Virus record (IMG/VR): IMGVR_UViG_3300043570_001980
Location: 186,001 to 250,000 of that record
Reading direction: 5' to 3' (one strand)
Length of the DNA stretch: 64,000 bases
In this document: in pieces, positions 1-64,000 of the stretch
How positions within the stretch are numbered: the first letter of the stretch is position 1
Layout of the letters: the number at the start of each line of letters is the position of its first letter
Position numbers and translations under genes: made by a program
The notes under the pieces: generated by a model
Database searches by the model: none
Told to the model about the DNA's origin: nothing
What the model saw: the letters and a program-made list of their open reading frames with translations, nothing else

Positions 1-3000
1 TACATTTCTTACATACACCACCGGGGTGTACGAATATGCGTCTGAGTATATGTTTCCAACATCAAATATTTTTGTTGTTCCATCTCCAAATAATTCAACA
101 TCAGGAATAGTCAAAACTGTCACATTTGGAATGTCAGCGGCAATAATATCGTCTGCTAACTCTGCAACAGTTGTTCCTGAGCACTCGACCACAGTATTGT
201 TAATACGTATAGAATCTCCCGGAGTCAATGTTGGATTGGCCACAGTAGTGGTGGTGGTTCCGTACATTCCGCTCTGATTAATGTAATATTCAACTGCGCC
301 ACCCTGTGGACTACGATCGCCATTTAATGGCGCTCCCACAAACAAATTACAACCACTTAAACATTGTTCAACTGTGTATCCAAAATTAGCAAATGCTGGT
401 TGATCTTCATCTTCAACAGTTTGGATTAGATTAAATTGATTTGTATCAATTTCTATGATGTCACCAACATTTAACGCGGCTGTGATTGTTACAGTATTTC
501 CAGCCACTGAGAATGTTCCGTTGATGTTTTCGTCGGTGTTTAATAAGAACGCACCATTTAAAGTAACTGCGGTTGGACCAACAAGGGTTTCTGCAGTTGT
601 ATACGAAGTAACTGCTGAATCAGTAACAATAAATCTTTCCACTGCTCGATCAAACACATAGGCCTGGCCAGCATTGGTTGCATTTGGTGCTCCGATAATC
701 ACAGTACCACCTGTCTTTGGTGTGACCACACTCTGGCCAAATCTTGCTGTGTTGACTAATCCAGGAACAGTAAGCGCAGTTACAAATGTATAGTAAGTTT
801 TACTTGTTACTGTAATCGACGAGTCTGCAGGTGGAATGGTGTTGAACACCAAATCCAGTGAGCTCAGTGCGCTGTCACTATTGAAATCATAGTCAATGAA
901 CGGTCTGTACAGTTGTCCGTTAACTGTGACAGTGAATGAAAAGATATCTGTAGCGGTGTACAAATAAGGATCAAGTGGAAATACTGAAGTATTTGAAACT
1001 CCACTGCCTGACTGTGTGAATGAGACTATGCCTCCTGTTACCACTTCAGTTACGGTGATTGTCAGGTCATTGGCAGGGCTTGTACCACCACCAATGGTTG
1101 CGGCATCAATGACAATTGTGTTTGCAACTGCATAGGCTGTACCCGGTGAAGTCAATGTTACATAGTATACACCGCGATTTCTCCAGATGGTAAATTCAGC
1201 TCCTGATCCTGATCCTGAAGTTACATCTTGTGTGACATTATAATAAACCTGTTGATCAAGATTAACCGAACTATTACGTGTAACAACTAGTGGAAGACCA
1301 GCAGTTGGAACAGTACCAAGTACCACATTTTCTAGCGTTACTGTATAATCATCACCGTACACTAAAATTTCATCGCCAAGGGTTACTGTTATTTGTTCGT
1401 CGCTGTCAATAATAATACTGTTACTGTAGTTGTAAACATAGCTCACGCCGTCAGTGACATATCTGACTCTTTGTTCTGGTATATCAACTTGAGTAAACGC
1501 ATATACTTTATTGTTGCCCGGGGCACCAATGTACATCCATTGGTCGTTGGCGCTGACTACAACGCTGTGACCAAACTCGCCTTGGCCAAAATCCTGGTCA
1601 GGTGAAACCAATAGTTGTCTCTGTTCAAATACATTGCTAGAAGGATATTGATAAATTACACCAACATAACCTTGATTGTTATTGCTTTGACTGGCGCCGG
1701 CTGCGGCCCAATTTTCTCCGCCGATGTCAATGGCATTTCCATAGCCAACAGTTCCGGTGGCTCCTAGTTGAAGTAGTGTGTTCTGAATATATTGATCATT
1801 TTCAGCTTTGACATAGCTGTACACTCCGCCCGGGGCATCAACATTGTTGTTGGGATTGTATCCTGGAGCACCAACTAGAGCACCAATATTTTCAAAACCT
1901 TGGCTTACGCTAGCACCGAATCGTGAATTTTCAACGCTAACTGCTGGTGTTAAAATTGTCTTGAGTGCAAATGGACTTGTTTTTTCAATTACTATCCAGT
2001 TATTTTCAATTCCGTTGTCGTCAATCCAGGCCATGGCACCCGGTACCAGTTGAGCTGATATTGGATTGTTGGCCAAGTCAGATGCTTGTTTAAATCGTGA
2101 GCTCACTAATGTAAATGGTATTCCTGTGCCAGTTAGTGTGGTTTGTCCTCCAACAAAGGTATACGAAATCAGTATTGTGGTTAGAGTAGGAACTGCTAAA
2201 ACGTTGTAAACTCCGTCAATTGCTGTATCAAACTCTTTGATAATTATAAAATCACCCACAGACAAATTATGTTCTTTAGTAAATGTGACTGCGGCACGAT
2301 CGTTTAGGTTATCTGTTACTGTGGTAACTGTTCCTGGAACTTTGTTAACACGATATATGTTCCAGTCATAAGAGTTAGTTTTGGCAACCCAAATGGTTGT
2401 ACCAACTCCAATGGAAGGCAAGCTGTCAGCAATCTCTTGCGGGTTTTCTAAGCTGAAACAGATAATATCTGCATCATCAAAATTTACATAACCAGCAAAT
2501 GGCAAACGAGTAACCTCAAAATTGTCTGTTGTTGTTGGCAAAATATCAGGTGATGTTAGTTTATAACTTTCTTTCCAGACATCTTCTAACAGCACTTTTT
2601 GATCTGCTGGCGATTCTTGTGTTGGTAAAATAATTTCAATCAACGAAGGATCGCTGGGCAACAATGCCTGGTTTAACAATAATTCAAAATAGCTACGATT
2701 AGCGTTGGCACCGTAGGTACTGCGTTGTAAGGCCCAGAATTCATAGATGTCATACTGTGCAATTTCTTTGCCTAGGTTAGCAAAGGTAAAAATTTCTGCG
2801 GCACGTGGAGTACCTTTTGTTCCCAAGAATGACTGGTACAAGTTAACCTGACTTACGTCGGTGAGATTAAGGGCCTGCATGTATTCGCGAGGACGGAAAC
2901 CAATCAACCCGTAGCTGAATAAATCAACATCACGTTCTAAGTTTGCATTATAAACGCTGTATGCTTGTGCAAGCTGATTGCTGTCATTTGCGGCATTTGG

Positions 3001-6000
3001 TAACAGACCTTTTTGTATTGAGCCATAGTCGCTCTTAATCCAGGCGGAATAGTTAAATTCCTGTGACGGCTGAACAATTGTACCTGCACTCCAGTATTCA
3101 TTTTTAAACAGTACAATCTCGCCTTTGGCGTATTTTTTGTTTGGTATCCAGGCCACAATGTTGTCCTGGTTTAAAACAAATCCCGGAGCGTCAACTGTAC
3201 CGTTCCAATCACCACTTAGTGTACCAAATACACGAATACGGCTTTGACGTGCTCCAGTTACTGGTTGATAAATCAGGTCAGCAAAAATACTAGTGTTGTC
3301 AAGAACTGCAAGGTGTTCGTAAGCGGTAAATTTTAAATTTAAAAAGTTAATGGTGTTTGAAGTTAAACTAGAAACTTTAAATGTATTACCAAAACGATCA
3401 ATTTGTAAATCTGTTCCAGGAACAGGTGTGCGATTTTGATTTAAGATAATGTTATCAATGGTTACCGGCACTAGGCTTTCTACTACTGCACCTGGACGTG
3501 TGACAGAAATTGATGTTGCTGCCGGGTTAAGATTGATAATTGCACCTGGTGCCCAGCCCTGATTGCTCCAGTATACAAATTCCTGGGCCATTTGCTGCCA
3601 GTTAAGTGCAGAACCATTTTCTCGATTTTCAAAAATCAAGCCTTGAGTTTCAAGAAGTTTACCGTAGCTTAAAATAAAATCGCAAACTGCGGCCTTGTTA
3701 GTAAACACATATCCGTATGGAACTTGGGCCACTGTGTCAGAGTACTCGACTGGAACACTGATATTGACACCATTGGCAGAAATAGTTAGTGTCTTTCCGC
3801 TTGGCTTTGATACCAATATATCAAAATAAGGGGAGTTGGTACTGTATCCATACACGGCCCACCCATCCTCGGTGCTTTGAACAACAACAGAGCTGTAGAT
3901 AATCTTGGAGAACGGTTGATTTTTGTACAGCAGTAGTTGATAGCTTTCGTCGGGTAACATTAAACTTGCATTTAAACTGTTTGGTGTAGAGCGTTCAGTG
4001 TAAATTTTTAAATAATTTTTGTCGCTGAATGCAGCCATTCTCCAGCAGAGTCTTACATCAATGTTATATAATGCATCAGTTAATCCTGTTGTGCTGTTGA
4101 TACCTCTCTGACGATTGTAGTCAATGATCCAGTCAATATAACTGGCTTTGCTGACTCCGTTACCATACAAAGGCTCTAGATGTTTAGCGTCAAGTCGGTA
4201 ACGATTGTCCCATAGATATTGCTCTTGCGCAGAATCATATACATAACGATCTCTGTCGGCAAATAATGCAAAAAACTTAGCAGGTTTAGTTAGTGCCAAT
4301 AATCTCATCACAGCAAACGGCCATGAACTGCTGGTACGCCAAGATGATTCCACTGGGCCATCATCACCAAACACCCAACTACGTCTGAAACTGGTTTGAT
4401 CAAAATTTCCAACTATTGAATTAAACGGGCTGGTTAACTCTCCTTCAGACCCCGACGGGATAACCTGAGTTAGTCCATTACGTACATACAGTGGATTAAC
4501 ATAGTGACCAACTGGGTCTTTAATTAATCCTTTTTCAAGATCTTCCCACAGAACCAAGTTTCCTGATGTGTATGGTGCAGGACCGTATTCTGCTTCCCAC
4601 CAATATGGTTGCTCACTAAACCCAAGCATTTCCCAAGGAGTGGTATTAGGAGTAATTGTGTCGTAGAAATATAAGTAGTTGCCGCGCCAGCCACCCAGCA
4701 ATGGTTTGTTATCTAACTTGTTTGCACTTTGGCTGTAATTGTATGTAAACGGATCCAATGGTACATAAAACTGAGTATTGTAGTCAAGTTTATTCCATCC
4801 TACCCAGCTTAAAAAATCTTCGCTGAGAATCTCATTGATCTCAGTAAGAGAATATTGTGTGGTTCTAAACTGTCCAGGCATGACTTCATCTAGAACCATT
4901 GGGATTTCACTAATAATTTTTAGATTATTAAAAATTCGTGTTTCAAATTCTAACAAAACCTGATCTCGAAAATCCCCAAATGCCACAGTGATACTGCCGT
5001 CATGCCCCTGTATTACTTCTGTTGGATTGACATAAGTGTCCGACACAAACATAGATGGTTTAAATGACGGATACAATCCAATCTTTGTTGGTGTGTTTGG
5101 AACGTAGCTACCATAAGTTGTATCATATTCTCGAATCTTGATAACATCTCCAATTGCCAGAGTTGCTGTGATTGTCATTGTAGGAGAATCAGCAGATACT
5201 GTATAATCATAACCGCGAGTTAGAATGTTACCATTCAAATAAACTAGCAGGCTGTGGTAGTTTGAAGATGTAAAACTATAAATTTTTGTTAGATCAAATG
5301 TACTGTCGCTAGTGAACGAATATGTGTACGTTGTCTCAGTATACGTTTCTCCGCTGGGGATCATGTCACTCCAGTAGAATGGTGACAGGTTTGATCGTCC
5401 TATTGAAATTTCTTGTAATACAGAATCCAGCACCTGAGTCGGTGTTAAATTAATATAATTTCCTTTGGCGGCCAAGTCCAGCAACAATGATTTATATTTT
5501 GTGTATTCCTGACTATTAAATCTTAGAGAATTAAACAACTCATATTGTTGTTCTCTGAGAAATACACCCGTTAGTGCCAACGGAGAGGAGTGTTGCACAA
5601 TATTGGCACCGTAGGGAATTAAATCTCCGAGATCTCGAGTGTTATTTGCGCCATTGATTGGTCCAACAAGATCTTTAAGATTTTGTCCAATAGTTTCATA
5701 GTGAGTTCTAATTGTGCCAAGAGTGTACGATCCGCTATTTTCGTTAAGAGGATTGTTTTCAAGATTTAACGGAACTTGATAGAATCCAACTTTACTTGGG
5801 TAGTTACTCAGTGCTTGTAGTTCAATTATTGTGCCAACCGGCGGCGGCGCTGCCAATTCAATTATGGTATTTTGTCCGCTAATAGTCACTGAATAGTTGC
5901 CTGGGTCAACAAACACGCCCTCAATAAACATCTGTACTGCTGGAAAAACCGACGTAGTTGTCACGGGCACATCGAGTTTTAAGTTTTCACCGTTGTACGT

Positions 6001-8814
6001 AAATCTAAATATTTGGCGGCTTTGATTTTCTGCTGCCGCTTTTTGCCAACCAATTACTTCGGTAAACGACACACGGTCAATGTATTCTCTAACAAACCCA
6101 GTGCTTACTTTTAATTCTGAACTTATATTATCTTTGACATAGATAAAAGTATCATTGTACAGGTAGTTTTCAAATACAATGTCACCAAGGTTATTGATAT
6201 TCAAATACTTTAGAGAAAAGCCAAGCACAACGTCCACTGACGATGTGGTTCCTACTCCGTAGCCAAACAATCTTGACCCTGTAAATGTTGAACTTGGGTA
6301 AACTGCGCGATTGCCAAAGCTTACTCCGTTGGAATCAAACACATCAAACAATGGTGGTTGATTAACTCCGGTTTTTTCTTGTGCTTCAAACCAAGACACC
6401 CCGTCAAACCAATAGCTCTTTCCTTGCTGTGTATTGCCACTTAAACAAACAACAGTTTGATTTACCAATGCTTGACTGTTGATAACTGGGACCAAATCAA
6501 TAATTTTAACGCCTGAGCCTGTTGTATCAATAAACTTAACTTCATAGATTCGATTGCGCACAGTTGCATCTGAATCATTGGCAAAAATCACGAGGCTACC
6601 ATCGATAAATGTGTATCCATCAGTACTGTAGCCTCGCTGACCATTGATGTTGCTGAATGCATCTGTGCTGGCAAAGTCAACAATGTTAACTGGTGGCTTG
6701 GCCTGTGTTCCGTTGTTGTATAAATCGATGTTTGCACGAAATTCAATAATTGGACGTTTTGCTCTGAAATTATTATCTATGACCGCTACCTGATTGTTGT
6801 ATTCAGCAGTGGCATTGATAACATCTTTGTGGAACCAACGATTACTACGGCTCCAGGCATTTCTATCTTGGCTTGCACGATTTATTGTAATATAGTCAGG
6901 CACCGTTGGCGCATTTAAACTAGCATCCCAGGGAGTAGAATCATAGGATGTAAAATCATAAGGAATGGTTTCACTTTTGGTATATGTTTCTGGTGTGACT
7001 AGGTCGCTGACTGGAATTAAAACAATACCGTTGCCTTTTGGTGCTCCTGCTACTCCGCTGGTTGCCAATGGAGTACCGGCTGGGCCGCCGGCGCCGATGT
7101 TGAGCAGACTCTCTTCTACAGTATCATAGATATATTGTTGGTACACGTCAGTCTGGCGTATTGTTCCTGTGATTTTTTGACCATCTTTAAGATGCCAGGC
7201 GCCAAAATACGCTTCACCGTCAACAAATCCAACTCGAGCAGAAATACCCGGGCCGGTGCCAACACCTTCAACATAGTATTCTAAATCCTGGTAGCCAGCA
7301 GGGACTGTGGGTCCACGAAATTGAACTTTTAATCCATTGGTAAACTCTACGCCATTTTGACTAATGTAATTTTTAGCACCAATAATGTCATTGATATTGA
7401 TCGGTTCTACCTGTTCAGCATCAATCAGTCGTATTTGTCCAAAAATTTCAGGGTTTGTGCTGTCTTGATACCACAGCGTGTTGAGTACCGCTGTCAGCAA
7501 AGGAATTTGCTCAAAGTAACCTGATGCATTCTTATACCATGAAGTACCGCTGTAAGTTACTCCAAACAAGATTTTAAACTTACTGAGATTATTCACAGGC
7601 AATATGCTAGATAAGCGAATATACGGGTCTAGTCCGGTTTCTGAAATGTATTGAATTTGCCAAATACTATAACGCTGTGCCTGTGATGTGATGTCTGTTG
7701 TCTGATCAAATAAAATGCTGTCATAACTGCCCGGTTGACCATCCAAGGGATCGGGTTCACCGCTGACAATTATATCTGTAAGTGTTTCATAAGGAACGCT
7801 ATCATAAGGTTGGCCGTTCACATCATAGCTGATAGACGCTCCAACTTGATTGGGTACAGTACGAACCAACGGGTCAAATGGTGTGGTTAATTGCCAGCCG
7901 CCGGATTCAGCATCTGGGTTCCTGTTTAGGAAAATAACAGTTTTGTTATTGAGGTTGGTGGTTCCGTCAATTCCATTTGGAAATTCTTGCAAGAATTGTG
8001 CAACAGAGATATTATTAATCTGATTAAAGTTTAAAGTTGTTACAAGGTCAACGCTACCAATATCATTTAAGTTGTAGTAAAAGTCCTGAGCAGTTTTCAA
8101 CGGAACATTAAAAGTGACCGTGCCCTGGTCTTCACCGTTGTTGACTACCCCCAACACATCTCGGCTGCTAATATTTGGCGTTGCTGATAACCGGCCATTG
8201 ATACCTGGCTCGGCTTGAATCCAGAACTTGCTACCAGGTTGGTTCACAGTGAATTGATAACTGCCGCCACGTGCAACAGTGATGATCGGATCTTTGCCTC
8301 GCACATCGCTAAATGTGTAATCGTTGGTTTCACGAGTTACTTCCCAAGTGTCAGTCAGTGGAACTTCAGTTGTGCTAATGTCAACGCTGTCTACGCCTTG
8401 CGGTAGCCAATAGTACTGACTATAGTTTGAAAACTTATCAAAGTCGCAGAATGGATCCCAAGAATAATATTGACTTTCAAAGAGTCTATCTTGTTTGGTA
8501 ACATTGGCATTTTGCAACTCTAACGCATCAACCATACCAGGGTATGTGATTGCATCAATAGCTGTGCTAGTATCTGGCTTTAAGAAAATAACACCTGGTT
8601 CAAATTGATAGTTTGTTCGTGTGGCTGTTGGTTCAGTGACATAATAATCTGCCGGATTAACTCCTGGACCAACACGACGTCCTACATATCCTTGTGTTTT
8701 CTTTGTGATAGGTTCTTGTGTCAGTTGATCTAATGTAGCAGACAAAAACTTTCGGTTTGTGTCTGTACGAAAAATCTCTGGAAGAAGGTCAATTGTACGT
8801 CTGCGTGTTGCCAT
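1..8814 (-). CDS. Giant virion/baseplate-associated structural protein, partial (>2938 aa, open at the left window edge), with FG-GAP-like repeats toward the C-terminus
   Basis: ATG at 8814-8812 overlaps the TAA of the upstream wedge gene (TAATG) and reads MATRRRTIDLLPEIFRTDTNRKFL. The same frame is still open at position 1 (..DAYSYTPVVYVRNV). The ORF track lists no long terminated ORF in this frame, consistent with no stop. Repeats SRFGASV..VGAPG, GEFGHSV..IGAPG, RFGQSV..IGAP and NFGYTV..VGAP lie at ~330-1925. Confidence 0.8.
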   Translation of the reverse strand, partial: MATRRRTIDLLPEIFRTDTNRKFLSATLDQLTQEPITKKTQGYVGRRVGPGVNPADYYVTEPTATRTNYQFEPGVIFLKPDTSTAIDAITYPGMVDALELQNANVTKQDRLFESQYYSWDPFCDFDKFSNYSQYYWLPQGVDSVDISTTEVPLTDTWEVTRETNDYTFSDVRGKDPIITVARGGSYQFTVNQPGSKFWIQAEPGINGRLSATPNISSRDVLGVVNNGEDQGTVTFNVPLKTAQDFYYNLNDIGSVDLVTTLNFNQINNISVAQFLQEFPNGIDGTTNLNNKTVIFLNRNPDAESGGWQLTTPFDPLVRTVPNQVGASISYDVNGQPYDSVPYETLTDIIVSGEPDPLDGQPGSYDSILFDQTTDITSQAQRYSIWQIQYISETGLDPYIRLSSILPVNNLSKFKILFGVTYSGTSWYKNASGYFEQIPLLTAVLNTLWYQDSTNPEIFGQIRLIDAEQVEPININDIIGAKNYISQNGVEFTNGLKVQFRGPTVPAGYQDLEYYVEGVGTGPGISARVGFVDGEAYFGAWHLKDGQKITGTIRQTDVYQQYIYDTVEESLLNIGAGGPAGTPLATSGVAGAPKGNGIVLIPVSDLVTPETYTKSETIPYDFTSYDSTPWDASLNAPTVPDYITINRASQDRNAWSRSNRWFHKDVINATAEYNNQVAVIDNNFRAKRPIIEFRANIDLYNNGTQAKPPVNIVDFASTDAFSNINGQRGYSTDGYTFIDGSLVIFANDSDATVRNRIYEVKFIDTTGSGVKIIDLVPVINSQALVNQTVVCLSGNTQQGKSYWFDGVSWFEAQEKTGVNQPPLFDVFDSNGVSFGNRAVYPSSTFTGSRLFGYGVGTTSSVDVVLGFSLKYLNINNLGDIVFENYLYNDTFIYVKDNISSELKVSTGFVREYIDRVSFTEVIGWQKAAAENQSRQIFRFTYNGENLKLDVPVTTTSVFPAVQMFIEGVFVDPGNYSVTISGQNTIIELAAPPPVGTIIELQALSNYPSKVGFYQVPLNLENNPLNENSGSYTLGTIRTHYETIGQNLKDLVGPINGANNTRDLGDLIPYGANIVQHSSPLALTGVFLREQQYELFNSLRFNSQEYTKYKSLLLDLAAKGNYINLTPTQVLDSVLQEISIGRSNLSPFYWSDMIPSGETYTETTYTYSFTSDSTFDLTKIYSFTSSNYHSLLVYLNGNILTRGYDYTVSADSPTMTITATLAIGDVIKIREYDTTYGSYVPNTPTKIGLYPSFKPSMFVSDTYVNPTEVIQGHDGSITVAFGDFRDQVLLEFETRIFNNLKIISEIPMVLDEVMPGQFRTTQYSLTEINEILSEDFLSWVGWNKLDYNTQFYVPLDPFTYNYSQSANKLDNKPLLGGWRGNYLYFYDTITPNTTPWEMLGFSEQPYWWEAEYGPAPYTSGNLVLWEDLEKGLIKDPVGHYVNPLYVRNGLTQVIPSGSEGELTSPFNSIVGNFDQTSFRRSWVFGDDGPVESSWRTSSSWPFAVMRLLALTKPAKFFALFADRDRYVYDSAQEQYLWDNRYRLDAKHLEPLYGNGVSKASYIDWIIDYNRQRGINSTTGLTDALYNIDVRLCWRMAAFSDKNYLKIYTERSTPNSLNASLMLPDESYQLLLYKNQPFSKIIYSSVVVQSTEDGWAVYGYSTNSPYFDILVSKPSGKTLTISANGVNISVPVEYSDTVAQVPYGYVFTNKAAVCDFILSYGKLLETQGLIFENRENGSALNWQQMAQEFVYWSNQGWAPGAIINLNPAATSISVTRPGAVVESLVPVTIDNIILNQNRTPVPGTDLQIDRFGNTFKVSSLTSNTINFLNLKFTAYEHLAVLDNTSIFADLIYQPVTGARQSRIRVFGTLSGDWNGTVDAPGFVLNQDNIVAWIPNKKYAKGEIVLFKNEYWSAGTIVQPSQEFNYSAWIKSDYGSIQKGLLPNAANDSNQLAQAYSVYNANLERDVDLFSYGLIGFRPREYMQALNLTDVSQVNLYQSFLGTKGTPRAAEIFTFANLGKEIAQYDIYEFWALQRSTYGANANRSYFELLLNQALLPSDPSLIEIILPTQESPADQKVLLEDVWKESYKLTSPDILPTTTDNFEVTRLPFAGYVNFDDADIICFSLENPQEIADSLPSIGVGTTIWVAKTNSYDWNIYRVNKVPGTVTTVTDNLNDRAAVTFTKEHNLSVGDFIIIKEFDTAIDGVYNVLAVPTLTTILISYTFVGGQTTLTGTGIPFTLVSSRFKQASDLANNPISAQLVPGAMAWIDDNGIENNWIVIEKTSPFALKTILTPAVSVENSRFGASVSQGFENIGALVGAPGYNPNNNVDAPGGVYSYVKAENDQYIQNTLLQLGATGTVGYGNAIDIGGENWAAAGASQSNNNQGYVGVIYQYPSSNVFEQRQLLVSPDQDFGQGEFGHSVVVSANDQWMYIGAPGNNKVYAFTQVDIPEQRVRYVTDGVSYVYNYSNSIIIDSDEQITVTLGDEILVYGDDYTVTLENVVLGTVPTAGLPLVVTRNSSVNLDQQVYYNVTQDVTSGSGSGAEFTIWRNRGVYYVTLTSPGTAYAVANTIVIDAATIGGGTSPANDLTITVTEVVTGGIVSFTQSGSGVSNTSVFPLDPYLYTATDIFSFTVTVNGQLYRPFIDYDFNSDSALSSLDLVFNTIPPADSSITVTSKTYYTFVTALTVPGLVNTARFGQSVVTPKTGGTVIIGAPNATNAGQAYVFDRAVERFIVTDSAVTSYTTAETLVGPTAVTLNGAFLLNTDENINGTFSVAGNTVTITAALNVGDIIEIDTNQFNLIQTVEDEDQPAFANFGYTVEQCLSGCNLFVGAPLNGDRSPQGGAVEYYINQSGMYGTTTTTVANPTLTPGDSIRINNTVVECSGTTVAELADDIIAADIPNVTVLTIPDVELFGDGTTKIFDVGNIYSDAYSYTPVVYVRNV

Positions 8815-11800
8815 TAATATTCACCTGTCTGGCTTAGTGTGCTGTTTAATCTTCCGGTACTGCTAACACTAACAGGATATAATCCTGACACCGGAGTTTG
8901 ACTTTGAATGTTACTTTGTGTCAGTGCGTCAATCACTTGAACGTCAGCCACTGTTGCTCCATTAACAAAAATTTCATTTGGCGCTGATCTAATTTCATAT
9001 AAATCACCAAAACTTTTCAATGGGTTCAATGGAACAAGAACCACTGAACTGATAATAGAACCCATTTGTGTATGTAGATATGCGGCTAATTCTGAGAAAA
9101 AGAAGCTGTCGCCAAAATCCCATTTATCAATGGTAAAATAATTGTTTACATTTGCAATAACCTGGCTCTTGATTTCGCTAACTGTGGCTGTTACTTTTGG
9201 TGCCTTGACAACTTTAATTGTTGCTCTCAGACTGGCTGCGGCTTTGGGGCCAAATAATGGCTTAAAGACCACTGTGTTAGGTACTAGATTATCAGAAATC
9301 ATTTTATAGTCATCTAGTTTGGCGTAGGCTGTTGACAGCTCTGAAATTGTTGGTGGGCTTGGTTCAGGAACAGTACCTGTGGTGTCTTTGATGTAATTCT
9401 GATAAGCAGTATAATACTCCGCAACTACCAAATATAAGTCAATGATGTTGGTTGATCCTGGATCAATAATGTTAGTCAATGGACTATTATGTCTATATTG
9501 AAATCCAAGTGTTTGTCTGCCAATTCTAGCCTTGTAGATATTTGTTTGCACTAGTGTACGTTGTACAATTCCATTTACTACTGTAAAGACCAACTCATAA
9601 AATACCTTTTCGTCATATGCGTAAAATACTTGTCCACCAACAAATTGAGTTTTAACTACCTCAATGTCATTCTTGGTTGCGTATTGAGCATTTACAATGC
9701 CAGGTTCAACTGGTAGATATCTTTCTAGATTATCAAAATCAACTGTTTGTTTTAAAAATATTAATTTTGAATTTGGATCAATGTTTGGTGCAACAATTTC
9801 ATCAAAGAAGTCTGGGTTATCCGCAACGCCATCAGCATCCGAATCAACATAGCTAACAATAACTTCGTAGTCGTTGACATAGCCGTCGCTTTGTACTGGC
9901 TGTGCAATAATATCCATTTTAACATCGCTGGTCAACGGTTGGTTGCTGTCAGGTTTTGAGTTTGTTTTTAATACTTTTATGAAATCATCAATTACTAATC
10001 CAGTGCGACTGTCATAGATGCTTTCGTTGCCGTCAAAGGTAAAACGTGTTTGTAGTACACTGGCAAAAACATAATCCAACCCACGAGAAACCACTGTGTA
10101 AGAAACCCCGTTGGTAATAAATTGGATTAGCCAGGAAGCATCAAGATTTAATCCTTCGGTATTTTGTGCATAAGAAAGGCTAAACGGAGCATCTTGGTGT
10201 AGGTTTGAGCTGGTAATCAGATACCAGGTCGATGTTAAGTTATTATAACCCAACCCAAAGTTTCTAAACAATTCAATCTGTTGTAACATTTGTTGACGAA
10301 TTGTGCTTGGTAAATCGTCAATAAATTTAGGAATTACTTCTACTGCAAGAGCGCCGGTGGGTACAAAATTGTTTAAAATAACCGGCCCAGTTCCATCAGG
10401 AAAGTTGCCTAGACCTTGGTTAGTTCCGTCTAACACCACTGCCATGATTGTTGCCCAGATAATTAATTTTTCGTCAGCACGTAATGGAACTCCAGCAACT
10501 AGCTTGTTGTTTGCGTCGAAGAAGTATCCTGACGGAGCGGCAAATTTAATCAATGATCCTTGTGTTAAGTATTTGGCATTGTTACTGGCATAGCTACCAA
10601 TAGACTGTGGAGAGGTTGGGGTGCCAACATAAAAATATCCAGTGGTTTCTCTAACCACAGTTGTGCTTTGGTTCCAGGCAAAATTTAATACAGATAAACT
10701 TGGGCGAGGATAATTCGCATAGTAAAACTGTTGCATACTGCGGCCAGGAAGAATTGGTTCTATGTTGTTAGCAATAGTATCAACAATGTCGTTGCGATTG
10801 ATCCAAGCAAAGTCAAAGCTTGGCAATACGTTCTGACGATATAGTACGCCATCAGATGCAAAAATGTTAGTGGAACTGTACTTGCCGGTGATATCAGTAA
10901 AATCTACATATCGACTGGTGCCTGTACTAGACCGTGCCACTGCCTTGCTTTTGATAATGCTATTATACAAAGTAAACGGAAAGTTGTTGTAATCTTCGCC
11001 GTTGACCATACGGTTCTGTGTGTAGTAACGAGCAGGCGCACGTTGTTTAATTTCATCAATGGTTTCACGAGGAGCGGCATTGCTTACTGGAGTTGTAATA
11101 CCGCATGTGAATGTAATTGTTTCCAGGCGCCCTGTGCGGCTGATGTAGCTGATAGGCAAGGAAATACTTTGCATTTCCTCAGGATTAATGATATATCTTA
11201 ATCCATTGCTGGCACGAACATAGGTACGATAAAAGCCCACTGGGACTTCGCTGAATACTCCGTCACCAAATGTCATGGTGATTTGATCATTGGTTCGACT
11301 TGTAATAGAATAAATTTTGCGTTGATCAGGAGAAAGCTGTTCAAGTGCGGCAGCATAGACACTTTCAACATATTTCCACTCAGTGGCAATAGAACCAATA
11401 TTATCCAGTTGATATAACCAATAGTCTTGGTTGTTAATACCTTCAATATTGATGTTGACTGTGCGGTTAGGAAGTGCTTCAGCTAGGTTAAAGTCTTGGT
11501 TTTGCAATACACCCTGTTTAAATAAGAAAAAGAATCCATTGTTTTCACTGCCAAACCCCAGCGAATCGTTGCGGTACATAACATTGAATACGCCATTAGG
11601 ACGAGGTGCTGGTTCATAGATGTAGTCTTTGCCCTGGCTAGTGCCGCTGACTGCTTCGAACGGCATGTTGACGCCGTCAACTGCGGTGGTATAAGGAATG
11701 ACAGGCAAAAACCCAGGTACTAAATTGATTGCATATTCAGAAGTATCAATGCCTAAAAGCGTTTGTTTATTGCCTGGGCGCCCATATTTTTGACTGTCTA

Positions 11801-12293
11801 CTAGACTGGCATTAATAATCAGTGTTAGTTGTTCAAACCAATTTGGGTTTGTTGGGTCGTTCCAATCAATGGTAACATTTGAAAGATTAATTCCGTTGTA
11901 GTCAACAACATTTTCTGTGGTCGACACAGAGAATACTTTTAACAATCCTTGAGCGGCTTCGTTACGCTTTGGAGTATAACTTATAAGATTGGCAAGACGA
12001 ACAACGCTGTCACGACGTTCAGCGGTGTCCATAAAGTTTTCGCGAGTGTTTAGATCATTACGGAATGCAAGACTCTGACCCATAAAGGCCATAACGTCAA
12101 GTAATGCAATAAATTCCGAACTTTCAATGTAGTCATTGAATGTTTCTGGATAATAAAGTCTCAGGTAGTCAACGAAGCTCTTGCGTAGTGTTTCAAAGTC
12201 GTAACTTTGAAAGTCGGCCTCGCGGTAGGTCTGGTATAATCTTTTCCAGTCCTCAACTCCAAATATTGCGGTTTGTCTTGCTGTCTTTGCCAT
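8814..12293 (-). CDS. gp6: Baseplate wedge subunit (T4 gp6-like)
   Basis: 1159 aa. N-terminal DFQSYDFETLRKS..LLDVMAF..ENFMDTAERRDSV..LISYTP and internal FGDG and 'ETIDEIKQRAPARYYTQNRMVNGEDY' motifs typical of gp6/baseplate J; next to a gp25-like gene. Confidence 0.8.
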   Translation of the reverse strand: MAKTARQTAIFGVEDWKRLYQTYREADFQSYDFETLRKSFVDYLRLYYPETFNDYIESSEFIALLDVMAFMGQSLAFRNDLNTRENFMDTAERRDSVVRLANLISYTPKRNEAAQGLLKVFSVSTTENVVDYNGINLSNVTIDWNDPTNPNWFEQLTLIINASLVDSQKYGRPGNKQTLLGIDTSEYAINLVPGFLPVIPYTTAVDGVNMPFEAVSGTSQGKDYIYEPAPRPNGVFNVMYRNDSLGFGSENNGFFFLFKQGVLQNQDFNLAEALPNRTVNINIEGINNQDYWLYQLDNIGSIATEWKYVESVYAAALEQLSPDQRKIYSITSRTNDQITMTFGDGVFSEVPVGFYRTYVRASNGLRYIINPEEMQSISLPISYISRTGRLETITFTCGITTPVSNAAPRETIDEIKQRAPARYYTQNRMVNGEDYNNFPFTLYNSIIKSKAVARSSTGTSRYVDFTDITGKYSSTNIFASDGVLYRQNVLPSFDFAWINRNDIVDTIANNIEPILPGRSMQQFYYANYPRPSLSVLNFAWNQSTTVVRETTGYFYVGTPTSPQSIGSYASNNAKYLTQGSLIKFAAPSGYFFDANNKLVAGVPLRADEKLIIWATIMAVVLDGTNQGLGNFPDGTGPVILNNFVPTGALAVEVIPKFIDDLPSTIRQQMLQQIELFRNFGLGYNNLTSTWYLITSSNLHQDAPFSLSYAQNTEGLNLDASWLIQFITNGVSYTVVSRGLDYVFASVLQTRFTFDGNESIYDSRTGLVIDDFIKVLKTNSKPDSNQPLTSDVKMDIIAQPVQSDGYVNDYEVIVSYVDSDADGVADNPDFFDEIVAPNIDPNSKLIFLKQTVDFDNLERYLPVEPGIVNAQYATKNDIEVVKTQFVGGQVFYAYDEKVFYELVFTVVNGIVQRTLVQTNIYKARIGRQTLGFQYRHNSPLTNIIDPGSTNIIDLYLVVAEYYTAYQNYIKDTTGTVPEPSPPTISELSTAYAKLDDYKMISDNLVPNTVVFKPLFGPKAAASLRATIKVVKAPKVTATVSEIKSQVIANVNNYFTIDKWDFGDSFFFSELAAYLHTQMGSIISSVVLVPLNPLKSFGDLYEIRSAPNEIFVNGATVADVQVIDALTQSNIQSQTPVSGLYPVSVSSTGRLNSTLSQTGEY

Positions 12294-12340
12294 ATTCTCT
12301 CACTGTTTTCATATTTATGGTTTGTATAAACTGAGTAGTT

Positions 12341-12715
12341 TTAGATAAAACTTGCTCTACGAGTTTCTTGGTCAAAGAATATGGCCAATCGTTCTGCCGT
12401 TGAACTTCCTACCACTTGTACTGCAACTTCAATTAGTATCCCATTAAGCTGTGGATAAACTGATGCATCTGACAGATAAATTCTTGGGTCACCACCTGCT
12501 ACACGTTGTAGTTCAGCAAGAATACCACGTTCCGTTTCAGGAGTCTGATTTTCAAATATAAAACTCCAAATTATAGTACCATATCCTGGGCGGCCAGGCA
12601 GCTCACCTTGCTGAATGTTGAGAGCATTTGACAGGTCTTGCTTGATTAACTCAAAGTCAACCAGGGTAAACTTTTTGTACTGATTGATAGTACTGAAACC
12701 AATAAATGTAGGCAT
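12341..12715 (-). CDS. gp25: Baseplate wedge/sheath-initiator protein (gp25-like)
   Basis: 124 aa with IKQDLSNAL..GELPGRPGYGTII..DPRI, matching the gp25/GPW pattern; located between gp5-like and gp6-like genes. Confidence 0.8.
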   Translation of the reverse strand: MPTFIGFSTINQYKKFTLVDFELIKQDLSNALNIQQGELPGRPGYGTIIWSFIFENQTPETERGILAELQRVAGGDPRIYLSDASVYPQLNGILIEVAVQVVGSSTAERLAIFFDQETRRASFI

Positions 12716-12765
12716 GCTATTATTTATTGGTTATTTTTCGTGAGGTTGGTGGATTTTAGAAATCA

Positions 12766-15042
12766 TCAGCCAAATTTTGGTGTTGGAATTTTTGGATCAC
12801 CAAGTATGCTTGTTAATGCTTTGTCAAGGCCTGCACGTTTTACTGTGCCAACTGCATTTGTTACCTGTTGTCCAACTGCACCAAGCTCGCCAGCTTTGGC
12901 AGTAACAAACGATGCGGCTTGACTAGCACTCTTGGCTAGATTATTAAATTCTGAAGCAATGGCTGCTGGTGCATTACCTTTACTCCAGGCTTTGGTAGCA
13001 TCAAGTCCAAACTTTGTTGTACTTTGTACAAGAGCCGCTAGCTGTGCTGGACTTTCTTTACCTGTGGCCAATCCTGAAGATTTAAGCCCTGCTAGTGCCC
13101 CTGTCATGAGTTCTTGCTGTGCCATATTTTGAATTTTATCGCTGGACAACAACTTGCTCAAGTTACCTACACCACCTTTACCAGTCCAAACTGTTGGGCT
13201 TGCCAACACTGATTGTAGTTTAGCAGGGTCTGACAGATATTGCTGTACCGTTCCTGGCTTTAAGAAGCCCGACGACTCCAATTGCTTAGGACTCAGTCCA
13301 TACTTGCCAATACCTTTTGTAGGGTCAACTGAGTCTAATTTAAGTCCTGACGCTCCTGATGCTGATGCTAACAATCCAGTAACCTGGCTTTTATCCAAGC
13401 TACCTAGGCTGATTTCAGCAGGTGATTGACTTAGGAAGTCTGCTGAATTAATTGGGTTTGAAATTAATTGATTGTTAGTTTCTGTTACTGTCATTTCTGC
13501 AGGAGTTTCAATATTGCCTCCGCCTGCAATGTCCGTTGTTGTTACAGCGCCAACATCACCACCAGCAACGTCTGTTGCTGTTCCATCACCGCCGCCAGCA
13601 TCTCCACCTTCGCCATCAAAACTCACATCAGCAGATACCCCTGTATTGTGTGCAGACCAAGGTTCATGTGTGGGTGCTCTAGTGACAATTGTTTTAAGTT
13701 TACCCGGAGTTGACGTCCATCCTGAAGGGCCAAACGAAGTATCTGGTAGCTCGTAATCTGTAAACGGTTTTGGATTTTCCGGGGGAGAGGGTGCAGTACC
13801 ACCATTTAAATCAATTGTGCCTGCTACCAATACCAAACTATCACCGGCATCCCATCCACCTGAACTGCCATTTTTAAGCACCAGTGACCCGTCGGCAGTG
13901 ATTCCAATATCAGCTTTGCTGTACATTTTGATAGCACTGGTTGACAGCAAGTCAAAGGATTTGTCACCTTCAATTTTGATTGTTCCACTTTTTACGTTGA
14001 AATTTTCCTTGGCATAGATGTTAACATCCTTGTCTGCATGAAGATTAATAGTTCCCTGTGTTCTGACGTTTACAGAATTTGTAGCGTACACATCAACTGT
14101 GCCCTCGGCCCCTAGCTCGATCCAGGCTTGACCGTTGGCATGCACAATGTAAAAACAATTGCCATCATCACTCATTGTGATTTGGTGGCCTTTGCTGGTC
14201 CGAATACGAACTAAATTATCTTTACCTTCGAGGTCTCCGTCATCCATGACAATGCTGTGACCACCACGACGAGCAATTACTTTTAAGTCTTGTGGTCTTA
14301 CTGCGCCACTTTGTAATTTTTGTTTAATATCAGATTCAGCAAGTCCACCTTGATAAATTGGTCGACCGGGAGTTGTTATACCGTAGGCGCTTGACGGGCT
14401 TTCTCTCTGGCTATTGCTATTGATTGGTCCACGTACGGTATCATTAATTAATCCCTGTTGTAGCATTTCTGCGGCAACAACCGAGTGTACTGGCTTGGCT
14501 TGATCAAAGAATCGTGGATTTTCAGAAATTTTTAAATTGGTATTGTTGATTTCTGTTACTGGTAACTGTGTAGCTGATCCAAGCAAAGCTTTCTGACTGT
14601 CTGACAATTGAAATTTTTTACTAGAGCCAATTGCTGGTAGCATGTGAGTAATTCCTTCTTCAGGAACACACCCAATATAATATCCTTGGTTTGGATCGCC
14701 AGCGACAAATATACAAATAACTCTGGTACCAACGTCAGGAGGAGTAAACCACATGCCATAACTTTGTTGATTGCCAGTAAATGTTCCAGTTCCAACATTA
14801 GTTCCTGTGTGAGGAGTAACTCCGTAAAATGGCGGAACATAACTTACAGTACGCCAAAGACTTTTATCTTTAGGGTTACTTCCGCCAAACTGTTCAATAT
14901 AAACTTGCAGTCGTCCTGACCTGGTGGGGTCAACGTTGTTCATAATCCTGCCAATGTACGGCCCAAACTCAGTAGGGGTGCCTCCGCGATCAAACTTATA
15001 GCCGGCACCGCGGCCTTTGGTACGTTGAATATTATCAGCCAT
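12766..15042 (-). CDS. Baseplate central spike/hub protein (gp5/VgrG-like) with a C-terminal extension
   Basis: OB-fold-like N-terminus (NNVDPTRSGRLQVYI..GMWFTPPDVGTRV), then GHSIVMDD/GHQITMSDD and beta-helix-like repeats; baseplate context. Confidence 0.7.
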   Translation of the reverse strand: MADNIQRTKGRGAGYKFDRGGTPTEFGPYIGRIMNNVDPTRSGRLQVYIEQFGGSNPKDKSLWRTVSYVPPFYGVTPHTGTNVGTGTFTGNQQSYGMWFTPPDVGTRVICIFVAGDPNQGYYIGCVPEEGITHMLPAIGSSKKFQLSDSQKALLGSATQLPVTEINNTNLKISENPRFFDQAKPVHSVVAAEMLQQGLINDTVRGPINSNSQRESPSSAYGITTPGRPIYQGGLAESDIKQKLQSGAVRPQDLKVIARRGGHSIVMDDGDLEGKDNLVRIRTSKGHQITMSDDGNCFYIVHANGQAWIELGAEGTVDVYATNSVNVRTQGTINLHADKDVNIYAKENFNVKSGTIKIEGDKSFDLLSTSAIKMYSKADIGITADGSLVLKNGSSGGWDAGDSLVLVAGTIDLNGGTAPSPPENPKPFTDYELPDTSFGPSGWTSTPGKLKTIVTRAPTHEPWSAHNTGVSADVSFDGEGGDAGGGDGTATDVAGGDVGAVTTTDIAGGGNIETPAEMTVTETNNQLISNPINSADFLSQSPAEISLGSLDKSQVTGLLASASGASGLKLDSVDPTKGIGKYGLSPKQLESSGFLKPGTVQQYLSDPAKLQSVLASPTVWTGKGGVGNLSKLLSSDKIQNMAQQELMTGALAGLKSSGLATGKESPAQLAALVQSTTKFGLDATKAWSKGNAPAAIASEFNNLAKSASQAASFVTAKAGELGAVGQQVTNAVGTVKRAGLDKALTSILGDPKIPTPKFG

Positions 15043-17975
15043 TAGTACTCTCTATCCATAATTTGTGACGGTTCTTCTGTGACATTTCCGTCTTCTTCCT
15101 CAGCTTGAAAATCCTGAGGTACGCCCACATCTTCGCCTCCCGAGTCCGGTGGCTCATCTGCTTCAGCATAATCGGGTTCTTGGTCATCGTAATATTCACT
15201 GCCGGTGTCCAATTCATCTCCGGCGGTGTCATCACTTATCGATTCATTGTAAGTGTCATCATACTCCTCAGCTGAGTTGTCAACCTCTTCAGAGTTTGCG
15301 CCAGACATACTTCTTGTACGAGATGTGCCTGCTGATGTAGATCTTGCCTGCTGGTTTGACTCAGCGTTTTGGTCAGCAATCTGTTGTGCCAAATTGTCTG
15401 GCACAGGAAATGTAACTAGTACACCTTCTAAGTCTTGTGTGAAACGGCCTCGGCTAAAGTTACTGACAATTTTAACTGCTTTGTAAACATAACTGTGTCT
15501 TGCATCTCCAGCTCGTCCAATACTGCGATTTGCATTGTAGTTCTGTGTGCCAGGGTCCATTATACCTGTGTTCATATTATAGTCAACTGGCTTGTTAAAC
15601 GAAACTTCAAACAATGCTTCTTGACTCTCTGTATTGATAGTTCCATCAGGTAAGAAAGGTCCGTAGTTGAATCTTAAGCCAGCAACACCCGACCATAATT
15701 CTCCTTGTTGAATCCATGCTGGATCTCCAACAATGGTCAATCGTGCTCTGCTTAGGTCGGCTGGACTATACAAGTAATCGGCAGCGTTGGCGCCTGGTTC
15801 ATTCACACGACCTTCAATGCCCTGATCAGTCTGATTGCTTCGAGGCTGGAATGCACGTTTTTCGTATTCACGATAATCAACTAATCTAGTGGGTGGTTTT
15901 TGTTTAGTGTTAGAAACAATGTAATAGAGATAGTTGTAGTCTTGATTAAAATCTAGTATTTCGTTGTTCTCGCCGGTAAACCAATAGCTATATTTTTTGT
16001 GTGTTCCTTTAAATGCACTATTCGGAAAGTAATCACTTTTAACATCGCTGACAGCATAAGGGCTCAACTGATAGGTAATCTTATATGCATAGTCTCTGCG
16101 CTTTTCGTCATACTTGATAGGAGTTGCTTCTAAACCAATTCGGTACCAGCCCATGATCTTGCCCGGAACACCTTGTGGTTTTTCTTTGTCTGTAACTGGG
16201 TCGATAATTTTAATCTGTTGGTCTGTGATGTAACTGCTGGTTCTTGTTACTTCATCTATGAACTGCACAATACTTTTACCTGCTAGAATACTAGTTGTTT
16301 TTCCAGTGGTATTCATGCTTTGTTTTTCTCCTAGCCCCTGTTGATCAGCACTGGTTGCCTGTATCATAGGAGTGTTCTTTTTATTGGTCTGGCCAGGAGG
16401 AACAACTTTAGCACTTTCTAAAATTGAATTAGTGATTATAATTTCGTACTGGTCAGGAACATTAAAAATTCCTTTTTTAACTTTTTCTTGTTCGTATTTG
16501 TTTAATGCATTGACTAGACCAGACACAATAGTCGGGTTAGGCGCGGCACTGGCTTTTGGCGGAGCTGAATTTTGAGTTGGGCTTGTACCAGCATCCACTG
16601 TGCTAGTTCCTTCGACTCCGTTTTCTCCTACTACCATTACACCTTCTTCGGGCTGTGCTTGAGGTAACCCGGCTGTGCTTCCACGGCCAGCACCGGCAGA
16701 ATATTGAGGGCCAGTGTCTGACCTTGGTTCCCTACCATTGGTGCCGCCTGTTTGATTTATAGTCGAGAAGTTGGCATTGCCAACCAACAGTTCTTTTAAA
16801 GAGGTTGACGTTAATTCAACATTATAAGGGATTACTCCACGGGCTTGACCTGAAGCAATTAAATTTTGTGGGCAAACTGCTTCGCACTCATATTCAGTTA
16901 ACTTGTTGGCAATACGAAATTTGATCCCGGTAAATTGAAAAGGTATAAACTTTTCAATGATAGCATTAGAATCACTGTATCCATCTGGACTCTTGGTACC
17001 CGACCCTTTGACTAGTGTTCCGTTACTGTCATATCCATAAAAACGAATTACCATTAAAAAGTTTTGTGCTGAATAGTTTTGTTTGCCGCCAGTCTTTTTT
17101 CCAACATACTGTTGAGTTGCCGCATATAAATTGTCTAGTAAACTGATGCCATTGGGTTCAACAATTTTAAATGTCATCTTGGTAGTGTTGTGTGCAGAAT
17201 TGGTGCCTTTGCCATTTAATACACCTTCAAGTTTTACATCTTCAATATAAAAATCCAAAGGAAAAAATTGATTTCTGCCCAGTGATGCCTGTTGAGGATT
17301 TAACAATGCACTGGTCATTTCTTCAACGTCAAACGACAGCGGAACACTTGATGTAGTGGTAAGTCCCGATGACACAGGTGCTCCTCCACTTTGCATCAGT
17401 AGTTGATTGCCGGGAACTGTTTTGCGCTTTGTGCGCACCATATTTTTAAACTCTTCAGGACCTAGAATATACATGCTGATACTGTAAGTGTAAGAAACAA
17501 ACTTACTGAGTTCGTTGGGCTTGGGTGTAATTTTATTGGCACCAAACAAATTGTTTAGTGTTGCTCGTGTGGGGTTTGTTTGGTCGTCACCGGCAGCAAA
17601 TGGTCCCAATGATCTTGACGGTATTGGTCGACCTGCCATGTCCTCAGCAAGTGTGCCATTGGCTGCTTCCTCGTTGTTTTCACCTTGTAGCCCTTCTTCA
17701 GGCATGGACGGTTCAGCAGTGGGAGGAGGTATAGTTTGAGTGTCGCTTATTTCTCTGGTTTCAGCGTCGGTACCAAAGTCTGCGTCTTCATTGTAACTGT
17801 CAGCATTGGTATCTGTTAGATCTTCCGGTCCCGGAACAATTTCCCCTTCGTCATTTAAGTAACTGACAGTTGTGTCGGGCTGTATGAAATTGGCACCATC
17901 GTCTTGTGCAATCTGTGCATTAATAATAATTTGCCCGGCGCTGTCCGGACCGTCATCTGGTGGTATAGTTGCCAT
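15042..17975 (-). CDS. Large baseplate hub/tail-associated protein with acidic termini
   Basis: 977 aa; 'LTIVGDP' and terminal 'IVSNFSRGRFTQDLEGV' resemble hub (gp27/gpD-like) proteins; lies between gp53-like and gp5-like genes. Confidence 0.55.
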   Translation of the reverse strand: MATIPPDDGPDSAGQIIINAQIAQDDGANFIQPDTTVSYLNDEGEIVPGPEDLTDTNADSYNEDADFGTDAETREISDTQTIPPPTAEPSMPEEGLQGENNEEAANGTLAEDMAGRPIPSRSLGPFAAGDDQTNPTRATLNNLFGANKITPKPNELSKFVSYTYSISMYILGPEEFKNMVRTKRKTVPGNQLLMQSGGAPVSSGLTTTSSVPLSFDVEEMTSALLNPQQASLGRNQFFPLDFYIEDVKLEGVLNGKGTNSAHNTTKMTFKIVEPNGISLLDNLYAATQQYVGKKTGGKQNYSAQNFLMVIRFYGYDSNGTLVKGSGTKSPDGYSDSNAIIEKFIPFQFTGIKFRIANKLTEYECEAVCPQNLIASGQARGVIPYNVELTSTSLKELLVGNANFSTINQTGGTNGREPRSDTGPQYSAGAGRGSTAGLPQAQPEEGVMVVGENGVEGTSTVDAGTSPTQNSAPPKASAAPNPTIVSGLVNALNKYEQEKVKKGIFNVPDQYEIIITNSILESAKVVPPGQTNKKNTPMIQATSADQQGLGEKQSMNTTGKTTSILAGKSIVQFIDEVTRTSSYITDQQIKIIDPVTDKEKPQGVPGKIMGWYRIGLEATPIKYDEKRRDYAYKITYQLSPYAVSDVKSDYFPNSAFKGTHKKYSYWFTGENNEILDFNQDYNYLYYIVSNTKQKPPTRLVDYREYEKRAFQPRSNQTDQGIEGRVNEPGANAADYLYSPADLSRARLTIVGDPAWIQQGELWSGVAGLRFNYGPFLPDGTINTESQEALFEVSFNKPVDYNMNTGIMDPGTQNYNANRSIGRAGDARHSYVYKAVKIVSNFSRGRFTQDLEGVLVTFPVPDNLAQQIADQNAESNQQARSTSAGTSRTRSMSGANSEEVDNSAEEYDDTYNESISDDTAGDELDTGSEYYDDQEPDYAEADEPPDSGGEDVGVPQDFQAEEEDGNVTEEPSQIMDREY

Positions 17976-18275
17976 TTAAAATCCTAGTGCGGCACGTAAG
18001 GTAGTAATTTTAGGAACGTAAATCTTTTTTCCTGCTTCAAAGTCCCAGGGTGGTGCTTGTAGTGTGTTTGGGTTACGTTGATAGAATACCCACCAAAGGC
18101 CGGCGTTTTCATACAAGTCAAAGGCCAGCAAATCTGGTCTGTACTGGTACGTTTGATTTATGCGAAATAGTTTGTCGTCATTTTCTTTTGGCAATGATCT
18201 ATTGACCATCATGTCCAAATAGAATTGCGTATACTTTGTGTTAAAGTACGGACTGGTTGAGTCGTAAACAGCCAT
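17976..18275 (-). CDS. Baseplate wedge protein (gp53/LysM-like)
   Basis: 99 aa with YRPDLLAFDLY..LWWVF..N..G.KIYVP, typical of gp53/tail-X LysM-like proteins. Confidence 0.7.
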   Translation of the reverse strand: MAVYDSTSPYFNTKYTQFYLDMMVNRSLPKENDDKLFRINQTYQYRPDLLAFDLYENAGLWWVFYQRNPNTLQAPPWDFEAGKKIYVPKITTLRAALGF

Positions 18276-19657
18276 TACCAGAATCCTCCTTTTAGTAGAT
18301 CGCCATTGGCAAATTGTTTGAGACTAAACTGTTTACTAACTTGTTCTCTACTCTGCATTGGCAATAGCGTGAGGCTTAGGTCAATTTTAGTAGGAACATA
18401 CGTTGGTCTATCTGTGCCCAATGTTGCTGGTGCCGGAGGACTAAACAATCCGCCCTTGCTCAATCCAGCAGTGGTCAATCTCTGCCAGGCTGATGAAAAT
18501 GGGTTTGTTGGCAGGTTTTGTCTGTCTCTGCGAAACTGTAAATCAGTGCCGTTGATGTTTGTACTTCCTGCACGAATGTAGTCAACATCTGTGGGTAAAT
18601 TATATGTAAACTGACTGACCACGCAAGGTGCTAGGTTAAATTGGTATTGGCCCAGACCTTGTAGATATACCAGTGGGGGAGGTGCACCTCGTTCAGCATC
18701 TTGACCATAGAACATTTTGGTAACACTACGGAAAAAATGTATCACTGCCAGCAGGTAATTTGCTTCGTAGGTGTCTTGTGCTGTGAATGTTGCTTGTATA
18801 GCGATCTCGCCAACGTAGCTGTTTTGATAAAAGTATCCGCGATAGTTGCTGTGTGTCAAATCGTAAGTTGAATAGTTGGCCTGGTAGTTGGTGTTGATCT
18901 GTGGAGTGTAAGGAAATACTACTCCGTCTGTGATTGCCAATGGCTGTAATATTCCTGGTTCTTCTGCTTTGTACAAATAATTTGCAGACGGTGCCAGGCG
19001 AAGTTTTACACGCCAGTCACCATCGTTGGCCTGTTTTCTTTGGGCCTGTAGTGTTGCTTGTTTTTGCGCAAGAGCTCGTGTGGCATACTCACGCTCGCCA
19101 TCAGCCTGGTCGGCACCTTCGTCTCTGGCTCTTTCTATTTCAGCATCCACATCAATGCCGGCATTGAAAATTTCAGCATCAACTTCTTCTGGAGACAACA
19201 ATGGTGGTTCTTGCAAGTCATTTTCATTGGCTGCAATTTGTTCATCAATACCGGCAAATTCATCCACATCTTCTGGTTCAAAGTTGTCAACACCTTCGTC
19301 CCTGGCTCTTTCTATTTCGGCATCTACATCAATGCCGGCATTGAAAATTTCTTCGTCGACTTCTTCTGGAGACAACAATGGTGGTTCTTGCAAGTCATTT
19401 TCATTGGCTGCAATTTGTTCATCAATACCGGCAAATTCATCCACTGGCTGAGGATCCGCTTCAAATTCAGCAATTTCAAAAAATGATTGGTCAGGCGAAT
19501 TGTCGCTGGTATTTGGAATAACAATCGGTTCTTCGTTGTTAATTTGTAAATTTATACCGCCAATAGGAACTGTAGTCCCACTGCCTTGTGCAGTAAGCGA
19601 TGTATATTCAGCATTGGTGACAAATTGTAATCGACCGTCAATTAATATGTAAGGCAT
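18275..19657 (-). CDS. Tail tube initiator/baseplate protein (gp48/gp54-like C-terminal domain) with a duplicated acidic N-terminal segment
   Basis: C-terminal domain VFPYTPQI..THSNY..F.RSVTKMFYG..PPPLVYLQGLG..VPTK, first gene of the baseplate operon; N-terminus holds two near-identical 51-aa acidic repeats. Confidence 0.55.
   Translation of the reverse strand: MPYILIDGRLQFVTNAEYTSLTAQGSGTTVPIGGINLQINNEEPIVIPNTSDNSPDQSFFEIAEFEADPQPVDEFAGIDEQIAANENDLQEPPLLSPEEVDEEIFNAGIDVDAEIERARDEGVDNFEPEDVDEFAGIDEQIAANENDLQEPPLLSPEEVDAEIFNAGIDVDAEIERARDEGADQADGEREYATRALAQKQATLQAQRKQANDGDWRVKLRLAPSANYLYKAEEPGILQPLAITDGVVFPYTPQINTNYQANYSTYDLTHSNYRGYFYQNSYVGEIAIQATFTAQDTYEANYLLAVIHFFRSVTKMFYGQDAERGAPPPLVYLQGLGQYQFNLAPCVVSQFTYNLPTDVDYIRAGSTNINGTDLQFRRDRQNLPTNPFSSAWQRLTTAGLSKGGLFSPPAPATLGTDRPTYVPTKIDLSLTLLPMQSREQVSKQFSLKQFANGDLLKGGFW
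19114..19444. repeat. Near-perfect direct repeat, two ~154 bp copies (19114-19267, 19291-19444), period 177 bp
   Basis: VDEFAGIDEQIAANENDLQEPPLLSPEEVD(E/A)EIFNAGIDVDAEIERARDEG occurs twice with few nucleotide differences. Confidence 0.95.
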
Positions 19658-19675
19658 ATCTTTATCCTTGTACCT

Positions 19676-19690
19676 TATTTACCGTAAATA
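19676..19690. promoter_or_regulatory. Divergent late-promoter pair, TATTTA-CCG-TAAATA
   Basis: Palindromic arrangement of the TAAATA motif between the divergent baseplate operon and the sigma-factor gene. Confidence 0.6.
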
Positions 19691-19715
19691 AAAACGGCAT
19701 AGTTAAAGATAAAGG

Positions 19716-19743
19716 TTGACAAGCGTTGTAAATATGCTACAAT
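19716..19743 (+). promoter_or_regulatory. Sigma70-type promoter upstream of the late sigma gene
   Basis: TTGACA-16 nt-TACAAT with TG extension; AGGAGG at 19753-19758 before ATG 19770. Confidence 0.7.
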
Positions 19744-19769
19744 ACGTGACTTAGGAGGCACATTAGCGA

Positions 19770-20675
19770 ATGTCATTATTACCAACACCACCAAAAAAAG
19801 TCAATTATCTCAACAACAGAGATATTTTGAAAGAAATTCATTTGAGTAAGAATACATATTGTTCGTTTTTAGATCCTGTAAACGATCATCAATATGATAT
19901 TATCTTGCCCAGCGTTAGCAAAATTAATCAAAAAACCATTGTCGACGCAAGACGCAATCGTGCTGACCGTATTAAACGTGAAACTGGCGTGGTCATTGAT
20001 CAAAAGAAAATCCCCAATACCGATCTTGTATTCAGAATCACCTGTTGGGAACACATACCAATGGCTCCTAAAAAGATTCCAAAAAGCCAGCAAAAAAAGC
20101 GCAAGCTTGAAGATATTTTAGATTTAGAAGAAGACGTGGTTGACTCTGTGCTTGATGAAATTGCAGAAGTTATTGAGCCTGTTGGTGACCCAACACACGT
20201 TCGTGTTAATTTTCCACCATTCTGGCATTATCGACTCACAGACCAAAAAGTACCTTACGTTGTGGGTCGAAGTCACTGGAAGGGAGATTTCGAAACTGGA
20301 GAATACAGTCGAGATCACGGTACTATGACTCGTAAGCTGGCCACAATGTTTATGAAGTTATGTGAAAGATATGCTACAAGGAGCAACTGGCGTGGATACA
20401 CCTACAACGAAGAAATGCGGGGACAAGCCTTGCTACAACTCAGTCAAATCGGATTGCAATTCGACGAATCAAAATCGCAGAACCCTTTTGCGTATTATAC
20501 TGCCGCTATCACTAATAGCTTTACTCGTGTCTTGAATATTGAGAAAAAGATGCAGAACATCCGTGATGATATTTTAGAAATTAACGGACTCAATCCATCC
20601 TGGACTCGACAAAATTCTGGCAAGGCTGGCATGGCTGCATTATCCGGACCGGTTGTATCTAGCTTGGATGAGTAG
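19770..20675 (+). CDS. gp55: Late-transcription sigma factor (T4 gp55-like)
   Basis: VNYLNNRDIL..; KLCERYATRSNWRGYTYNEEMRGQALLQL..FDESKSQNPFAYYTAAITNSFTRVLNIEKK resembles gp55; sits just upstream of gp47/gp46 as in T4-like phages. Confidence 0.8.
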   Translation: MSLLPTPPKKVNYLNNRDILKEIHLSKNTYCSFLDPVNDHQYDIILPSVSKINQKTIVDARRNRADRIKRETGVVIDQKKIPNTDLVFRITCWEHIPMAPKKIPKSQQKKRKLEDILDLEEDVVDSVLDEIAEVIEPVGDPTHVRVNFPPFWHYRLTDQKVPYVVGRSHWKGDFETGEYSRDHGTMTRKLATMFMKLCERYATRSNWRGYTYNEEMRGQALLQLSQIGLQFDESKSQNPFAYYTAAITNSFTRVLNIEKKMQNIRDDILEINGLNPSWTRQNSGKAGMAALSGPVVSSLDE

Positions 20676-20681
20676 TATAAT
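20653..20681 (+). promoter_or_regulatory. Sigma70-like promoter 6 nt before the gp47 start codon
   Basis: TTGTAT-17 nt-TATAAT, then CAATAG-ATG; no obvious SD. Confidence 0.5.
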
Positions 20682-20687
20682 CAATAG

Positions 20688-21704
20688 ATGACTAATCTAT
20701 TTCGTAAAACGGCTATTTGTACTGACATTCATTTTGGACTAAAGTCAAATAGCCTGGCACACAACCAAGACTGTGAAAATTTTATTGACTGGTTTATTGC
20801 CAAGGCCAAAGAGCAGGGCTGTGAAACTGGCATGTTCCTTGGCGACTGGCATCATCATAGAGCCAGCATTAATCTACAGACCTTGAACTTTAGTCTGCGA
20901 GCGTTGGAAAAACTGTCTAAAGCATTTGATCAGTTTTATTTTATTCCTGGCAATCACGACCTGTACTACAGAGACAAGCGTGATATTCACGGTGCCGAAT
21001 GGGCCAAACATCTACCCAACATACAGATTGTCAACGATTGGTTCAAGCAAGGCGATGTAGTTATTGCTCCCTGGTTGGTGGGAGACGATCACAAGCGCAT
21101 TTCAAAACTGTCAGCTAAATATGTTTTCGGACATTTTGAATTACCACATTTTAAAATGAATGCCATGGTAGAGATGCCGGATCATGGCGAACTACAAGCA
21201 GAGCACTTTACAGGTGTTGAAGAAGTGTATAGCGGTCACTTTCACCTAAGACAAAAAAGACAAAACATCAATTACATTGGCAATTGTTTCCCACATAATT
21301 TTGCCGATGCTGGAGACGACAAACGTGGATGTGCTATTTTAGAATGGGGGAAACCTGTAGAATATCACGCATGGCAGGACCAACCAAGATACCGTGTTCA
21401 CAAACTCAGCGAACTGCTAGATGAAAATAACAAATTGCTCGGCGACAACATGCATGTTCGAATTCAACTTGATATTGATATCAGCTACGAAGAAGCCAAC
21501 TTCATCAAAGAAACGTTCATGCAAAAACATGCCATTAGAGAAATTGGCCTAATTACAGTTAAAAATCAAGATTTAACTTTGGATTTAGCACCAGGTGAAA
21601 TTAAATTTGAAAGTGTTGATCAAATTGTCACACAACAGATCACAGACATTGAATCAGAATTTTACGATTCAAAATTACTGTTGAACATTTACCAGAGTCT
21701 ATAA
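20688..21704 (+). CDS. gp47: Recombination endonuclease subunit (gp47/SbcD/Mre11 metallophosphoesterase)
   Basis: TDIHFG, LGDWHH, PGNHD, FGHFE and SGHFH metallophosphoesterase motifs. Confidence 0.92.
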   Translation: MTNLFRKTAICTDIHFGLKSNSLAHNQDCENFIDWFIAKAKEQGCETGMFLGDWHHHRASINLQTLNFSLRALEKLSKAFDQFYFIPGNHDLYYRDKRDIHGAEWAKHLPNIQIVNDWFKQGDVVIAPWLVGDDHKRISKLSAKYVFGHFELPHFKMNAMVEMPDHGELQAEHFTGVEEVYSGHFHLRQKRQNINYIGNCFPHNFADAGDDKRGCAILEWGKPVEYHAWQDQPRYRVHKLSELLDENNKLLGDNMHVRIQLDIDISYEEANFIKETFMQKHAIREIGLITVKNQDLTLDLAPGEIKFESVDQIVTQQITDIESEFYDSKLLLNIYQSL

Positions 21705-23155
21705 TGAAAGAAGTAATCACAAGAGATTTTATCAATCAACGTATTCGTTTTGTTGAATGTCTAAACAAAGATAAAGTCTACAATATTAAAGAGTTCAACG
21801 ACACAATTAACTATTGGAAAATTATTTTGTACGAAGGGTACAATCTAAGGCCAGGTAACAGAATTTGCATTTATGATTCCACCATTGGATTTTTATATAC
21901 CAGTTTGTTTTTTGCGGCAGCCGAGCTTGGTCTTGAAATCATTACTCCTCCCGAAAAAGCCACAGACGAGTCTGGATATGTAGAACATTTGGAAATCATG
22001 ACTCAAGAACAGGGTCTGTTTGATGCTGCCATCATTGATGAGATTAACCAAAAAAGTTCTAATGTATCGGCCATGGCACAACGATATTGTAAATCTATTA
22101 TCTCTGACCAGGCTTTCTTTTCTTATAAGATCAAAGATGATCAATTATACAAATATCTAGTAGATAACGTTCTTTGTACAGAAGATTCTATTCTGGTACA
22201 TGCAACTACCAGTGGTAGCACTGGGATTCCCAAACCATTGAAATACACACACAAACAACTGCACAGAATTGCTGTGAGAAATATTGATGTTCTTGGTTAT
22301 AAAAATAATTCTGTGTGTCACACAAGAAATCTGCATCATTCATTTATATTAATGACCCACTTCTTGCCGTCAATACACGCATCTGAAGAGCATTATAGTT
22401 TTCCGTTAGGTCGTTGGGAAAATATTAAAGAATTCATTGAGCTGATTAAACAATTAGAAATTTCCAAAGTAGCAATAACTTATAAAGGACTAATCGACAA
22501 TGTATTTTCTATTATGACCAAGTCTGGAGATCAGTTTAAGCATAATATTTCAATTATCGTCGGCGGGTTTCATGTCAGCAACGAATTTATTAAACTAGTA
22601 AAACAAGTAAACATTCAGGAGATTCTTAGTTTATTTGGAACCAATGAAACATTTGGTCCGTTGTTTGTCAAGCATATTAAACAGAGCCAGGATCTTTCCA
22701 CATATCGTCCCGATTGGTATCCACCAACAGATGGAGATTTTTTTACAATCACCGGTGTAGAAAATAAAATTTCTGTTACTGCGGATTCAATTGGTATTAA
22801 AGATATAGTTGTTGAGGATACACTGATCGGAGATAACATCGCAGGATACATACACAAGGGTCGAGAAAATTTATTTAGGATTAACGAAATATATTTTACA
22901 ATTCCCGAAATACACGAAACTGTTGTTCCGTATTGTGATGGAGATTTTGATATTTGTGTGGATGCATCAAATCAAAAATTATATCTTGCTGTCTGGAGTG
23001 GCGCAGTTGAATTTGAAAAATTAAATTTAGCAATGAAAGAAAAATTTAAATTGTTACAATTTGACAAGTATTCCAGACTAGATCGAGACAACTATAGCGG
23101 GTTCAAGGTCAACATGAATTTGTTAAGAAACTTTTTTAACACAATAAAAGAATAA
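21704..23155 (+). CDS. Adenylate-forming (ANL superfamily, acyl-CoA synthetase-like) enzyme
   Basis: P-loop TTSGSTGIPK, FGTNET (A5-like), D..KGREN (A7/A8-like) and terminal SGFKVN (A10-like Lys); AT-rich; inserted between gp47 and gp46. Confidence 0.7.
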   Translation: MKEVITRDFINQRIRFVECLNKDKVYNIKEFNDTINYWKIILYEGYNLRPGNRICIYDSTIGFLYTSLFFAAAELGLEIITPPEKATDESGYVEHLEIMTQEQGLFDAAIIDEINQKSSNVSAMAQRYCKSIISDQAFFSYKIKDDQLYKYLVDNVLCTEDSILVHATTSGSTGIPKPLKYTHKQLHRIAVRNIDVLGYKNNSVCHTRNLHHSFILMTHFLPSIHASEEHYSFPLGRWENIKEFIELIKQLEISKVAITYKGLIDNVFSIMTKSGDQFKHNISIIVGGFHVSNEFIKLVKQVNIQEILSLFGTNETFGPLFVKHIKQSQDLSTYRPDWYPPTDGDFFTITGVENKISVTADSIGIKDIVVEDTLIGDNIAGYIHKGRENLFRINEIYFTIPEIHETVVPYCDGDFDICVDASNQKLYLAVWSGAVEFEKLNLAMKEKFKLLQFDKYSRLDRDNYSGFKVNMNLLRNFFNTIKE

Positions 23156-23209
23156 TGCAGTCAACCGTTATGGTTGGCCTTTTCTCTTAAAATACTGTAC
23201 AATACAACT

Positions 23210-24973
23210 GTGATTAATATTAAAACTCTGACTGTTAAAAACTTTATGAGCGTGGGTAATTCTACTCAAGCCGTTGATTTTGATCGTAAAGATCTTACAC
23301 TTGTGCTAGGTGAGAATCTTGACCTTGGTGGAGATGGCAGTCGGAACGGTACCGGTAAAACTACTATTATCAATGCTCTTAGCTATTCATTATACGGGCA
23401 GGCATTGACCAATATTCGCAAAGACAATCTTGTTAACAAGACCAATGGCAAAAACATGTTGGTCAGTTTAGATTTTGAAGTGAGTGGGAAAAATTATCGA
23501 ATTGAGCGTGGTCGAAAACCCAACGTGTTGAAGTTTTATGTCAACAGTCAAGAACAAGAAATCACCGACGATAGCCAAGGAGACAGCAGAGAAACACAGG
23601 ATGCTATTGAACACATACTTGGTATGAGTCACGATATGTTTAGACATATTCTAGCACTTAACACTTATACTGAACCTTTTTTAAGTCTCAAAGCCAACGA
23701 TCAGCGAACTTTGATCGAACAGTTGTTGGGAATAACGTTGCTGAGTGAAAAGGCTGAACGTATTAAAGAATTAAACAGAGAAACCAAGGACTCTATCAGC
23801 CAGGAAGAGTTTAGAATACGTGCAGTTCAAGAAGCAAACAAACGGATTGAAGAACAAATTGACAGTTTAAAGCGTAGACAAACATTATGGATTACCAAGC
23901 GAGCTGAAGAAATTACCAAACTACAGACAGCGTTAGAAGCATTACAAGAGATTGATATTGATGCAGAAATTACTGCACACCGTGAACATACTGCTTGGGA
24001 TAATAGAAGAAAAGCATTCAACGACTTGCAAACTAAACTAAGTCGAGCAAAGCTAGAAGTTCAACGTGAAGAAAAAACAATTAAAAAATTGTCTGATGAG
24101 ATTGTTTCATTAGAAGCACATACCTGTCACACTTGCGGACAGGCATTTCATGATGAGAAACACGAGCAAGTGTTGACTAATAAACGCACTGACTTAGCTG
24201 ATGCAAGAACACGATGCACCGAGCAAACTACCGAAGTCAGTGAAATTCAAAACGAGTTAGATGATATCGGCGCAGTCGGCAAACCTCCAGTGATGTTCTA
24301 TGACAACGAAGAAGATGCTATTCATCATCGTGCTACATTGGCCAACCTACAAACACAGATTGATAGCAAGCAACAAGAACAAGATCCGTATGCTGAACAA
24401 ATTAGCGACATGCAAGAACAAGCATTGCAGGTGGTTGACTATGTTGGATTAAATGATCTAACCAGAATGCAAGAACATCAAGACTTCTTGTTGAAGTTAT
24501 TGACTTCAAAAGATAGTTTTATTCGCAAAAAGATTATTGAGCAAAATTTAAGTTATTTAAATGCTCGACTAACGCACTATCTAGATAAAATTGGGTTGCC
24601 GCATCAGGTTGTATTTCAAAATGATCTCAGTGTTGAAATTACCGAACTGGGCCGTGACTTAGACTTTGATAACTTATCGCGTGGTGAACGCAATAGACTT
24701 ATACTGTCAATGTCCTGGGCATTCCGTGATGTTTGGGAAAGCTTATATCATCCAATCAATGTGTTGTTCATTGACGAACTTGTTGATTCAGGTATGGATA
24801 CCCAGGGTGTTGAAAACAGTCTTGCACTACTTAAAAAGATGAGTAGAGAACGTCATAAAAGTATTTGGTTAGTAAGTCACCGAGATGAACTTGCTGGTCG
24901 TGTAGAAAATATTTTACGTGTTGTAAAAGAAAATGGATTTACATCCTATAACAATGATGTAGAGATGGCCTGA
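23210..24973 (+). CDS. gp46: Recombination ATPase subunit (gp46/SbcC/Rad50)
   Basis: KNFMSVGN, Walker A NGTGKTT, coiled coil with CHTC zinc hook, LSRGE signature, Walker B LFIDE, VSH. Start likely GTG 23210; the track's TTG 23174 overlaps a promoter-like TTGGCC-18-TACAAT. Confidence 0.93.
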   Translation: MINIKTLTVKNFMSVGNSTQAVDFDRKDLTLVLGENLDLGGDGSRNGTGKTTIINALSYSLYGQALTNIRKDNLVNKTNGKNMLVSLDFEVSGKNYRIERGRKPNVLKFYVNSQEQEITDDSQGDSRETQDAIEHILGMSHDMFRHILALNTYTEPFLSLKANDQRTLIEQLLGITLLSEKAERIKELNRETKDSISQEEFRIRAVQEANKRIEEQIDSLKRRQTLWITKRAEEITKLQTALEALQEIDIDAEITAHREHTAWDNRRKAFNDLQTKLSRAKLEVQREEKTIKKLSDEIVSLEAHTCHTCGQAFHDEKHEQVLTNKRTDLADARTRCTEQTTEVSEIQNELDDIGAVGKPPVMFYDNEEDAIHHRATLANLQTQIDSKQQEQDPYAEQISDMQEQALQVVDYVGLNDLTRMQEHQDFLLKLLTSKDSFIRKKIIEQNLSYLNARLTHYLDKIGLPHQVVFQNDLSVEITELGRDLDFDNLSRGERNRLILSMSWAFRDVWESLYHPINVLFIDELVDSGMDTQGVENSLALLKKMSRERHKSIWLVSHRDELAGRVENILRVVKENGFTSYNNDVEMA

Positions 24974-25512
24974 TGCTTGAGTTTGAGTTAGAAATAGCAT
25001 CATCACAAGGTCGCACACCAGGATACCTACGGGTAGATGACCAAAAGACACACCTGTCAGATCCATTGATACATGCTAAATTTATTATTCAAGACCTAGG
25101 ACAATTAAAACTTGTGTTTGGCGGCAAGACAGAAAACGATACGGTAATAGACAGTAATGGTAATATTGTTGCTGATACAGAATTTAGAATCCTTAATATT
25201 AGATGCAATCAAATCAAACTAGAACCCTGGATACTAACTGATTTTGTTTATTACCCTGATTACTTTAGCGGGTATCTACAACAGTTTCCAGACTCTCCGA
25301 TAACTATTACTAGCCCATATCAATATAATTTTCCCGGAACAATAGAATTTAATTGGGTTTCTAATTTTTGGGATTGGTATTTTGAAGAAAAAAATAAACG
25401 AGAAGTCATTGGTTTCTTAGAAAAAGATCCTGATCGTGTTTGGAAGTTTCGTGGCAGTTTAGATCCCTGTGAGGATCTAGTAGAAAAAATAAAAGAACTA
25501 ATACAGCTATGA
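24973..25512 (+). CDS. Hypothetical protein coupled to the radical SAM gene
   Basis: 179 aa ORF overlapping the gp46 stop and the radical SAM start (ATGA). Confidence 0.7.
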   Translation: MLEFELEIASSQGRTPGYLRVDDQKTHLSDPLIHAKFIIQDLGQLKLVFGGKTENDTVIDSNGNIVADTEFRILNIRCNQIKLEPWILTDFVYYPDYFSGYLQQFPDSPITITSPYQYNFPGTIEFNWVSNFWDWYFEEKNKREVIGFLEKDPDRVWKFRGSLDPCEDLVEKIKELIQL

Positions 25513-27086
25513 AACGATTTGCATTTATCAACGTACCAAGTCAAGAGTTAGAAAGACCACCAGCCGCCGCCGCGGCCATAAGTGCTTGTGTACGTAGTGC
25601 TGGTTGGGAATGTAACGTGTATGATTTTAATTTGTTTTTACACAGCAATGTAACTACAGATGTGTGGGTTGAACTTGAACAATACTGGCGTTGCAAAAAA
25701 TATACACTAGAACCCGAAACTCAACAAATATTAAATGACACCATTGATCAATTTTTAACAACTGTAGCTGAGTTTGAGCCTGACATGGTTGGGATTTCTG
25801 TGTTTACTAGATTCAGTGTTATCCCTGCCAGTGTGATGTTGCAGAAGGTACGAGATCAATTAAACTGTAAAATTGTCATAGGCGGAGCAGGTAGCTATGC
25901 TTGGCCAGGAAGTTTGCCAAATTTAACCAAGAACCCGCTGGCATTAGATGCCACAACGTTTGCTGACTATGCACTAAAGACCGGATTAGTTGATTACTAC
26001 ATCCAAGGAGAAGGTGAACAGGCCATCATTGAATTATTAAATGGCAATGATAACTCCAACGGAGTTAACGGAAACCCAGCAGTTCAAATTCGTAAATTAG
26101 ACAAGCTGCCGCATCCTGAATACGAAGGCATTGACCCATCAAATTACTATTACACATCTGAGCCGGGAATTTATATCACTGCATCAAGAGGCTGTGTTAG
26201 GAATTGCAAATTTTGTAGTATTTCAGACATGTGGCCAAAGTATACTTCTCGTAGTGCCGATGATATTGTAAAAGAAATTATCAACGGAAAGAAAAAATAC
26301 AATGTCAACCTATTTCACTTTACCGACAGTTTAATCAACGGTAATATGAAAATGTGGAGAGAAGTAAATCAGCAATTAGTACAAGCTAAAAAACAAGACG
26401 TCAGTTTAGAACCAATAAAATATCTTGGTCAGTTTATTTGTAGAACAAGATTTGATCAAACTGAAAAAGACTGGGAGTTAATGGCCAAGGCTGGTTGTAA
26501 TATGCTGGTCACTGGATTTGAATCTTACAGTCCTCATGTTAGAAAACACATGGGTAAAAATCACACCAATGCAGATATTGATTTCCATTTTGCACAGTCA
26601 GCATATTACGGAATTAAGAATGTTTGTTTAATGTTTGTTGGATACCCTGTTGAAACATTGGAAGACCATAATTATAATATTGAATTTTTACACCGGTATC
26701 AAAAATATGCTCGAGCAGGAGTGATTCACATGGTACGTTGGGGGTACACTGGTATGTTCCGTGAAGAAGGCAAGCTAGCTGGTGATTCAAAAGTAAAACT
26801 AATTACTGATCCAGACTTTGCCAAACGTTTTCATAACCTACCACAAGGGCTTCGTGACATTGCACTGGGCTTTGGATGGGTAAATGAATTAAACCCAACA
26901 CTCACACTAAAAGAACGCATCCGTCGTCGACTAGAGTTACACGAAGTAAGTGTAAAACTAGGATGGCCACAGACTCGTAACAGAGAAGAGTTACAAATTT
27001 TATATAACATTTTACAAAACCTTGACAAGAATGTCATCAACACTCAGGATTTTGAAAACTTAGAAACCTTATTAGATTTTCATTAA
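25509..27086 (+). CDS. Cobalamin-binding (class B-like) radical SAM enzyme
   Basis: N-terminal B12-binding-like region (PDMVGISVF..IVIGG..GEGE) and SRGCVRNCKFC CxxxCxxC; FTDSLING, GFES and FVGYPVET motifs. Confidence 0.88.
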   Translation: MKRFAFINVPSQELERPPAAAAAISACVRSAGWECNVYDFNLFLHSNVTTDVWVELEQYWRCKKYTLEPETQQILNDTIDQFLTTVAEFEPDMVGISVFTRFSVIPASVMLQKVRDQLNCKIVIGGAGSYAWPGSLPNLTKNPLALDATTFADYALKTGLVDYYIQGEGEQAIIELLNGNDNSNGVNGNPAVQIRKLDKLPHPEYEGIDPSNYYYTSEPGIYITASRGCVRNCKFCSISDMWPKYTSRSADDIVKEIINGKKKYNVNLFHFTDSLINGNMKMWREVNQQLVQAKKQDVSLEPIKYLGQFICRTRFDQTEKDWELMAKAGCNMLVTGFESYSPHVRKHMGKNHTNADIDFHFAQSAYYGIKNVCLMFVGYPVETLEDHNYNIEFLHRYQKYARAGVIHMVRWGYTGMFREEGKLAGDSKVKLITDPDFAKRFHNLPQGLRDIALGFGWVNELNPTLTLKERIRRRLELHEVSVKLGWPQTRNREELQILYNILQNLDKNVINTQDFENLETLLDFH

Positions 27087-27148
27087 ATTTTTACACTTAG
27101 ATCAACGGAGATGATAACTATACAGCAAGGATAAATCACACACAACAT

Positions 27149-27577
27149 ATGACATGGCTATTTCAAGACACCCCAGTTGAGACATTGCCCGAAGAGTGTG
27201 TTGGATTTGTTTACTTGATTACAAATAATCTCACTGGTCGCAAGTACATAGGCAAAAAACTCGCAAAATTTTCAAAAACCACATACAAAACAGTAACACA
27301 AAAAAACGGCATAAAAAAGCGGAAGAAGATACGCTCGAAGATTGATTCAGATTGGAGAGAGTACTACGGGTCAAGCCCAGAATTAACCGCAGACGTAATC
27401 AAACTAGGCACCGAAAACTTCACCAGAGAAATACTTTATTATTGCAACTCCAAATCAGAATGCAGTTACATTGAAGCAAGAGAACAATTTTCAAGACGAG
27501 TATTAGAATCGCAAGATTATTACAACGGCCATATACAAGTTAGAGTACACGGTAGTCATATTAGAGGAAAACTATGA
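27149..27577 (+). CDS. Small GIY-YIG-family nuclease
   Basis: GFVYLITNNLTGRKYIGKK..YYGSS..FTREIL..E..YYN. Confidence 0.8.
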   Translation: MTWLFQDTPVETLPEECVGFVYLITNNLTGRKYIGKKLAKFSKTTYKTVTQKNGIKKRKKIRSKIDSDWREYYGSSPELTADVIKLGTENFTREILYYCNSKSECSYIEAREQFSRRVLESQDYYNGHIQVRVHGSHIRGKL

Positions 27578-28380
27578 GTGAAATTTTTTTACAAAAGTTT
27601 TATGACAATGTCAAAGATTTGTCTTGGCCTCAACTTATTGAAACCTACAGTGACTTTGTAAAATTGCCCGATAGTATCAAAAACGAATGTTATCAACAGC
27701 ATGGACTAGAATCAACACTGAATCAAATTGAAGATTCCGATTACTGGCTTGCCAGTCATCGGTCCAGGGTAGTGGTGTACCGACATCATTCTTTGGTGTT
27801 TATACCTGTGCCAAAATGCGGATTTATTTACTATCATGATTTGTTTACTCGTATAGGGTGGGAACAAATTACCCTGGACAAAGTAAATTTTGATCAGCAC
27901 ATTGTTTTTACTGCTATCATGAATCCAACGGATCGATATCTCAAAGGCTTAACTGAGTGGTTCTGGAAAAGAATTAGATTTGATAATTTTGACAATTTAG
28001 AACAGCAAGAACTATTTTTTAACATAGCATCTGACATACTGATTACTGATATACACACAATGCCATACACCGTCGAATATCAAGGTATTATCAATAAGAT
28101 ACATTGGATTCCGTCTGACAACTTGTCTGACAACGAAGTAAAACAATCAATGATGCATTTGTTTAAAAAACACAATTACAATATACAGCTACCACTTGAC
28201 GACCCCCGATTACATCAATCCAACCCAAAAAAACTAAAGCTTTACCAGGCATTAAAAAATGTACACATCCGTAAAAAACAAAAAACTTTTGAATTGTTGT
28301 ACGTTTTTTTAGCAGAAGATTTAAAATTTTACCGGCAGCTAGTTAATAAATTTGACCCAACTTGGTCTAAAAACATTTAA
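27574..28380 (+). CDS. Sulfotransferase-fold-like protein with an N-terminal KxxxWP mini-domain
   Basis: VFIPVPKCG (5'-PSB-like), MNPTDRYLKG (3'-PB-like RxPxxR), D.HT.P and terminal EDLKFY resemble Sulfotransfer_2-type proteins; motifs are degenerate. Confidence 0.5.
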   Translation: MSEIFLQKFYDNVKDLSWPQLIETYSDFVKLPDSIKNECYQQHGLESTLNQIEDSDYWLASHRSRVVVYRHHSLVFIPVPKCGFIYYHDLFTRIGWEQITLDKVNFDQHIVFTAIMNPTDRYLKGLTEWFWKRIRFDNFDNLEQQELFFNIASDILITDIHTMPYTVEYQGIINKIHWIPSDNLSDNEVKQSMMHLFKKHNYNIQLPLDDPRLHQSNPKKLKLYQALKNVHIRKKQKTFELLYVFLAEDLKFYRQLVNKFDPTWSKNI

Positions 28381-28394
28381 TTTTAAGCAGTTAC

Positions 28395-28826
28395 GACTCG
28401 CACAGGTCAATTTCGTGTGCCCTAGACCTGGATCTCGGATCACAGGGACGGAAGTCTTGCCGCTCTAGCAAGCACTCAATCACTACCCGAAAGGATGACG
28501 ATCGCTAATTGCCGCGGTTTGATTGTTTGAAAAGAATTTAAAGGCTAAAAAGACGCAGAAGTGATTCTGCAGGTTAATATAGTATGTTAGCGTATATTAT
28601 ATTGATTGCCGTTGTATAAAGACGCAACTCGAGGTACCGGACAACCGCCTCTGTAATGTTGTAACGCTATGTGGCTATTCGAACTCGGATAATGCTTTTA
28701 ATCTTTGCCCTGTGCGGGCAAAGTGTGACCAAAGAATCTGGATAATAACTGTAATCTCACTTCGCTCGATGTTTATAATAATATTGATGAGCGATAGCGA
28801 AATCAATAGAACTTCAACGAAGTTCT
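28395..28826 (+). ncRNA. Candidate structured non-coding RNA (or replication-origin/ssi-like structured DNA)
   Basis: ORF-free gap with at least 9 hairpins, including GCAGAA-GTGA-TTCTGC and CC-GAAA-GG (GNRA loops), CTTTGCCC-TGTGC-GGGCAAAG, CCTGGATC-TCG-GATCACAGG, a G.U-containing AATATAGTATGT/GTATATTATATT stem, and GAACTTC-AAC-GAAGTTC. Confidence 0.5.
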
Positions 28827-28836
28827 CATAAAGCCG

Positions 28837-29172
28837 TTATAAGTTAGTATCTGGCCAATCTCTAAACAATGCATGTTGAATATCACCAGCAACAAACTGA
28901 TTGAATGACTTGTGTTTCTCTTCGAGTTCTCCTTTGAGTGGTGCTACTCGTTTGAACGCATTGTCCATCTGACCCATGTCTCTAAACTCCATGAGTATCA
29001 TCCACTCTGGCATGTCGGCAATACTACGGAATCCCATTTTACATCTTGTGATTCTGTACGATACCATCTTGTCTTCGGAGATCAAATGATCAAAGAAACT
29101 TTTCATTCCGTTGACCCAGTCTAAGTCTGAGATATCGCCTTCTTTGTTTGCCCAAATTGTGTATAAGTCCAT
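28837..29172 (-). CDS. Small conserved protein (DUF6614-like, possible dimeric alpha/beta barrel)
   Basis: 111 aa; YRITRCKMGFRS..PEWMILMEF..QMDNAF..H..F..ALFRDWPD; last gene of the amidinotransferase operon. Confidence 0.55.
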   Translation of the reverse strand: MDLYTIWANKEGDISDLDWVNGMKSFFDHLISEDKMVSYRITRCKMGFRSIADMPEWMILMEFRDMGQMDNAFKRVAPLKGELEEKHKSFNQFVAGDIQHALFRDWPDTNL

Positions 29173-29173
29173 T

Positions 29174-30145
29174 TTATATTTCCTCTCTGTGAAGATCGCT
29201 GGTTACACAATGCAGACCATTGTCCCAAAAACACTTGTGTCTAAACTGTGAAACATGCGGAGTAACTTGATGCCGTTTGAGTGCATCAAATATTTGTTGA
29301 TTGTAGCCACTGATCACTACATTTTTATTGTCGATGATCAACATGTTTAATTCAAAAACAGTTTCTGCTACATAACCCAACAAATTCTTAAAGTAACAAT
29401 CAATAAACTCTGTGAGTTTATTATTACTTTCTTGCCCTGGCAACCACCAAGATCCTGTGTGTGTTGCTTGCCAATTCTTAAATGATGGTAATTTTTCTAG
29501 ACTGGGTTTGATATAAACTATTTCCCAATCATAGAAATACATTTTAAAAAATAGTTTTAGTAGTTGGTGATTTGCAGGATCGTCTATGGCTATAATCAAT
29601 CCTGGTGTAACAGGACAAAACCATCCATCAATATGCCCAGTCTGATGAAAAGCTGTTAATTTTTTATTGCTGGCTCTATTTTGTAAAAATTCATGAGCTG
29701 ATTTATTATTAGAATAAAATACACAGTCGAGAAATTGATAAACAGTGGCACCACACACTGATGGTAGATTAATTTCTATTTCTTGATTACCCTGAGCAAT
29801 CACATGATCAGAAATGTTTTTATAAAAATCCGGATCTATGTTATTGTAAAATGATTTAACAAGTTTATTTCCTAGCATTAACAAATGATCCCTGGCTGCC
29901 AACGGCGCCTTTGGTAGATTGTCAACATCAACATCAACAACACCTGCTGTTGGCCTAAGCGTGTGTACTCCAAGAGCATTCAGATTAACTGCTAGTGTAT
30001 GTAGGTCTTCTTCGGTTTCACTGGCAATTGTTTCAAAATGATTTCGAATCTCAACGTTGTTGATCCAACTATAAAACTCAGGACTCCAACTGCGGCCAAC
30101 CACACAGGTTTTTAGTCTATGCCATTCGCTGTTAATCTGATACAT
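29174..30145 (-). CDS. Amidinotransferase-family protein (copy 2)
   Basis: SEWHRLKTCVVG, ARDHL, GHIDGWF, FELNML and C-terminal DNGLHCVTSDL (His and Cys catalytic motifs of the AGAT/StrB1 family). Confidence 0.85.
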   Translation of the reverse strand: MYQINSEWHRLKTCVVGRSWSPEFYSWINNVEIRNHFETIASETEEDLHTLAVNLNALGVHTLRPTAGVVDVDVDNLPKAPLAARDHLLMLGNKLVKSFYNNIDPDFYKNISDHVIAQGNQEIEINLPSVCGATVYQFLDCVFYSNNKSAHEFLQNRASNKKLTAFHQTGHIDGWFCPVTPGLIIAIDDPANHQLLKLFFKMYFYDWEIVYIKPSLEKLPSFKNWQATHTGSWWLPGQESNNKLTEFIDCYFKNLLGYVAETVFELNMLIIDNKNVVISGYNQQIFDALKRHQVTPHVSQFRHKCFWDNGLHCVTSDLHREEI

Positions 30146-30588
30146 TACACCAACGGACCTAATATCTCAAAGCCATCAATATCTTGTTTGTATAAATGTG
30201 CTTGCTCTAAGTATAAAAATTTAAAACCACGCTGTTTATAGATAGCACATTCTGTTTTCATTGTTTCAATGCCTAGTCGCATTTTGGGTCGATGATAGGT
30301 CCAAGCAAATTGGTCGCATTGTGCGTTATACTGGTCAAATCTACGTATCAGGCTAAATGCAACCAGTTCAGCGTTGTCGTAGTAGCCAATGATGTCAGCC
30401 ATTGGATCTTGATAGCGACTGTGAAATATAGGCATTACTGATGAAAAATGTTTGTAGGTACAGTAGTACTTGTATATTTCATCTAGCTTGTTGAGTGTGG
30501 TTTCATCACGATCAGTGATGTAATTCCAACCAACAGTGGGTAGGTAATTGGTTTTATCTAGGTCAATTCTGGCAAATTGATAAGTCAT
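30145..30588 (-). CDS. Arginyl-tRNA-protein transferase (ATE/Bpt) C-terminal-like GNAT-fold protein
   Basis: GYYDNAELVAFSLI..FAWTY..RLGIETMKTECAIYKQRGFKFLYL..YK resembles the ATE_C pattern (LG..S...EI..A...G..YLYLG..YK). Confidence 0.55.
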   Translation of the reverse strand: MTYQFARIDLDKTNYLPTVGWNYITDRDETTLNKLDEIYKYYCTYKHFSSVMPIFHSRYQDPMADIIGYYDNAELVAFSLIRRFDQYNAQCDQFAWTYHRPKMRLGIETMKTECAIYKQRGFKFLYLEQAHLYKQDIDGFEILGPLV

Positions 30589-31814
30589 GTTCTATCCGGA
30601 AAAAAATCTTGCTGGATACCTTTTCGGTCCAGGTCCAAGGTAACACAATGTACACCACCGTCCCAGAAGTATCTGTGTCGCAAAGGGCAAATGTGAGGAG
30701 TTATGTTGTGACGTTTAAAAGCATCAAATGCTTTTTCATTGTAGCTGTTGACAATGACATTTTGTTGATTGATCACAAGGATATTTACATCAAACACACT
30801 TTCCTCAACATACCCTACCCAATCTTGCAACCATGTTTCTACATATTCAATCAGTTCGTCATCGTATTCACTACCCTTGATCCACCAACGCCCTTGATTT
30901 TTTTCTTTAAGGTCCAAAAATGATTTCACTTTGTTCCAGCCTTCTCCGCTCAGGTATACAACTTCCCATCCAGGAAATGTATCTGCATAGGTAGGCATAT
31001 CTTCTATGCTCACAATAAGACCAGGCTTAACAGGAGTAAAACAACCGTCGATATGTCCACCAGTGGTCACAATATGATTTCTAAAGTCTGGAAAAAAATG
31101 TTCAGTTAGTTTTTTGATTTTGTCGATATCGGCAGATTCAGATATCCCAAAAAATAAATCTTTTCCGATACGGGTGATTCCATTAGTTGGAATTTGATTT
31201 AACATGTCATGATATTGATTTTCAATGATAGGATTACCAGCTGACTTCACAAGACCAGTAACCGGTTCCCACCAGTCGAACTCACTAGCCTTGGATATAA
31301 TTTCATCAGAATTGTCACCAGGTTTAAACTCAAACTGAAACAAGTTTTTACATTCTTCTTGGATCCAAACTGGCAGCTGATCAAATGGAGTAAATTCTTG
31401 TGGCCAATCAGGACCTTTAAAGTTGTTGTAATTTTTTTTAGTCCAATTACCAGGAGGCATGATACTTCGTCCTGATGATTTTATGCTGATGTTGTCGTAA
31501 GGAAACACAAAAAAGTCTGATCCAATCATAATCATCTGATCTCTTGGAATCATGCTAACAGGGCCAGGTATGCGACGATTTTGTGTCAGTAACCGATCTA
31601 GTTGTACTGTGGGTACATTTGGTCTTACAGTCTTTACATTGAACTTTTCAAGTAATGTCACAAGATTCACAAAGTCTTCTTCAGTTTCAGTAGCAATACG
31701 TTCAAACAAACTGCGTAATCGTGGATTTTTTATAAAGCTATAAAACTCAGGAGGATAACTTTTACCCACAACACAAACTTGCAATGGATCCCACGGTTGA
31801 TGTACACTATACAT
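30585..31814 (-). CDS. Amidinotransferase-family protein (copy 1) with an internal KxxxWP insertion
   Basis: WDPLQVCVVG, PRDQ, TRIGKD, GHIDGCF, FDVNIL and DGGVHCVTLDL motifs. Confidence 0.88.
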   Translation of the reverse strand: MYSVHQPWDPLQVCVVGKSYPPEFYSFIKNPRLRSLFERIATETEEDFVNLVTLLEKFNVKTVRPNVPTVQLDRLLTQNRRIPGPVSMIPRDQMIMIGSDFFVFPYDNISIKSSGRSIMPPGNWTKKNYNNFKGPDWPQEFTPFDQLPVWIQEECKNLFQFEFKPGDNSDEIISKASEFDWWEPVTGLVKSAGNPIIENQYHDMLNQIPTNGITRIGKDLFFGISESADIDKIKKLTEHFFPDFRNHIVTTGGHIDGCFTPVKPGLIVSIEDMPTYADTFPGWEVVYLSGEGWNKVKSFLDLKEKNQGRWWIKGSEYDDELIEYVETWLQDWVGYVEESVFDVNILVINQQNVIVNSYNEKAFDAFKRHNITPHICPLRHRYFWDGGVHCVTLDLDRKGIQQDFFPDRT

Positions 31815-32320
31815 TATGTTTTCCTTGGATCCTGTCTGTGGTGAAACAGGGCTTGTAGATATTCTTCAGGCCAAGAGTGATAAAATCCTTTGTCAGCCAT
31901 TTGCTTGGCTTTGGTGTTTAAATCACTTAGACTTTGTACCAATGCTAATGCATACGTGCCTTGATTCATGCACACACCATTGATCATTTCAACATCATCT
32001 GGGTGATCTTCTAGTGCCAACATGTCTCTAGGTAACAGTACTTCCTTGTTAACCAATTCAATACTACCAGCAAGCATATCGTGTGACCATTCTGTTGGAT
32101 CGTACACATAGATAATAACTTCTCGGTTGCCCATGCCTTGACGCCCACAATTTTTAAGATCGTAGTAGGGATCGGCTCCAAGATAAACTGCATAGCTGTT
32201 CTTTACTCGTGCTGACCGTGCATAAGGACAAGGAGAAAATCCCCCTAATGCAGGATGTGGAACTTCTAAGAAGTTTGTAATCCACAGTTCTATATCTTGT
32301 TTGACTTGTTCTAGTTCCAT
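31814..32320 (-). CDS. Hypothetical protein (DUF1415-like CPYAR motif)
   Basis: 168 aa; WI..F..PCPYAR..DHP..LVQ..L..GFYHSW; translationally coupled on both sides. Confidence 0.55.
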   Translation of the reverse strand: MELEQVKQDIELWITNFLEVPHPALGGFSPCPYARSARVKNSYAVYLGADPYYDLKNCGRQGMGNREVIIYVYDPTEWSHDMLAGSIELVNKEVLLPRDMLALEDHPDDVEMINGVCMNQGTYALALVQSLSDLNTKAKQMADKGFYHSWPEEYLQALFHHRQDPRKT

Positions 32321-32538
32321 TAGAAGAAAGGTAATCCAGATTTTTTAGTAGTGTCTAAATTATCTTTAATCAAATTATTGATAATTTTTCTTTCGTTTGG
32401 GGCCAACGACATGGCATCCTCGTAGGACAGGCCGCCGCGCATGTACCAGGCAAACTTTATGGACTCTTCACGTATTTGATCACACTCTTTTTCCATCCGG
32501 TCAACAAGCTTGATGACGCGGTCAGAGTCCAGGCTCAA
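32320..32538 (-). CDS. Baseplate hub assembly protein (gp51-like)
   Basis: 72 aa; WYMRGGLSYEDAMSLAPNERKII; directly after the gp26-like gene as in T4-like phages. Confidence 0.55.
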   Translation of the reverse strand: MSLDSDRVIKLVDRMEKECDQIREESIKFAWYMRGGLSYEDAMSLAPNERKIINNLIKDNLDTTKKSGLPFF

Positions 32539-33377
32539 GAGTTGGAATCGAAAAAATTTGACATATCCAATGTAAAGTTTTGATCATACTCATTACCACA
32601 ATTGGTACATTTAATTTTAATTGGTTTTAGTTCAGCTTCTTGTTTGAGTTGAATTGCACGGTCACGTATTGCACCAAACGCAGATTTTTCACAGTTGTTC
32701 AAAAACTCAACAATAAATTCTTGTTCGTTGACCTGAGCACCTGGTGTTTTAATTACGCCAATGCTCTGAGCAATGCTTCTAATTGTAAGACTGGTAATTT
32801 TTAAAAATGCTTCGCCCAACTGCTTCAGTTTTTCTTCTTCGGGTATTTCTGCATTCTGAAACATTGCTACTAGTTTTTGATCTTCAAATTGAATCTGACT
32901 ATTTGAATTTAATTCCTGATAGGTCATTGGTTTAAAATACACTTCTAAGTCTCCAACTTTGACAGGCACATCATAGTCAGGAGAATTAATATTTTCAAGT
33001 ACTACTCGAAGATCAATTTGATATTCATCTTCATTTCCACAACTGGGGCATTTGGTACCTATGTCCATGCCGTGACCGTAAGTGGCAATACGTATTGCCA
33101 CCAGTAGCGTATCAACGTCTAGACTAGGGACCTGCCATGCATCTTTAATGTTTGGACAACAACTTTCAAAAATCTTAACCATGGCAGACCCGTTGAACAA
33201 AGCATCGGGTGTTCTGGTAGTAATTTCATCAACTGCGGTCATTGGGTAAATGGGAATTTCCTGATTGGGCGGAATAGTAATTGCTTCACTATTCCAGAAT
33301 TTACCTTTTGATGGCAATCTAATATAGATTGACGGTTGTCTAAAGTACTGCTTTAGTGGGTTAGCTGTTTGTGTCAT
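32535..33377 (-). CDS. gp26: Baseplate hub assembly chaperone (gp26-like)
   Basis: LPSKG, PMTAVDE, DVDTLLVAIRIATYG, two CxxC motifs (CPSC, CTNC) and terminal NFF. Confidence 0.75.
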   Translation of the reverse strand: MTQTANPLKQYFRQPSIYIRLPSKGKFWNSEAITIPPNQEIPIYPMTAVDEITTRTPDALFNGSAMVKIFESCCPNIKDAWQVPSLDVDTLLVAIRIATYGHGMDIGTKCPSCGNEDEYQIDLRVVLENINSPDYDVPVKVGDLEVYFKPMTYQELNSNSQIQFEDQKLVAMFQNAEIPEEEKLKQLGEAFLKITSLTIRSIAQSIGVIKTPGAQVNEQEFIVEFLNNCEKSAFGAIRDRAIQLKQEAELKPIKIKCTNCGNEYDQNFTLDMSNFFDSNS

Positions 33378-33389
33378 GTTTGGGTACCA

Positions 33390-33407
33390 TAAATATATCA
33401 GTACTTA
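33390..33407. promoter_or_regulatory. Face-to-face late promoters (TAAATA on +, TAAGTA on -)
   Basis: The 42 bp gap between gp26-like (-) and tape measure (+) contains TAAATA at 33390-33395 and TACTTA at 33402-33407. Confidence 0.5.
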
Positions 33408-33419
33408 TACACCTACATT

Positions 33420-36400
33420 ATGGACGAACAAGAATTACAAGCCCTCTTTGACAAACTTAGATCTGGTGCCCAGCTCACTGACGATGAGCTGAAAAAACTG
33501 AACACAGCGTTAAACGGATCAACCAAGAATCTAGATCAATTTAAATCGGCTATTAAGGATGGTTCAAAAGAAGTAACTAAATCACTGGGCCGCTTTGCTC
33601 TTGATATAGGAGATGGATCAAAAGGATTTACACAGTTAAATCCCTTAATTGATTCAGTTAGTAATGCACTGGGAGGTATGGCCAAAGCCATACCGTTTGC
33701 TGGCGAAGCAATGAGCGCGGCTGTAAAAGCCACCGCTGAAGGTACAAAATTTGTCATTGAGCAGTTACAGAAAACTACTCAAACATTCCAAGATTTAAGT
33801 GATGTAGGTGCAGTAACTGCCAAAGGCATGTCTGGCGTTCAGGAGCAGTTCCTACGTTCTGGCATGAGCCTAAACGGCTTCCAAAAATCGATCAAAGAAA
33901 ATTCAGCTTCGTTGGCCAGATTCCGTGGACTAACAGCCGATGGTGCTGAAGAATTTAGCAAGATTGTTGGTGGTATTGTTGACAGCAAAGCCGGCGATGA
34001 ACTACGTAGAATTGGTTTTAGTGCAGATGCAATAGGTGAAGCATCAGGTGCTTATGTTGCACAGCAAACACGACTTGGCCTAGCACAGAACAAAACACAA
34101 AAGCAACTATCACAAGGTGCTGTAGAATACGCCAAAGAACTAGATCAGTTGACCAAGTTAACTGGCATGAGTAGAAAAGAAATTCAGGCTCAACAGGATG
34201 CGGCACTCAGCGAAGGTAGATTCCGTGCTCAGTATGACGAAATGGTGGCCAATGGTCAAGAAGGCGCTGCCAAAGAACTTTTAGACTTCCAAACTCAGAT
34301 CAGCAAAGTTGCTCCTGAACTGGGACAGGCAATTCGAGATCAAGCGTCGGGTTTTACCAGTAGCGAAGCCGCTATTAAAGGATTTAACAGCACAGCTGGT
34401 GCATTACCCGACATCATTGAACGCTTAAAAGCTAGTGAGATCACCAGAGATCAGGCCATACAAGAGCTACAGAATTCTACAAAAGATAACATTCAGACTC
34501 AGCGAGATTTTGCAAAAGCAGTTGGTGACGGCACAGGTACTTTCTTAAAGTATTCAGAACTCAGTGACCTGAACAATGCCACAATGCAGGACGGTGTATT
34601 AAAAGCTAAAAAGGCTCAGGATGCACAGGTTGCTGGACAAGATGAGTTAACTAACAAAACAGTTGAAGCCCAGAAAAACATGGAGCAACTGAGTCGACAG
34701 ATTCAAAATCTAGGCTTCACATTAATGCCAGCAGCGGCCACTGCTATTTCTGAATTTACTACCTCATTAAATGAATTCTTAAAATTTGTTTCTAAAACCA
34801 CAGGAATAGAAATTCCAGGAATTGCTGGTGGTAAAGGTGGTACAGGACCAGGGCAAAAAACTGCCGCTGAACAAACCAAACAAGACGAAGAAAATTGGAA
34901 AAAAGCCACACTTGGTGAAAAAGCTTCGATTGCTACTGCTAAAACTGTTGAAACAGTTGGCACCGCATTGGGCAAGGCCTTTGAGTGGATGGGTGCCAAA
35001 GAAACTGGCAAAGCAATACAAGACACGGCTGCTAAAGCCAAAGAAGAACGTGTTGCATCTGATACTGCTTACTTAGAAAAAACTGGGCGTGGTGATGCTG
35101 GCACAAAGAAATACACAGGTGGTGGGCAGGCAGCAGTAGCCGGACCGTCGGGTGGTGCTGGAGGTGCTGGACAAGCTGGCGGTGCCGTTGGTTCAGAACC
35201 AGTAGGACCAGGAGCACAAGGCAAACCCGGAGGTGGTGGCGCTGATACTAGATCAACAGGCGGCAAAGCCACCACAGACAAACCTATTAAAGCAGTGACA
35301 GGTGCCGGTCCAGGATTCACAGAAGTACAGACCACAGACGATGAAAAACAACGTAGAGAAGGTGTACGTAACTGGCGCAACAACAATCCAGGCAATCTTG
35401 AAATGGGTGCATTTGCACGGTCGTTTGGTGCAGTTGGGTCGGACGGGCGATTTGCAGTATTTCCAACACTAGCTGATGGAACCAAAGCCAAAGAAGAGTT
35501 GTTGTTTGGATCAAAGTCAAAATATGCTAATTTAAGCATCACCGATGCTCTTAACAGATATGCACCTCCCAATGAAAACAACACCGCGGCCTATATTAAG
35601 TCTGTAGCTAGTGCAGTAGGTGTTGATCCTAGTACTATATTAAACAAACTTGATTCTGGACAGCGCCAACAGATGCTAGCAGCCATCAGCAGAGTTGAAG
35701 GATTTAAAACAGGAAAAATTGTATCTGCGGCAGATGGTGGTGTATTTTCAGGACCAACAAAAGGATATCCTGCAACATTGCACGGCACAGAAGCAGTTAT
35801 TCCAATGTCAGATGGTAAAAGCATACCAGTTAAATTTGACAAGCCGGATAGACAGCAGTTAGTTGATGCATACAAGGATATGTTTAAAACGCTAAACCCA
35901 TCAAAAACAGACAGTATTAACATATCTGACATAGTTGATGAAATGTCCAAGTCCATGGCACCGGTTAAATTTGAACCTCCGAGCATACAACAATTAATTG
36001 AAACATACGGAGATGCATTTAGAACATTAATCCCCGGAATGACTGTGAACAAGCAAGGAGACGGCCTTGCTATTGAATTAGGAAGTGTTGCTGATAAGCT
36101 CAGTATGGCAGTAGACGAAATGTTTGCTGCCATGCCAGAGATGAAAAAACAGTTTAACTATGGCAAAATGGAACCTGGGGATTTCATGCGGGCCATGTTG
36201 GCAACACCGGAAGGAAAAGTATTTTCAGCACAAAACGATATTGGTGTGCAAGGACTAAACGGTCCACAAACCGAAGAATCAAAAGCACTGAGAGGCCAGT
36301 ACGATCTAATTAGAGAAATGATTCGACAACAAGATAGTGCCGCAATCAAGGCTGGAAAAATGGCCGGCGGCAGTATCGAAGATCCATTGTCTAGAATGGA

Positions 36401-36746
36401 AGTGTTGGCCGAAGATTATGTCAAGCGACAACAAATTAGAACAGGTTGGGGAACTGGAGATTGGCAAACAGGCGAAGTCGGCAAACAAAACTTGTTTGAC
36501 GAAAACTCAAAAGTCATCACAGAACTGGTCAAAGGCCTGCAGGAAAATACTCAGACCGCTACTGAAGATAAAGTCACTGGCATACTAGAAAAGTTTACAA
36601 ATTCTTTTAAAGAAATGTTTACTCAACAGTCCACACAAGGCAACGCAGTAACACCTGAGTTGATTGGTGCCATTCAAGAAATGGTACAAGCCCAGAGAGA
36701 CAATGTTAGTATCAGCAGTAAAATACTTCAAGTAAGTCAAAACTAA
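33420..36746 (+). CDS. Tape measure-like protein with a lysozyme-like (RNNNPGN) domain
   Basis: 1108 aa; Ala/Gln/Lys-rich helical N-terminus, Gly-rich linker, RNWRNNNPGNL..GRFAVFPT..G..RYAPPNENNT..Y muralytic-type domain, and ADGGVFSGP..LHGTEAVIP motif. Confidence 0.7.
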   Translation: MDEQELQALFDKLRSGAQLTDDELKKLNTALNGSTKNLDQFKSAIKDGSKEVTKSLGRFALDIGDGSKGFTQLNPLIDSVSNALGGMAKAIPFAGEAMSAAVKATAEGTKFVIEQLQKTTQTFQDLSDVGAVTAKGMSGVQEQFLRSGMSLNGFQKSIKENSASLARFRGLTADGAEEFSKIVGGIVDSKAGDELRRIGFSADAIGEASGAYVAQQTRLGLAQNKTQKQLSQGAVEYAKELDQLTKLTGMSRKEIQAQQDAALSEGRFRAQYDEMVANGQEGAAKELLDFQTQISKVAPELGQAIRDQASGFTSSEAAIKGFNSTAGALPDIIERLKASEITRDQAIQELQNSTKDNIQTQRDFAKAVGDGTGTFLKYSELSDLNNATMQDGVLKAKKAQDAQVAGQDELTNKTVEAQKNMEQLSRQIQNLGFTLMPAAATAISEFTTSLNEFLKFVSKTTGIEIPGIAGGKGGTGPGQKTAAEQTKQDEENWKKATLGEKASIATAKTVETVGTALGKAFEWMGAKETGKAIQDTAAKAKEERVASDTAYLEKTGRGDAGTKKYTGGGQAAVAGPSGGAGGAGQAGGAVGSEPVGPGAQGKPGGGGADTRSTGGKATTDKPIKAVTGAGPGFTEVQTTDDEKQRREGVRNWRNNNPGNLEMGAFARSFGAVGSDGRFAVFPTLADGTKAKEELLFGSKSKYANLSITDALNRYAPPNENNTAAYIKSVASAVGVDPSTILNKLDSGQRQQMLAAISRVEGFKTGKIVSAADGGVFSGPTKGYPATLHGTEAVIPMSDGKSIPVKFDKPDRQQLVDAYKDMFKTLNPSKTDSINISDIVDEMSKSMAPVKFEPPSIQQLIETYGDAFRTLIPGMTVNKQGDGLAIELGSVADKLSMAVDEMFAAMPEMKKQFNYGKMEPGDFMRAMLATPEGKVFSAQNDIGVQGLNGPQTEESKALRGQYDLIREMIRQQDSAAIKAGKMAGGSIEDPLSRMEVLAEDYVKRQQIRTGWGTGDWQTGEVGKQNLFDENSKVITELVKGLQENTQTATEDKVTGILEKFTNSFKEMFTQQSTQGNAVTPELIGAIQEMVQAQRDNVSISSKILQVSQN

Positions 36747-36762
36747 CGGTAAATATAGCACT

Positions 36763-38532
36763 ATGTCGTGGAAAAAATATTTTAAAGTTGCCAACTCAAA
36801 TGGTGAACTGAGTCCTTTATCAGGAAAAGGTTCTGACGGTCTACCCGGTTACGGTCGTAACGATGGTAGAGATCCTATGAAAGGACATGCTGACATTGTT
36901 TACAGAAACTATGCCAGCAGATTGCCCGAAGTCTACACTGGCCATCCAAATCGTGTTGAGCGTTATAACCAATACGAAAATATGGACAGTGACAGTGAGA
37001 TCAATGCGTGTCTTGATATTCTGGCAGAATTTTCTACTCAAAAGAACGAAAACAACTCAACTCCTTTTGAAGTACAGTACAACGAAACTCCCACAGACAA
37101 TGAAATTAGTATTATCAAGCAACAGCTTCAGCAATGGGTCAAGCTTAACAAGTTAGATCAGCGCATGTTCCGTATTTTCCGTAACACATTAAAATACGGA
37201 GATCAAGTGTTTGTACGAGATCCAGAAACATTTGAAATGTACTGGGTAGACATGACCAAAGTAGCTAGAGTTATTGTCAACGAAAGTGAAGGCAAAAGAC
37301 CCGAGCAGTATGTAATTCGTGACATTAATCCAAACTTTCAGAATCTTTCAATAGCAGTTAAAACCACCACAGACTTTCAGAGTAATCCACCGTCAACTGG
37401 TTATACAGCACCCTACAATTACTCAGCACCTAACGCTGGTGCCGGCGGCTCTGGCGGCAATAGATTTAGTGCCGCAATGAATGAAACAGTTATTGATGCA
37501 AAACACGTGGTACACCTGAGTTTAAGCGAAGGCCTGGATTTTTATTGGCCGTTTGGCATGAGCGTACTGGAAACAATTTTCCGTGTTTTTAAACAAAAAG
37601 AACTGTTGGAAGATGCGGTTCTTATCTATCGTGTGGCCCGTGCTCCTGAACGTAGAGTGTTTAAAATTGACGTGGGTAACATGCCAAGTCACATGGCCAT
37701 GGCCTTTGTTGAACGAGTTAAAAACGAAATTCACCAACGTAGAATTCCCAGTCATACTGGCGGCGGCCAAAATGTCATGGATTCAAGCTATAACCCACTG
37801 AGTATCAACGAAGATTACTTCTTCCCACAAACAGCAGACGGTCGTGGTTCAAGTGTAGATACCCTGCCCGGTGGTTCAAATCTTGGCGAAATCGACGATT
37901 TAAAGTATTTTAATAACAAAATGTGTCGTGGATTGCGTGTGCCTTCGAGCTATTTGCCCACAGGTCCTGATGACAGCGATCGTCCAATGAATGATGGTCG
38001 TGTGGGTACTGCGCTCATACAAGAATACCGTTTTAACCAGTACTGTGAACGACTACAACGTTTAGTTGTAGAAAAACTTGACGATGAATTCAAAATGTTC
38101 ATGCGTTGGAGAGGATTTAACATTGACTCAGGGCTATTCAGTATTGAGTTTAATCCGCCACAGAACTTTGCCAGTTACCGCGAAGCTGAATTAGATACCA
38201 CAAGAGTCAGCACGTTTGGTGCATTAGAACAAGTTCCTTATCTATCAAAACGTTTCTTATTAAAACGTTATCTTGGATTGTCCGAAGAAGAAATTGCAGA
38301 AAATGAAGAACTTTGGCATCAAGAGCGAGCACAACCTGATGCTCCGGGCTCAACTGGTCAGGACCTACGTAGTGTGGGCGTTACACCAGCTGATTTTGAA
38401 ACTGATATTCAAACCGGTGAAGAAATGGCTGATGCGCAAGCAACTCCAGATCTTGGTGCAGAAGCTGGACTTGCCCCTGGATCTCAACCAGCCGCGGGTA
38501 TCACACCACCCGGTCCTACGCCTGCGGTATAA
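36763..38532 (+). CDS. gp20: Portal protein (T4 gp20-like)
   Basis: LEDAVLIYRVARAPERRVFKIDVGNMP, EDYFFP..GRGSSVDTLPGG.NLGEIDDLKYF..L.VP.S.L. Confidence 0.95.
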   Translation: MSWKKYFKVANSNGELSPLSGKGSDGLPGYGRNDGRDPMKGHADIVYRNYASRLPEVYTGHPNRVERYNQYENMDSDSEINACLDILAEFSTQKNENNSTPFEVQYNETPTDNEISIIKQQLQQWVKLNKLDQRMFRIFRNTLKYGDQVFVRDPETFEMYWVDMTKVARVIVNESEGKRPEQYVIRDINPNFQNLSIAVKTTTDFQSNPPSTGYTAPYNYSAPNAGAGGSGGNRFSAAMNETVIDAKHVVHLSLSEGLDFYWPFGMSVLETIFRVFKQKELLEDAVLIYRVARAPERRVFKIDVGNMPSHMAMAFVERVKNEIHQRRIPSHTGGGQNVMDSSYNPLSINEDYFFPQTADGRGSSVDTLPGGSNLGEIDDLKYFNNKMCRGLRVPSSYLPTGPDDSDRPMNDGRVGTALIQEYRFNQYCERLQRLVVEKLDDEFKMFMRWRGFNIDSGLFSIEFNPPQNFASYREAELDTTRVSTFGALEQVPYLSKRFLLKRYLGLSEEEIAENEELWHQERAQPDAPGSTGQDLRSVGVTPADFETDIQTGEEMADAQATPDLGAEAGLAPGSQPAAGITPPGPTPAV

Positions 38533-38535
38533 ATA
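38528..38535 (+). promoter_or_regulatory. T4-type late promoter TATAAATA
   Basis: Exact T4 late consensus overlapping the portal stop codon, 5 nt before ATG 38541. Confidence 0.7.
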
Positions 38536-38540
38536 TTATT

Positions 38541-38759
38541 ATGATATTAAACGAAGTTTATCAACGTAGTCCAGACGCTTATCAAGAAGTTGCACAAGAC
38601 AACTCTCAACCTAAATTGGGAGACCTTCGTAAGACTAAATTAACTCTGCGACAGATTAATAAGCTTCGACGTATGAACGATGTTCGTACCTATGAGTTCA
38701 AAGAAAAACTTAAAAAAGTTCAACAACAATACGCCCCACCGGCGCAACCAATGGCATAA
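38541..38759 (+). CDS. Small basic protein in the head cluster
   Basis: 72 aa (RKTKLTLRQINKLR) between the portal and core genes, preceded by a late promoter. Confidence 0.7.
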   Translation: MILNEVYQRSPDAYQEVAQDNSQPKLGDLRKTKLTLRQINKLRRMNDVRTYEFKEKLKKVQQQYAPPAQPMA

Positions 38760-38871
38760 TTGACAAAATTTTAATATTTCTGTCAAAAAGTGCGAAAATT
38801 TACCCTATATCTACCCAGTTTATTGCATCTGTCTTAAATAAAGCACAGAGCCATTTACATTGGAGGATCTT

Positions 38872-39687
38872 ATGAGTAAATTTGAACAATTAATTGAATA
38901 CGTCATTAATGACGAAAACGACAAAGCTCGCGAGCTTTTCCACAACATTGTTGTAGAAAAAAGTCGTGCCATCTATGAAGAAATGATGGAAGAAGAGGAA
39001 GTAAAAGACGACGAGTCTGAGGGCGAGGAATTAGATGAATCAGAAGAAGAACTTGACGAAGCCGACATGGGCGGTGATCAAGCCGACGAGCTGATTGATG
39101 ATATTGAAGTTGAAGAAGAAGGTTTAAGCTTTGAAGGCGAAGACGACGGCGAAGAAGGCATGGAAGACGAAGAGTCTGCAGAAAACCTCGAAGACCGTGT
39201 GGTTAACCTTGAAGACAAACTAGACGAACTAATGGCCGAATTTGAAAGCCTAATGGGTGACGAAGAAGGCAGTGATGACATGGATGACATGGATGACATG
39301 GATGACATGGGCGGAATGGACGACATGGGCGACGACGGCATGAGCGACGAAGAAGTTGTTGATGACGAGTTTGAAACTGAAGGTATGTTCCAAGAAGCTG
39401 TTACTTTAAAAGCTGTTGCAAAACCAAACAACAGTGAAGAAGCTAACAACAAGAAAAGTGTAGTAGCTGCCAACAGTGGCGCACGTGGTGCAATGGCCAA
39501 GCCAGTGCATGCCGGTGCTAACGAAGGTGGTCATCACGACACAGCCGCATACAAAAACGCCACTAAAGATTTGATTGGTAAAGTTGGTAACACACCAGCA
39601 CAATCAACTCAAAGACCAACTCCAGCCACAAAGCCACAATTAGGCCAAGCCGCTGGTGTTAATACTAAGCCAGTAATTGGCAAATAA
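38872..39687 (+). CDS. Highly acidic prohead core/scaffold-like protein
   Basis: GGAGG at 38862-38866 favours ATG 38872. Extremely D/E-rich; lies between portal and protease; TAAATA at 38835. Confidence 0.7.
   Translation: MSKFEQLIEYVINDENDKARELFHNIVVEKSRAIYEEMMEEEEVKDDESEGEELDESEEELDEADMGGDQADELIDDIEVEEEGLSFEGEDDGEEGMEDEESAENLEDRVVNLEDKLDELMAEFESLMGDEEGSDDMDDMDDMDDMGGMDDMGDDGMSDEEVVDDEFETEGMFQEAVTLKAVAKPNNSEEANNKKSVVAANSGARGAMAKPVHAGANEGGHHDTAAYKNATKDLIGKVGNTPAQSTQRPTPATKPQLGQAAGVNTKPVIGK
39274..39309 (+). repeat. 9 bp tandem repeat GATGACATG x4 (DDM x4)
   Basis: Read directly from the sequence. Confidence 0.9.
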
Positions 39688-39699
39688 GGACTACAGGTA

Positions 39700-40326
39700 A
39701 TGGCTCTTTACCTTAGAGAAAATCTTACCTTTAACCAGGCCAACATTATTGTTGAAGGCTCGGGCGAAGGTAAGGATCTCCACATGGTAGGAATCTGCAT
39801 TCAGGGCGGAGTTAAAAACGCCAACGAACGTGTGTACCCAGTTAACGAAATTGAACGTGCAGTTGGCACGTTAAATGAACAGATTACCAATGGTTATTCT
39901 GTTATGGGTGAGGTAGATCACCCTGACGATCTTAAAATTAATCTTGATCGAGTTAGTCATATGATCACATCCATGTGGATGGATGGTCCAAACGGATTCG
40001 GCAAGTTAAAAATTTTACCAACACCAATGGGTCAACTAGTTAAAACTATGTTGGAAAGTGGTGTTAAATTAGGAGTTTCGAGCCGCGGTTCCGGAAACGT
40101 AAACGAGGCCAACGGACATGTCAGTGACTTTGAAATAGTCACTGTAGATGTGGTTGCCCAACCCAGTGCGCCTAACGCATATCCAAAAGCCATCTATGAA
40201 GGCTTGATGAATATGAAATACGGACATCGTGTGCTAGAAATAGCACGTGACGCTGGCCAGGACAACAAAGTACAGAGATATTTGAAGGGCGAAATTACTA
40301 AGCTCATCAAAGATCTCAAGATTTGA
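39700..40326 (+). CDS. gp21: Prohead protease (T4 gp21-like)
   Basis: KNANERVYP, GEVDHP, LDRVSH, LGVSSRGSG, DVVAQPSAPNAY. Confidence 0.93.
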   Translation: MALYLRENLTFNQANIIVEGSGEGKDLHMVGICIQGGVKNANERVYPVNEIERAVGTLNEQITNGYSVMGEVDHPDDLKINLDRVSHMITSMWMDGPNGFGKLKILPTPMGQLVKTMLESGVKLGVSSRGSGNVNEANGHVSDFEIVTVDVVAQPSAPNAYPKAIYEGLMNMKYGHRVLEIARDAGQDNKVQRYLKGEITKLIKDLKI

Positions 40327-40336
40327 GGAGAATCGC

Positions 40337-41425
40337 ATGCTAGATGCTATTAAACCGTTATTAGATAGCGACCTGATCAACGAGGAAACTCGTAGCGAGA
40401 TCTCTGAAGCTTGGGAAGCCAAGCTAAATGAGACACGTGAGATGGTACGTGCAGAACTACGTGAAGAGTTTGCACAACGCTATGAGCATGATAAGACTGT
40501 AATGGTAGAAGCTCTAGATCGCATGGTAACAGAAGGTCTCAAAGTAGAACTTGAGCAAGTGGCCGCTGAAAAGCGTAATCTTGCTGAAGACCGCGTTAAG
40601 TTCCAAGGCAAGATGAAAGAATCAGCTACAAAGTTTAACAACTTTATGGTTTCTAAACTTGCTGAAGAAATTGGCGAACTACGTAAAGACCGTAAAGCAC
40701 ACAATGAAGGACTAGAAAAACTAGAAAAATTCATTGTTATGGCTCTTGCAGAAGAGATCCAGGAGTTTGCAAAAGACAAGAAGGACGTTGTTGAAACCAA
40801 AGTTCGTCTAGTCCGTGAAGCTCGTGCAAAATTGGAAAGCTTAAAGTCACGTTTCGTAAAAGAAAGTGCCGCTAAGATGAGCCAAGCTGTTAGTCATCAT
40901 CTAAAAGCTGAACTATCACAGTTAAATGAAGACATCAAAGTTGCTCGAGAGAATAACTTTGGACGTAAAATCTTTGAAGCGTATGCAGCCGAATTCAGCA
41001 ACACTCATTTAAATGAGAAAGTTGAAATGCGTAAACTGCACAATGTAATCGCAGAAAAAGAACGTCAACTGGCGGAAGCCACAAGAATCGCCAAGGATGC
41101 TAAAGTTTTAGTTGAATCCAAAGAGCGTGAAGTTCGAATGATTAAAGAATCCAATGTACGTCAAGGTACTATGGAGGAATTGCTTTCTCCTCTAAACGAA
41201 GAGAAGCGCGAAGTCATGAAAAACTTACTGGAAAGCGTCCAAACTAACCGTTTGACAAACGCCTACGAAAAGTACTTACCAGCTGTACTAGCTAATACCA
41301 CACCAAAAGCTAAAAAGGTGATTAGTGAAAGTGTTAGTGTTGTAACTGGTGATAAAACAGTCAAAGCGATTGAAGAAGATAAAAACAATGTTATCGACAT
41401 CAAGCGTTTAGCAGGACTGAATTAA
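40337..41425 (+). CDS. Prohead scaffolding/core protein (gp22-like)
   Basis: 362 aa coiled-coil, E/K-rich protein between the protease and the major capsid gene. Confidence 0.75.
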   Translation: MLDAIKPLLDSDLINEETRSEISEAWEAKLNETREMVRAELREEFAQRYEHDKTVMVEALDRMVTEGLKVELEQVAAEKRNLAEDRVKFQGKMKESATKFNNFMVSKLAEEIGELRKDRKAHNEGLEKLEKFIVMALAEEIQEFAKDKKDVVETKVRLVREARAKLESLKSRFVKESAAKMSQAVSHHLKAELSQLNEDIKVARENNFGRKIFEAYAAEFSNTHLNEKVEMRKLHNVIAEKERQLAEATRIAKDAKVLVESKEREVRMIKESNVRQGTMEELLSPLNEEKREVMKNLLESVQTNRLTNAYEKYLPAVLANTTPKAKKVISESVSVVTGDKTVKAIEEDKNNVIDIKRLAGLN

Positions 41426-41444
41426 GAAAATTAAGGAGACTTAA

Positions 41445-42662
41445 ATGTCACAAGAATTATTAGAAGGTCGTTGGGACGAGACTAAAGAAGCCCTGCTCGA
41501 AGGTCTAAAAGGTAACCGTCGCAACTCGATGAACGTGATCCTAGAGAATACACGTAAGTACCTAAAAGAAAACGCAAGTGCTGGTTCAACATCAGCAGGT
41601 AACATTGCCACACTTAACCGTGTGATTCTTCCAGTTATCCGTCGTGTCATGCCAACAGTTATTGCTAACGAGTTGGTTGGTGTACAACCAATGACAGGAC
41701 CAGTTGGTCAGATTCACACTCTGCGTGTACGCTATGCGTCTACAATGACTGATCAAACAGCAGCCGCTACTTCTGTAGTTGCTGGTGAAGAAGCATTGTC
41801 ACCATTCAAGATCGCTACAGCATACTCTGCAGGCGCTCGTGGTGCTGATAACGCCGCAACAACACAAACAGCCGCTCAAGGTTACTCTGGTGCTCCAACA
41901 TCAACCCTTGAAGGCAACGGTGGTCGTCAGATCTCCGTTCAAATCTTGAAACAAGCTGTTGAAGCCAAGACTCGCAAATTGCAAGCTCGTTGGACTTTTG
42001 AAGCCGCTCAAGACGCACAAGCTATGCATGGTATCGACGTTGAAGCCGAAATTATGGCAGCTTTGGCTCAAGAGATCACAGCTGAAATTGACCAAGAGAT
42101 TCTATTGAGCCTGCGCTCATTGGCTTCTACTGAGTTCACATACAACCAAGCTACCGTTTCTGGTACAGCTACATTCGTTGGTGACGAACATGCCGCATTG
42201 GCAGTTTTGATCAACCGTGTTGCTAACTTGATCGCCCAACGTACACGTCGTGGCGCAGGTAACTGGGCTGTTGTTTCTCCAGCATCTTTGACAGTATTGC
42301 AATCTGCTACAACTAGCGCATTTGCACGTACTACAGAAGGTACATTCGAAGCACCTACAAACACCAAGTTTGTTGGTACATTGAACGGCGCTATGCGTGT
42401 GTTCGTTGACTCTTATGCATCTGACTCAACACCAGTGTTGGTTGGTTACAAAGGTTCTTCAGAAGCTGACGCAGCCGCATTCTACTGCCCATACATTCCG
42501 TTGATGAGCAGTGGTGTTGTACTTGATCCATCAACATTCGAACCAGTTGTGTCATTCATGACACGTTACGGTTACATTGAACTTACTAACACAGCAAGTT
42601 CTTTCGGTAACGCTGGTGACTATGTTGGCGAGATCGCTGTATCTAACCTTTCATTCTCCTAA
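41445..42662 (+). CDS. gp23: Major capsid protein (T4 gp23-like)
   Basis: RRVMPTVIANELVGVQPMTGPVGQI, AKTRKLQARWTFEAAQD, EITAEIDQEI, FYCPYIPL, FMTRYG; strong SD AAGGAG. Confidence 0.96.
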   Translation: MSQELLEGRWDETKEALLEGLKGNRRNSMNVILENTRKYLKENASAGSTSAGNIATLNRVILPVIRRVMPTVIANELVGVQPMTGPVGQIHTLRVRYASTMTDQTAAATSVVAGEEALSPFKIATAYSAGARGADNAATTQTAAQGYSGAPTSTLEGNGGRQISVQILKQAVEAKTRKLQARWTFEAAQDAQAMHGIDVEAEIMAALAQEITAEIDQEILLSLRSLASTEFTYNQATVSGTATFVGDEHAALAVLINRVANLIAQRTRRGAGNWAVVSPASLTVLQSATTSAFARTTEGTFEAPTNTKFVGTLNGAMRVFVDSYASDSTPVLVGYKGSSEADAAAFYCPYIPLMSSGVVLDPSTFEPVVSFMTRYGYIELTNTASSFGNAGDYVGEIAVSNLSFS

Positions 42663-42692
42663 TCAGAGAACTACCCAGGGATGGGAAGAAGG

Positions 42693-42719
42693 AAAAGGGC
42701 CGAAAGGCCCTTTTTCTTT
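42693..42719 (+). terminator. Rho-independent terminator after the capsid gene (probably bidirectional)
   Basis: AAAAGGGCC-GAAA-GGCCCTTTTT between convergent genes. Confidence 0.9.
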
Positions 42720-42748
42720 GATACTAAAAATTCTAGCTCAACGACCTA

Positions 42749-43081
42749 TCACCCTTCGGCACTATATCTGTGTCTTATTGCAAGAGATAAAATTACTGCC
42801 GTTTCGCTGGTGCCGTCGGGCATGGCATATAAGTCACAAACGCCGGCACAATCCTGTGCAATCAACTGGGCAAACTTTTCTAGTCTAGAATCCCACATAT
42901 CTCTTTTTGCTCCAAGACCATAAACGTCCATGCCAGATGTTTTTTCAAATTCTCGAAGTCTCATCTTGAGTAATGATTGACCACGAGCCTTTGCAAACTT
43001 TTCATAATCTTCTTGTGTGCCTTCGCTATAGCCACCGTCACCTGCGTGAATATCACTACCTGCTTTAATATTTTTATTCAT
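42749..43081 (-). CDS. Hypothetical protein
   Basis: 110 aa ORF coupled (ATGA overlap) to the upstream 216 aa gene. Confidence 0.6.
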   Translation of the reverse strand: MNKNIKAGSDIHAGDGGYSEGTQEDYEKFAKARGQSLLKMRLREFEKTSGMDVYGLGAKRDMWDSRLEKFAQLIAQDCAGVCDLYAMPDGTSETAVILSLAIRHRYSAEG

Positions 43082-43728
43082 ACATCAATCTTTAAAATTT
43101 TTTTAACTTTGACCAGGTCCAGACTGGGATTACAAGCAGGTATTGCATTGTGCTTCTTGTAAAATTCCACTAACAAATCTAATTCTATTTCTTTACAGTA
43201 GCTGGGGTGCATTGGCAGATAAGCTTGATAAACGTGATCAATTTTATCTAGACCAAATTTTTCTTTAAACACAGTACCACATCCGTACGGACTGAGTCTT
43301 GGATTTCTTACAGTTCCTTTAAAATCTGTACGCCTACCCAGCATGCTGTTTCTACTGGTAGCTCTGCTTTCTCCAATATAAATCACTCCAGGATCTAGTA
43401 GATTAGCTGATCCAGCTGGAGCATCGTTTTCAAACACTCCGTATATGTAACAGCCCGGATGAGATTTGTCAAACCCCCAGGATTCATTCCAGGATTCGTC
43501 GATTTGATGCCAAGTTGTAAATTCTGTTAAGCCGGGCTTTGATGTTGCAGTTACCTGTGCAGTAAATGCAGACTTACCGCTGATCTCAGCACACTTAAAC
43601 AAACTGTAGGCCAGTTGATTTACATTATCACAGTGAGTAAACACCTGATATAATTGTTCTTCAGTAAGGCCATGATTTCCTGAACCAGTGCGTATATTTT
43701 GTGCAAGTATTCTTGCAAGGTCTTGCAT
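43078..43728 (-). CDS. Hypothetical protein with a GIY-YIG-like C-terminal domain
   Basis: GCYIYG..VIYIGES..R..E..L..F...H..IPACN; SD AAGGA; TAAATA on the minus strand at 43755-43760. Confidence 0.55.
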   Translation of the reverse strand: MQDLARILAQNIRTGSGNHGLTEEQLYQVFTHCDNVNQLAYSLFKCAEISGKSAFTAQVTATSKPGLTEFTTWHQIDESWNESWGFDKSHPGCYIYGVFENDAPAGSANLLDPGVIYIGESRATSRNSMLGRRTDFKGTVRNPRLSPYGCGTVFKEKFGLDKIDHVYQAYLPMHPSYCKEIELDLLVEFYKKHNAIPACNPSLDLVKVKKILKIDV

Positions 43729-43795
43729 TTAAAATCCTTTTGTTTAGTGTAAACTATTTAGGCAATATTGTCAATAATTTTGGTTAAATAGTGTT

Positions 43796-44458
43796 GTGGC
43801 CAAAATATTTTATACACCCCCGGGATACTCAGGTACTGCCCAATTAACAGCATCAAACGGTCTTGTAATTGAAAATCAAGCTCGCTGGCGTTTCAGTGAA
43901 CAAGGATACAACGACGGGGCAACGTTTGGTGTTAGCCTTAGCTGGCCCGATAAAGCTGTGGGTGAATTCAGCTACGGGCAACCAGCACAAAAGATCAAAC
44001 CTGAATCTTCTGGATTATTACATGTTAAAGGAACAAACTGGCCTATAGCAGTAATTGGCAATTCTCTACAGTCATACACCAATCCTGACACTAGCCAAAC
44101 ATATCCAGCCAGCCAATGTAGGATTTTAGTAACGGGTCACTGGCAAGTTAATCGTCAACCAAACAGCAACTCATGGAACTCAATAGGAGTTTTTTATAAA
44201 GGCTTAACCACTACCGATCTCGGAGACAGGGATATGGATCCGTACTTGTTGAACTATAACTCCCCAGATGCAACTTATGTAATTCAAGGAGCCAATGTCA
44301 CTGGCGGTGCCCAAGATACATTTACCACTCGCGAATTTTCCTGCAGATGCGAACACAGCACAACCAGCAATAATTCCAATAGAGAATATCAATCCAATGC
44401 AATTGCTCAACCTATATTTGTGTACACATACAGCATGAGTTGGGAAATAGAAGTTTAA
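43796..44458 (+). CDS. Hypothetical (probably virion) protein
   Basis: 220 aa, GTG start 5 nt after TAAATA (43785-43790). Confidence 0.6.
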   Translation: MAKIFYTPPGYSGTAQLTASNGLVIENQARWRFSEQGYNDGATFGVSLSWPDKAVGEFSYGQPAQKIKPESSGLLHVKGTNWPIAVIGNSLQSYTNPDTSQTYPASQCRILVTGHWQVNRQPNSNSWNSIGVFYKGLTTTDLGDRDMDPYLLNYNSPDATYVIQGANVTGGAQDTFTTREFSCRCEHSTTSNNSNREYQSNAIAQPIFVYTYSMSWEIEV

Positions 44459-44460
44459 CA

Positions 44461-44558
44461 TAAATACTTGTCAACACAATCAGGTGTTTTATGCTGAGAT
44501 TAATACCCACAGCGTAGCGGCTAGAACCCGCATCGGACTTCTTTAAGGAGAAAACAAA
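44461..44558 (+). promoter_or_regulatory. Late promoter followed by a structured 5' leader
   Basis: TAAATA at 44461, then three adjacent hairpins (AACAC/GTGTT, TATGCTG/CAGCGTA, GCGG/CCGC) before AAGGAG. Confidence 0.5.
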
Positions 44559-45077
44559 ATGGGTCGTCCTCTAAAAATTAAAAAATCCACAACCAAAGAC
44601 ATTGGTTTTAACAATCTTGGCAGTTTAACAAATCCAGTATATCCAACAACATTAAACTCGTCTCAATACCTGGGTGTGGTTGGCGGTGAGAACACCAGCG
44701 TGGCCACCACAGCTTATCCGGTGATTCGTGTGCAAGCATGTGAAATTGGCGGTGCTGAAGAAGAAGCTATCATTGTGCGCCAAAAAGGAAGCACAACATA
44801 CTTGGTACTGGGGCAAACCAGTGGAAATACATATCAAGCCACTCTGGCTAACGAAGCCACTGGTGCATTGTCACCAGGCAACATGAACATTGCTATGTTT
44901 AATGGCGATAGTACAGACATCTTGATCAGCAAACTCACAAACAAGTGGGCACTGGACTATTCAGTACCACCAGTTCGTTATGTGATTAACTTCTTCAGTG
45001 ACGAAGGCACAGAGATCAAGTCTGGCACCGTCGGTGTGACCAACAACTTGGCCATTGCAGAAAATTACACCAGCTAA
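44559..45077 (+). CDS. Virion structural protein (putative head decoration/fibre base)
   Basis: 172 aa, MGRPLK start, IVRQKG motif, strong SD, late promoter. Confidence 0.6.
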   Translation: MGRPLKIKKSTTKDIGFNNLGSLTNPVYPTTLNSSQYLGVVGGENTSVATTAYPVIRVQACEIGGAEEEAIIVRQKGSTTYLVLGQTSGNTYQATLANEATGALSPGNMNIAMFNGDSTDILISKLTNKWALDYSVPPVRYVINFFSDEGTEIKSGTVGVTNNLAIAENYTS

Positions 45078-45094
45078 TTTCTATTTGTCTGGCC

Positions 45095-45129
45095 AATCCT
45101 CCTTGCTACATAACAAGGAGGATTTTTTT
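45095..45129 (+). terminator. Terminator-like hairpin overlapping the SD of the next gene
   Basis: AATCCTCCTTG-CTACATAA-CAAGGAGGATT-TTTTT directly followed by ATG 45130. Confidence 0.75.
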
Positions 45130-45714
45130 ATGGCCGCATTTGTTTTAGGAAATGGTGTAAGTAGACGCCCAATTGATGTAAAGTATCTGACAACGTTGGG
45201 TCCAGTCTACGGCTGTAACGCATTATATCGCACAGATACACCCACTGTGCTAGTTGCTACAGACACACCAATTAGTCAAATGATACAAGAATCAGGATAT
45301 AGTGCTAAACATAGATTTTATACACGTAAGCCTATTCCCAACCTTGGTGCAATTCAAATTCAGAAAAAATATTACGGATTTAGTTCAGGACCTATTGCTA
45401 TGTCCATAGCGGCTGAAGATTTTAATAATTCAATATATTTGCTGGGATTCGATATGGGTCCATCTGAAGCAGGCAAGTTTAATAATTTGTATGCTAACAC
45501 TGAGTTTTATAAGAAATCTGATGGGTATCCAACGTTTACTGGAAACTGGGCCAAACAAATGGCATCAATAATGAGAGAGTATAAAAATGTAACCTTTTAC
45601 AGAGTTCAAGGAGATACAACTTCGCCGATCAAGGAGTTTGATAATTTGCCAAACCTGACTCATCTACCGTTTACAGACTTTGTAACCCGAATAAATAATC
45701 CAAAGGATCTCTAA
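45130..45714 (+). CDS. Rossmann-like protein resembling GT29/GT42/Maf-type sugar transferases (paralog 1)
   Basis: AFVLGNGVSR..YGCNALYR..VATD..SSGPIA..IYLLGFD; start at ATG 45130 after AAGGAGG. Confidence 0.5.
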   Translation: MAAFVLGNGVSRRPIDVKYLTTLGPVYGCNALYRTDTPTVLVATDTPISQMIQESGYSAKHRFYTRKPIPNLGAIQIQKKYYGFSSGPIAMSIAAEDFNNSIYLLGFDMGPSEAGKFNNLYANTEFYKKSDGYPTFTGNWAKQMASIMREYKNVTFYRVQGDTTSPIKEFDNLPNLTHLPFTDFVTRINNPKDL

Positions 45715-46326
45715 ATGTCTACTTACAAACGCTCAGATGGTGATTATTACATTGTTACTATAAACTCAGATGACAATGTACATATTCAAACTAACACAGT
45801 TAAAATACAAGGTAACCTTGATGTTGTGGGTAACATTACCTATATTGATACCACTGAACTTGAAATTACAGATCCATTCATTACACTGGCGGCCAACAAC
45901 AGTGGAGCATATTCCAATATTGGTATCATTGCCCAAAAAACATCAAACACCTACGCTGGCCTACGTTGGAATACCACTTCTGGCACCTGGCAAACATCTC
46001 CAAACAACACCACCTGGTCGGATATTGCAACAGGTAATGTTGTAAGCACAGCGGCTGGTTCAAACACGCAGATACAGTTCAATGACGATAATAGTTTTGG
46101 TGCCAATGTAAAACTTACCTATGATTATGCAACATCAAAGTTGACAATTCAAGGACATCAAATTTATGGCAATATTGGCACAAGCCCATCGTCGGTGGCC
46201 AATTCTGTAGCTGTTTATAACAAAGCTGAAGGTGGTGGCGGCACTGGGTTGTATGTCAAAAGCTCAACTGTTGATGACGAACTAGTCAGCAAAGGCAAAG
46301 CCATTGTATACGCTATTATATTTTAA
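45715..46326 (+). CDS. Tail/head fibre-related structural protein
   Basis: GNLDVVGN..ITDPFITL and AAGSNTQIQFND motifs common in phage fibre proteins. Confidence 0.6.
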   Translation: MSTYKRSDGDYYIVTINSDDNVHIQTNTVKIQGNLDVVGNITYIDTTELEITDPFITLAANNSGAYSNIGIIAQKTSNTYAGLRWNTTSGTWQTSPNNTTWSDIATGNVVSTAAGSNTQIQFNDDNSFGANVKLTYDYATSKLTIQGHQIYGNIGTSPSSVANSVAVYNKAEGGGGTGLYVKSSTVDDELVSKGKAIVYAIIF

Positions 46327-46335
46327 GGAATCAAA

Positions 46336-46650
46336 ATGACAATCTCAACATCACTGGTTGGAAACACAGTTGGCAATGTGTATGCCAGCTCAGGAAATAC
46401 TGCTATCACCTGGCTAACTATCAACAACTACACATCTGGTAATGCACTGGCCAATGTACACGTTGTTCCGTCAGGCGGCACAGCCAACGCACAAAATCAA
46501 ATTTTAACAAATTTAGAAATCACAGCCAGCGACACTTATCAACTGTATACCGGTGGTGAAAAACTGCTGTTAAACACAGGCGATACTGTTCAAGCTGTTG
46601 CCAATCTTAACACCACGTTAAACATTGTAGTAAGTTACACAACAATTTAA
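46336..46650 (+). CDS. Small virion structural protein
   Basis: 104 aa, T/N-rich beta protein, EKLLLNTGD motif; SD AAGGA. Confidence 0.6.
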   Translation: MTISTSLVGNTVGNVYASSGNTAITWLTINNYTSGNALANVHVVPSGGTANAQNQILTNLEITASDTYQLYTGGEKLLLNTGDTVQAVANLNTTLNIVVSYTTI

Positions 46651-47054
46651 TGGGAACATTTGTTAAAAATCGTCAACTACAGTCAGGTAGTTCAGGTGTT
46701 GTATTACCAACAGGTAGTACTATTAATAGACCTCTGACTCCGGTATTTGGATTGATTAGATACAATACCGACCTGGCTTCAATTGAATTTTTTAACGGAA
46801 CACAGTTTATTAATTTAACAGCTCCTGGGGAAGTTGACTACGTGGTGGATTCTTTTGTTGGAGACGGTACAACGTCAATCTTTACCATGAGCATTGAAGA
46901 AAGCTCAGCTTCGCAGATTATTGTTTTTGTTGGCAGCATCTATCAAGATTCTACCAGTGCATACACAGTAAATGGTGGGTATGATATTATGTTCACATCA
47001 CCACCGCCCGACGGCGAACCAATTTCAGTGATTCACAGTACCACAACAACATAA
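46650..47054 (+). CDS. Small fibre-associated protein
   Basis: LPTGSTINRP..GLIRYNT..EFFNG and GDGTTSIF..Q..YTV..FTSPP modules, shared with neighbouring fibre genes. Confidence 0.65.
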   Translation: MGTFVKNRQLQSGSSGVVLPTGSTINRPLTPVFGLIRYNTDLASIEFFNGTQFINLTAPGEVDYVVDSFVGDGTTSIFTMSIEESSASQIIVFVGSIYQDSTSAYTVNGGYDIMFTSPPPDGEPISVIHSTTTT

Positions 47055-47055
47055 T

Positions 47056-49122
47056 ATGTCTATCAATAAGATTTCTGGTAATATACTTCAAGACAACCTT
47101 CAGAGAGGTTCAAACCTCTCTGTACAAGGAAACTTGGTATTTTTTGACATCACCAACACTCGCCTGGGTATCAACACCAATGCACCCACTGCCACATTGA
47201 ATGTTGTTGGTAACACTGAAATAAACGGCAATATCAGTGTTGGCAATTTAAATTTTGGCAACGGTGTTATCAACGGTACTGGTAATATCACCGGAAACGG
47301 TGTAACTTTATCAGCAAATGCCATCTCAGCCTCATCAGGATTATTAACCTTAGGGTCTAATGCTAATATAAAAATCACAGGCGGCGGCACAAACTATTTG
47401 TTTACAACCGACGGTACAGGAAATCTTTTTTGGAGTGACCCTGGAAACTTAGCAGGTGTGATAGGCAATACCATTGATTTGGGTACACCAAGTCTTGGTA
47501 ATCTGACCAGTAATGCAGTGACAATGACTACAACTACAACAGTGACCGACGGCATTGCACAACTCAACACAGTACTAGGCAAACTAGTACCAGCATCTCC
47601 AAGTAATTTTCCAGGCAGTCAGACACTTTCGATATCAAGCTTGTCTACATATCGCATGGCCAACATCACCCAGGTGGACAATACACCAGGTGCAAATAAA
47701 TCGGTGGCCGCTGGTGCAACAGTTACATCAGTGCGCAGAGCTGCCACATATGCTACCAACACTATCAGCACAGTTGGCCCAGGCGACACAGGCATAATCA
47801 CTGCTGTTCGAAACGGTGCAAATGTGGGCACAGTGACACTGAATGCAGGAGCCAGCCCAACTGCCAACGGCACCTACGGCGGCAACTTGGTTATTACCAA
47901 CAACTTTGATTATAATTCTGCCAATGCCAACATTGCGGCCGGATTCTGGTATGTATTTTCGTCGGCAATTTCTGGCACAGTTGCTCCAGCAGGCTGGAAC
48001 GAACTATACATAGCAGACTCTGCTACAGGAAACACAAACACCCCCAGCTGGTACTACGACAACTCAAGTCCTTCAACTCCAAGTTTTAGTTCTGCCACAA
48101 TGACTCCTCCGGGATCAACTACTTTGTTGTACAGCAGTACTATTCCTCACTATACCAATGCAAATCAATTTGCAATTTCAGCAAATGTGGCCAATGTCAG
48201 TGGCAACACTTATCCAACTTCAAATGTGTTGGCCACAGGATCATCTGGCGGCAGTTTTGCGGCACCTGCATCAGTCAACTACAATGCCAGCAACATTGGC
48301 AGTAATGTTCTAAACTCATTTGCATCAGCTTCATTTTCAACCACTGCCACAGTGACCACTGGGTTTGGCGCTAGTTCAACTGGACCAAGTATTGTAGTTA
48401 ATAACAGCTACAGTTCTGGTACACTGACTTTGACTTCGGCATTGGGTAATACAGTTCTATACAAGTCAGGATCTGCCACAGCCATTGACGAAGGAAATGT
48501 CATTGTTACCAGTGTTGGCACCGGGTCAGGCAACGCATTTAGAATTATCAATCCTGGATCAGTGAATAACCCAACATATACCAGCAATGCGGCAGCATTT
48601 AATAGCCAATCAAGTACTTTAGAAACATATGATGCCACAGTGGTTGGATCAGGATCAGCTGGTGTACTCAAACACGACCAGACCAATTACTCAACAGGAT
48701 ACTTGCCTGCAGGTCCTAACCTAAGTGCTGGACGCTCAGGCACACAATACTTTACAATTAAATTTGTGCGTACTAACGTATCAAAATTTGATATTACCTA
48801 TGCTGGCAATGTTGCTGGTATGTGGGTAGCACTACCGGGATCGGTTATTGATTCAAGTTCTAGTGCCAACGGATGGATTAGTATGACCACTGCTTATGCA
48901 GGTGCTGGCTACCCAGGTGTCAATAGCCCGGGCAACGGGTCTGACGGCTGTGCCCTTGGCGGTGTGGTTGTTCCTAATGTAAACACCGCAAGTACAAACA
49001 AGACTTGTACGTTTGGAACAGTATCAAGTTCAAGCACAGCAACAAACGAAATCTATGTGAGAATTGCTCTTGCATCTGGCCAGTCAGTAACTGGCCTATC
49101 ATTTAACGCGGCGAGTAATTAA
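47056..49122 (+). CDS. Fibre/structural protein
   Basis: 688 aa, S/T/G/N-rich, RLGINTNAPTATL motif. Confidence 0.65.
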   Translation: MSINKISGNILQDNLQRGSNLSVQGNLVFFDITNTRLGINTNAPTATLNVVGNTEINGNISVGNLNFGNGVINGTGNITGNGVTLSANAISASSGLLTLGSNANIKITGGGTNYLFTTDGTGNLFWSDPGNLAGVIGNTIDLGTPSLGNLTSNAVTMTTTTTVTDGIAQLNTVLGKLVPASPSNFPGSQTLSISSLSTYRMANITQVDNTPGANKSVAAGATVTSVRRAATYATNTISTVGPGDTGIITAVRNGANVGTVTLNAGASPTANGTYGGNLVITNNFDYNSANANIAAGFWYVFSSAISGTVAPAGWNELYIADSATGNTNTPSWYYDNSSPSTPSFSSATMTPPGSTTLLYSSTIPHYTNANQFAISANVANVSGNTYPTSNVLATGSSGGSFAAPASVNYNASNIGSNVLNSFASASFSTTATVTTGFGASSTGPSIVVNNSYSSGTLTLTSALGNTVLYKSGSATAIDEGNVIVTSVGTGSGNAFRIINPGSVNNPTYTSNAAAFNSQSSTLETYDATVVGSGSAGVLKHDQTNYSTGYLPAGPNLSAGRSGTQYFTIKFVRTNVSKFDITYAGNVAGMWVALPGSVIDSSSSANGWISMTTAYAGAGYPGVNSPGNGSDGCALGGVVVPNVNTASTNKTCTFGTVSSSSTATNEIYVRIALASGQSVTGLSFNAASN

Positions 49123-50384
49123 TGGCAGTCTCAATAGCACAATACGTTGATTTACTCTTTAAGAAACTGCAAGGTGTTGCAAAAACCGCCAACTCCTCGA
49201 CCAAGAGTGCGTCAAATGAAAGTATTGCTAGCCCACCGTTGTTGCGTGGCGATATTGTGTGGGTACAGTCAGATCAAATTGGAAATACTGCCCAGGCAAT
49301 TGCTGGAATTACCACTGCCTATAGAAATAGTGGAGCAATTGAATGTACTCCAGATACCACAGTCCCGCCTATTGGTGCCATCAGACCCACTTGGTTAACC
49401 AACGAAACGTACTGGATACCACAAGAATTTGGCTCTACCTGGTTGCCAAAAGTATTTGTTGGACCCAGCGCCGCTGCCAATATTGAAGCAACTGGTACAC
49501 AGATATTTTCTGCTGGTATTGGTGGTGTTGGCGAGTATTACTTTGATACACAAGCTGGAGTGTTAAACTTCATAGGCGAAACTATTCCCACGGTACTCAC
49601 AGCAGGAAATGTGGTTTATGTAGCGGGTTATCAATATTCTGGATTGATTGGAACTACAAATCTACCAGGAAATACCACAATTGGTAACTTGGTAATAGCA
49701 AATACTACCATAACCACCAATCAGGTAAATGGCAATATTATTCTAGAACCAACAGGAAACGGCTTTGCAATTATTGATACCACAACAGGCCTGGTATTGC
49801 CAGTTGGAAATACTGCTCAACGCCCAGCAAGCCCTGACCAAGGCACAATACGATACAACACCAACTCAACAGATGTAGAAGTTTGGGATGGCTCTCAATG
49901 GGCAGGAATTGGTGGTGCTGTGTCAGAAATCACCAATCAATACATCACAGGTGATGGTATTACCACAGTTTTTACACTGGATCAGAGCACCACTGCCGCT
50001 GCCATCATTGTCAGCACCAACGGTGTGGTGCAGTTTCCAGACGTTGCATACACAGTTGCTGGAAATTCGATTACATTTGCTGAACCTCCAATATCAACAG
50101 ACGTGATTGATGTTAGATTTACTGCATTGCTTACCACAATTAATGCTGTTACTAATGCATCAGGGCAAGAGCTCACAATAACTGTGCCCGGAGTGGTAAA
50201 TATAACAAACACACACAGTCTACAGTTACCTACATACACAGTTTCACAGGCCACCAGTCTAGGTAATGTTGCTAATGGTCAATTGATTTATGTCAGCAAT
50301 GGCGACAGCGGCAGTCCTTGTCTAGCTGTTTATGCCAACAGCGCCTGGAAACGTGTGTCTTTTGGCGCAAATATTAGTTCATAA
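49122..50384 (+). CDS. Fibre/structural protein
   Basis: 420 aa with LPVGNTAQRP..GTIRYNT and GDG..F..NGVVQ..YTV..FAEPP modules. Confidence 0.65.
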   Translation: MAVSIAQYVDLLFKKLQGVAKTANSSTKSASNESIASPPLLRGDIVWVQSDQIGNTAQAIAGITTAYRNSGAIECTPDTTVPPIGAIRPTWLTNETYWIPQEFGSTWLPKVFVGPSAAANIEATGTQIFSAGIGGVGEYYFDTQAGVLNFIGETIPTVLTAGNVVYVAGYQYSGLIGTTNLPGNTTIGNLVIANTTITTNQVNGNIILEPTGNGFAIIDTTTGLVLPVGNTAQRPASPDQGTIRYNTNSTDVEVWDGSQWAGIGGAVSEITNQYITGDGITTVFTLDQSTTAAAIIVSTNGVVQFPDVAYTVAGNSITFAEPPISTDVIDVRFTALLTTINAVTNASGQELTITVPGVVNITNTHSLQLPTYTVSQATSLGNVANGQLIYVSNGDSGSPCLAVYANSAWKRVSFGANISS

Positions 50385-50487
50385 TTCAACTACACTCAGT
50401 TAATTTTTCATGGTGTACCATAAATAGGTATAGTAAAACCTATTGGCGGTTCGATAGGTAGGAAAGAAGCCCTATTGGAGACCAAAA

Positions 50488-53400
50488 ATGGCCGTAACCA
50501 GAATTAAAAATAATCAGATTACTGATTCAACCATTGACGCCAACGTTAAACTTGTCAGCTACTCGGTAACGTCAGCTAAACTTGCCAACAACATCACTTA
50601 TGGTAGTGATTTTACTATTTCAGGTAATCTAGTAGTTAATGGCACCACAACCACAATTGACACAGTTAATGTCAGTATTCAAGATCCAATATTACTATTG
50701 GCAGACAATCAAACTGGATCTCCTTCACTGGACATTGGTTTCATTGGCAAACGCGGTAATAGTACAAACATTGCATTTGTCTGGAAAGAATCAGCCAGCC
50801 AGTTTGAAACTGTTTACACCAGCAGTGAAGTCACCAACACCACGGTCACTGTCACAAGTTTTGCAGATTTAAAAACATTCAATTTTACCGCTGCTGGTAA
50901 TGCCAACGTTGGCTCCAACGTTGTTATAGTCGGAACATCGACCTTGCAAGGCAACGTTATTGGCAATGTAACAAACTTCACAGGTAACATAGTTGCTGGA
51001 AACATTTCAACTCCAGGTTTAATCAACGCCACAGGCAACATCACCGGTGGTAATGTAACCACAGCAGGTATAGCCAACATTGGCACTCTAGAAGTAACTG
51101 GCAATGGTACTGTTGGAGGCACACTGGGTGTGACAGGTAACGCCACTGCGGGCAATGTGACCACAGTAGGTACAGCCAACATTGGCACACTGGCAGTAAC
51201 AGGTAATGGTACTGTTGCAGGCACATTGGGTGTGACAGGCAATGCCAACGTGGGCAATTTGGGCACAGCAGGACTAATTGTTGCCACAGGCAACATCACC
51301 GGTGGTAATGTAACCACAGCAGGTATAGCCAATATTGGCACTCTAGAAGTAACAGGCAACAGTAATGTAGCAGGCACATTGGGTGTAACAGGCAACGCCA
51401 CCGTGGGCAATTTAACCACAGCAGGCACAGCCAATGTTGGAACACTGATAGTAACTGGTAACAGTAACATTTCTGGCAACTTTGGTGTTTCAGGCAACAT
51501 TACTGGTAACAATTTAATTTCAATTAACGGAATCTACGGCAACGGTCTAAACATCACCGGCGATGCAGTGATCACTGGTAACTTGGCAGTTCAGGGCAAT
51601 TTAACCTATATCGACATTGAAGATTTACGTGTGTCAGATCCAATTATTCAATTGGGCGGTGGCGCCAATGGCAACGCTTTGGTTGCCAACGACGGATATG
51701 ATCGCGGTACACTATTATCATATTATACAACTGCCCAGGGCAATGCATTCATGGGCTGGGACAACAGCACTGGTAATATGTTTATTGCCAGCAACGTGGC
51801 AATAGCCAACGAAATTATTTCAGTCAACAGCTACGGAACATTACAAGGTGGTAGCTTGTATTTTGCTGATGGTAACATCACAGGCAACGCCAACGTTGGT
51901 AATTTAGGTAGTTCAGGACTAATTGTTGCCACAGGCAACATCACAGGCGGCAACTTGACCACAGTAGGTACAGCCAACATTGGCACCCTAGAAGTAACTG
52001 GCAATGGTACTGTTGCAGGCACACTGGGTGTAACTGGCAATGCCAACGTGGGCAACCTAGGCACAGCAGGACTAATTGTTGCCACAGGCAACATCACAGG
52101 TGGAAATGTAACCACAGTAGGTATTGCCAATATTGGCACACTGGCAGTAACAGGTAATGGTACTGTTGCAGGTACACTGGGTGTAACTGGCAATACCACA
52201 GTGGGTAATTTATCCAGCCTTGGCCATATAGATGTTGGAAATACATTAAGTGTTCTAGGCAATGCCAACGTGGGTAATCTAGGCACAGCAGGACTAATTG
52301 TTGCCACAGGCAACATCACTGGTGGTAACTTGACCACAGCTGGTCTATCAAGTCTAGGCAACATTCGAATCAGTGGTGATGATATCACTGACACCAACGG
52401 TCGTGTAAACTTTAACACAGCTGGCGCCGATGTTGACTTTGCAGTCAACGGCGACACAGTGGCCAACGTATTTTATGTAGATGCTGGAACAGACACAGCC
52501 AGTTTTGGCAATTCAGCTCAAACAGCCAATGCTCTTGTAGCATTTAATGCCGCAACCAGTATTGTTGTGCCAGTGGGTAACACACTACAGCGTCCAGCAA
52601 CTGGCGTAACTGGTATGATGCGTTTTAACACATCATCAGACAGTTTAGAATACTATGACAACAGTAAATGGACATCAGCAGGTACAACATTCACTGTTGT
52701 TGTGTCAGACCAATTCACTGGTAATGGCGTTGCAACAGCGTTCACACTCAGTGAAGATTCCACAACTGCCAGTACTATTGTTGCAATCAACGGTGTTGTA
52801 CAGATTCCAACCACAGCTTATTCTGTAACAGGCAATGCATTGACATTCACAGAAGCTCCGTTGTCAACAGACGTTATTGATGCACGTATTTTAACAACCA
52901 CTACCACAGTTACAGCACTTCAAAATGCCACAGGCTCTGCGCTGGTTGAAGCAGTTGACGGTCAAGCTGTAATTTCAGTCACTGGTAATATACTACCAAC
53001 TGCTAATTCAACGTTCTCATTGGGCAATGCAACAAGCTGGTGGTCAAGCCTGTATGTAGCTGGTAACACAATTTACCTAGGCAACCTACAGCTCAAAGCA
53101 GTGAATGGACAAATGGCATTCTATGCCGCAGACGGTACAACTCCTGCAACCATTGCCAGCTCAAGCGTTGACACAACAACCATTGCCAACGGTACCAGTG
53201 CAGTATCTGTTGTTACTTCAGGTGGTAACGTTCGTGCTAATATTGCAGGTGCAACAGTACAAACTCTAAGTGCAGGTGGCGCAAACGTCACAGGATATAT
53301 CACTGCAACAGGCAACATCACTGGCAACTATGTGCTAGGTAATGGTAGTCAGTTGACTGGTATTGATGCCACAAGTATACAAAACGGCAATGCCAACGTT

Positions 53401-54777
53401 AGAGCATTTGCCAATGGCAACGTCACTGTTAGCTCAGCTGGTACTGCCAACGTGCTGGTTGTGACCAGCTCAGGTGCCAACATTGCAGGTACATTGAATA
53501 CAGGTACTGGCAACGCCAACGTGGGCAACATTGGTGCAACCAATGCTGTGTTTACCAACATAAGTGGTAACTTAACTGGCAATGTAACCGGTACATTACT
53601 AACTGCTTCACAACCCAATATTACCACAGTTGGAACACTGGGTTCATTGTCAGTTAGTGGTAATATCACACCAGGTGGCATTGCTATGTCAACAGGTAAT
53701 GCCACAATTGGTAACCTGTATGTGTCAGGTACAACAACAATTGCGGGTAACATTACACAGGTATCAGGTAATTCAGGATCATTCTTTGGTAATGCATCCA
53801 CAGGTTTCAATGCCTTGTACGCTGGTTTGCCAGCTGGATTTACCTTGCTACCACAGTCTGTGGTCAACTTTGTATCACAGTTTGATAGTTATAGCCAGAT
53901 TAACAATCAGAACCAAAGTGCAGGTAACACAGCCACAACTGATTATGTATTAACTTCTGACAACGGCAATGACTCCACATACTACCTTGACATGGGTATT
54001 GCCAGTAGCACATATGACGGCGCTGTGGCTGTACTTGACAACGCCATGGGTACCTCGGTCACACCCAACGATGCTTACTTGTACACAACAGGTAATGTGG
54101 CCGCAGGTAATCCAAGTGATCTAGTGCTTGGTGCTATTGATGCAGGTGGACAAATTAGATTTGCGGTTGCTGGCAGTATGGCAGCCAACGTGGCAATGAA
54201 GCTGAATGCACCCAACACAACTTCTAGCAACACCACTACTGGTACTACTGTTATCACAGGTGGTGTTGGTATTTCAGGTGCGTTAAATGTTGGTGGTGCA
54301 ATTGGCACAAACAGCATTATCAACACAGGATCAAATGCCACTGGTAACATTGGATCAAGCTCAACATACTTTAATACTGTGTTTGCCAAAGCCACATCAG
54401 CTCAATACGCTGACTTGGCAGAGTACTACGAATCAGACGGTACTTACGAACCAGGTACTGTCATGATGTTTGGCGGATCAAAAGAAGTCACCATGGCTGG
54501 CACTAGCGCAAGTAGTGTAGCAGGTGTTATTTCTACAAATCCAAGTTACATCATGAACTCAGGACTGACAGCCGAATACACAGCAATAGTTGCGTTGACC
54601 GGTCGTGTTCCAACCAAGGTAGTTGGCACAGTCAAGAAAGGCGACATGATGATTTCTGCAGGTGCCGGACGTGCTTGTGCTTGTGCAAGTCCACAGATTG
54701 GCACAGTTATTGGTAAGGCACTAGCCGACTTTGATGGCGCAGAAGGCGTTATTGAAGTTGTTGTGGGTCGACTATAA
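50488..54777 (+). CDS. Long repetitive fibre protein with a C-terminal intramolecular-chaperone-like domain
   Basis: 1429 aa; many GNITGGNVTT/GTLGVTGN/ANVGNLG repeats; ends AQYADLAEYY..GVISTNP..VALTGRVP.KV.G.VKKGD (peptidase G2/IMC-like); TAAATA at 50421. Confidence 0.8.
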   Translation: MAVTRIKNNQITDSTIDANVKLVSYSVTSAKLANNITYGSDFTISGNLVVNGTTTTIDTVNVSIQDPILLLADNQTGSPSLDIGFIGKRGNSTNIAFVWKESASQFETVYTSSEVTNTTVTVTSFADLKTFNFTAAGNANVGSNVVIVGTSTLQGNVIGNVTNFTGNIVAGNISTPGLINATGNITGGNVTTAGIANIGTLEVTGNGTVGGTLGVTGNATAGNVTTVGTANIGTLAVTGNGTVAGTLGVTGNANVGNLGTAGLIVATGNITGGNVTTAGIANIGTLEVTGNSNVAGTLGVTGNATVGNLTTAGTANVGTLIVTGNSNISGNFGVSGNITGNNLISINGIYGNGLNITGDAVITGNLAVQGNLTYIDIEDLRVSDPIIQLGGGANGNALVANDGYDRGTLLSYYTTAQGNAFMGWDNSTGNMFIASNVAIANEIISVNSYGTLQGGSLYFADGNITGNANVGNLGSSGLIVATGNITGGNLTTVGTANIGTLEVTGNGTVAGTLGVTGNANVGNLGTAGLIVATGNITGGNVTTVGIANIGTLAVTGNGTVAGTLGVTGNTTVGNLSSLGHIDVGNTLSVLGNANVGNLGTAGLIVATGNITGGNLTTAGLSSLGNIRISGDDITDTNGRVNFNTAGADVDFAVNGDTVANVFYVDAGTDTASFGNSAQTANALVAFNAATSIVVPVGNTLQRPATGVTGMMRFNTSSDSLEYYDNSKWTSAGTTFTVVVSDQFTGNGVATAFTLSEDSTTASTIVAINGVVQIPTTAYSVTGNALTFTEAPLSTDVIDARILTTTTTVTALQNATGSALVEAVDGQAVISVTGNILPTANSTFSLGNATSWWSSLYVAGNTIYLGNLQLKAVNGQMAFYAADGTTPATIASSSVDTTTIANGTSAVSVVTSGGNVRANIAGATVQTLSAGGANVTGYITATGNITGNYVLGNGSQLTGIDATSIQNGNANVRAFANGNVTVSSAGTANVLVVTSSGANIAGTLNTGTGNANVGNIGATNAVFTNISGNLTGNVTGTLLTASQPNITTVGTLGSLSVSGNITPGGIAMSTGNATIGNLYVSGTTTIAGNITQVSGNSGSFFGNASTGFNALYAGLPAGFTLLPQSVVNFVSQFDSYSQINNQNQSAGNTATTDYVLTSDNGNDSTYYLDMGIASSTYDGAVAVLDNAMGTSVTPNDAYLYTTGNVAAGNPSDLVLGAIDAGGQIRFAVAGSMAANVAMKLNAPNTTSSNTTTGTTVITGGVGISGALNVGGAIGTNSIINTGSNATGNIGSSSTYFNTVFAKATSAQYADLAEYYESDGTYEPGTVMMFGGSKEVTMAGTSASSVAGVISTNPSYIMNSGLTAEYTAIVALTGRVPTKVVGTVKKGDMMISAGAGRACACASPQIGTVIGKALADFDGAEGVIEVVVGRL
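51025..52340 (+). repeat. Degenerate in-frame tandem repeats in the fibre shaft
   Basis: Repeated DNA blocks such as GCCACAGGCAACATCAC(C/A/T)GG and GGCACAGCAGGACTAATTGTTGCCACAGG. Confidence 0.85.
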
Positions 54778-54793
54778 TCAACTGACAAAGAAC

Positions 54794-54825
54794 AAAATAG
54801 GGCCGCAGGTTGGCCCTATTTTTTT
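54794..54825 (+). terminator. Rho-independent terminator followed by a late promoter
   Basis: AAAATAGGGCC-GCAGGTT-GGCCCTATTTTTTT; TAAATA at 54829-54834. Confidence 0.88.
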
Positions 54826-54854
54826 GACTAAATATTAGATCAAATGGTGGACAC

Positions 54855-56012
54855 ATGGGTTTAACAAGGATATCAGCACAACAAATTTCAGACATTGATT
54901 ACAAGCAAGCGGTGCGTGTGATCACAGTTTCAAATGTTACATTAAGTGGCGGCGCCCCTGCTTCTGTTGACGGTGTTTCTTTGGCAACAAATGATAGGAT
55001 TCTTGTTGCTGGACAAACAACTGGCAGTCAAAATGGATTGTACGTGGTACAAACAGTAGGCAGCGGATCGTCGGGAACCTGGATTAGATCCACAGACAGC
55101 AATACAACTGGAGAATTAGAAGCCGGTACCATTGTAATGGTCACCGAGGGCAATGTTTACAAAGACACTCAATGGAAACTTACCACCAATAATCCCATTG
55201 TGCTTGGAACCACTGCACTTACATTTGAGCAAAATTCAGCGTTTGCATTTGGCAATATCTATGCCAACAGTACCGCGGTGCTGGCAAACACAGTTGGTGA
55301 TACACTGACATTGACCGCTGGTAATAATATTTCCATTACCGGAAATGCGGCAGCCAAGTCAGTGACCATTGGAGTCACTGGCATCAGTTTAAATTCTATC
55401 AGCAACGGTACAAGTAACGTTAATGTGGTCAGCTCAAATGGCAACATCACAATCAGTGTTGCCGGCACCAGTAATGTTGCAGAATTTTCTTCAACAGGAG
55501 TATATGTCCCGGGCGCAATATCAACATTGGGCAATATGACTATTGGTTCATCGTTGACTGTAGGACGTATAAACTCTAATCTTATTCCAGTAACTGACGT
55601 GATCTATAGTTTAGGAAATGCAACCCATCGTTGGAGCAACTTATATCTAGCAGGCAATACCATTTATCTAGGCAACAGTATTATTACTGAAAATGCAAAT
55701 GGTGACGTTGTTATTGATAACACAGGTAGTTTTGCGGTACCTGTGGGATCAACCCTACAGCGTAGTGCAGTTCAAGGTGCCATACGCTATAATACCACAG
55801 CCGGCGTGTTTGAAACCTACGACGGCGTAGGCTGGAACTCCTTAGCATATGGAACAGCCACAGATCTCCCGTTTGGTGACTACGGTAGTGTAAGTGATGT
55901 AGCTACAACTGATGCGTTTGGTGTGTCTGTAACATCCACGTTTGATTGTGGTGCCGAAGGACCAATTAGTTACAACGATTTAGCCACAGGCGAAGCCTAT
56001 GTTGGCGCATAA
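54855..56012 (+). CDS. Fibre/head-decoration-like structural protein
   Basis: DYKQAVR..LSG..VDGVSL..DRILV.GQT..QNGLY N-terminal module common in phage fibres. Confidence 0.7.
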   Translation: MGLTRISAQQISDIDYKQAVRVITVSNVTLSGGAPASVDGVSLATNDRILVAGQTTGSQNGLYVVQTVGSGSSGTWIRSTDSNTTGELEAGTIVMVTEGNVYKDTQWKLTTNNPIVLGTTALTFEQNSAFAFGNIYANSTAVLANTVGDTLTLTAGNNISITGNAAAKSVTIGVTGISLNSISNGTSNVNVVSSNGNITISVAGTSNVAEFSSTGVYVPGAISTLGNMTIGSSLTVGRINSNLIPVTDVIYSLGNATHRWSNLYLAGNTIYLGNSIITENANGDVVIDNTGSFAVPVGSTLQRSAVQGAIRYNTTAGVFETYDGVGWNSLAYGTATDLPFGDYGSVSDVATTDAFGVSVTSTFDCGAEGPISYNDLATGEAYVGA

Positions 56013-56037
56013 ATATAACAGTAGATAAGGATAATTC

Positions 56038-57870
56038 ATGCCAACCGTAGTTCAATTTAGACGAGGAACAACTGCACAAAACAACAATTTTCTCGGAGCC
56101 AACGGAGAAATTTCCGTTGACACAGATCTTCATGTTTTACGCATTGCTGACGGAGCCACTGTTGGTGGATTTGCATTGGTTGGACAAAATTGTGTTCAAA
56201 CTATAGCTAACAAAACATACACCGGGGCATCGCTTAGTGTAACTGGCAACGTATCAGGTAATTACATTTTAGGCAATGGTAGTCAACTAACTGGTATTGA
56301 TGCTACAAGTATTCAAAGTGGAACAAGTAATGTCAGAGTTGTTAGTTCTGGCGGCAATGTCACAGTAGGGATTAACGGGACTAGCAACGTAGTTGTTGTG
56401 TCATCCACAGGAGCCAACGTTGCAGGTACACTAGGTGTAACCGGAAATATCACAGGCAGTTACATCTTGGGTAATGGTAGCCAACTAACCGGTATTGATG
56501 CAACCAGCATTCAGAGTGGTACATCTAACGTTAGAGTTGTAAGCTCAGGCGGAAACGCCACGGTTAGCATTGGTGGAACATCAAATGTGGCAGTATTTGC
56601 CTCAACAGGTGCGTATGTAACCGGTGTTATAAGCGCCACAGGTAATATTAGTGGTAACAACATCTCTGGTACATTAACAACTGCAAGTCAGCCAAATATT
56701 ACTGCTGTGGGAACTTTAGGTTCATTGGCTGTTAGTGGCAACATTACCCCAGGAGGCATTGCTATGTCAACTGGTAATGCCACAATTGGTAACTTGTATG
56801 TGTCAGGCACAACAACAATTGCAGGTAACATTGTACAGGTATCTGGCAACTCAGGTCAGTTCTTTGGTAATTCGTCAACTGGTTTCAATGCATTGTATGC
56901 TGGGTTGCCAGCAGGATACACACTACTGCCACAATCCGTAGTTAACTTTGTATCACAGTTTGATGATTACTCTCAAATTAACAATCAAAACCAAAGTGCA
57001 GGTAACACAGCCACAAGTGACTGGGTATTGACTTCTAACAACGGCAATGATTCAACATATTATGCTGACTTTGGTATTGCTAGTAGTACATATGACGGCG
57101 CCGTGGCAGTTCTTAACAACGCCATGGGTAACTCAGTTACTGCCAATGACGCTTATTTGTATGTTACGGGTAACGTGGCAGCTGGCAATCCAAGTGACCT
57201 AGTACTTGGTGCCATTGATGTTGGTGGACAAATAAGATTCCCAGTTGGCGGCAGTACGGCAGCCAATGTGGCAATGAAACTGAATGCACCCAACACAACC
57301 TCCAGTTCAACCACAACTGGTACTGCTGTTATCACAGGCGGAGTCGGAGTGTCAGGTGCGCTTAATGTTGGTGGTACTATTGGCACAAACAATATTATCA
57401 ACACAGGATCAAATGCCACTGGTAACATTGGCAATTCAACTACCAGCTTCAACACAGTATTTGCCAAGGCCACATCTGCACAGTATGCTGACGTTGCAGA
57501 AAAATATGTAGCTGATAAAATTTATCCACCGGGTACTGTTGTTGAGTTTGGTGGCGAAGCAGAGGTAACAATTACCACTGTTTCTAGCAGTCCAGCAGTG
57601 GCTGGCATTATCTCCACAAATCCTGCATTTATAATGAATGCAGGAGAAAATAATGTTAATGCAGTTTTGGTTGCCCTGTTAGGAAGAGTTCCTTGCCGTG
57701 TGGTTGGCGATATCAAAAAAGGAGATCGACTGGTTTCTAGTGATATTCCTGGAGTTGCTAAAAAATTAAATCCTGCTGAGTATCAGCCAGGATGTATTCT
57801 TGGTAAAGCGTTGGAAAACTATTCAAGTTCTGAACCAGGAGTAATCGAAGTCATAGGAGGACGTTTATGA
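56038..57870 (+). CDS. Fibre protein with an Mtd-like N-terminus and a C-terminal chaperone-like domain
   Basis: VQFRRGTTAQ..GEISVDTD..DGATVGG N-terminus; ~280 aa region paralogous to the 1429 aa fibre; ends AQYADVAEKY..ALLGRVP. Confidence 0.75.
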   Translation: MPTVVQFRRGTTAQNNNFLGANGEISVDTDLHVLRIADGATVGGFALVGQNCVQTIANKTYTGASLSVTGNVSGNYILGNGSQLTGIDATSIQSGTSNVRVVSSGGNVTVGINGTSNVVVVSSTGANVAGTLGVTGNITGSYILGNGSQLTGIDATSIQSGTSNVRVVSSGGNATVSIGGTSNVAVFASTGAYVTGVISATGNISGNNISGTLTTASQPNITAVGTLGSLAVSGNITPGGIAMSTGNATIGNLYVSGTTTIAGNIVQVSGNSGQFFGNSSTGFNALYAGLPAGYTLLPQSVVNFVSQFDDYSQINNQNQSAGNTATSDWVLTSNNGNDSTYYADFGIASSTYDGAVAVLNNAMGNSVTANDAYLYVTGNVAAGNPSDLVLGAIDVGGQIRFPVGGSTAANVAMKLNAPNTTSSSTTTGTAVITGGVGVSGALNVGGTIGTNNIINTGSNATGNIGNSTTSFNTVFAKATSAQYADVAEKYVADKIYPPGTVVEFGGEAEVTITTVSSSPAVAGIISTNPAFIMNAGENNVNAVLVALLGRVPCRVVGDIKKGDRLVSSDIPGVAKKLNPAEYQPGCILGKALENYSSSEPGVIEVIGGRL

Positions 57871-58541
57871 ATATTACCAACAGATATCGTGCTGATTACA
57901 CCGGAGAATTTGTAGTTACAAATTTAGTCTGGGCTGGCAACCAAAAACATCAAACAAGAGAATGGTTACCTAACCCAATTGAAAACCAACATATTTCAGG
58001 TCGTGCCGCAGTCATTGGCAGCGTACTTGATCAGGAACAATTTGATTTTAAAAAGCTAGAAAAACACAAAGGTGGATTACTAGGACAAAAAAAATTACAA
58101 ACATACGGATCAGGAGATTTGTGGAAGTCAATGAAATTTGATTTTTATGTCACTTCCTCAGACAGTCACTTACAAGAAGTTAATGCAACAGGATATTCAG
58201 AACAAAATATTGTCTATACAACAGCAAAAAATGTTTCTAAGTATCCAGGTAAATTTTATCTAGTGCCACACATTGGACGCCTTGATGAACTGGCAATGGC
58301 AGTTTATCTTGCGGCATTTGATGGCCACAACGAAGTATTCTTATTTGGGTATAACAATGACACTCATGATATAGCTGGTAGAATTACCTGGAAAGAACAT
58401 GTTAACTCAATTTTTGCGGCTTATAAAACAACAGAATTTATATTAGTTGGAACAGAAACAAATATGCCAGACATGTGGAAGAACAACAGAAATGTAAGTT
58501 GCCAAAATTTTAGACAATTTATTACTTACTGTGACGTGTAA
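57867..58541 (+). CDS. Rossmann-like GT/Maf-like protein (paralog 2, degenerate)
   Basis: RAAVIGS..LQTYGSGDLW..DFYV..AVYLAAFDGHNEVFLFGY aligns by eye with the 45130 protein. Confidence 0.45.
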   Translation: MNITNRYRADYTGEFVVTNLVWAGNQKHQTREWLPNPIENQHISGRAAVIGSVLDQEQFDFKKLEKHKGGLLGQKKLQTYGSGDLWKSMKFDFYVTSSDSHLQEVNATGYSEQNIVYTTAKNVSKYPGKFYLVPHIGRLDELAMAVYLAAFDGHNEVFLFGYNNDTHDIAGRITWKEHVNSIFAAYKTTEFILVGTETNMPDMWKNNRNVSCQNFRQFITYCDV

Positions 58542-58953
58542 CAGTTTTTTTTAACGTATCAATTTTATTTTGTACTGCTTCAAAATTAACAGTTGACCAC
58601 AACCCAGGGTGCATGGGCCTAGGCCATGTGCCCGTGTCTATCCAGGCATATCCTATGTGTTCATGATTGAGAGTTGGTTTGAATTCTTCAGCAACACAGC
58701 AGAAAAATGTATGATAGCAAAATAATCCATCAGCACTGGTAAATTGTTCCAAGGGAATTAATTTAAAGTGAAAGGGAAAAAATCCAAGCTCTTCGGTGCA
58801 TTCCCTGTGCATTGTATCTAGTAGAGTTTCGTTAAGTTCTGTTTTACCACCAGGTAATCCCCAGGTGTTTGGATGTTTAGGATCGTCTCTTAACAAATAC
58901 AAATACCTTTGAGTGTCTAAACTATAAAACCAAATACCAACAGCATTGATCAT
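58522..58953 (-). CDS. Nudix hydrolase
   Basis: Nudix box GGKTELNETLLDTMHRECTEELG; LNHEH.GYAW. Confidence 0.88.
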   Translation of the reverse strand: MINAVGIWFYSLDTQRYLYLLRDDPKHPNTWGLPGGKTELNETLLDTMHRECTEELGFFPFHFKLIPLEQFTSADGLFCYHTFFCCVAEEFKPTLNHEHIGYAWIDTGTWPRPMHPGLWSTVNFEAVQNKIDTLKKTVTRHSK

Positions 58954-60332
58954 AGCACCAGACTCCAGGTGCCTCCTGGGTATATACCCTCATAGCTTTT
59001 TACCCATTCACTGCCAGTCCATCGATATTGCAACCCTGTGGTCAAATTTGTACAAAATTGCAAGTTATCAGTGCTGTCAACAGCTCTAAATACAACGTCC
59101 CATGCGCCATCAATATATTGAACAATATCATTGGCGTTGGCCACCAACGGACCCCAGGCCACGGCAGGGTGTATATTTCCAATAGCACCAACAGCATTTA
59201 ATAACAAGTATCTTGTGCCTGCAACGGCCGCTGGTAGACCCACTCCTGGACCACTGATCAACGGATCAATCACAGCATCAATTGGAGCCAACGTATTTTG
59301 TGGAACGGTGTCTATGTCTACATCAAACAGCATAAATCGCTCATCAGTGGGATCGTAAGTAACAGTACCAATAACTGTGCCTGAATCGTCCCATTGATCT
59401 TCAAGTCGAATCTGACTAATGCCTGGCCTTAATACACCATACATCCCAACCACTGCTGGCCACAGTTCATTGCTGGGAGGACTGTCGGGCAAGTTTGTGT
59501 TGGCATTTGATTGATCCACCGTGATTTTTTCTTTGAGAATCTGTATTTTATTACCAATTAACAACGTCTGGTAACCATATGGTGTAATCTGTTGTCTTGT
59601 ACCTAATAACAAATCGTTGTTGGTGATGGCATCGCTGGCATCACCTAAACTGTTAAACACAGAATATATAATTTTTTCAACCACACCCAACTTCTTAACT
59701 TTAGCAGGACTACTGATCCAAATTGGAATGCCAAATCGCATGGTCATAACGTCAATGGGATTTTCTGTGCCTTGAGGAATAACTCTACTGGTCCAGGTAA
59801 CAGATTCTAATTCAACCACGGTCAAACTGGTCCAATCAACAAAGTTGTCTGTGCCCTGTAGCTCTAATGCAGGATTAAACAATGTTGCTATTTGTTCAAA
59901 CAACTGCATTTTCTGATTGGTGTTTGAGGTCCAGATATCCAAACTAATAGTCATTTTGTAAGGAACTGGCATTAACCTTTCGATAGTAAATGCATTACCC
60001 TGTGTAGTTTCGTAGGTGTCTGTAGTGGTATCGTAGTAGCGTTGTCTAACTTGCATTTTATTAACGTGGTAAGGTTCCTGCAATCTTGGACGATCGTAGT
60101 CCATGCCAGTTATGTAAAATGTCATCAACGGAGTAGAAGGTAAACTGTTGGCAGAGTTTTCCTGCAGAATAGTCTGTGCCTGACGTGTTGCATCCCCGTA
60201 ACGGACTGGCACACGTATCAATGTTGCGTTTGCACTTTCATCTCTGCCGTATTCAATTGCAAAGTTAGAAAAAATTCTTGTAAACTGTAACAAAAATCTT
60301 CGTATCTGCTCATCATAAAAAAACTGTTGCAT
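58950..60332 (-). CDS. gp15: Tail sheath terminator/completion protein (gp15-like) with a C-terminal extension
   Basis: FFYDEQIRRFLLQFTRIFSN..VPVRYG..MPVPY..QLFEQI..FNP; follows the gp14-like gene. Confidence 0.7.
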   Translation of the reverse strand: MQQFFYDEQIRRFLLQFTRIFSNFAIEYGRDESANATLIRVPVRYGDATRQAQTILQENSANSLPSTPLMTFYITGMDYDRPRLQEPYHVNKMQVRQRYYDTTTDTYETTQGNAFTIERLMPVPYKMTISLDIWTSNTNQKMQLFEQIATLFNPALELQGTDNFVDWTSLTVVELESVTWTSRVIPQGTENPIDVMTMRFGIPIWISSPAKVKKLGVVEKIIYSVFNSLGDASDAITNNDLLLGTRQQITPYGYQTLLIGNKIQILKEKITVDQSNANTNLPDSPPSNELWPAVVGMYGVLRPGISQIRLEDQWDDSGTVIGTVTYDPTDERFMLFDVDIDTVPQNTLAPIDAVIDPLISGPGVGLPAAVAGTRYLLLNAVGAIGNIHPAVAWGPLVANANDIVQYIDGAWDVVFRAVDSTDNLQFCTNLTTGLQYRWTGSEWVKSYEGIYPGGTWSLVL

Positions 60333-60335
60333 GTA

Positions 60336-61661
60336 TTATCCGCCGTTATCTGCTCTGGGTTTAAGAATCTCACTAAGGCTTTGTCTGCTTGGAATTGCGC
60401 CTCGGTCATTGGTTTCAACTTCATTGGTGTTGTTTACAAAGCTTGATCGCAGGGTCTTATTCATTGGACCATTTGTGAGATCAGTTCTGACCTTGTCCTC
60501 AATCTTGAGCCAGGATTTGCCATTGAATCTAAACAATCTATTTGGAAAATAATCTAATCTTAGTGCATAATCGCCTTCGGCTGGATTAGCAGGAAACGAT
60601 ACCCCAGGGGTTACCGGTAAACCGTTTGGCGCAATACCATCTCCAGTGAGATAACCCATTGTGTAGCCATCTCCTGTGGGTGTCTGTGACGCATCTGATG
60701 AGTTTGGTTCCAGTCCATCAACAGTATTAAGTGTACCGTCAGCAGTTACTCCGCTTGGGTCAGCCGGTGTTCCATCAGGATTGGTTGGATAGATATAAAA
60801 CTTAACAGTATCATAACCACTGAGCGGTACTTCAATTTCGGCCTGTGCAAGAATAGCATCATTGAGCGCAAGATCTTTTGGTCTTGTGCTCATTACATCG
60901 CTGGTGGTTGGTGGATCAACTTCTAGCCAGTATGCAGTATTGGTGATGTCCGTGTCCACTGGAACATTTGCAATAGCTCGATAATATGTGTCGCCGTTGT
61001 TGACAATAGTACCAGTTGGATAAAAATTTCCTGGATCCCAAATGTTTTCTGTCACAAAAGGCTTGTTGACAATCTCTTGGTATTCTTGTGCATTGACCAT
61101 AGGTGTGGCTTTGACACGCCACAGGTGTGGCAACCAAGTTTGACTAAAACCTTCACTGGCAAAAGCTGAATCCTGAATCACATAATACTTGGGCAATGCA
61201 CGTGGAATTGTATCGTTTAATGGATTGTAGTCTTTTAAATTTGGCACTTCCAACACATCACCACTCATGAGCTTTCTTCCAATGGTATCAAGCATATCGT
61301 TGTAGTGGAATGTAAGAAACAAAGTATCATTGTTAAGGAATAGACCAAATTGCGTTAAATCAAAATCGATGTCCTGTGTTCGGTAAACGCCACGTAATCG
61401 GTAAATGTCTGGATCATACGCACGATCTCTATTTTCTAACAATAACAAATCCTGAATAAACAACGGATTTTCAAAGGTGTAATTTGGTTGTGTGGCATCA
61501 AAATTTCCACTTTCAGTTGAATCTCCTGTGCCCGTTTTGGGACCAAGATACTTGTGTATGAATATATCAAGTCCACCAACGGTGTACATTTCCGCAATAG
61601 TGCGGTCCAGAAACTGGTAGTCACTGGTTCTATTAGGGCGATAAAGGCTTAAACGTGGCAT
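60336..61661 (-). CDS. gp14: Neck/head-closure protein (gp14-like)
   Basis: DLLLLENRDRAYD..LTQFGL..GDVLE.P; late motif 7 nt upstream; adjacent to the gp15-like gene. Confidence 0.6.
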   Translation of the reverse strand: MPRLSLYRPNRTSDYQFLDRTIAEMYTVGGLDIFIHKYLGPKTGTGDSTESGNFDATQPNYTFENPLFIQDLLLLENRDRAYDPDIYRLRGVYRTQDIDFDLTQFGLFLNNDTLFLTFHYNDMLDTIGRKLMSGDVLEVPNLKDYNPLNDTIPRALPKYYVIQDSAFASEGFSQTWLPHLWRVKATPMVNAQEYQEIVNKPFVTENIWDPGNFYPTGTIVNNGDTYYRAIANVPVDTDITNTAYWLEVDPPTTSDVMSTRPKDLALNDAILAQAEIEVPLSGYDTVKFYIYPTNPDGTPADPSGVTADGTLNTVDGLEPNSSDASQTPTGDGYTMGYLTGDGIAPNGLPVTPGVSFPANPAEGDYALRLDYFPNRLFRFNGKSWLKIEDKVRTDLTNGPMNKTLRSSFVNNTNEVETNDRGAIPSRQSLSEILKPRADNGG

Positions 61662-61731
61662 AGTGTACTATTTATGGGTGGCATTGTAGTTTAGTTTAAA
61701 GCTAGTGTGTTCTAAAAACAACACTTGACAG

Positions 61732-61760
61732 TTGACAAATAATTCAATTGCTGTTATAAT
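61732..61760 (+). promoter_or_regulatory. Consensus sigma70 early promoter
   Basis: TTGACA-17 nt-TATAAT with TG extension. Confidence 0.85.
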
Positions 61761-61786
61761 TACAACTTAACCAAAAGGAGTATATA

Positions 61787-61930
61787 ATGGAATGTACACA
61801 TTGCAGAAAATGGCATTTTAAAGGAATTGAATCCTGCGACACCGCACCCAAACGGCCCACACCTCCTAAAACAACAACTCCGTTGTCAACTCCGTTGTCA
61901 ACTCCGTTGTCAACTCCGTTGACCGAATAA
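61787..61930 (+). CDS. Small early protein (47 aa) with a CxxC..H..C motif and (STPL)n tail; absent from the ORF track
   Basis: AAGGAG at 61775-61780 and ATG 61787: MECTHCRKWHFKGIESCDTAPKRPTPPKTTTPLSTPLSTPLSTPLTE*. Confidence 0.6.
   Translation: MECTHCRKWHFKGIESCDTAPKRPTPPKTTTPLSTPLSTPLSTPLTE
61875..61921. repeat. 12 bp tandem repeat CAACTCCGTTGT x~4
   Basis: Three full copies plus an 11 bp copy; each unit contains the CAAC-N3-GTTG palindrome. Confidence 0.95.
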
Positions 61931-61947
61931 TCTGAGTCTGCTATAAT
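61919..61947 (+). promoter_or_regulatory. Second sigma70 early promoter
   Basis: TTGACC-17 nt-TATAAT with TG extension. Confidence 0.8.
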
Positions 61948-61974
61948 ATACACTTGTACAACAAAGGAGTGTAT

Positions 61975-62262
61975 ATGCAAGCCGCAAACTTTTTAACAAA
62001 GTACACAGGCCCAAAAGGCAAGGGTTTTATACAACCCTATGACAAAATAAAAGCCACAGAAAAATGGGTGGAGTATGCGCTAGACATTGTGGACATGAGC
62101 CGTATAATAATGTCAGTGGACTTCAACACCAAATGGCGCCTGGCAGAGGCCCTGGAAGTAGCTGAACGCAAAAAGGCTTATATGTACCGGCACAAAAATT
62201 TTGACGTTACTCGTGCCGCAAGACTTTTTGATGCAGTAAAAGATTTACCCAAAACTAAGTAA
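61975..62262 (+). CDS. Hypothetical early protein
   Basis: AAGGAG at 61964-61969 supports ATG 61975 (MQAANFLTKY..), 95 aa. Confidence 0.7.
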   Translation: MQAANFLTKYTGPKGKGFIQPYDKIKATEKWVEYALDIVDMSRIIMSVDFNTKWRLAEALEVAERKKAYMYRHKNFDVTRAARLFDAVKDLPKTK

Positions 62263-62270
62263 GGACTAAC

Positions 62271-63416
62271 ATGATTGCCCAAACTAAAATTAAACCACCC
62301 AAGCCATTGAACCCACGTAGTGCAGATACCAATCACATGGGCCAGGAACCTGCTTGGACACATCAGCCCACAGACTATCGCATCAGTGCATTAAGCAAAG
62401 CATTTGGTTGGTACAATTACTTTTACGGCAAAAAAGACGCCAAGGACATGATTGCATCCTATTTGGATCGGCGTGAACGTATCCGAGATGCCAAACAGAT
62501 TCGCAGTCTTGGCGACAGCCAAATTCGTCTGACCACAGGATGGCTCTGTCGCATGAGTGATATGGGGCTTGAGTTAACTGAACAAGAGCAGATCAAGCTG
62601 GATAATATGATTCTCGAACTGTTAGAGATCAAAGAAGAAAAGAAAGAAGAAGTAATGGCCGAGGATGCGTCAGTGGCCAGAATAACCATTCAGGACCGGT
62701 TGCGTGAAAAAGTATCCGAGTGCGCTGGTGAAATCGAAGGCCTGTTTGATGACTTTGTTACCGAGGGTGCCAAAATGTCAGCCAATATCAAACCGATTGC
62801 CACAATACGTGGCATGAATGTGGCACCACAAATGATCAGCACCATTTCTGACATTTGGAAAAAACGACTAGAAGAATTTGAAGAAGTTGCCAAAGGCAAA
62901 GACTCACAATTGGTTGAAGCGTACAGTTGCTATAGCAAAATTGACATTCGTAATATGATCAAGTTCTGTGAAACAGTGATCAACGACTGTGGCGCCTATG
63001 TGCAGATTAAAAAGGTCGAGCGCAAGCCGCGCAAGTCCAAACCCATTGATCCTGCCAAACTCACAGCCAAATTCAAGTATCTCAAAGAGTTTGCAGAACT
63101 CAAACTCAAGTCAGTGCCTGTTACAGGCTTGGTGGGTGCTACAGAAGCCTGGTTGTACGACACCAAAAAACGCAAGTTGATCCATGTCACAGCAGACAGT
63201 CACATTGGCTCGCTTACTGTAAAAAGCAGTTCTATCATTGGGTTTGACGCCGCTACCAGTGTGCAAAAAACCCTGCGTAAGCCTGCAGAACAGATCAAAG
63301 CGTTGCTGTCAGTAGGAGCACCACAAGCTCGTAAGGTATTCAAGGACATCAAGGCCACAGATACCAAGTTTAACGGACGTGGCAATGAGAATTTGATACT
63401 GTTGAAGGTGCGCTAA
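62271..63416 (+). CDS. Conserved-looking phage hypothetical protein
   Basis: 381 aa with SD AAGGA; basic C-terminal domain (GATEAWLYDTKKRKL..SVQKTLRKP). Confidence 0.75.
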   Translation: MIAQTKIKPPKPLNPRSADTNHMGQEPAWTHQPTDYRISALSKAFGWYNYFYGKKDAKDMIASYLDRRERIRDAKQIRSLGDSQIRLTTGWLCRMSDMGLELTEQEQIKLDNMILELLEIKEEKKEEVMAEDASVARITIQDRLREKVSECAGEIEGLFDDFVTEGAKMSANIKPIATIRGMNVAPQMISTISDIWKKRLEEFEEVAKGKDSQLVEAYSCYSKIDIRNMIKFCETVINDCGAYVQIKKVERKPRKSKPIDPAKLTAKFKYLKEFAELKLKSVPVTGLVGATEAWLYDTKKRKLIHVTADSHIGSLTVKSSSIIGFDAATSVQKTLRKPAEQIKALLSVGAPQARKVFKDIKATDTKFNGRGNENLILLKVR

Positions 63417-63437
63417 ATATAGGGCAAGGAGCCCTAC

Positions 63438-64000
63438 ATGGCAGATCAAACACTAGACCCGCTGAAGAAACAACTGATAGAATATGTGCAGTTACAACTA
63501 GCCAGTCAAATAATTGACATTGAGCTAGACCCGGCACACTTTGAAGCCGCTTATCAAAAAACCATAGGCACCTATCGCCAACGTGCGCAAAATGCCTATG
63601 AAGAAAGCTACAGCTTTATGGAATTGCTTAACGATGTAAATGAATACACGTTGCCACAAGAAGTCACACAGGTTCGACAAATTTTTAGACGCACAATTGG
63701 CCTCAGCACCGGAGGTGGTGGCACAAGCTTTGACCCGTTTGGCGCCGCAACTTTAAACACTTATCTATTGAATTTTAATCAGCAACAAGGCGGCCTTGCA
63801 ACCTACGATTTTTATCAACAGTATGTTGAACTGGCCGCTCGTATGTTTGGTGGATATATCAACTTTACCTGGAATCCTGTTACAAAAAAACTACAACTAA
63901 TTCGTGACCCAAAAGGCACTGGCGAAGTGGTGTTGTTATGGACCTACAATCTCAAACCTGAAATTACTCTGTTAAGCGACTTTCAGATTAGTCAATGGAT
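63438..64000 (+). CDS. gp13: Neck protein (gp13-like), partial, runs off the right edge
   Basis: MADQTLDPLKKQLIEYVQLQLASQIIDIELDPAHFE..YTLPQEV..V..IFR..FTWNPVTKKL; TAAATA at 63414 and SD AAGGAG. Confidence 0.7.
   Translation, partial: MADQTLDPLKKQLIEYVQLQLASQIIDIELDPAHFEAAYQKTIGTYRQRAQNAYEESYSFMELLNDVNEYTLPQEVTQVRQIFRRTIGLSTGGGGTSFDPFGAATLNTYLLNFNQQQGGLATYDFYQQYVELAARMFGGYINFTWNPVTKKLQLIRDPKGTGEVVLLWTYNLKPEITLLSDFQISQW

What the first reader, a model, noticed from the sequence alone, without database searches (positions are those of the whole stretch)
28837..32320. Late-coupled cassette of two amidinotransferases flanking an Arg-tRNA-transferase-like enzyme
Seen: five genes (DUF1415-like, amidinotransferase 1, ATE_C-like, amidinotransferase 2, DUF6614-like) are chained by overlapping or near-adjacent stop/start codons directly behind the gp26/gp51-like baseplate assembly genes, so they appear to share a late transcript. 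Both amidinotransferases keep HIDG and the GxxHC nucleophile motif. Known: AGAT/StrB1-type enzymes move an amidino group from arginine, and ATE/Bpt enzymes transfer amino acids from aminoacyl-tRNA. Inference: a phage-encoded arginine/guanidino tailoring pathway acting on virion proteins, glycans, DNA or a small molecule. By eye the AGAT 'FDAAD' Asp is not conserved (TNG in copy 1, CGA in copy 2), which hints at altered chemistry. I know of no characterised phage system with this composition.
Basis: partly seen in the sequence, partly recalled or inferred. Interest (0 to 1): 0.85.

Follow-up and report, generated by a model that had tools for sequence, protein, structure and literature searches.

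The report
Phage amidinotransferase and ATE-like enzyme module
A freshwater jumbo phage carries, at the end of a baseplate operon, a recurring accessory enzyme module (a minimal arginyltransferase-like enzyme, two unknown-function proteins and optional amidinotransferases) whose product is unknown and which has not been described before.

Summary
The five-gene chain is real, at the stated coordinates, and all five family calls hold, but only by remote-homology methods. Both amidinotransferase-like genes (AT1, AT2) are paralogs of AGAT, HsvA and StrB1. They keep the Cys, His and both guanidinium-binding Asp, but lack AGAT Asp254 and Arg322. The 147-aa protein (p147) is a single GNAT domain homologous to the ATE1 core, with no ATE_N domain.

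Synteny changes the picture. The stable unit is DUF1415-like (p168), p147 and DUF6614. In 58 unique related loci, 43 have no AT, 12 have one and 3 have two.

AT clades still entered the two slots beside p147 repeatedly. In divergent phages the four families travel as a compact operon, in shuffled order, away from baseplate genes. Cultured jumbo relatives have the hub gene and the small gene after it, but no module.

So this is a mobile accessory enzyme module appended to a probable late operon, not a fixed five-gene pathway. Its function is unknown. My best guess is aminoacyl-tRNA-dependent acylation plus optional guanidino chemistry on a shared acceptor. No description of such a phage system turned up in the literature searches.

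The parts
33402..33409 (-). Late-promoter-like element TATAAGTA, 24 nt upstream of the hub start codon
   Evidence: Read. ATAAGTA or ATAAATA is conserved at -28 to -39 in relatives. All 9 exact ATAAATA sites in the window lie just upstream of genes on the matching strand. A gp55-like late sigma gene lies at 19770-20675. Promoter function is inferred, not shown.
32535..33377 (-). Baseplate hub protein, T4 gp26 type (280 aa); first gene of the operon
   Evidence: PF12322 T4_baseplate E=6.3e-17; phrog_150 baseplate hub E=3e-18.
32320..32538 (-). s72, small conserved ORF (72 aa, TTG start overlapping the hub stop); function unknown, 'gp51-like' not confirmed
   Evidence: No Pfam or PHROG hit. Homologs follow the hub gene in Atu_ph07 and Phosso and in nearly all related loci.
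31814..32320 (-). p168, DUF1415/DUF6875-like protein (168 aa); core module gene
   Evidence: Weak Pfam DUF6875 hit (E=0.0095, below cut-off). Atlas structural TM 0.82-0.83 to DUF1415/DUF6875 clusters. AF2 pLDDT 94, with no PDB fold match. Invariant residues include Cys31 (PCPYAR) and Asp105-His106 (EDHPDD).
30585..31814 (-). AT1, amidinotransferase-family paralog, clade I (409 aa); facultative module gene in slot A
   Evidence: PDB phmmer: HsvA 2.7e-10, AGAT 3.4e-10. Family profile: AGAT 9e-27. H254, D256, C390 and D92 are conserved. dN/dS 0.05.
30145..30588 (-). p147, single-domain ATE_C-type GNAT (147 aa); core module gene
   Evidence: AF2 pLDDT 84 with a full GNAT topology. Foldseek PDB hits include VipF, Ate1, Sba18/Sbb17, MprF and FemX. 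The family profile hits longer proteins that pass the Pfam ATE_C cut-off. The broadened profile hits only ATE1 in the PDB, at 1.6e-10.
29174..30145 (-). AT2, amidinotransferase-family paralog, clade III (323 aa); facultative module gene in slot B
   Evidence: 29% identical to AT1, E=6e-51. StrB1 3.7e-4. H171, D173 and C313 are kept; Cys stands at the AGAT Asp254 position. dN/dS 0.19.
28837..29172 (-). DUF6614 protein (111 aa); core module gene and last gene of the operon
   Evidence: PF20319, E=7.4e-21, 74.8 bits. Atlas structural neighbours are dimeric alpha/beta-barrel families: DUF1330, NIPSNAP, HapK, Dabb, ABM, EthD. 72-96% identical across most related loci, where the hub is about 50%.
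28808..28826 (-). Terminator-like hairpin just after the DUF6614 stop
   Evidence: Consensus scan. It is a weak pattern match only, and the count of such sites does not exceed shuffles.

Best explanation
This is a mobile accessory enzyme module of aquatic tailed phages. Its core has three genes: a DUF1415/DUF6875-like protein (p168), a minimal one-domain relative of the arginyl/leucyl-tRNA-protein transferases (p147), and a DUF6614 alpha/beta-barrel protein. In a minority of phages the core is expanded by one or two amidinotransferase-family paralogs. The window's phage has the full expansion, with AT1 and AT2 on either side of p147.

In this freshwater jumbo-phage lineage the module has been appended to the 3' end of the baseplate-hub operon. 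It is probably read from that operon's late-type promoter, with stop/start-coupled translation.

Proposed mechanism (inferred, not shown): p147 uses an aminoacyl-tRNA to acylate an amine on an acceptor. Where present, the AT paralogs carry out covalent Cys-based guanidino chemistry on the same acceptor or its precursor. Amidino transfer from arginine, or from an arginyl moiety, to a primary amine is the most likely reaction. p168 and DUF6614 would act as further tailoring or binding components.

The acceptor is not identified. AT paralogs elsewhere sit in sugar-related neighbourhoods, and structural neighbours of p147 act on small molecules, so I lean towards an amino-sugar, glycan or small amine rather than a virion protein.
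For: Shown here:
- Gene chain with TAATG and ATGA junctions.
- AT homology to AGAT, HsvA, StrB1 and SxtG, with the Cys, His and both guanidinium-clamping Asp conserved.
- p147 has a GNAT fold and homology specific to ATE1.
- All five genes are under purifying selection.

Evidence for a functional module:
- In the p147-sampled set, the two slots beside p147 hold 18 AT genes and only one other insert.
- Those ATs come from three AT clades.
- In the AT-sampled set, 42 of 76 loci have AT directly beside p168, p147 or DUF6614, in shuffled orders. These include stand-alone four-gene operons in divergent phages.

Evidence that it is accessory and mobile:
- Atu_ph07 and Phosso have the hub gene and s72 but no module.
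- AT presence changes at least 16 times (slot A) and 8 times (slot B) on the core-gene tree.

Evidence for late expression:
- A conserved TATAAGTA/TATAAATA lies upstream of the hub gene, and no internal TATAAATA occurs in 54 relatives.

The lean towards a sugar or small-molecule acceptor:
- AT paralogs elsewhere in the same phage genome lie among a UDP-glucose/GDP-mannose dehydrogenase-family gene and GT2.
- In S-SCSM2R the AT lies beside KdsA, KdsB and a glycosyltransferase.
- In L021 the AT pair lies a few genes from GT25 and a 2OG oxygenase.
- Foldseek neighbours of p147 include Sba18/Sbb17, FemX and MprF.
Against: - 43 of 58 unique related loci have the core without any AT, so the core works without ATs.
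- 34 of 76 AT-sampled loci have ATs without the core, so each can act alone. The coupling may be opportunistic.
- The ATs lack AGAT Asp254 (the family consensus is Asn; AT2 has Cys) and Arg322. Amidinotransferase chemistry and free arginine as donor are therefore both uncertain.
- p147 lacks the ATE_N domain, and its only sequence-level relatives with solved structures act on protein N-termini. That argues against a small-molecule acceptor.
- No expression, product or activity data exist. The promoter call is a motif match with one mismatch.
Confidence: 0.4

Rival explanations
1. Virion-protein tailoring. The module modifies a structural or packaged protein late in infection, for example by N-terminal aminoacylation by p147 followed by amidination or deimination by the ATs.
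For: - The module sits at the end of the hub operon behind a late-type promoter.
- p147's only relatives with solved structures at sequence level are ATE1 protein transferases.
- The AT homolog of cyanophage S-SCSM2R (ORF266) was detected in the virion proteome (PMC12801897).
- p168 homologs lie just upstream of gp25 in Syn1 and S-SCSM2R, and beside a virion structural protein in HMO-2011.
Against: - In divergent phages the same module is a stand-alone operon among NAMPT, NT5C, sugar methyltransferase and AAA ATPase genes, not structural genes.
- Cultured relatives build virions without it.
- The authors of the S-SCSM2R paper themselves regard ORF266 as unlikely to be a structural protein.
- The closest AT relatives with solved structures all act on small molecules.
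Confidence: 0.2
2. No joint pathway. The five genes are independent accessory genes ('morons') that accumulated in a hyperplastic junction next to a homing endonuclease, and each acts alone. For example, p147 could be a Bpt-like N-degron transferase that redirects host proteolysis, while the ATs act in unrelated arginine or polyamine metabolism.
For: - ATs are absent from 74% of related loci, and AT presence is highly labile.
- ATs are common elsewhere, with at least 576 relatives in IMG/VR and 34 of 76 sampled loci without core genes.
- Distant p147 relatives sit in other contexts, for example next to a SET-domain gene.
- The segE homing endonuclease and variable genes lie immediately downstream.
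- AT1 is 86% identical between the window and L007 while p168 is 57%, which indicates mosaic exchange.
Against: - Slots A and B are filled almost only by ATs, 18 against 1 other insert.
- Those ATs come from three separate AT clades.
- The four families recur together in shuffled order in distant phages.
- Stop/start overlaps are maintained at the junctions.
Confidence: 0.25
3. DNA hypermodification or DNA counter-ion synthesis. The module aminoacylates or guanidinylates a modified base, or makes guanidino-polyamines that are packaged with the 340-kb genome.
For: - HsvA, a polyamine amidinotransferase by the literature (from my own knowledge, not read here), is among the closest solved relatives.
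- Late timing would suit packaging.
- There is a GNAT-fold precedent for late DNA modification (Mu Mom; recalled from the literature, not tested here).
- Nucleotide-metabolism genes flank the module in some divergent phages.
Against: - No hydroxymethylase, DpdA, kinase or transferase genes of the known hypermodification pathways lie next to the module in any locus examined.
- No polyamine-synthesis gene lies beside the module in the loci examined. The one AdoMet decarboxylase seen lies about 2.4 kb from a distant p147 relative in L104.
- The BFVD fold search returned no named DNA-modifying enzyme.
- This reading is speculative.
Confidence: 0.1

Closest known systems
L-arginine:glycine amidinotransferase (AGAT), StrB1, HsvA and SxtG: the amidinotransferase branch of the guanidino-group-modifying (pentein) superfamily
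   Same: The homology is significant (family profile against AGAT 9e-27, HsvA 1e-25, StrB1 5e-22, SxtG 9e-18). The nucleophilic Cys (AGAT C407), His303, Asp305 (the GHxDG motif) and Asp170 (the PRD motif) are conserved. The C-terminal GGxHCxT motif is kept. Paired paralogs occur, recalling StrB1/StrB2 in streptomycin biosynthesis (from my own knowledge).
   Different: No Pfam hit was returned for either AT at E<=0.1. AGAT Asp254 of the Cys-His-Asp triad aligns with Asn in the family consensus, with a 3-residue insertion in AT1, and with Cys in the AT2 clade. Arg322, which binds the arginine carboxylate in AGAT, is Met in AT1 and Pro in AT2. The genes are phage-encoded, facultative, and sit in an operon with an ATE-like GNAT. 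The substrate is unknown.
Arginyl-tRNA-protein transferase ATE1 and bacterial Bpt (Pfam ATE_N + ATE_C)
   Same: p147 has a GNAT fold. The profile homology covers the ATE1 catalytic core (KlAte1 residues 228-317, E=1.6e-10). The motif arrangement is shared: xLG, then YLYLxxxxxxYK, then GFE.
   Different: p147 is only 147 aa, a single domain with no ATE_N domain or its Cys cluster. It does not itself reach any Pfam ATE_C score; only its longer relatives do. The amino-acid donor and the acceptor are unknown. It forms a large, mostly viral family (Atlas clusters of up to 3,698 members).
Aminoacyl-tRNA-dependent GNAT-fold transferases acting on non-protein acceptors: FemX, MprF/aaPGS, and the streptothricin enzymes Sba18/Sbb17
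   Same: These are among the best structural neighbours of the p147 model (Foldseek E=4e-5 to 3e-4, TM 0.56-0.69 by query). They show that this fold can aminoacylate sugars, lipids and antibiotic scaffolds.
   Different: There is no sequence-level similarity. Those enzymes have two GNAT lobes or extra domains, whereas p147 has one. The resemblance is in fold only.
Accessory sugar/glycan gene clusters containing an amidinotransferase in T4-like cyanophages (e.g. S-SCSM2R ORF266 beside KdsA/KdsB)
   Same: They carry a homologous AT (30% identity to AT2) in a flexible accessory region of an aquatic myovirus. AT pairs are also seen in marine cyanophage contigs (L020, L021).
   Different: Those clusters have no p147 or DUF6614 partner, and their neighbours are sugar and 2OG-oxygenase genes. 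Their function is equally uncharacterised.

Membership tests
Amidinotransferase (AGAT/StrB1 type) | Significant sequence homology to characterised amidinotransferases | tested here: met
   (AT1: HsvA 2.7e-10, AGAT 3.4e-10, StrB1 2.8e-6). (AT2: StrB1 3.7e-4). (family profile: AGAT 9e-27). (AT1 against AT2, 6e-51).
Amidinotransferase (AGAT/StrB1 type) | Catalytic Cys nucleophile (AGAT C407) and His303 | tested here: met
   AT1 has C390 and H254; AT2 has C313 and H171. Both positions are at least 90% conserved in 19 family members.
Amidinotransferase (AGAT/StrB1 type) | Guanidinium-binding Asp170 and Asp305 | tested here: met
   The PRD motif (AT1 D92; ARD in AT2) and the GHxDG motif (AT1 D256, invariant) align to AGAT D170 and D305.
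Amidinotransferase (AGAT/StrB1 type) | Third triad residue Asp254 (FD254AAD) | tested here: not met
   In the HMMER alignment to AGAT, D254 aligns to the family-consensus Asn. AT1 has a 3-residue insertion there (N-Q-I-P-T-N-G). The AT2 clade has Cys.
Amidinotransferase (AGAT/StrB1 type) | Arg322, which binds the substrate alpha-carboxylate | tested here: not met
   It aligns to Met in AT1 and Pro in AT2.
Amidinotransferase (AGAT/StrB1 type) | Match to the curated Pfam or NCBIfam family model | tested here: not met
   No Pfam hit at E<=0.1 and no NCBIfam hit at E<=1 for AT1 or AT2. Only phrog_25854 (unknown function) matches.
Amidinotransferase (AGAT/StrB1 type) | Amidino-group transfer activity | not testable with these tools
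   This needs an enzyme assay.
ATE/Bpt aminoacyl-tRNA-protein transferase | ATE_C catalytic GNAT core | tested here: met
   p147 itself has no Pfam hit. Its family profile finds longer proteins (P0146 at 1e-26 and others) that pass the ATE_C gathering score. The broadened profile A4 hits only ATE1 in the PDB, at 1.6e-10 and 3e-8. The AF2 model has a GNAT fold, and Foldseek finds Ate1 at 4e-5.
ATE/Bpt aminoacyl-tRNA-protein transferase | N-terminal ATE_N domain with its conserved Cys motif | tested here: not met
   p147 is 147 aa and the GNAT fold fills it entirely. No ATE_N hit was found in p147 or in eight longer relatives scanned.
ATE/Bpt aminoacyl-tRNA-protein transferase | Use of aminoacyl-tRNA as donor, with a protein N-terminus as acceptor | not testable with these tools
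   The canonical acetyl-CoA Q/R-x-x-G-x-G/A loop is absent by my reading of the sequence (R104-L-G106-I-E). This is compatible with an aminoacyl-tRNA donor but is not proof.
DUF1415 / DUF6875 | Match to the Pfam model | tested here: inconclusive
   DUF6875 scores 16.5 bits against a cut-off of 24.5. Atlas structural TM is 0.82-0.83 to clusters carrying DUF1415 or DUF6875. There is no PDB fold match.
DUF6614 | Match to the Pfam model | tested here: met
   PF20319 scores 74.8 bits against a cut-off of 25, over the full length.
T4 gp51 (hub assembly catalyst), as claimed for the 72-aa ORF | Sequence similarity to gp51 | tested here: not met
   No Pfam, PHROG or NCBIfam hit. By tblastn the only relatives are hypothetical proteins in Atu_ph07 and Phosso.

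The most novel reading that the evidence does not exclude
The four-family module is a previously unrecognised phage pathway. It would install an aminoacyl and/or guanidino group on a macromolecule (a virion or host protein, an envelope glycan, or DNA), drawing on aminoacyl-tRNA and arginine as donors. The minimal one-domain ATE-like enzyme would be a new class of tRNA-dependent transferase, widespread in viruses.
Probability: 0.2. Interest if true: 0.85.

Novelty: new variant of a known kind. Interest (0 to 1): 0.6.

Why it matters
Aminoacyl-tRNA-dependent transferases and amidinotransferases are known from N-degron pathways, cell-wall and lipid modification, and antibiotic biosynthesis. I found no characterised phage example of either in the literature searches.

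The p147 family is large and almost wholly viral, with Atlas clusters of up to about 3,700 members. AT relatives number at least 576 in IMG/VR.

Working out what this module makes could reveal a new phage-driven modification of proteins, glycans or metabolites in freshwater bacteria. It could also assign functions to DUF1415/DUF6875 and DUF6614.

Natural variants with zero, one or two ATs in otherwise syntenic phages provide a ready-made comparative experiment.

Tried and rejected
- Direct Pfam, NCBIfam and PHROG scans gave nothing useful for AT1, AT2 or p147. Profiles and folds were needed.
- blastn of the cassette against 50,697 phage records found no match.
- tblastn of p147 and DUF6614 against isolate phages found no match, so no cultured phage with the full module was found.
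- A PDB search with the narrow p147 profile A1 found nothing. Only the broadened profile A4 reached ATE1.
- The PDB fold search for p168 gave no credible match (best E=0.027, TM 0.26).
- The BFVD search for p147 returned only uncharacterised proteins and generic GNATs.
- A search for exact T4 late promoters (TATAAATA) inside the operon found none, in the window or in 54 relatives.
- I first read the cassette as a mere insertion hot-spot, because most relatives lack ATs. I revised this after the AT-sampled scan showed the four families travelling together in divergent phages.
- The genome-contig scan found only two hits, both in one Haliscomenobacter MAG. These are probably mis-binned phage contigs and are not usable as host evidence.
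- Literature searches (amidinotransferase, ATE_C, arginyltransferase or arginylation with phage; DUF6614; DUF1415) found no description of such a system.
Its family identity was already settled by the PDB profile hits.

Full report
**What is there.**
The window comes from a freshwater T4-like jumbo phage.
- IMG/VR contigs of 342-345 kb are 98-100% identical across the region.
- The major capsid protein is 66-67% identical to those of PA5oct, Phosso and Vibrio phage 2.275.O.
- The window also encodes a gp55-like late sigma factor, gp46/gp47, portal, prohead protease and capsid genes.

Seven co-directional ORFs lie on the minus strand:

| Gene | Coordinates | Identity |
|---|---|---|
| hub | 32535-33377 | gp26-type baseplate hub; PF12322, 6e-17 |
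| s72 | 32320-32538 | 72-aa ORF, function unknown |
| p168 | 31814-32320 | DUF1415/DUF6875-like |
| AT1 | 30585-31814 | amidinotransferase family |
| p147 | 30145-30588 | ATE_C-type GNAT |
| AT2 | 29174-30145 | amidinotransferase family |
| DUF6614 | 28837-29172 | PF20319 |

The junctions are TTGA, TAATG, TAATG, ATGA, TAATG and a 1-nt spacer.

**Family identities.**
- *AT1 and AT2.* Neither has a Pfam or NCBIfam hit. However, AT1 finds HsvA and AGAT at about 3e-10 in the PDB. AT2 is its paralog (29% identity, E=6e-51). A 19-member family profile finds AGAT at 9e-27, HsvA at 1e-25, StrB1 at 5e-22 and SxtG at 9e-18, and no other enzyme class.
- *AT active site.* The residue-level alignment shows that AGAT Cys407, His303, Asp305 and Asp170 are conserved (AT1 C390, H254, D256, D92). 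Asp254 aligns to an Asn in the family consensus, a 3-residue insertion in AT1, and a Cys in the AT2 clade. Arg322 is Met in AT1 and Pro in AT2.
- *p147.* It has no direct family hit. Its AF2 model (pLDDT 84) is a complete single GNAT fold. Foldseek returns GNAT acetyltransferases together with Ate1, the tRNA-dependent peptide synthases Sba18/Sbb17, MprF/aaPGS and FemX. Its profile reaches 225-268-aa proteins that pass the Pfam ATE_C cut-off. A broadened profile hits only ATE1 in the whole PDB, at 1.6e-10. No ATE_N domain exists in it.
- *p168.* The model is confident (pLDDT 94) with no solved counterpart. It resembles DUF1415/DUF6875 clusters structurally (TM 0.82-0.83).
- *DUF6614.* It is a clear Pfam member, and its structural neighbours are dimeric alpha/beta-barrel families.
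- *s72.* It could not be linked to gp51.

**Synteny from the p147 side.**
A scan with p147 found 296 relatives in IMG/VR, and the best 80 were fetched.
- 58 unique loci show all three core genes. Of these, 43 have hub-s72-p168-p147-DUF6614 with no AT, 9 have an AT between p168 and p147 (slot A), 3 have one between p147 and DUF6614 (slot B), and 3 have both.
- The five-gene form is therefore the exception.
- The two slots are nevertheless filled almost only by ATs: 18 AT genes against one other insert.
- The ATs belong to three clades. Clade I (409 aa) occurs in slot A only. Clade II occurs in slot A or B. Clade III (323-338 aa) occurs in slot B or elsewhere.
- On a p168+p147 tree, AT presence changes at least 16 times (slot A) and 8 times (slot B).

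**Synteny from the AT side.**
A scan with the AT family alignment found at least 576 relatives.
- Of 76 new loci, 42 have an AT directly beside p168, p147 or DUF6614.
- The orders vary: p168-p147-AT-DUF6614 (the commonest), p168-AT-AT-DUF6614, p168-p147-DUF6614-AT-AT, p168-AT and AT-p168.
- In divergent phages the module is a compact operon bounded by opposite-strand genes. Its neighbours include NAMPT, NT5C, a sugar C-methyltransferase and an AAA ATPase, not baseplate genes.
- The other 34 loci have ATs alone, often as pairs.
- Marine cyanophage contigs carry AT pairs with no core genes detected, near psbA, GT25 and 2OG-oxygenase genes.
- In S-SCSM2R the AT lies beside KdsA, KdsB and a glycosyltransferase.
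- The window's own phage has a second AT locus, with a UDP-glucose/GDP-mannose dehydrogenase-family gene, GT2, a fatty-acid desaturase and UvdE.
- The cultured relatives Atu_ph07 and Phosso have the hub gene and s72 but no module. This is effectively an empty site.

**Expression.**
- ATAAATA occurs only nine times in the window, each time just upstream of a gene on the matching strand. It is thus a credible late promoter core for this phage.
- The hub operon has TATAAGTA 24 nt before its start codon. This element, or TATAAATA, is conserved in relatives, and no TATAAATA occurs inside the operon in 54 relatives.
- Late co-transcription is therefore a reasonable inference for this lineage, but it is not shown.
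- All five genes are under purifying selection (dN/dS 0-0.42).

**Interpretation.**
The evidence supports a mobile accessory enzyme module with a three-gene core and facultative AT expansion. In this lineage it is appended to the end of a late structural operon.
- Some functional link between the ATs and the core is supported by repeated, clade-independent adjacency and by co-travel in distant phages.
- The link cannot be obligate in either direction.
- The mechanism I commit to is tRNA-dependent aminoacylation by p147 plus Cys-based guanidino chemistry by the ATs on a shared acceptor, which I lean to think is a sugar or small amine. This is inference from family chemistry and neighbourhoods. 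I give it about 0.4.
- The rivals are virion-protein tailoring (0.2), independent accessory genes (0.25), and DNA or counter-ion modification (0.1).
- The 'arginine theme' that links the two enzyme names is not evidence. Bpt-type ATE_C enzymes transfer Leu, and the ATs lack the AGAT arginine-carboxylate ligand.

**Novelty and verdict.**
No paper describing such a phage system turned up. The parts are divergent members of known superfamilies, and their conserved assembly in phages appears undescribed. I rate it a new variant of a known kind, with interest 0.6.

Noticed in passing
window 28395-28528 (+); also L004 11287-11422, L094 9078-9213, L068 9084-9229, L102 10132-10267: A strong match to the orphan Rfam family Polynucleobacter-1 RNA (RF01718; 120 bits against a gathering score of 37). 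It lies in the convergent gap between the segE/p268 operon and the module. It recurs in 4 of 9 related phage loci, where checked (L004, L094) immediately 3' of segE on its strand. The motif may therefore be phage-borne.
   Followed up: partly
window 44472-44561 (+): A freshwater-2 RNA (RF02980, 67.9 bits) begins 6 nt after a late-promoter-like ATAAATA (44460-44466) and runs up to the start of the ORF at 44559. It looks like a 5' leader of a late gene.
   Followed up: no
window 25509-27086 (+), 27149-27577 (+), 27574-28380 (+): Three genes converge on the module. The first is a B12-binding radical SAM enzyme (best NCBIfam hits are RiPP C-methyltransferase and PhpK-type P-methyltransferase, all far below cut-off). 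The second is a SegE-type GIY-YIG homing endonuclease. The third is an unannotated 268-aa ORF found only in the window's closest relatives. The radical SAM gene is variably present in relatives.
   Followed up: partly
window 28837-29172 (-) and related loci: DUF6614 is by far the most conserved gene of the operon. It is 72-96% identical across most related loci, where the hub protein is about 50% and p168 about 55%. dS is saturated (1.7) and dN/dS is 0.06, which indicates an unusually strong constraint on a 111-aa protein.
   Followed up: partly
L136 (same phage contig as the window, about 120 kb away) and L142: The window's phage carries a second locus with two more AT-like genes (three in the 98%-related phage, L142). 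They sit in a co-directional cluster with a UDP-glucose/GDP-mannose dehydrogenase-family gene, GT2, a fatty-acid desaturase, UvdE and a metallophosphoesterase. The genome therefore holds at least four amidinotransferase-family genes.
   Followed up: partly
L105 (Syn1_090), L107 (S-SCSM2R ORF100), L106 (HMO-2011 gp66): Distant p168 (DUF1415-like) homologs lie just upstream of the gp25 baseplate wedge gene in T4-like cyanophages, and beside a virion structural protein in a podovirus. No p147 or DUF6614 is nearby. p168 may have its own link to structural modules.
   Followed up: partly
L103 2-343 / 343-807: A distant p147 relative (weak ATE_C hit) is start/stop-coupled to a SET-domain (lysine methyltransferase-like) gene on a short metagenomic contig. 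This hints at a protein-modification context for some family members.
   Followed up: no
L184, L185 (NZ_JBBAKG010000001.1 and NZ_JBBAKG010000003.1): Two contigs of 183 kb and 148 kb, filed in a Haliscomenobacter sp. MAG, carry p147 homologs (79% and 68% identity). They are probably two phage genomes mis-binned into the MAG. At best this is a weak host hint.
   Followed up: no
window 33378-33419: The 42-bp gap between the hub gene and the divergent 1108-aa tape-measure/lysin-like gene holds two back-to-back late-promoter-like elements: TATAAGTA on the minus strand and CATAAATA on the plus strand. The architecture is conserved across the lineage.
   Followed up: partly
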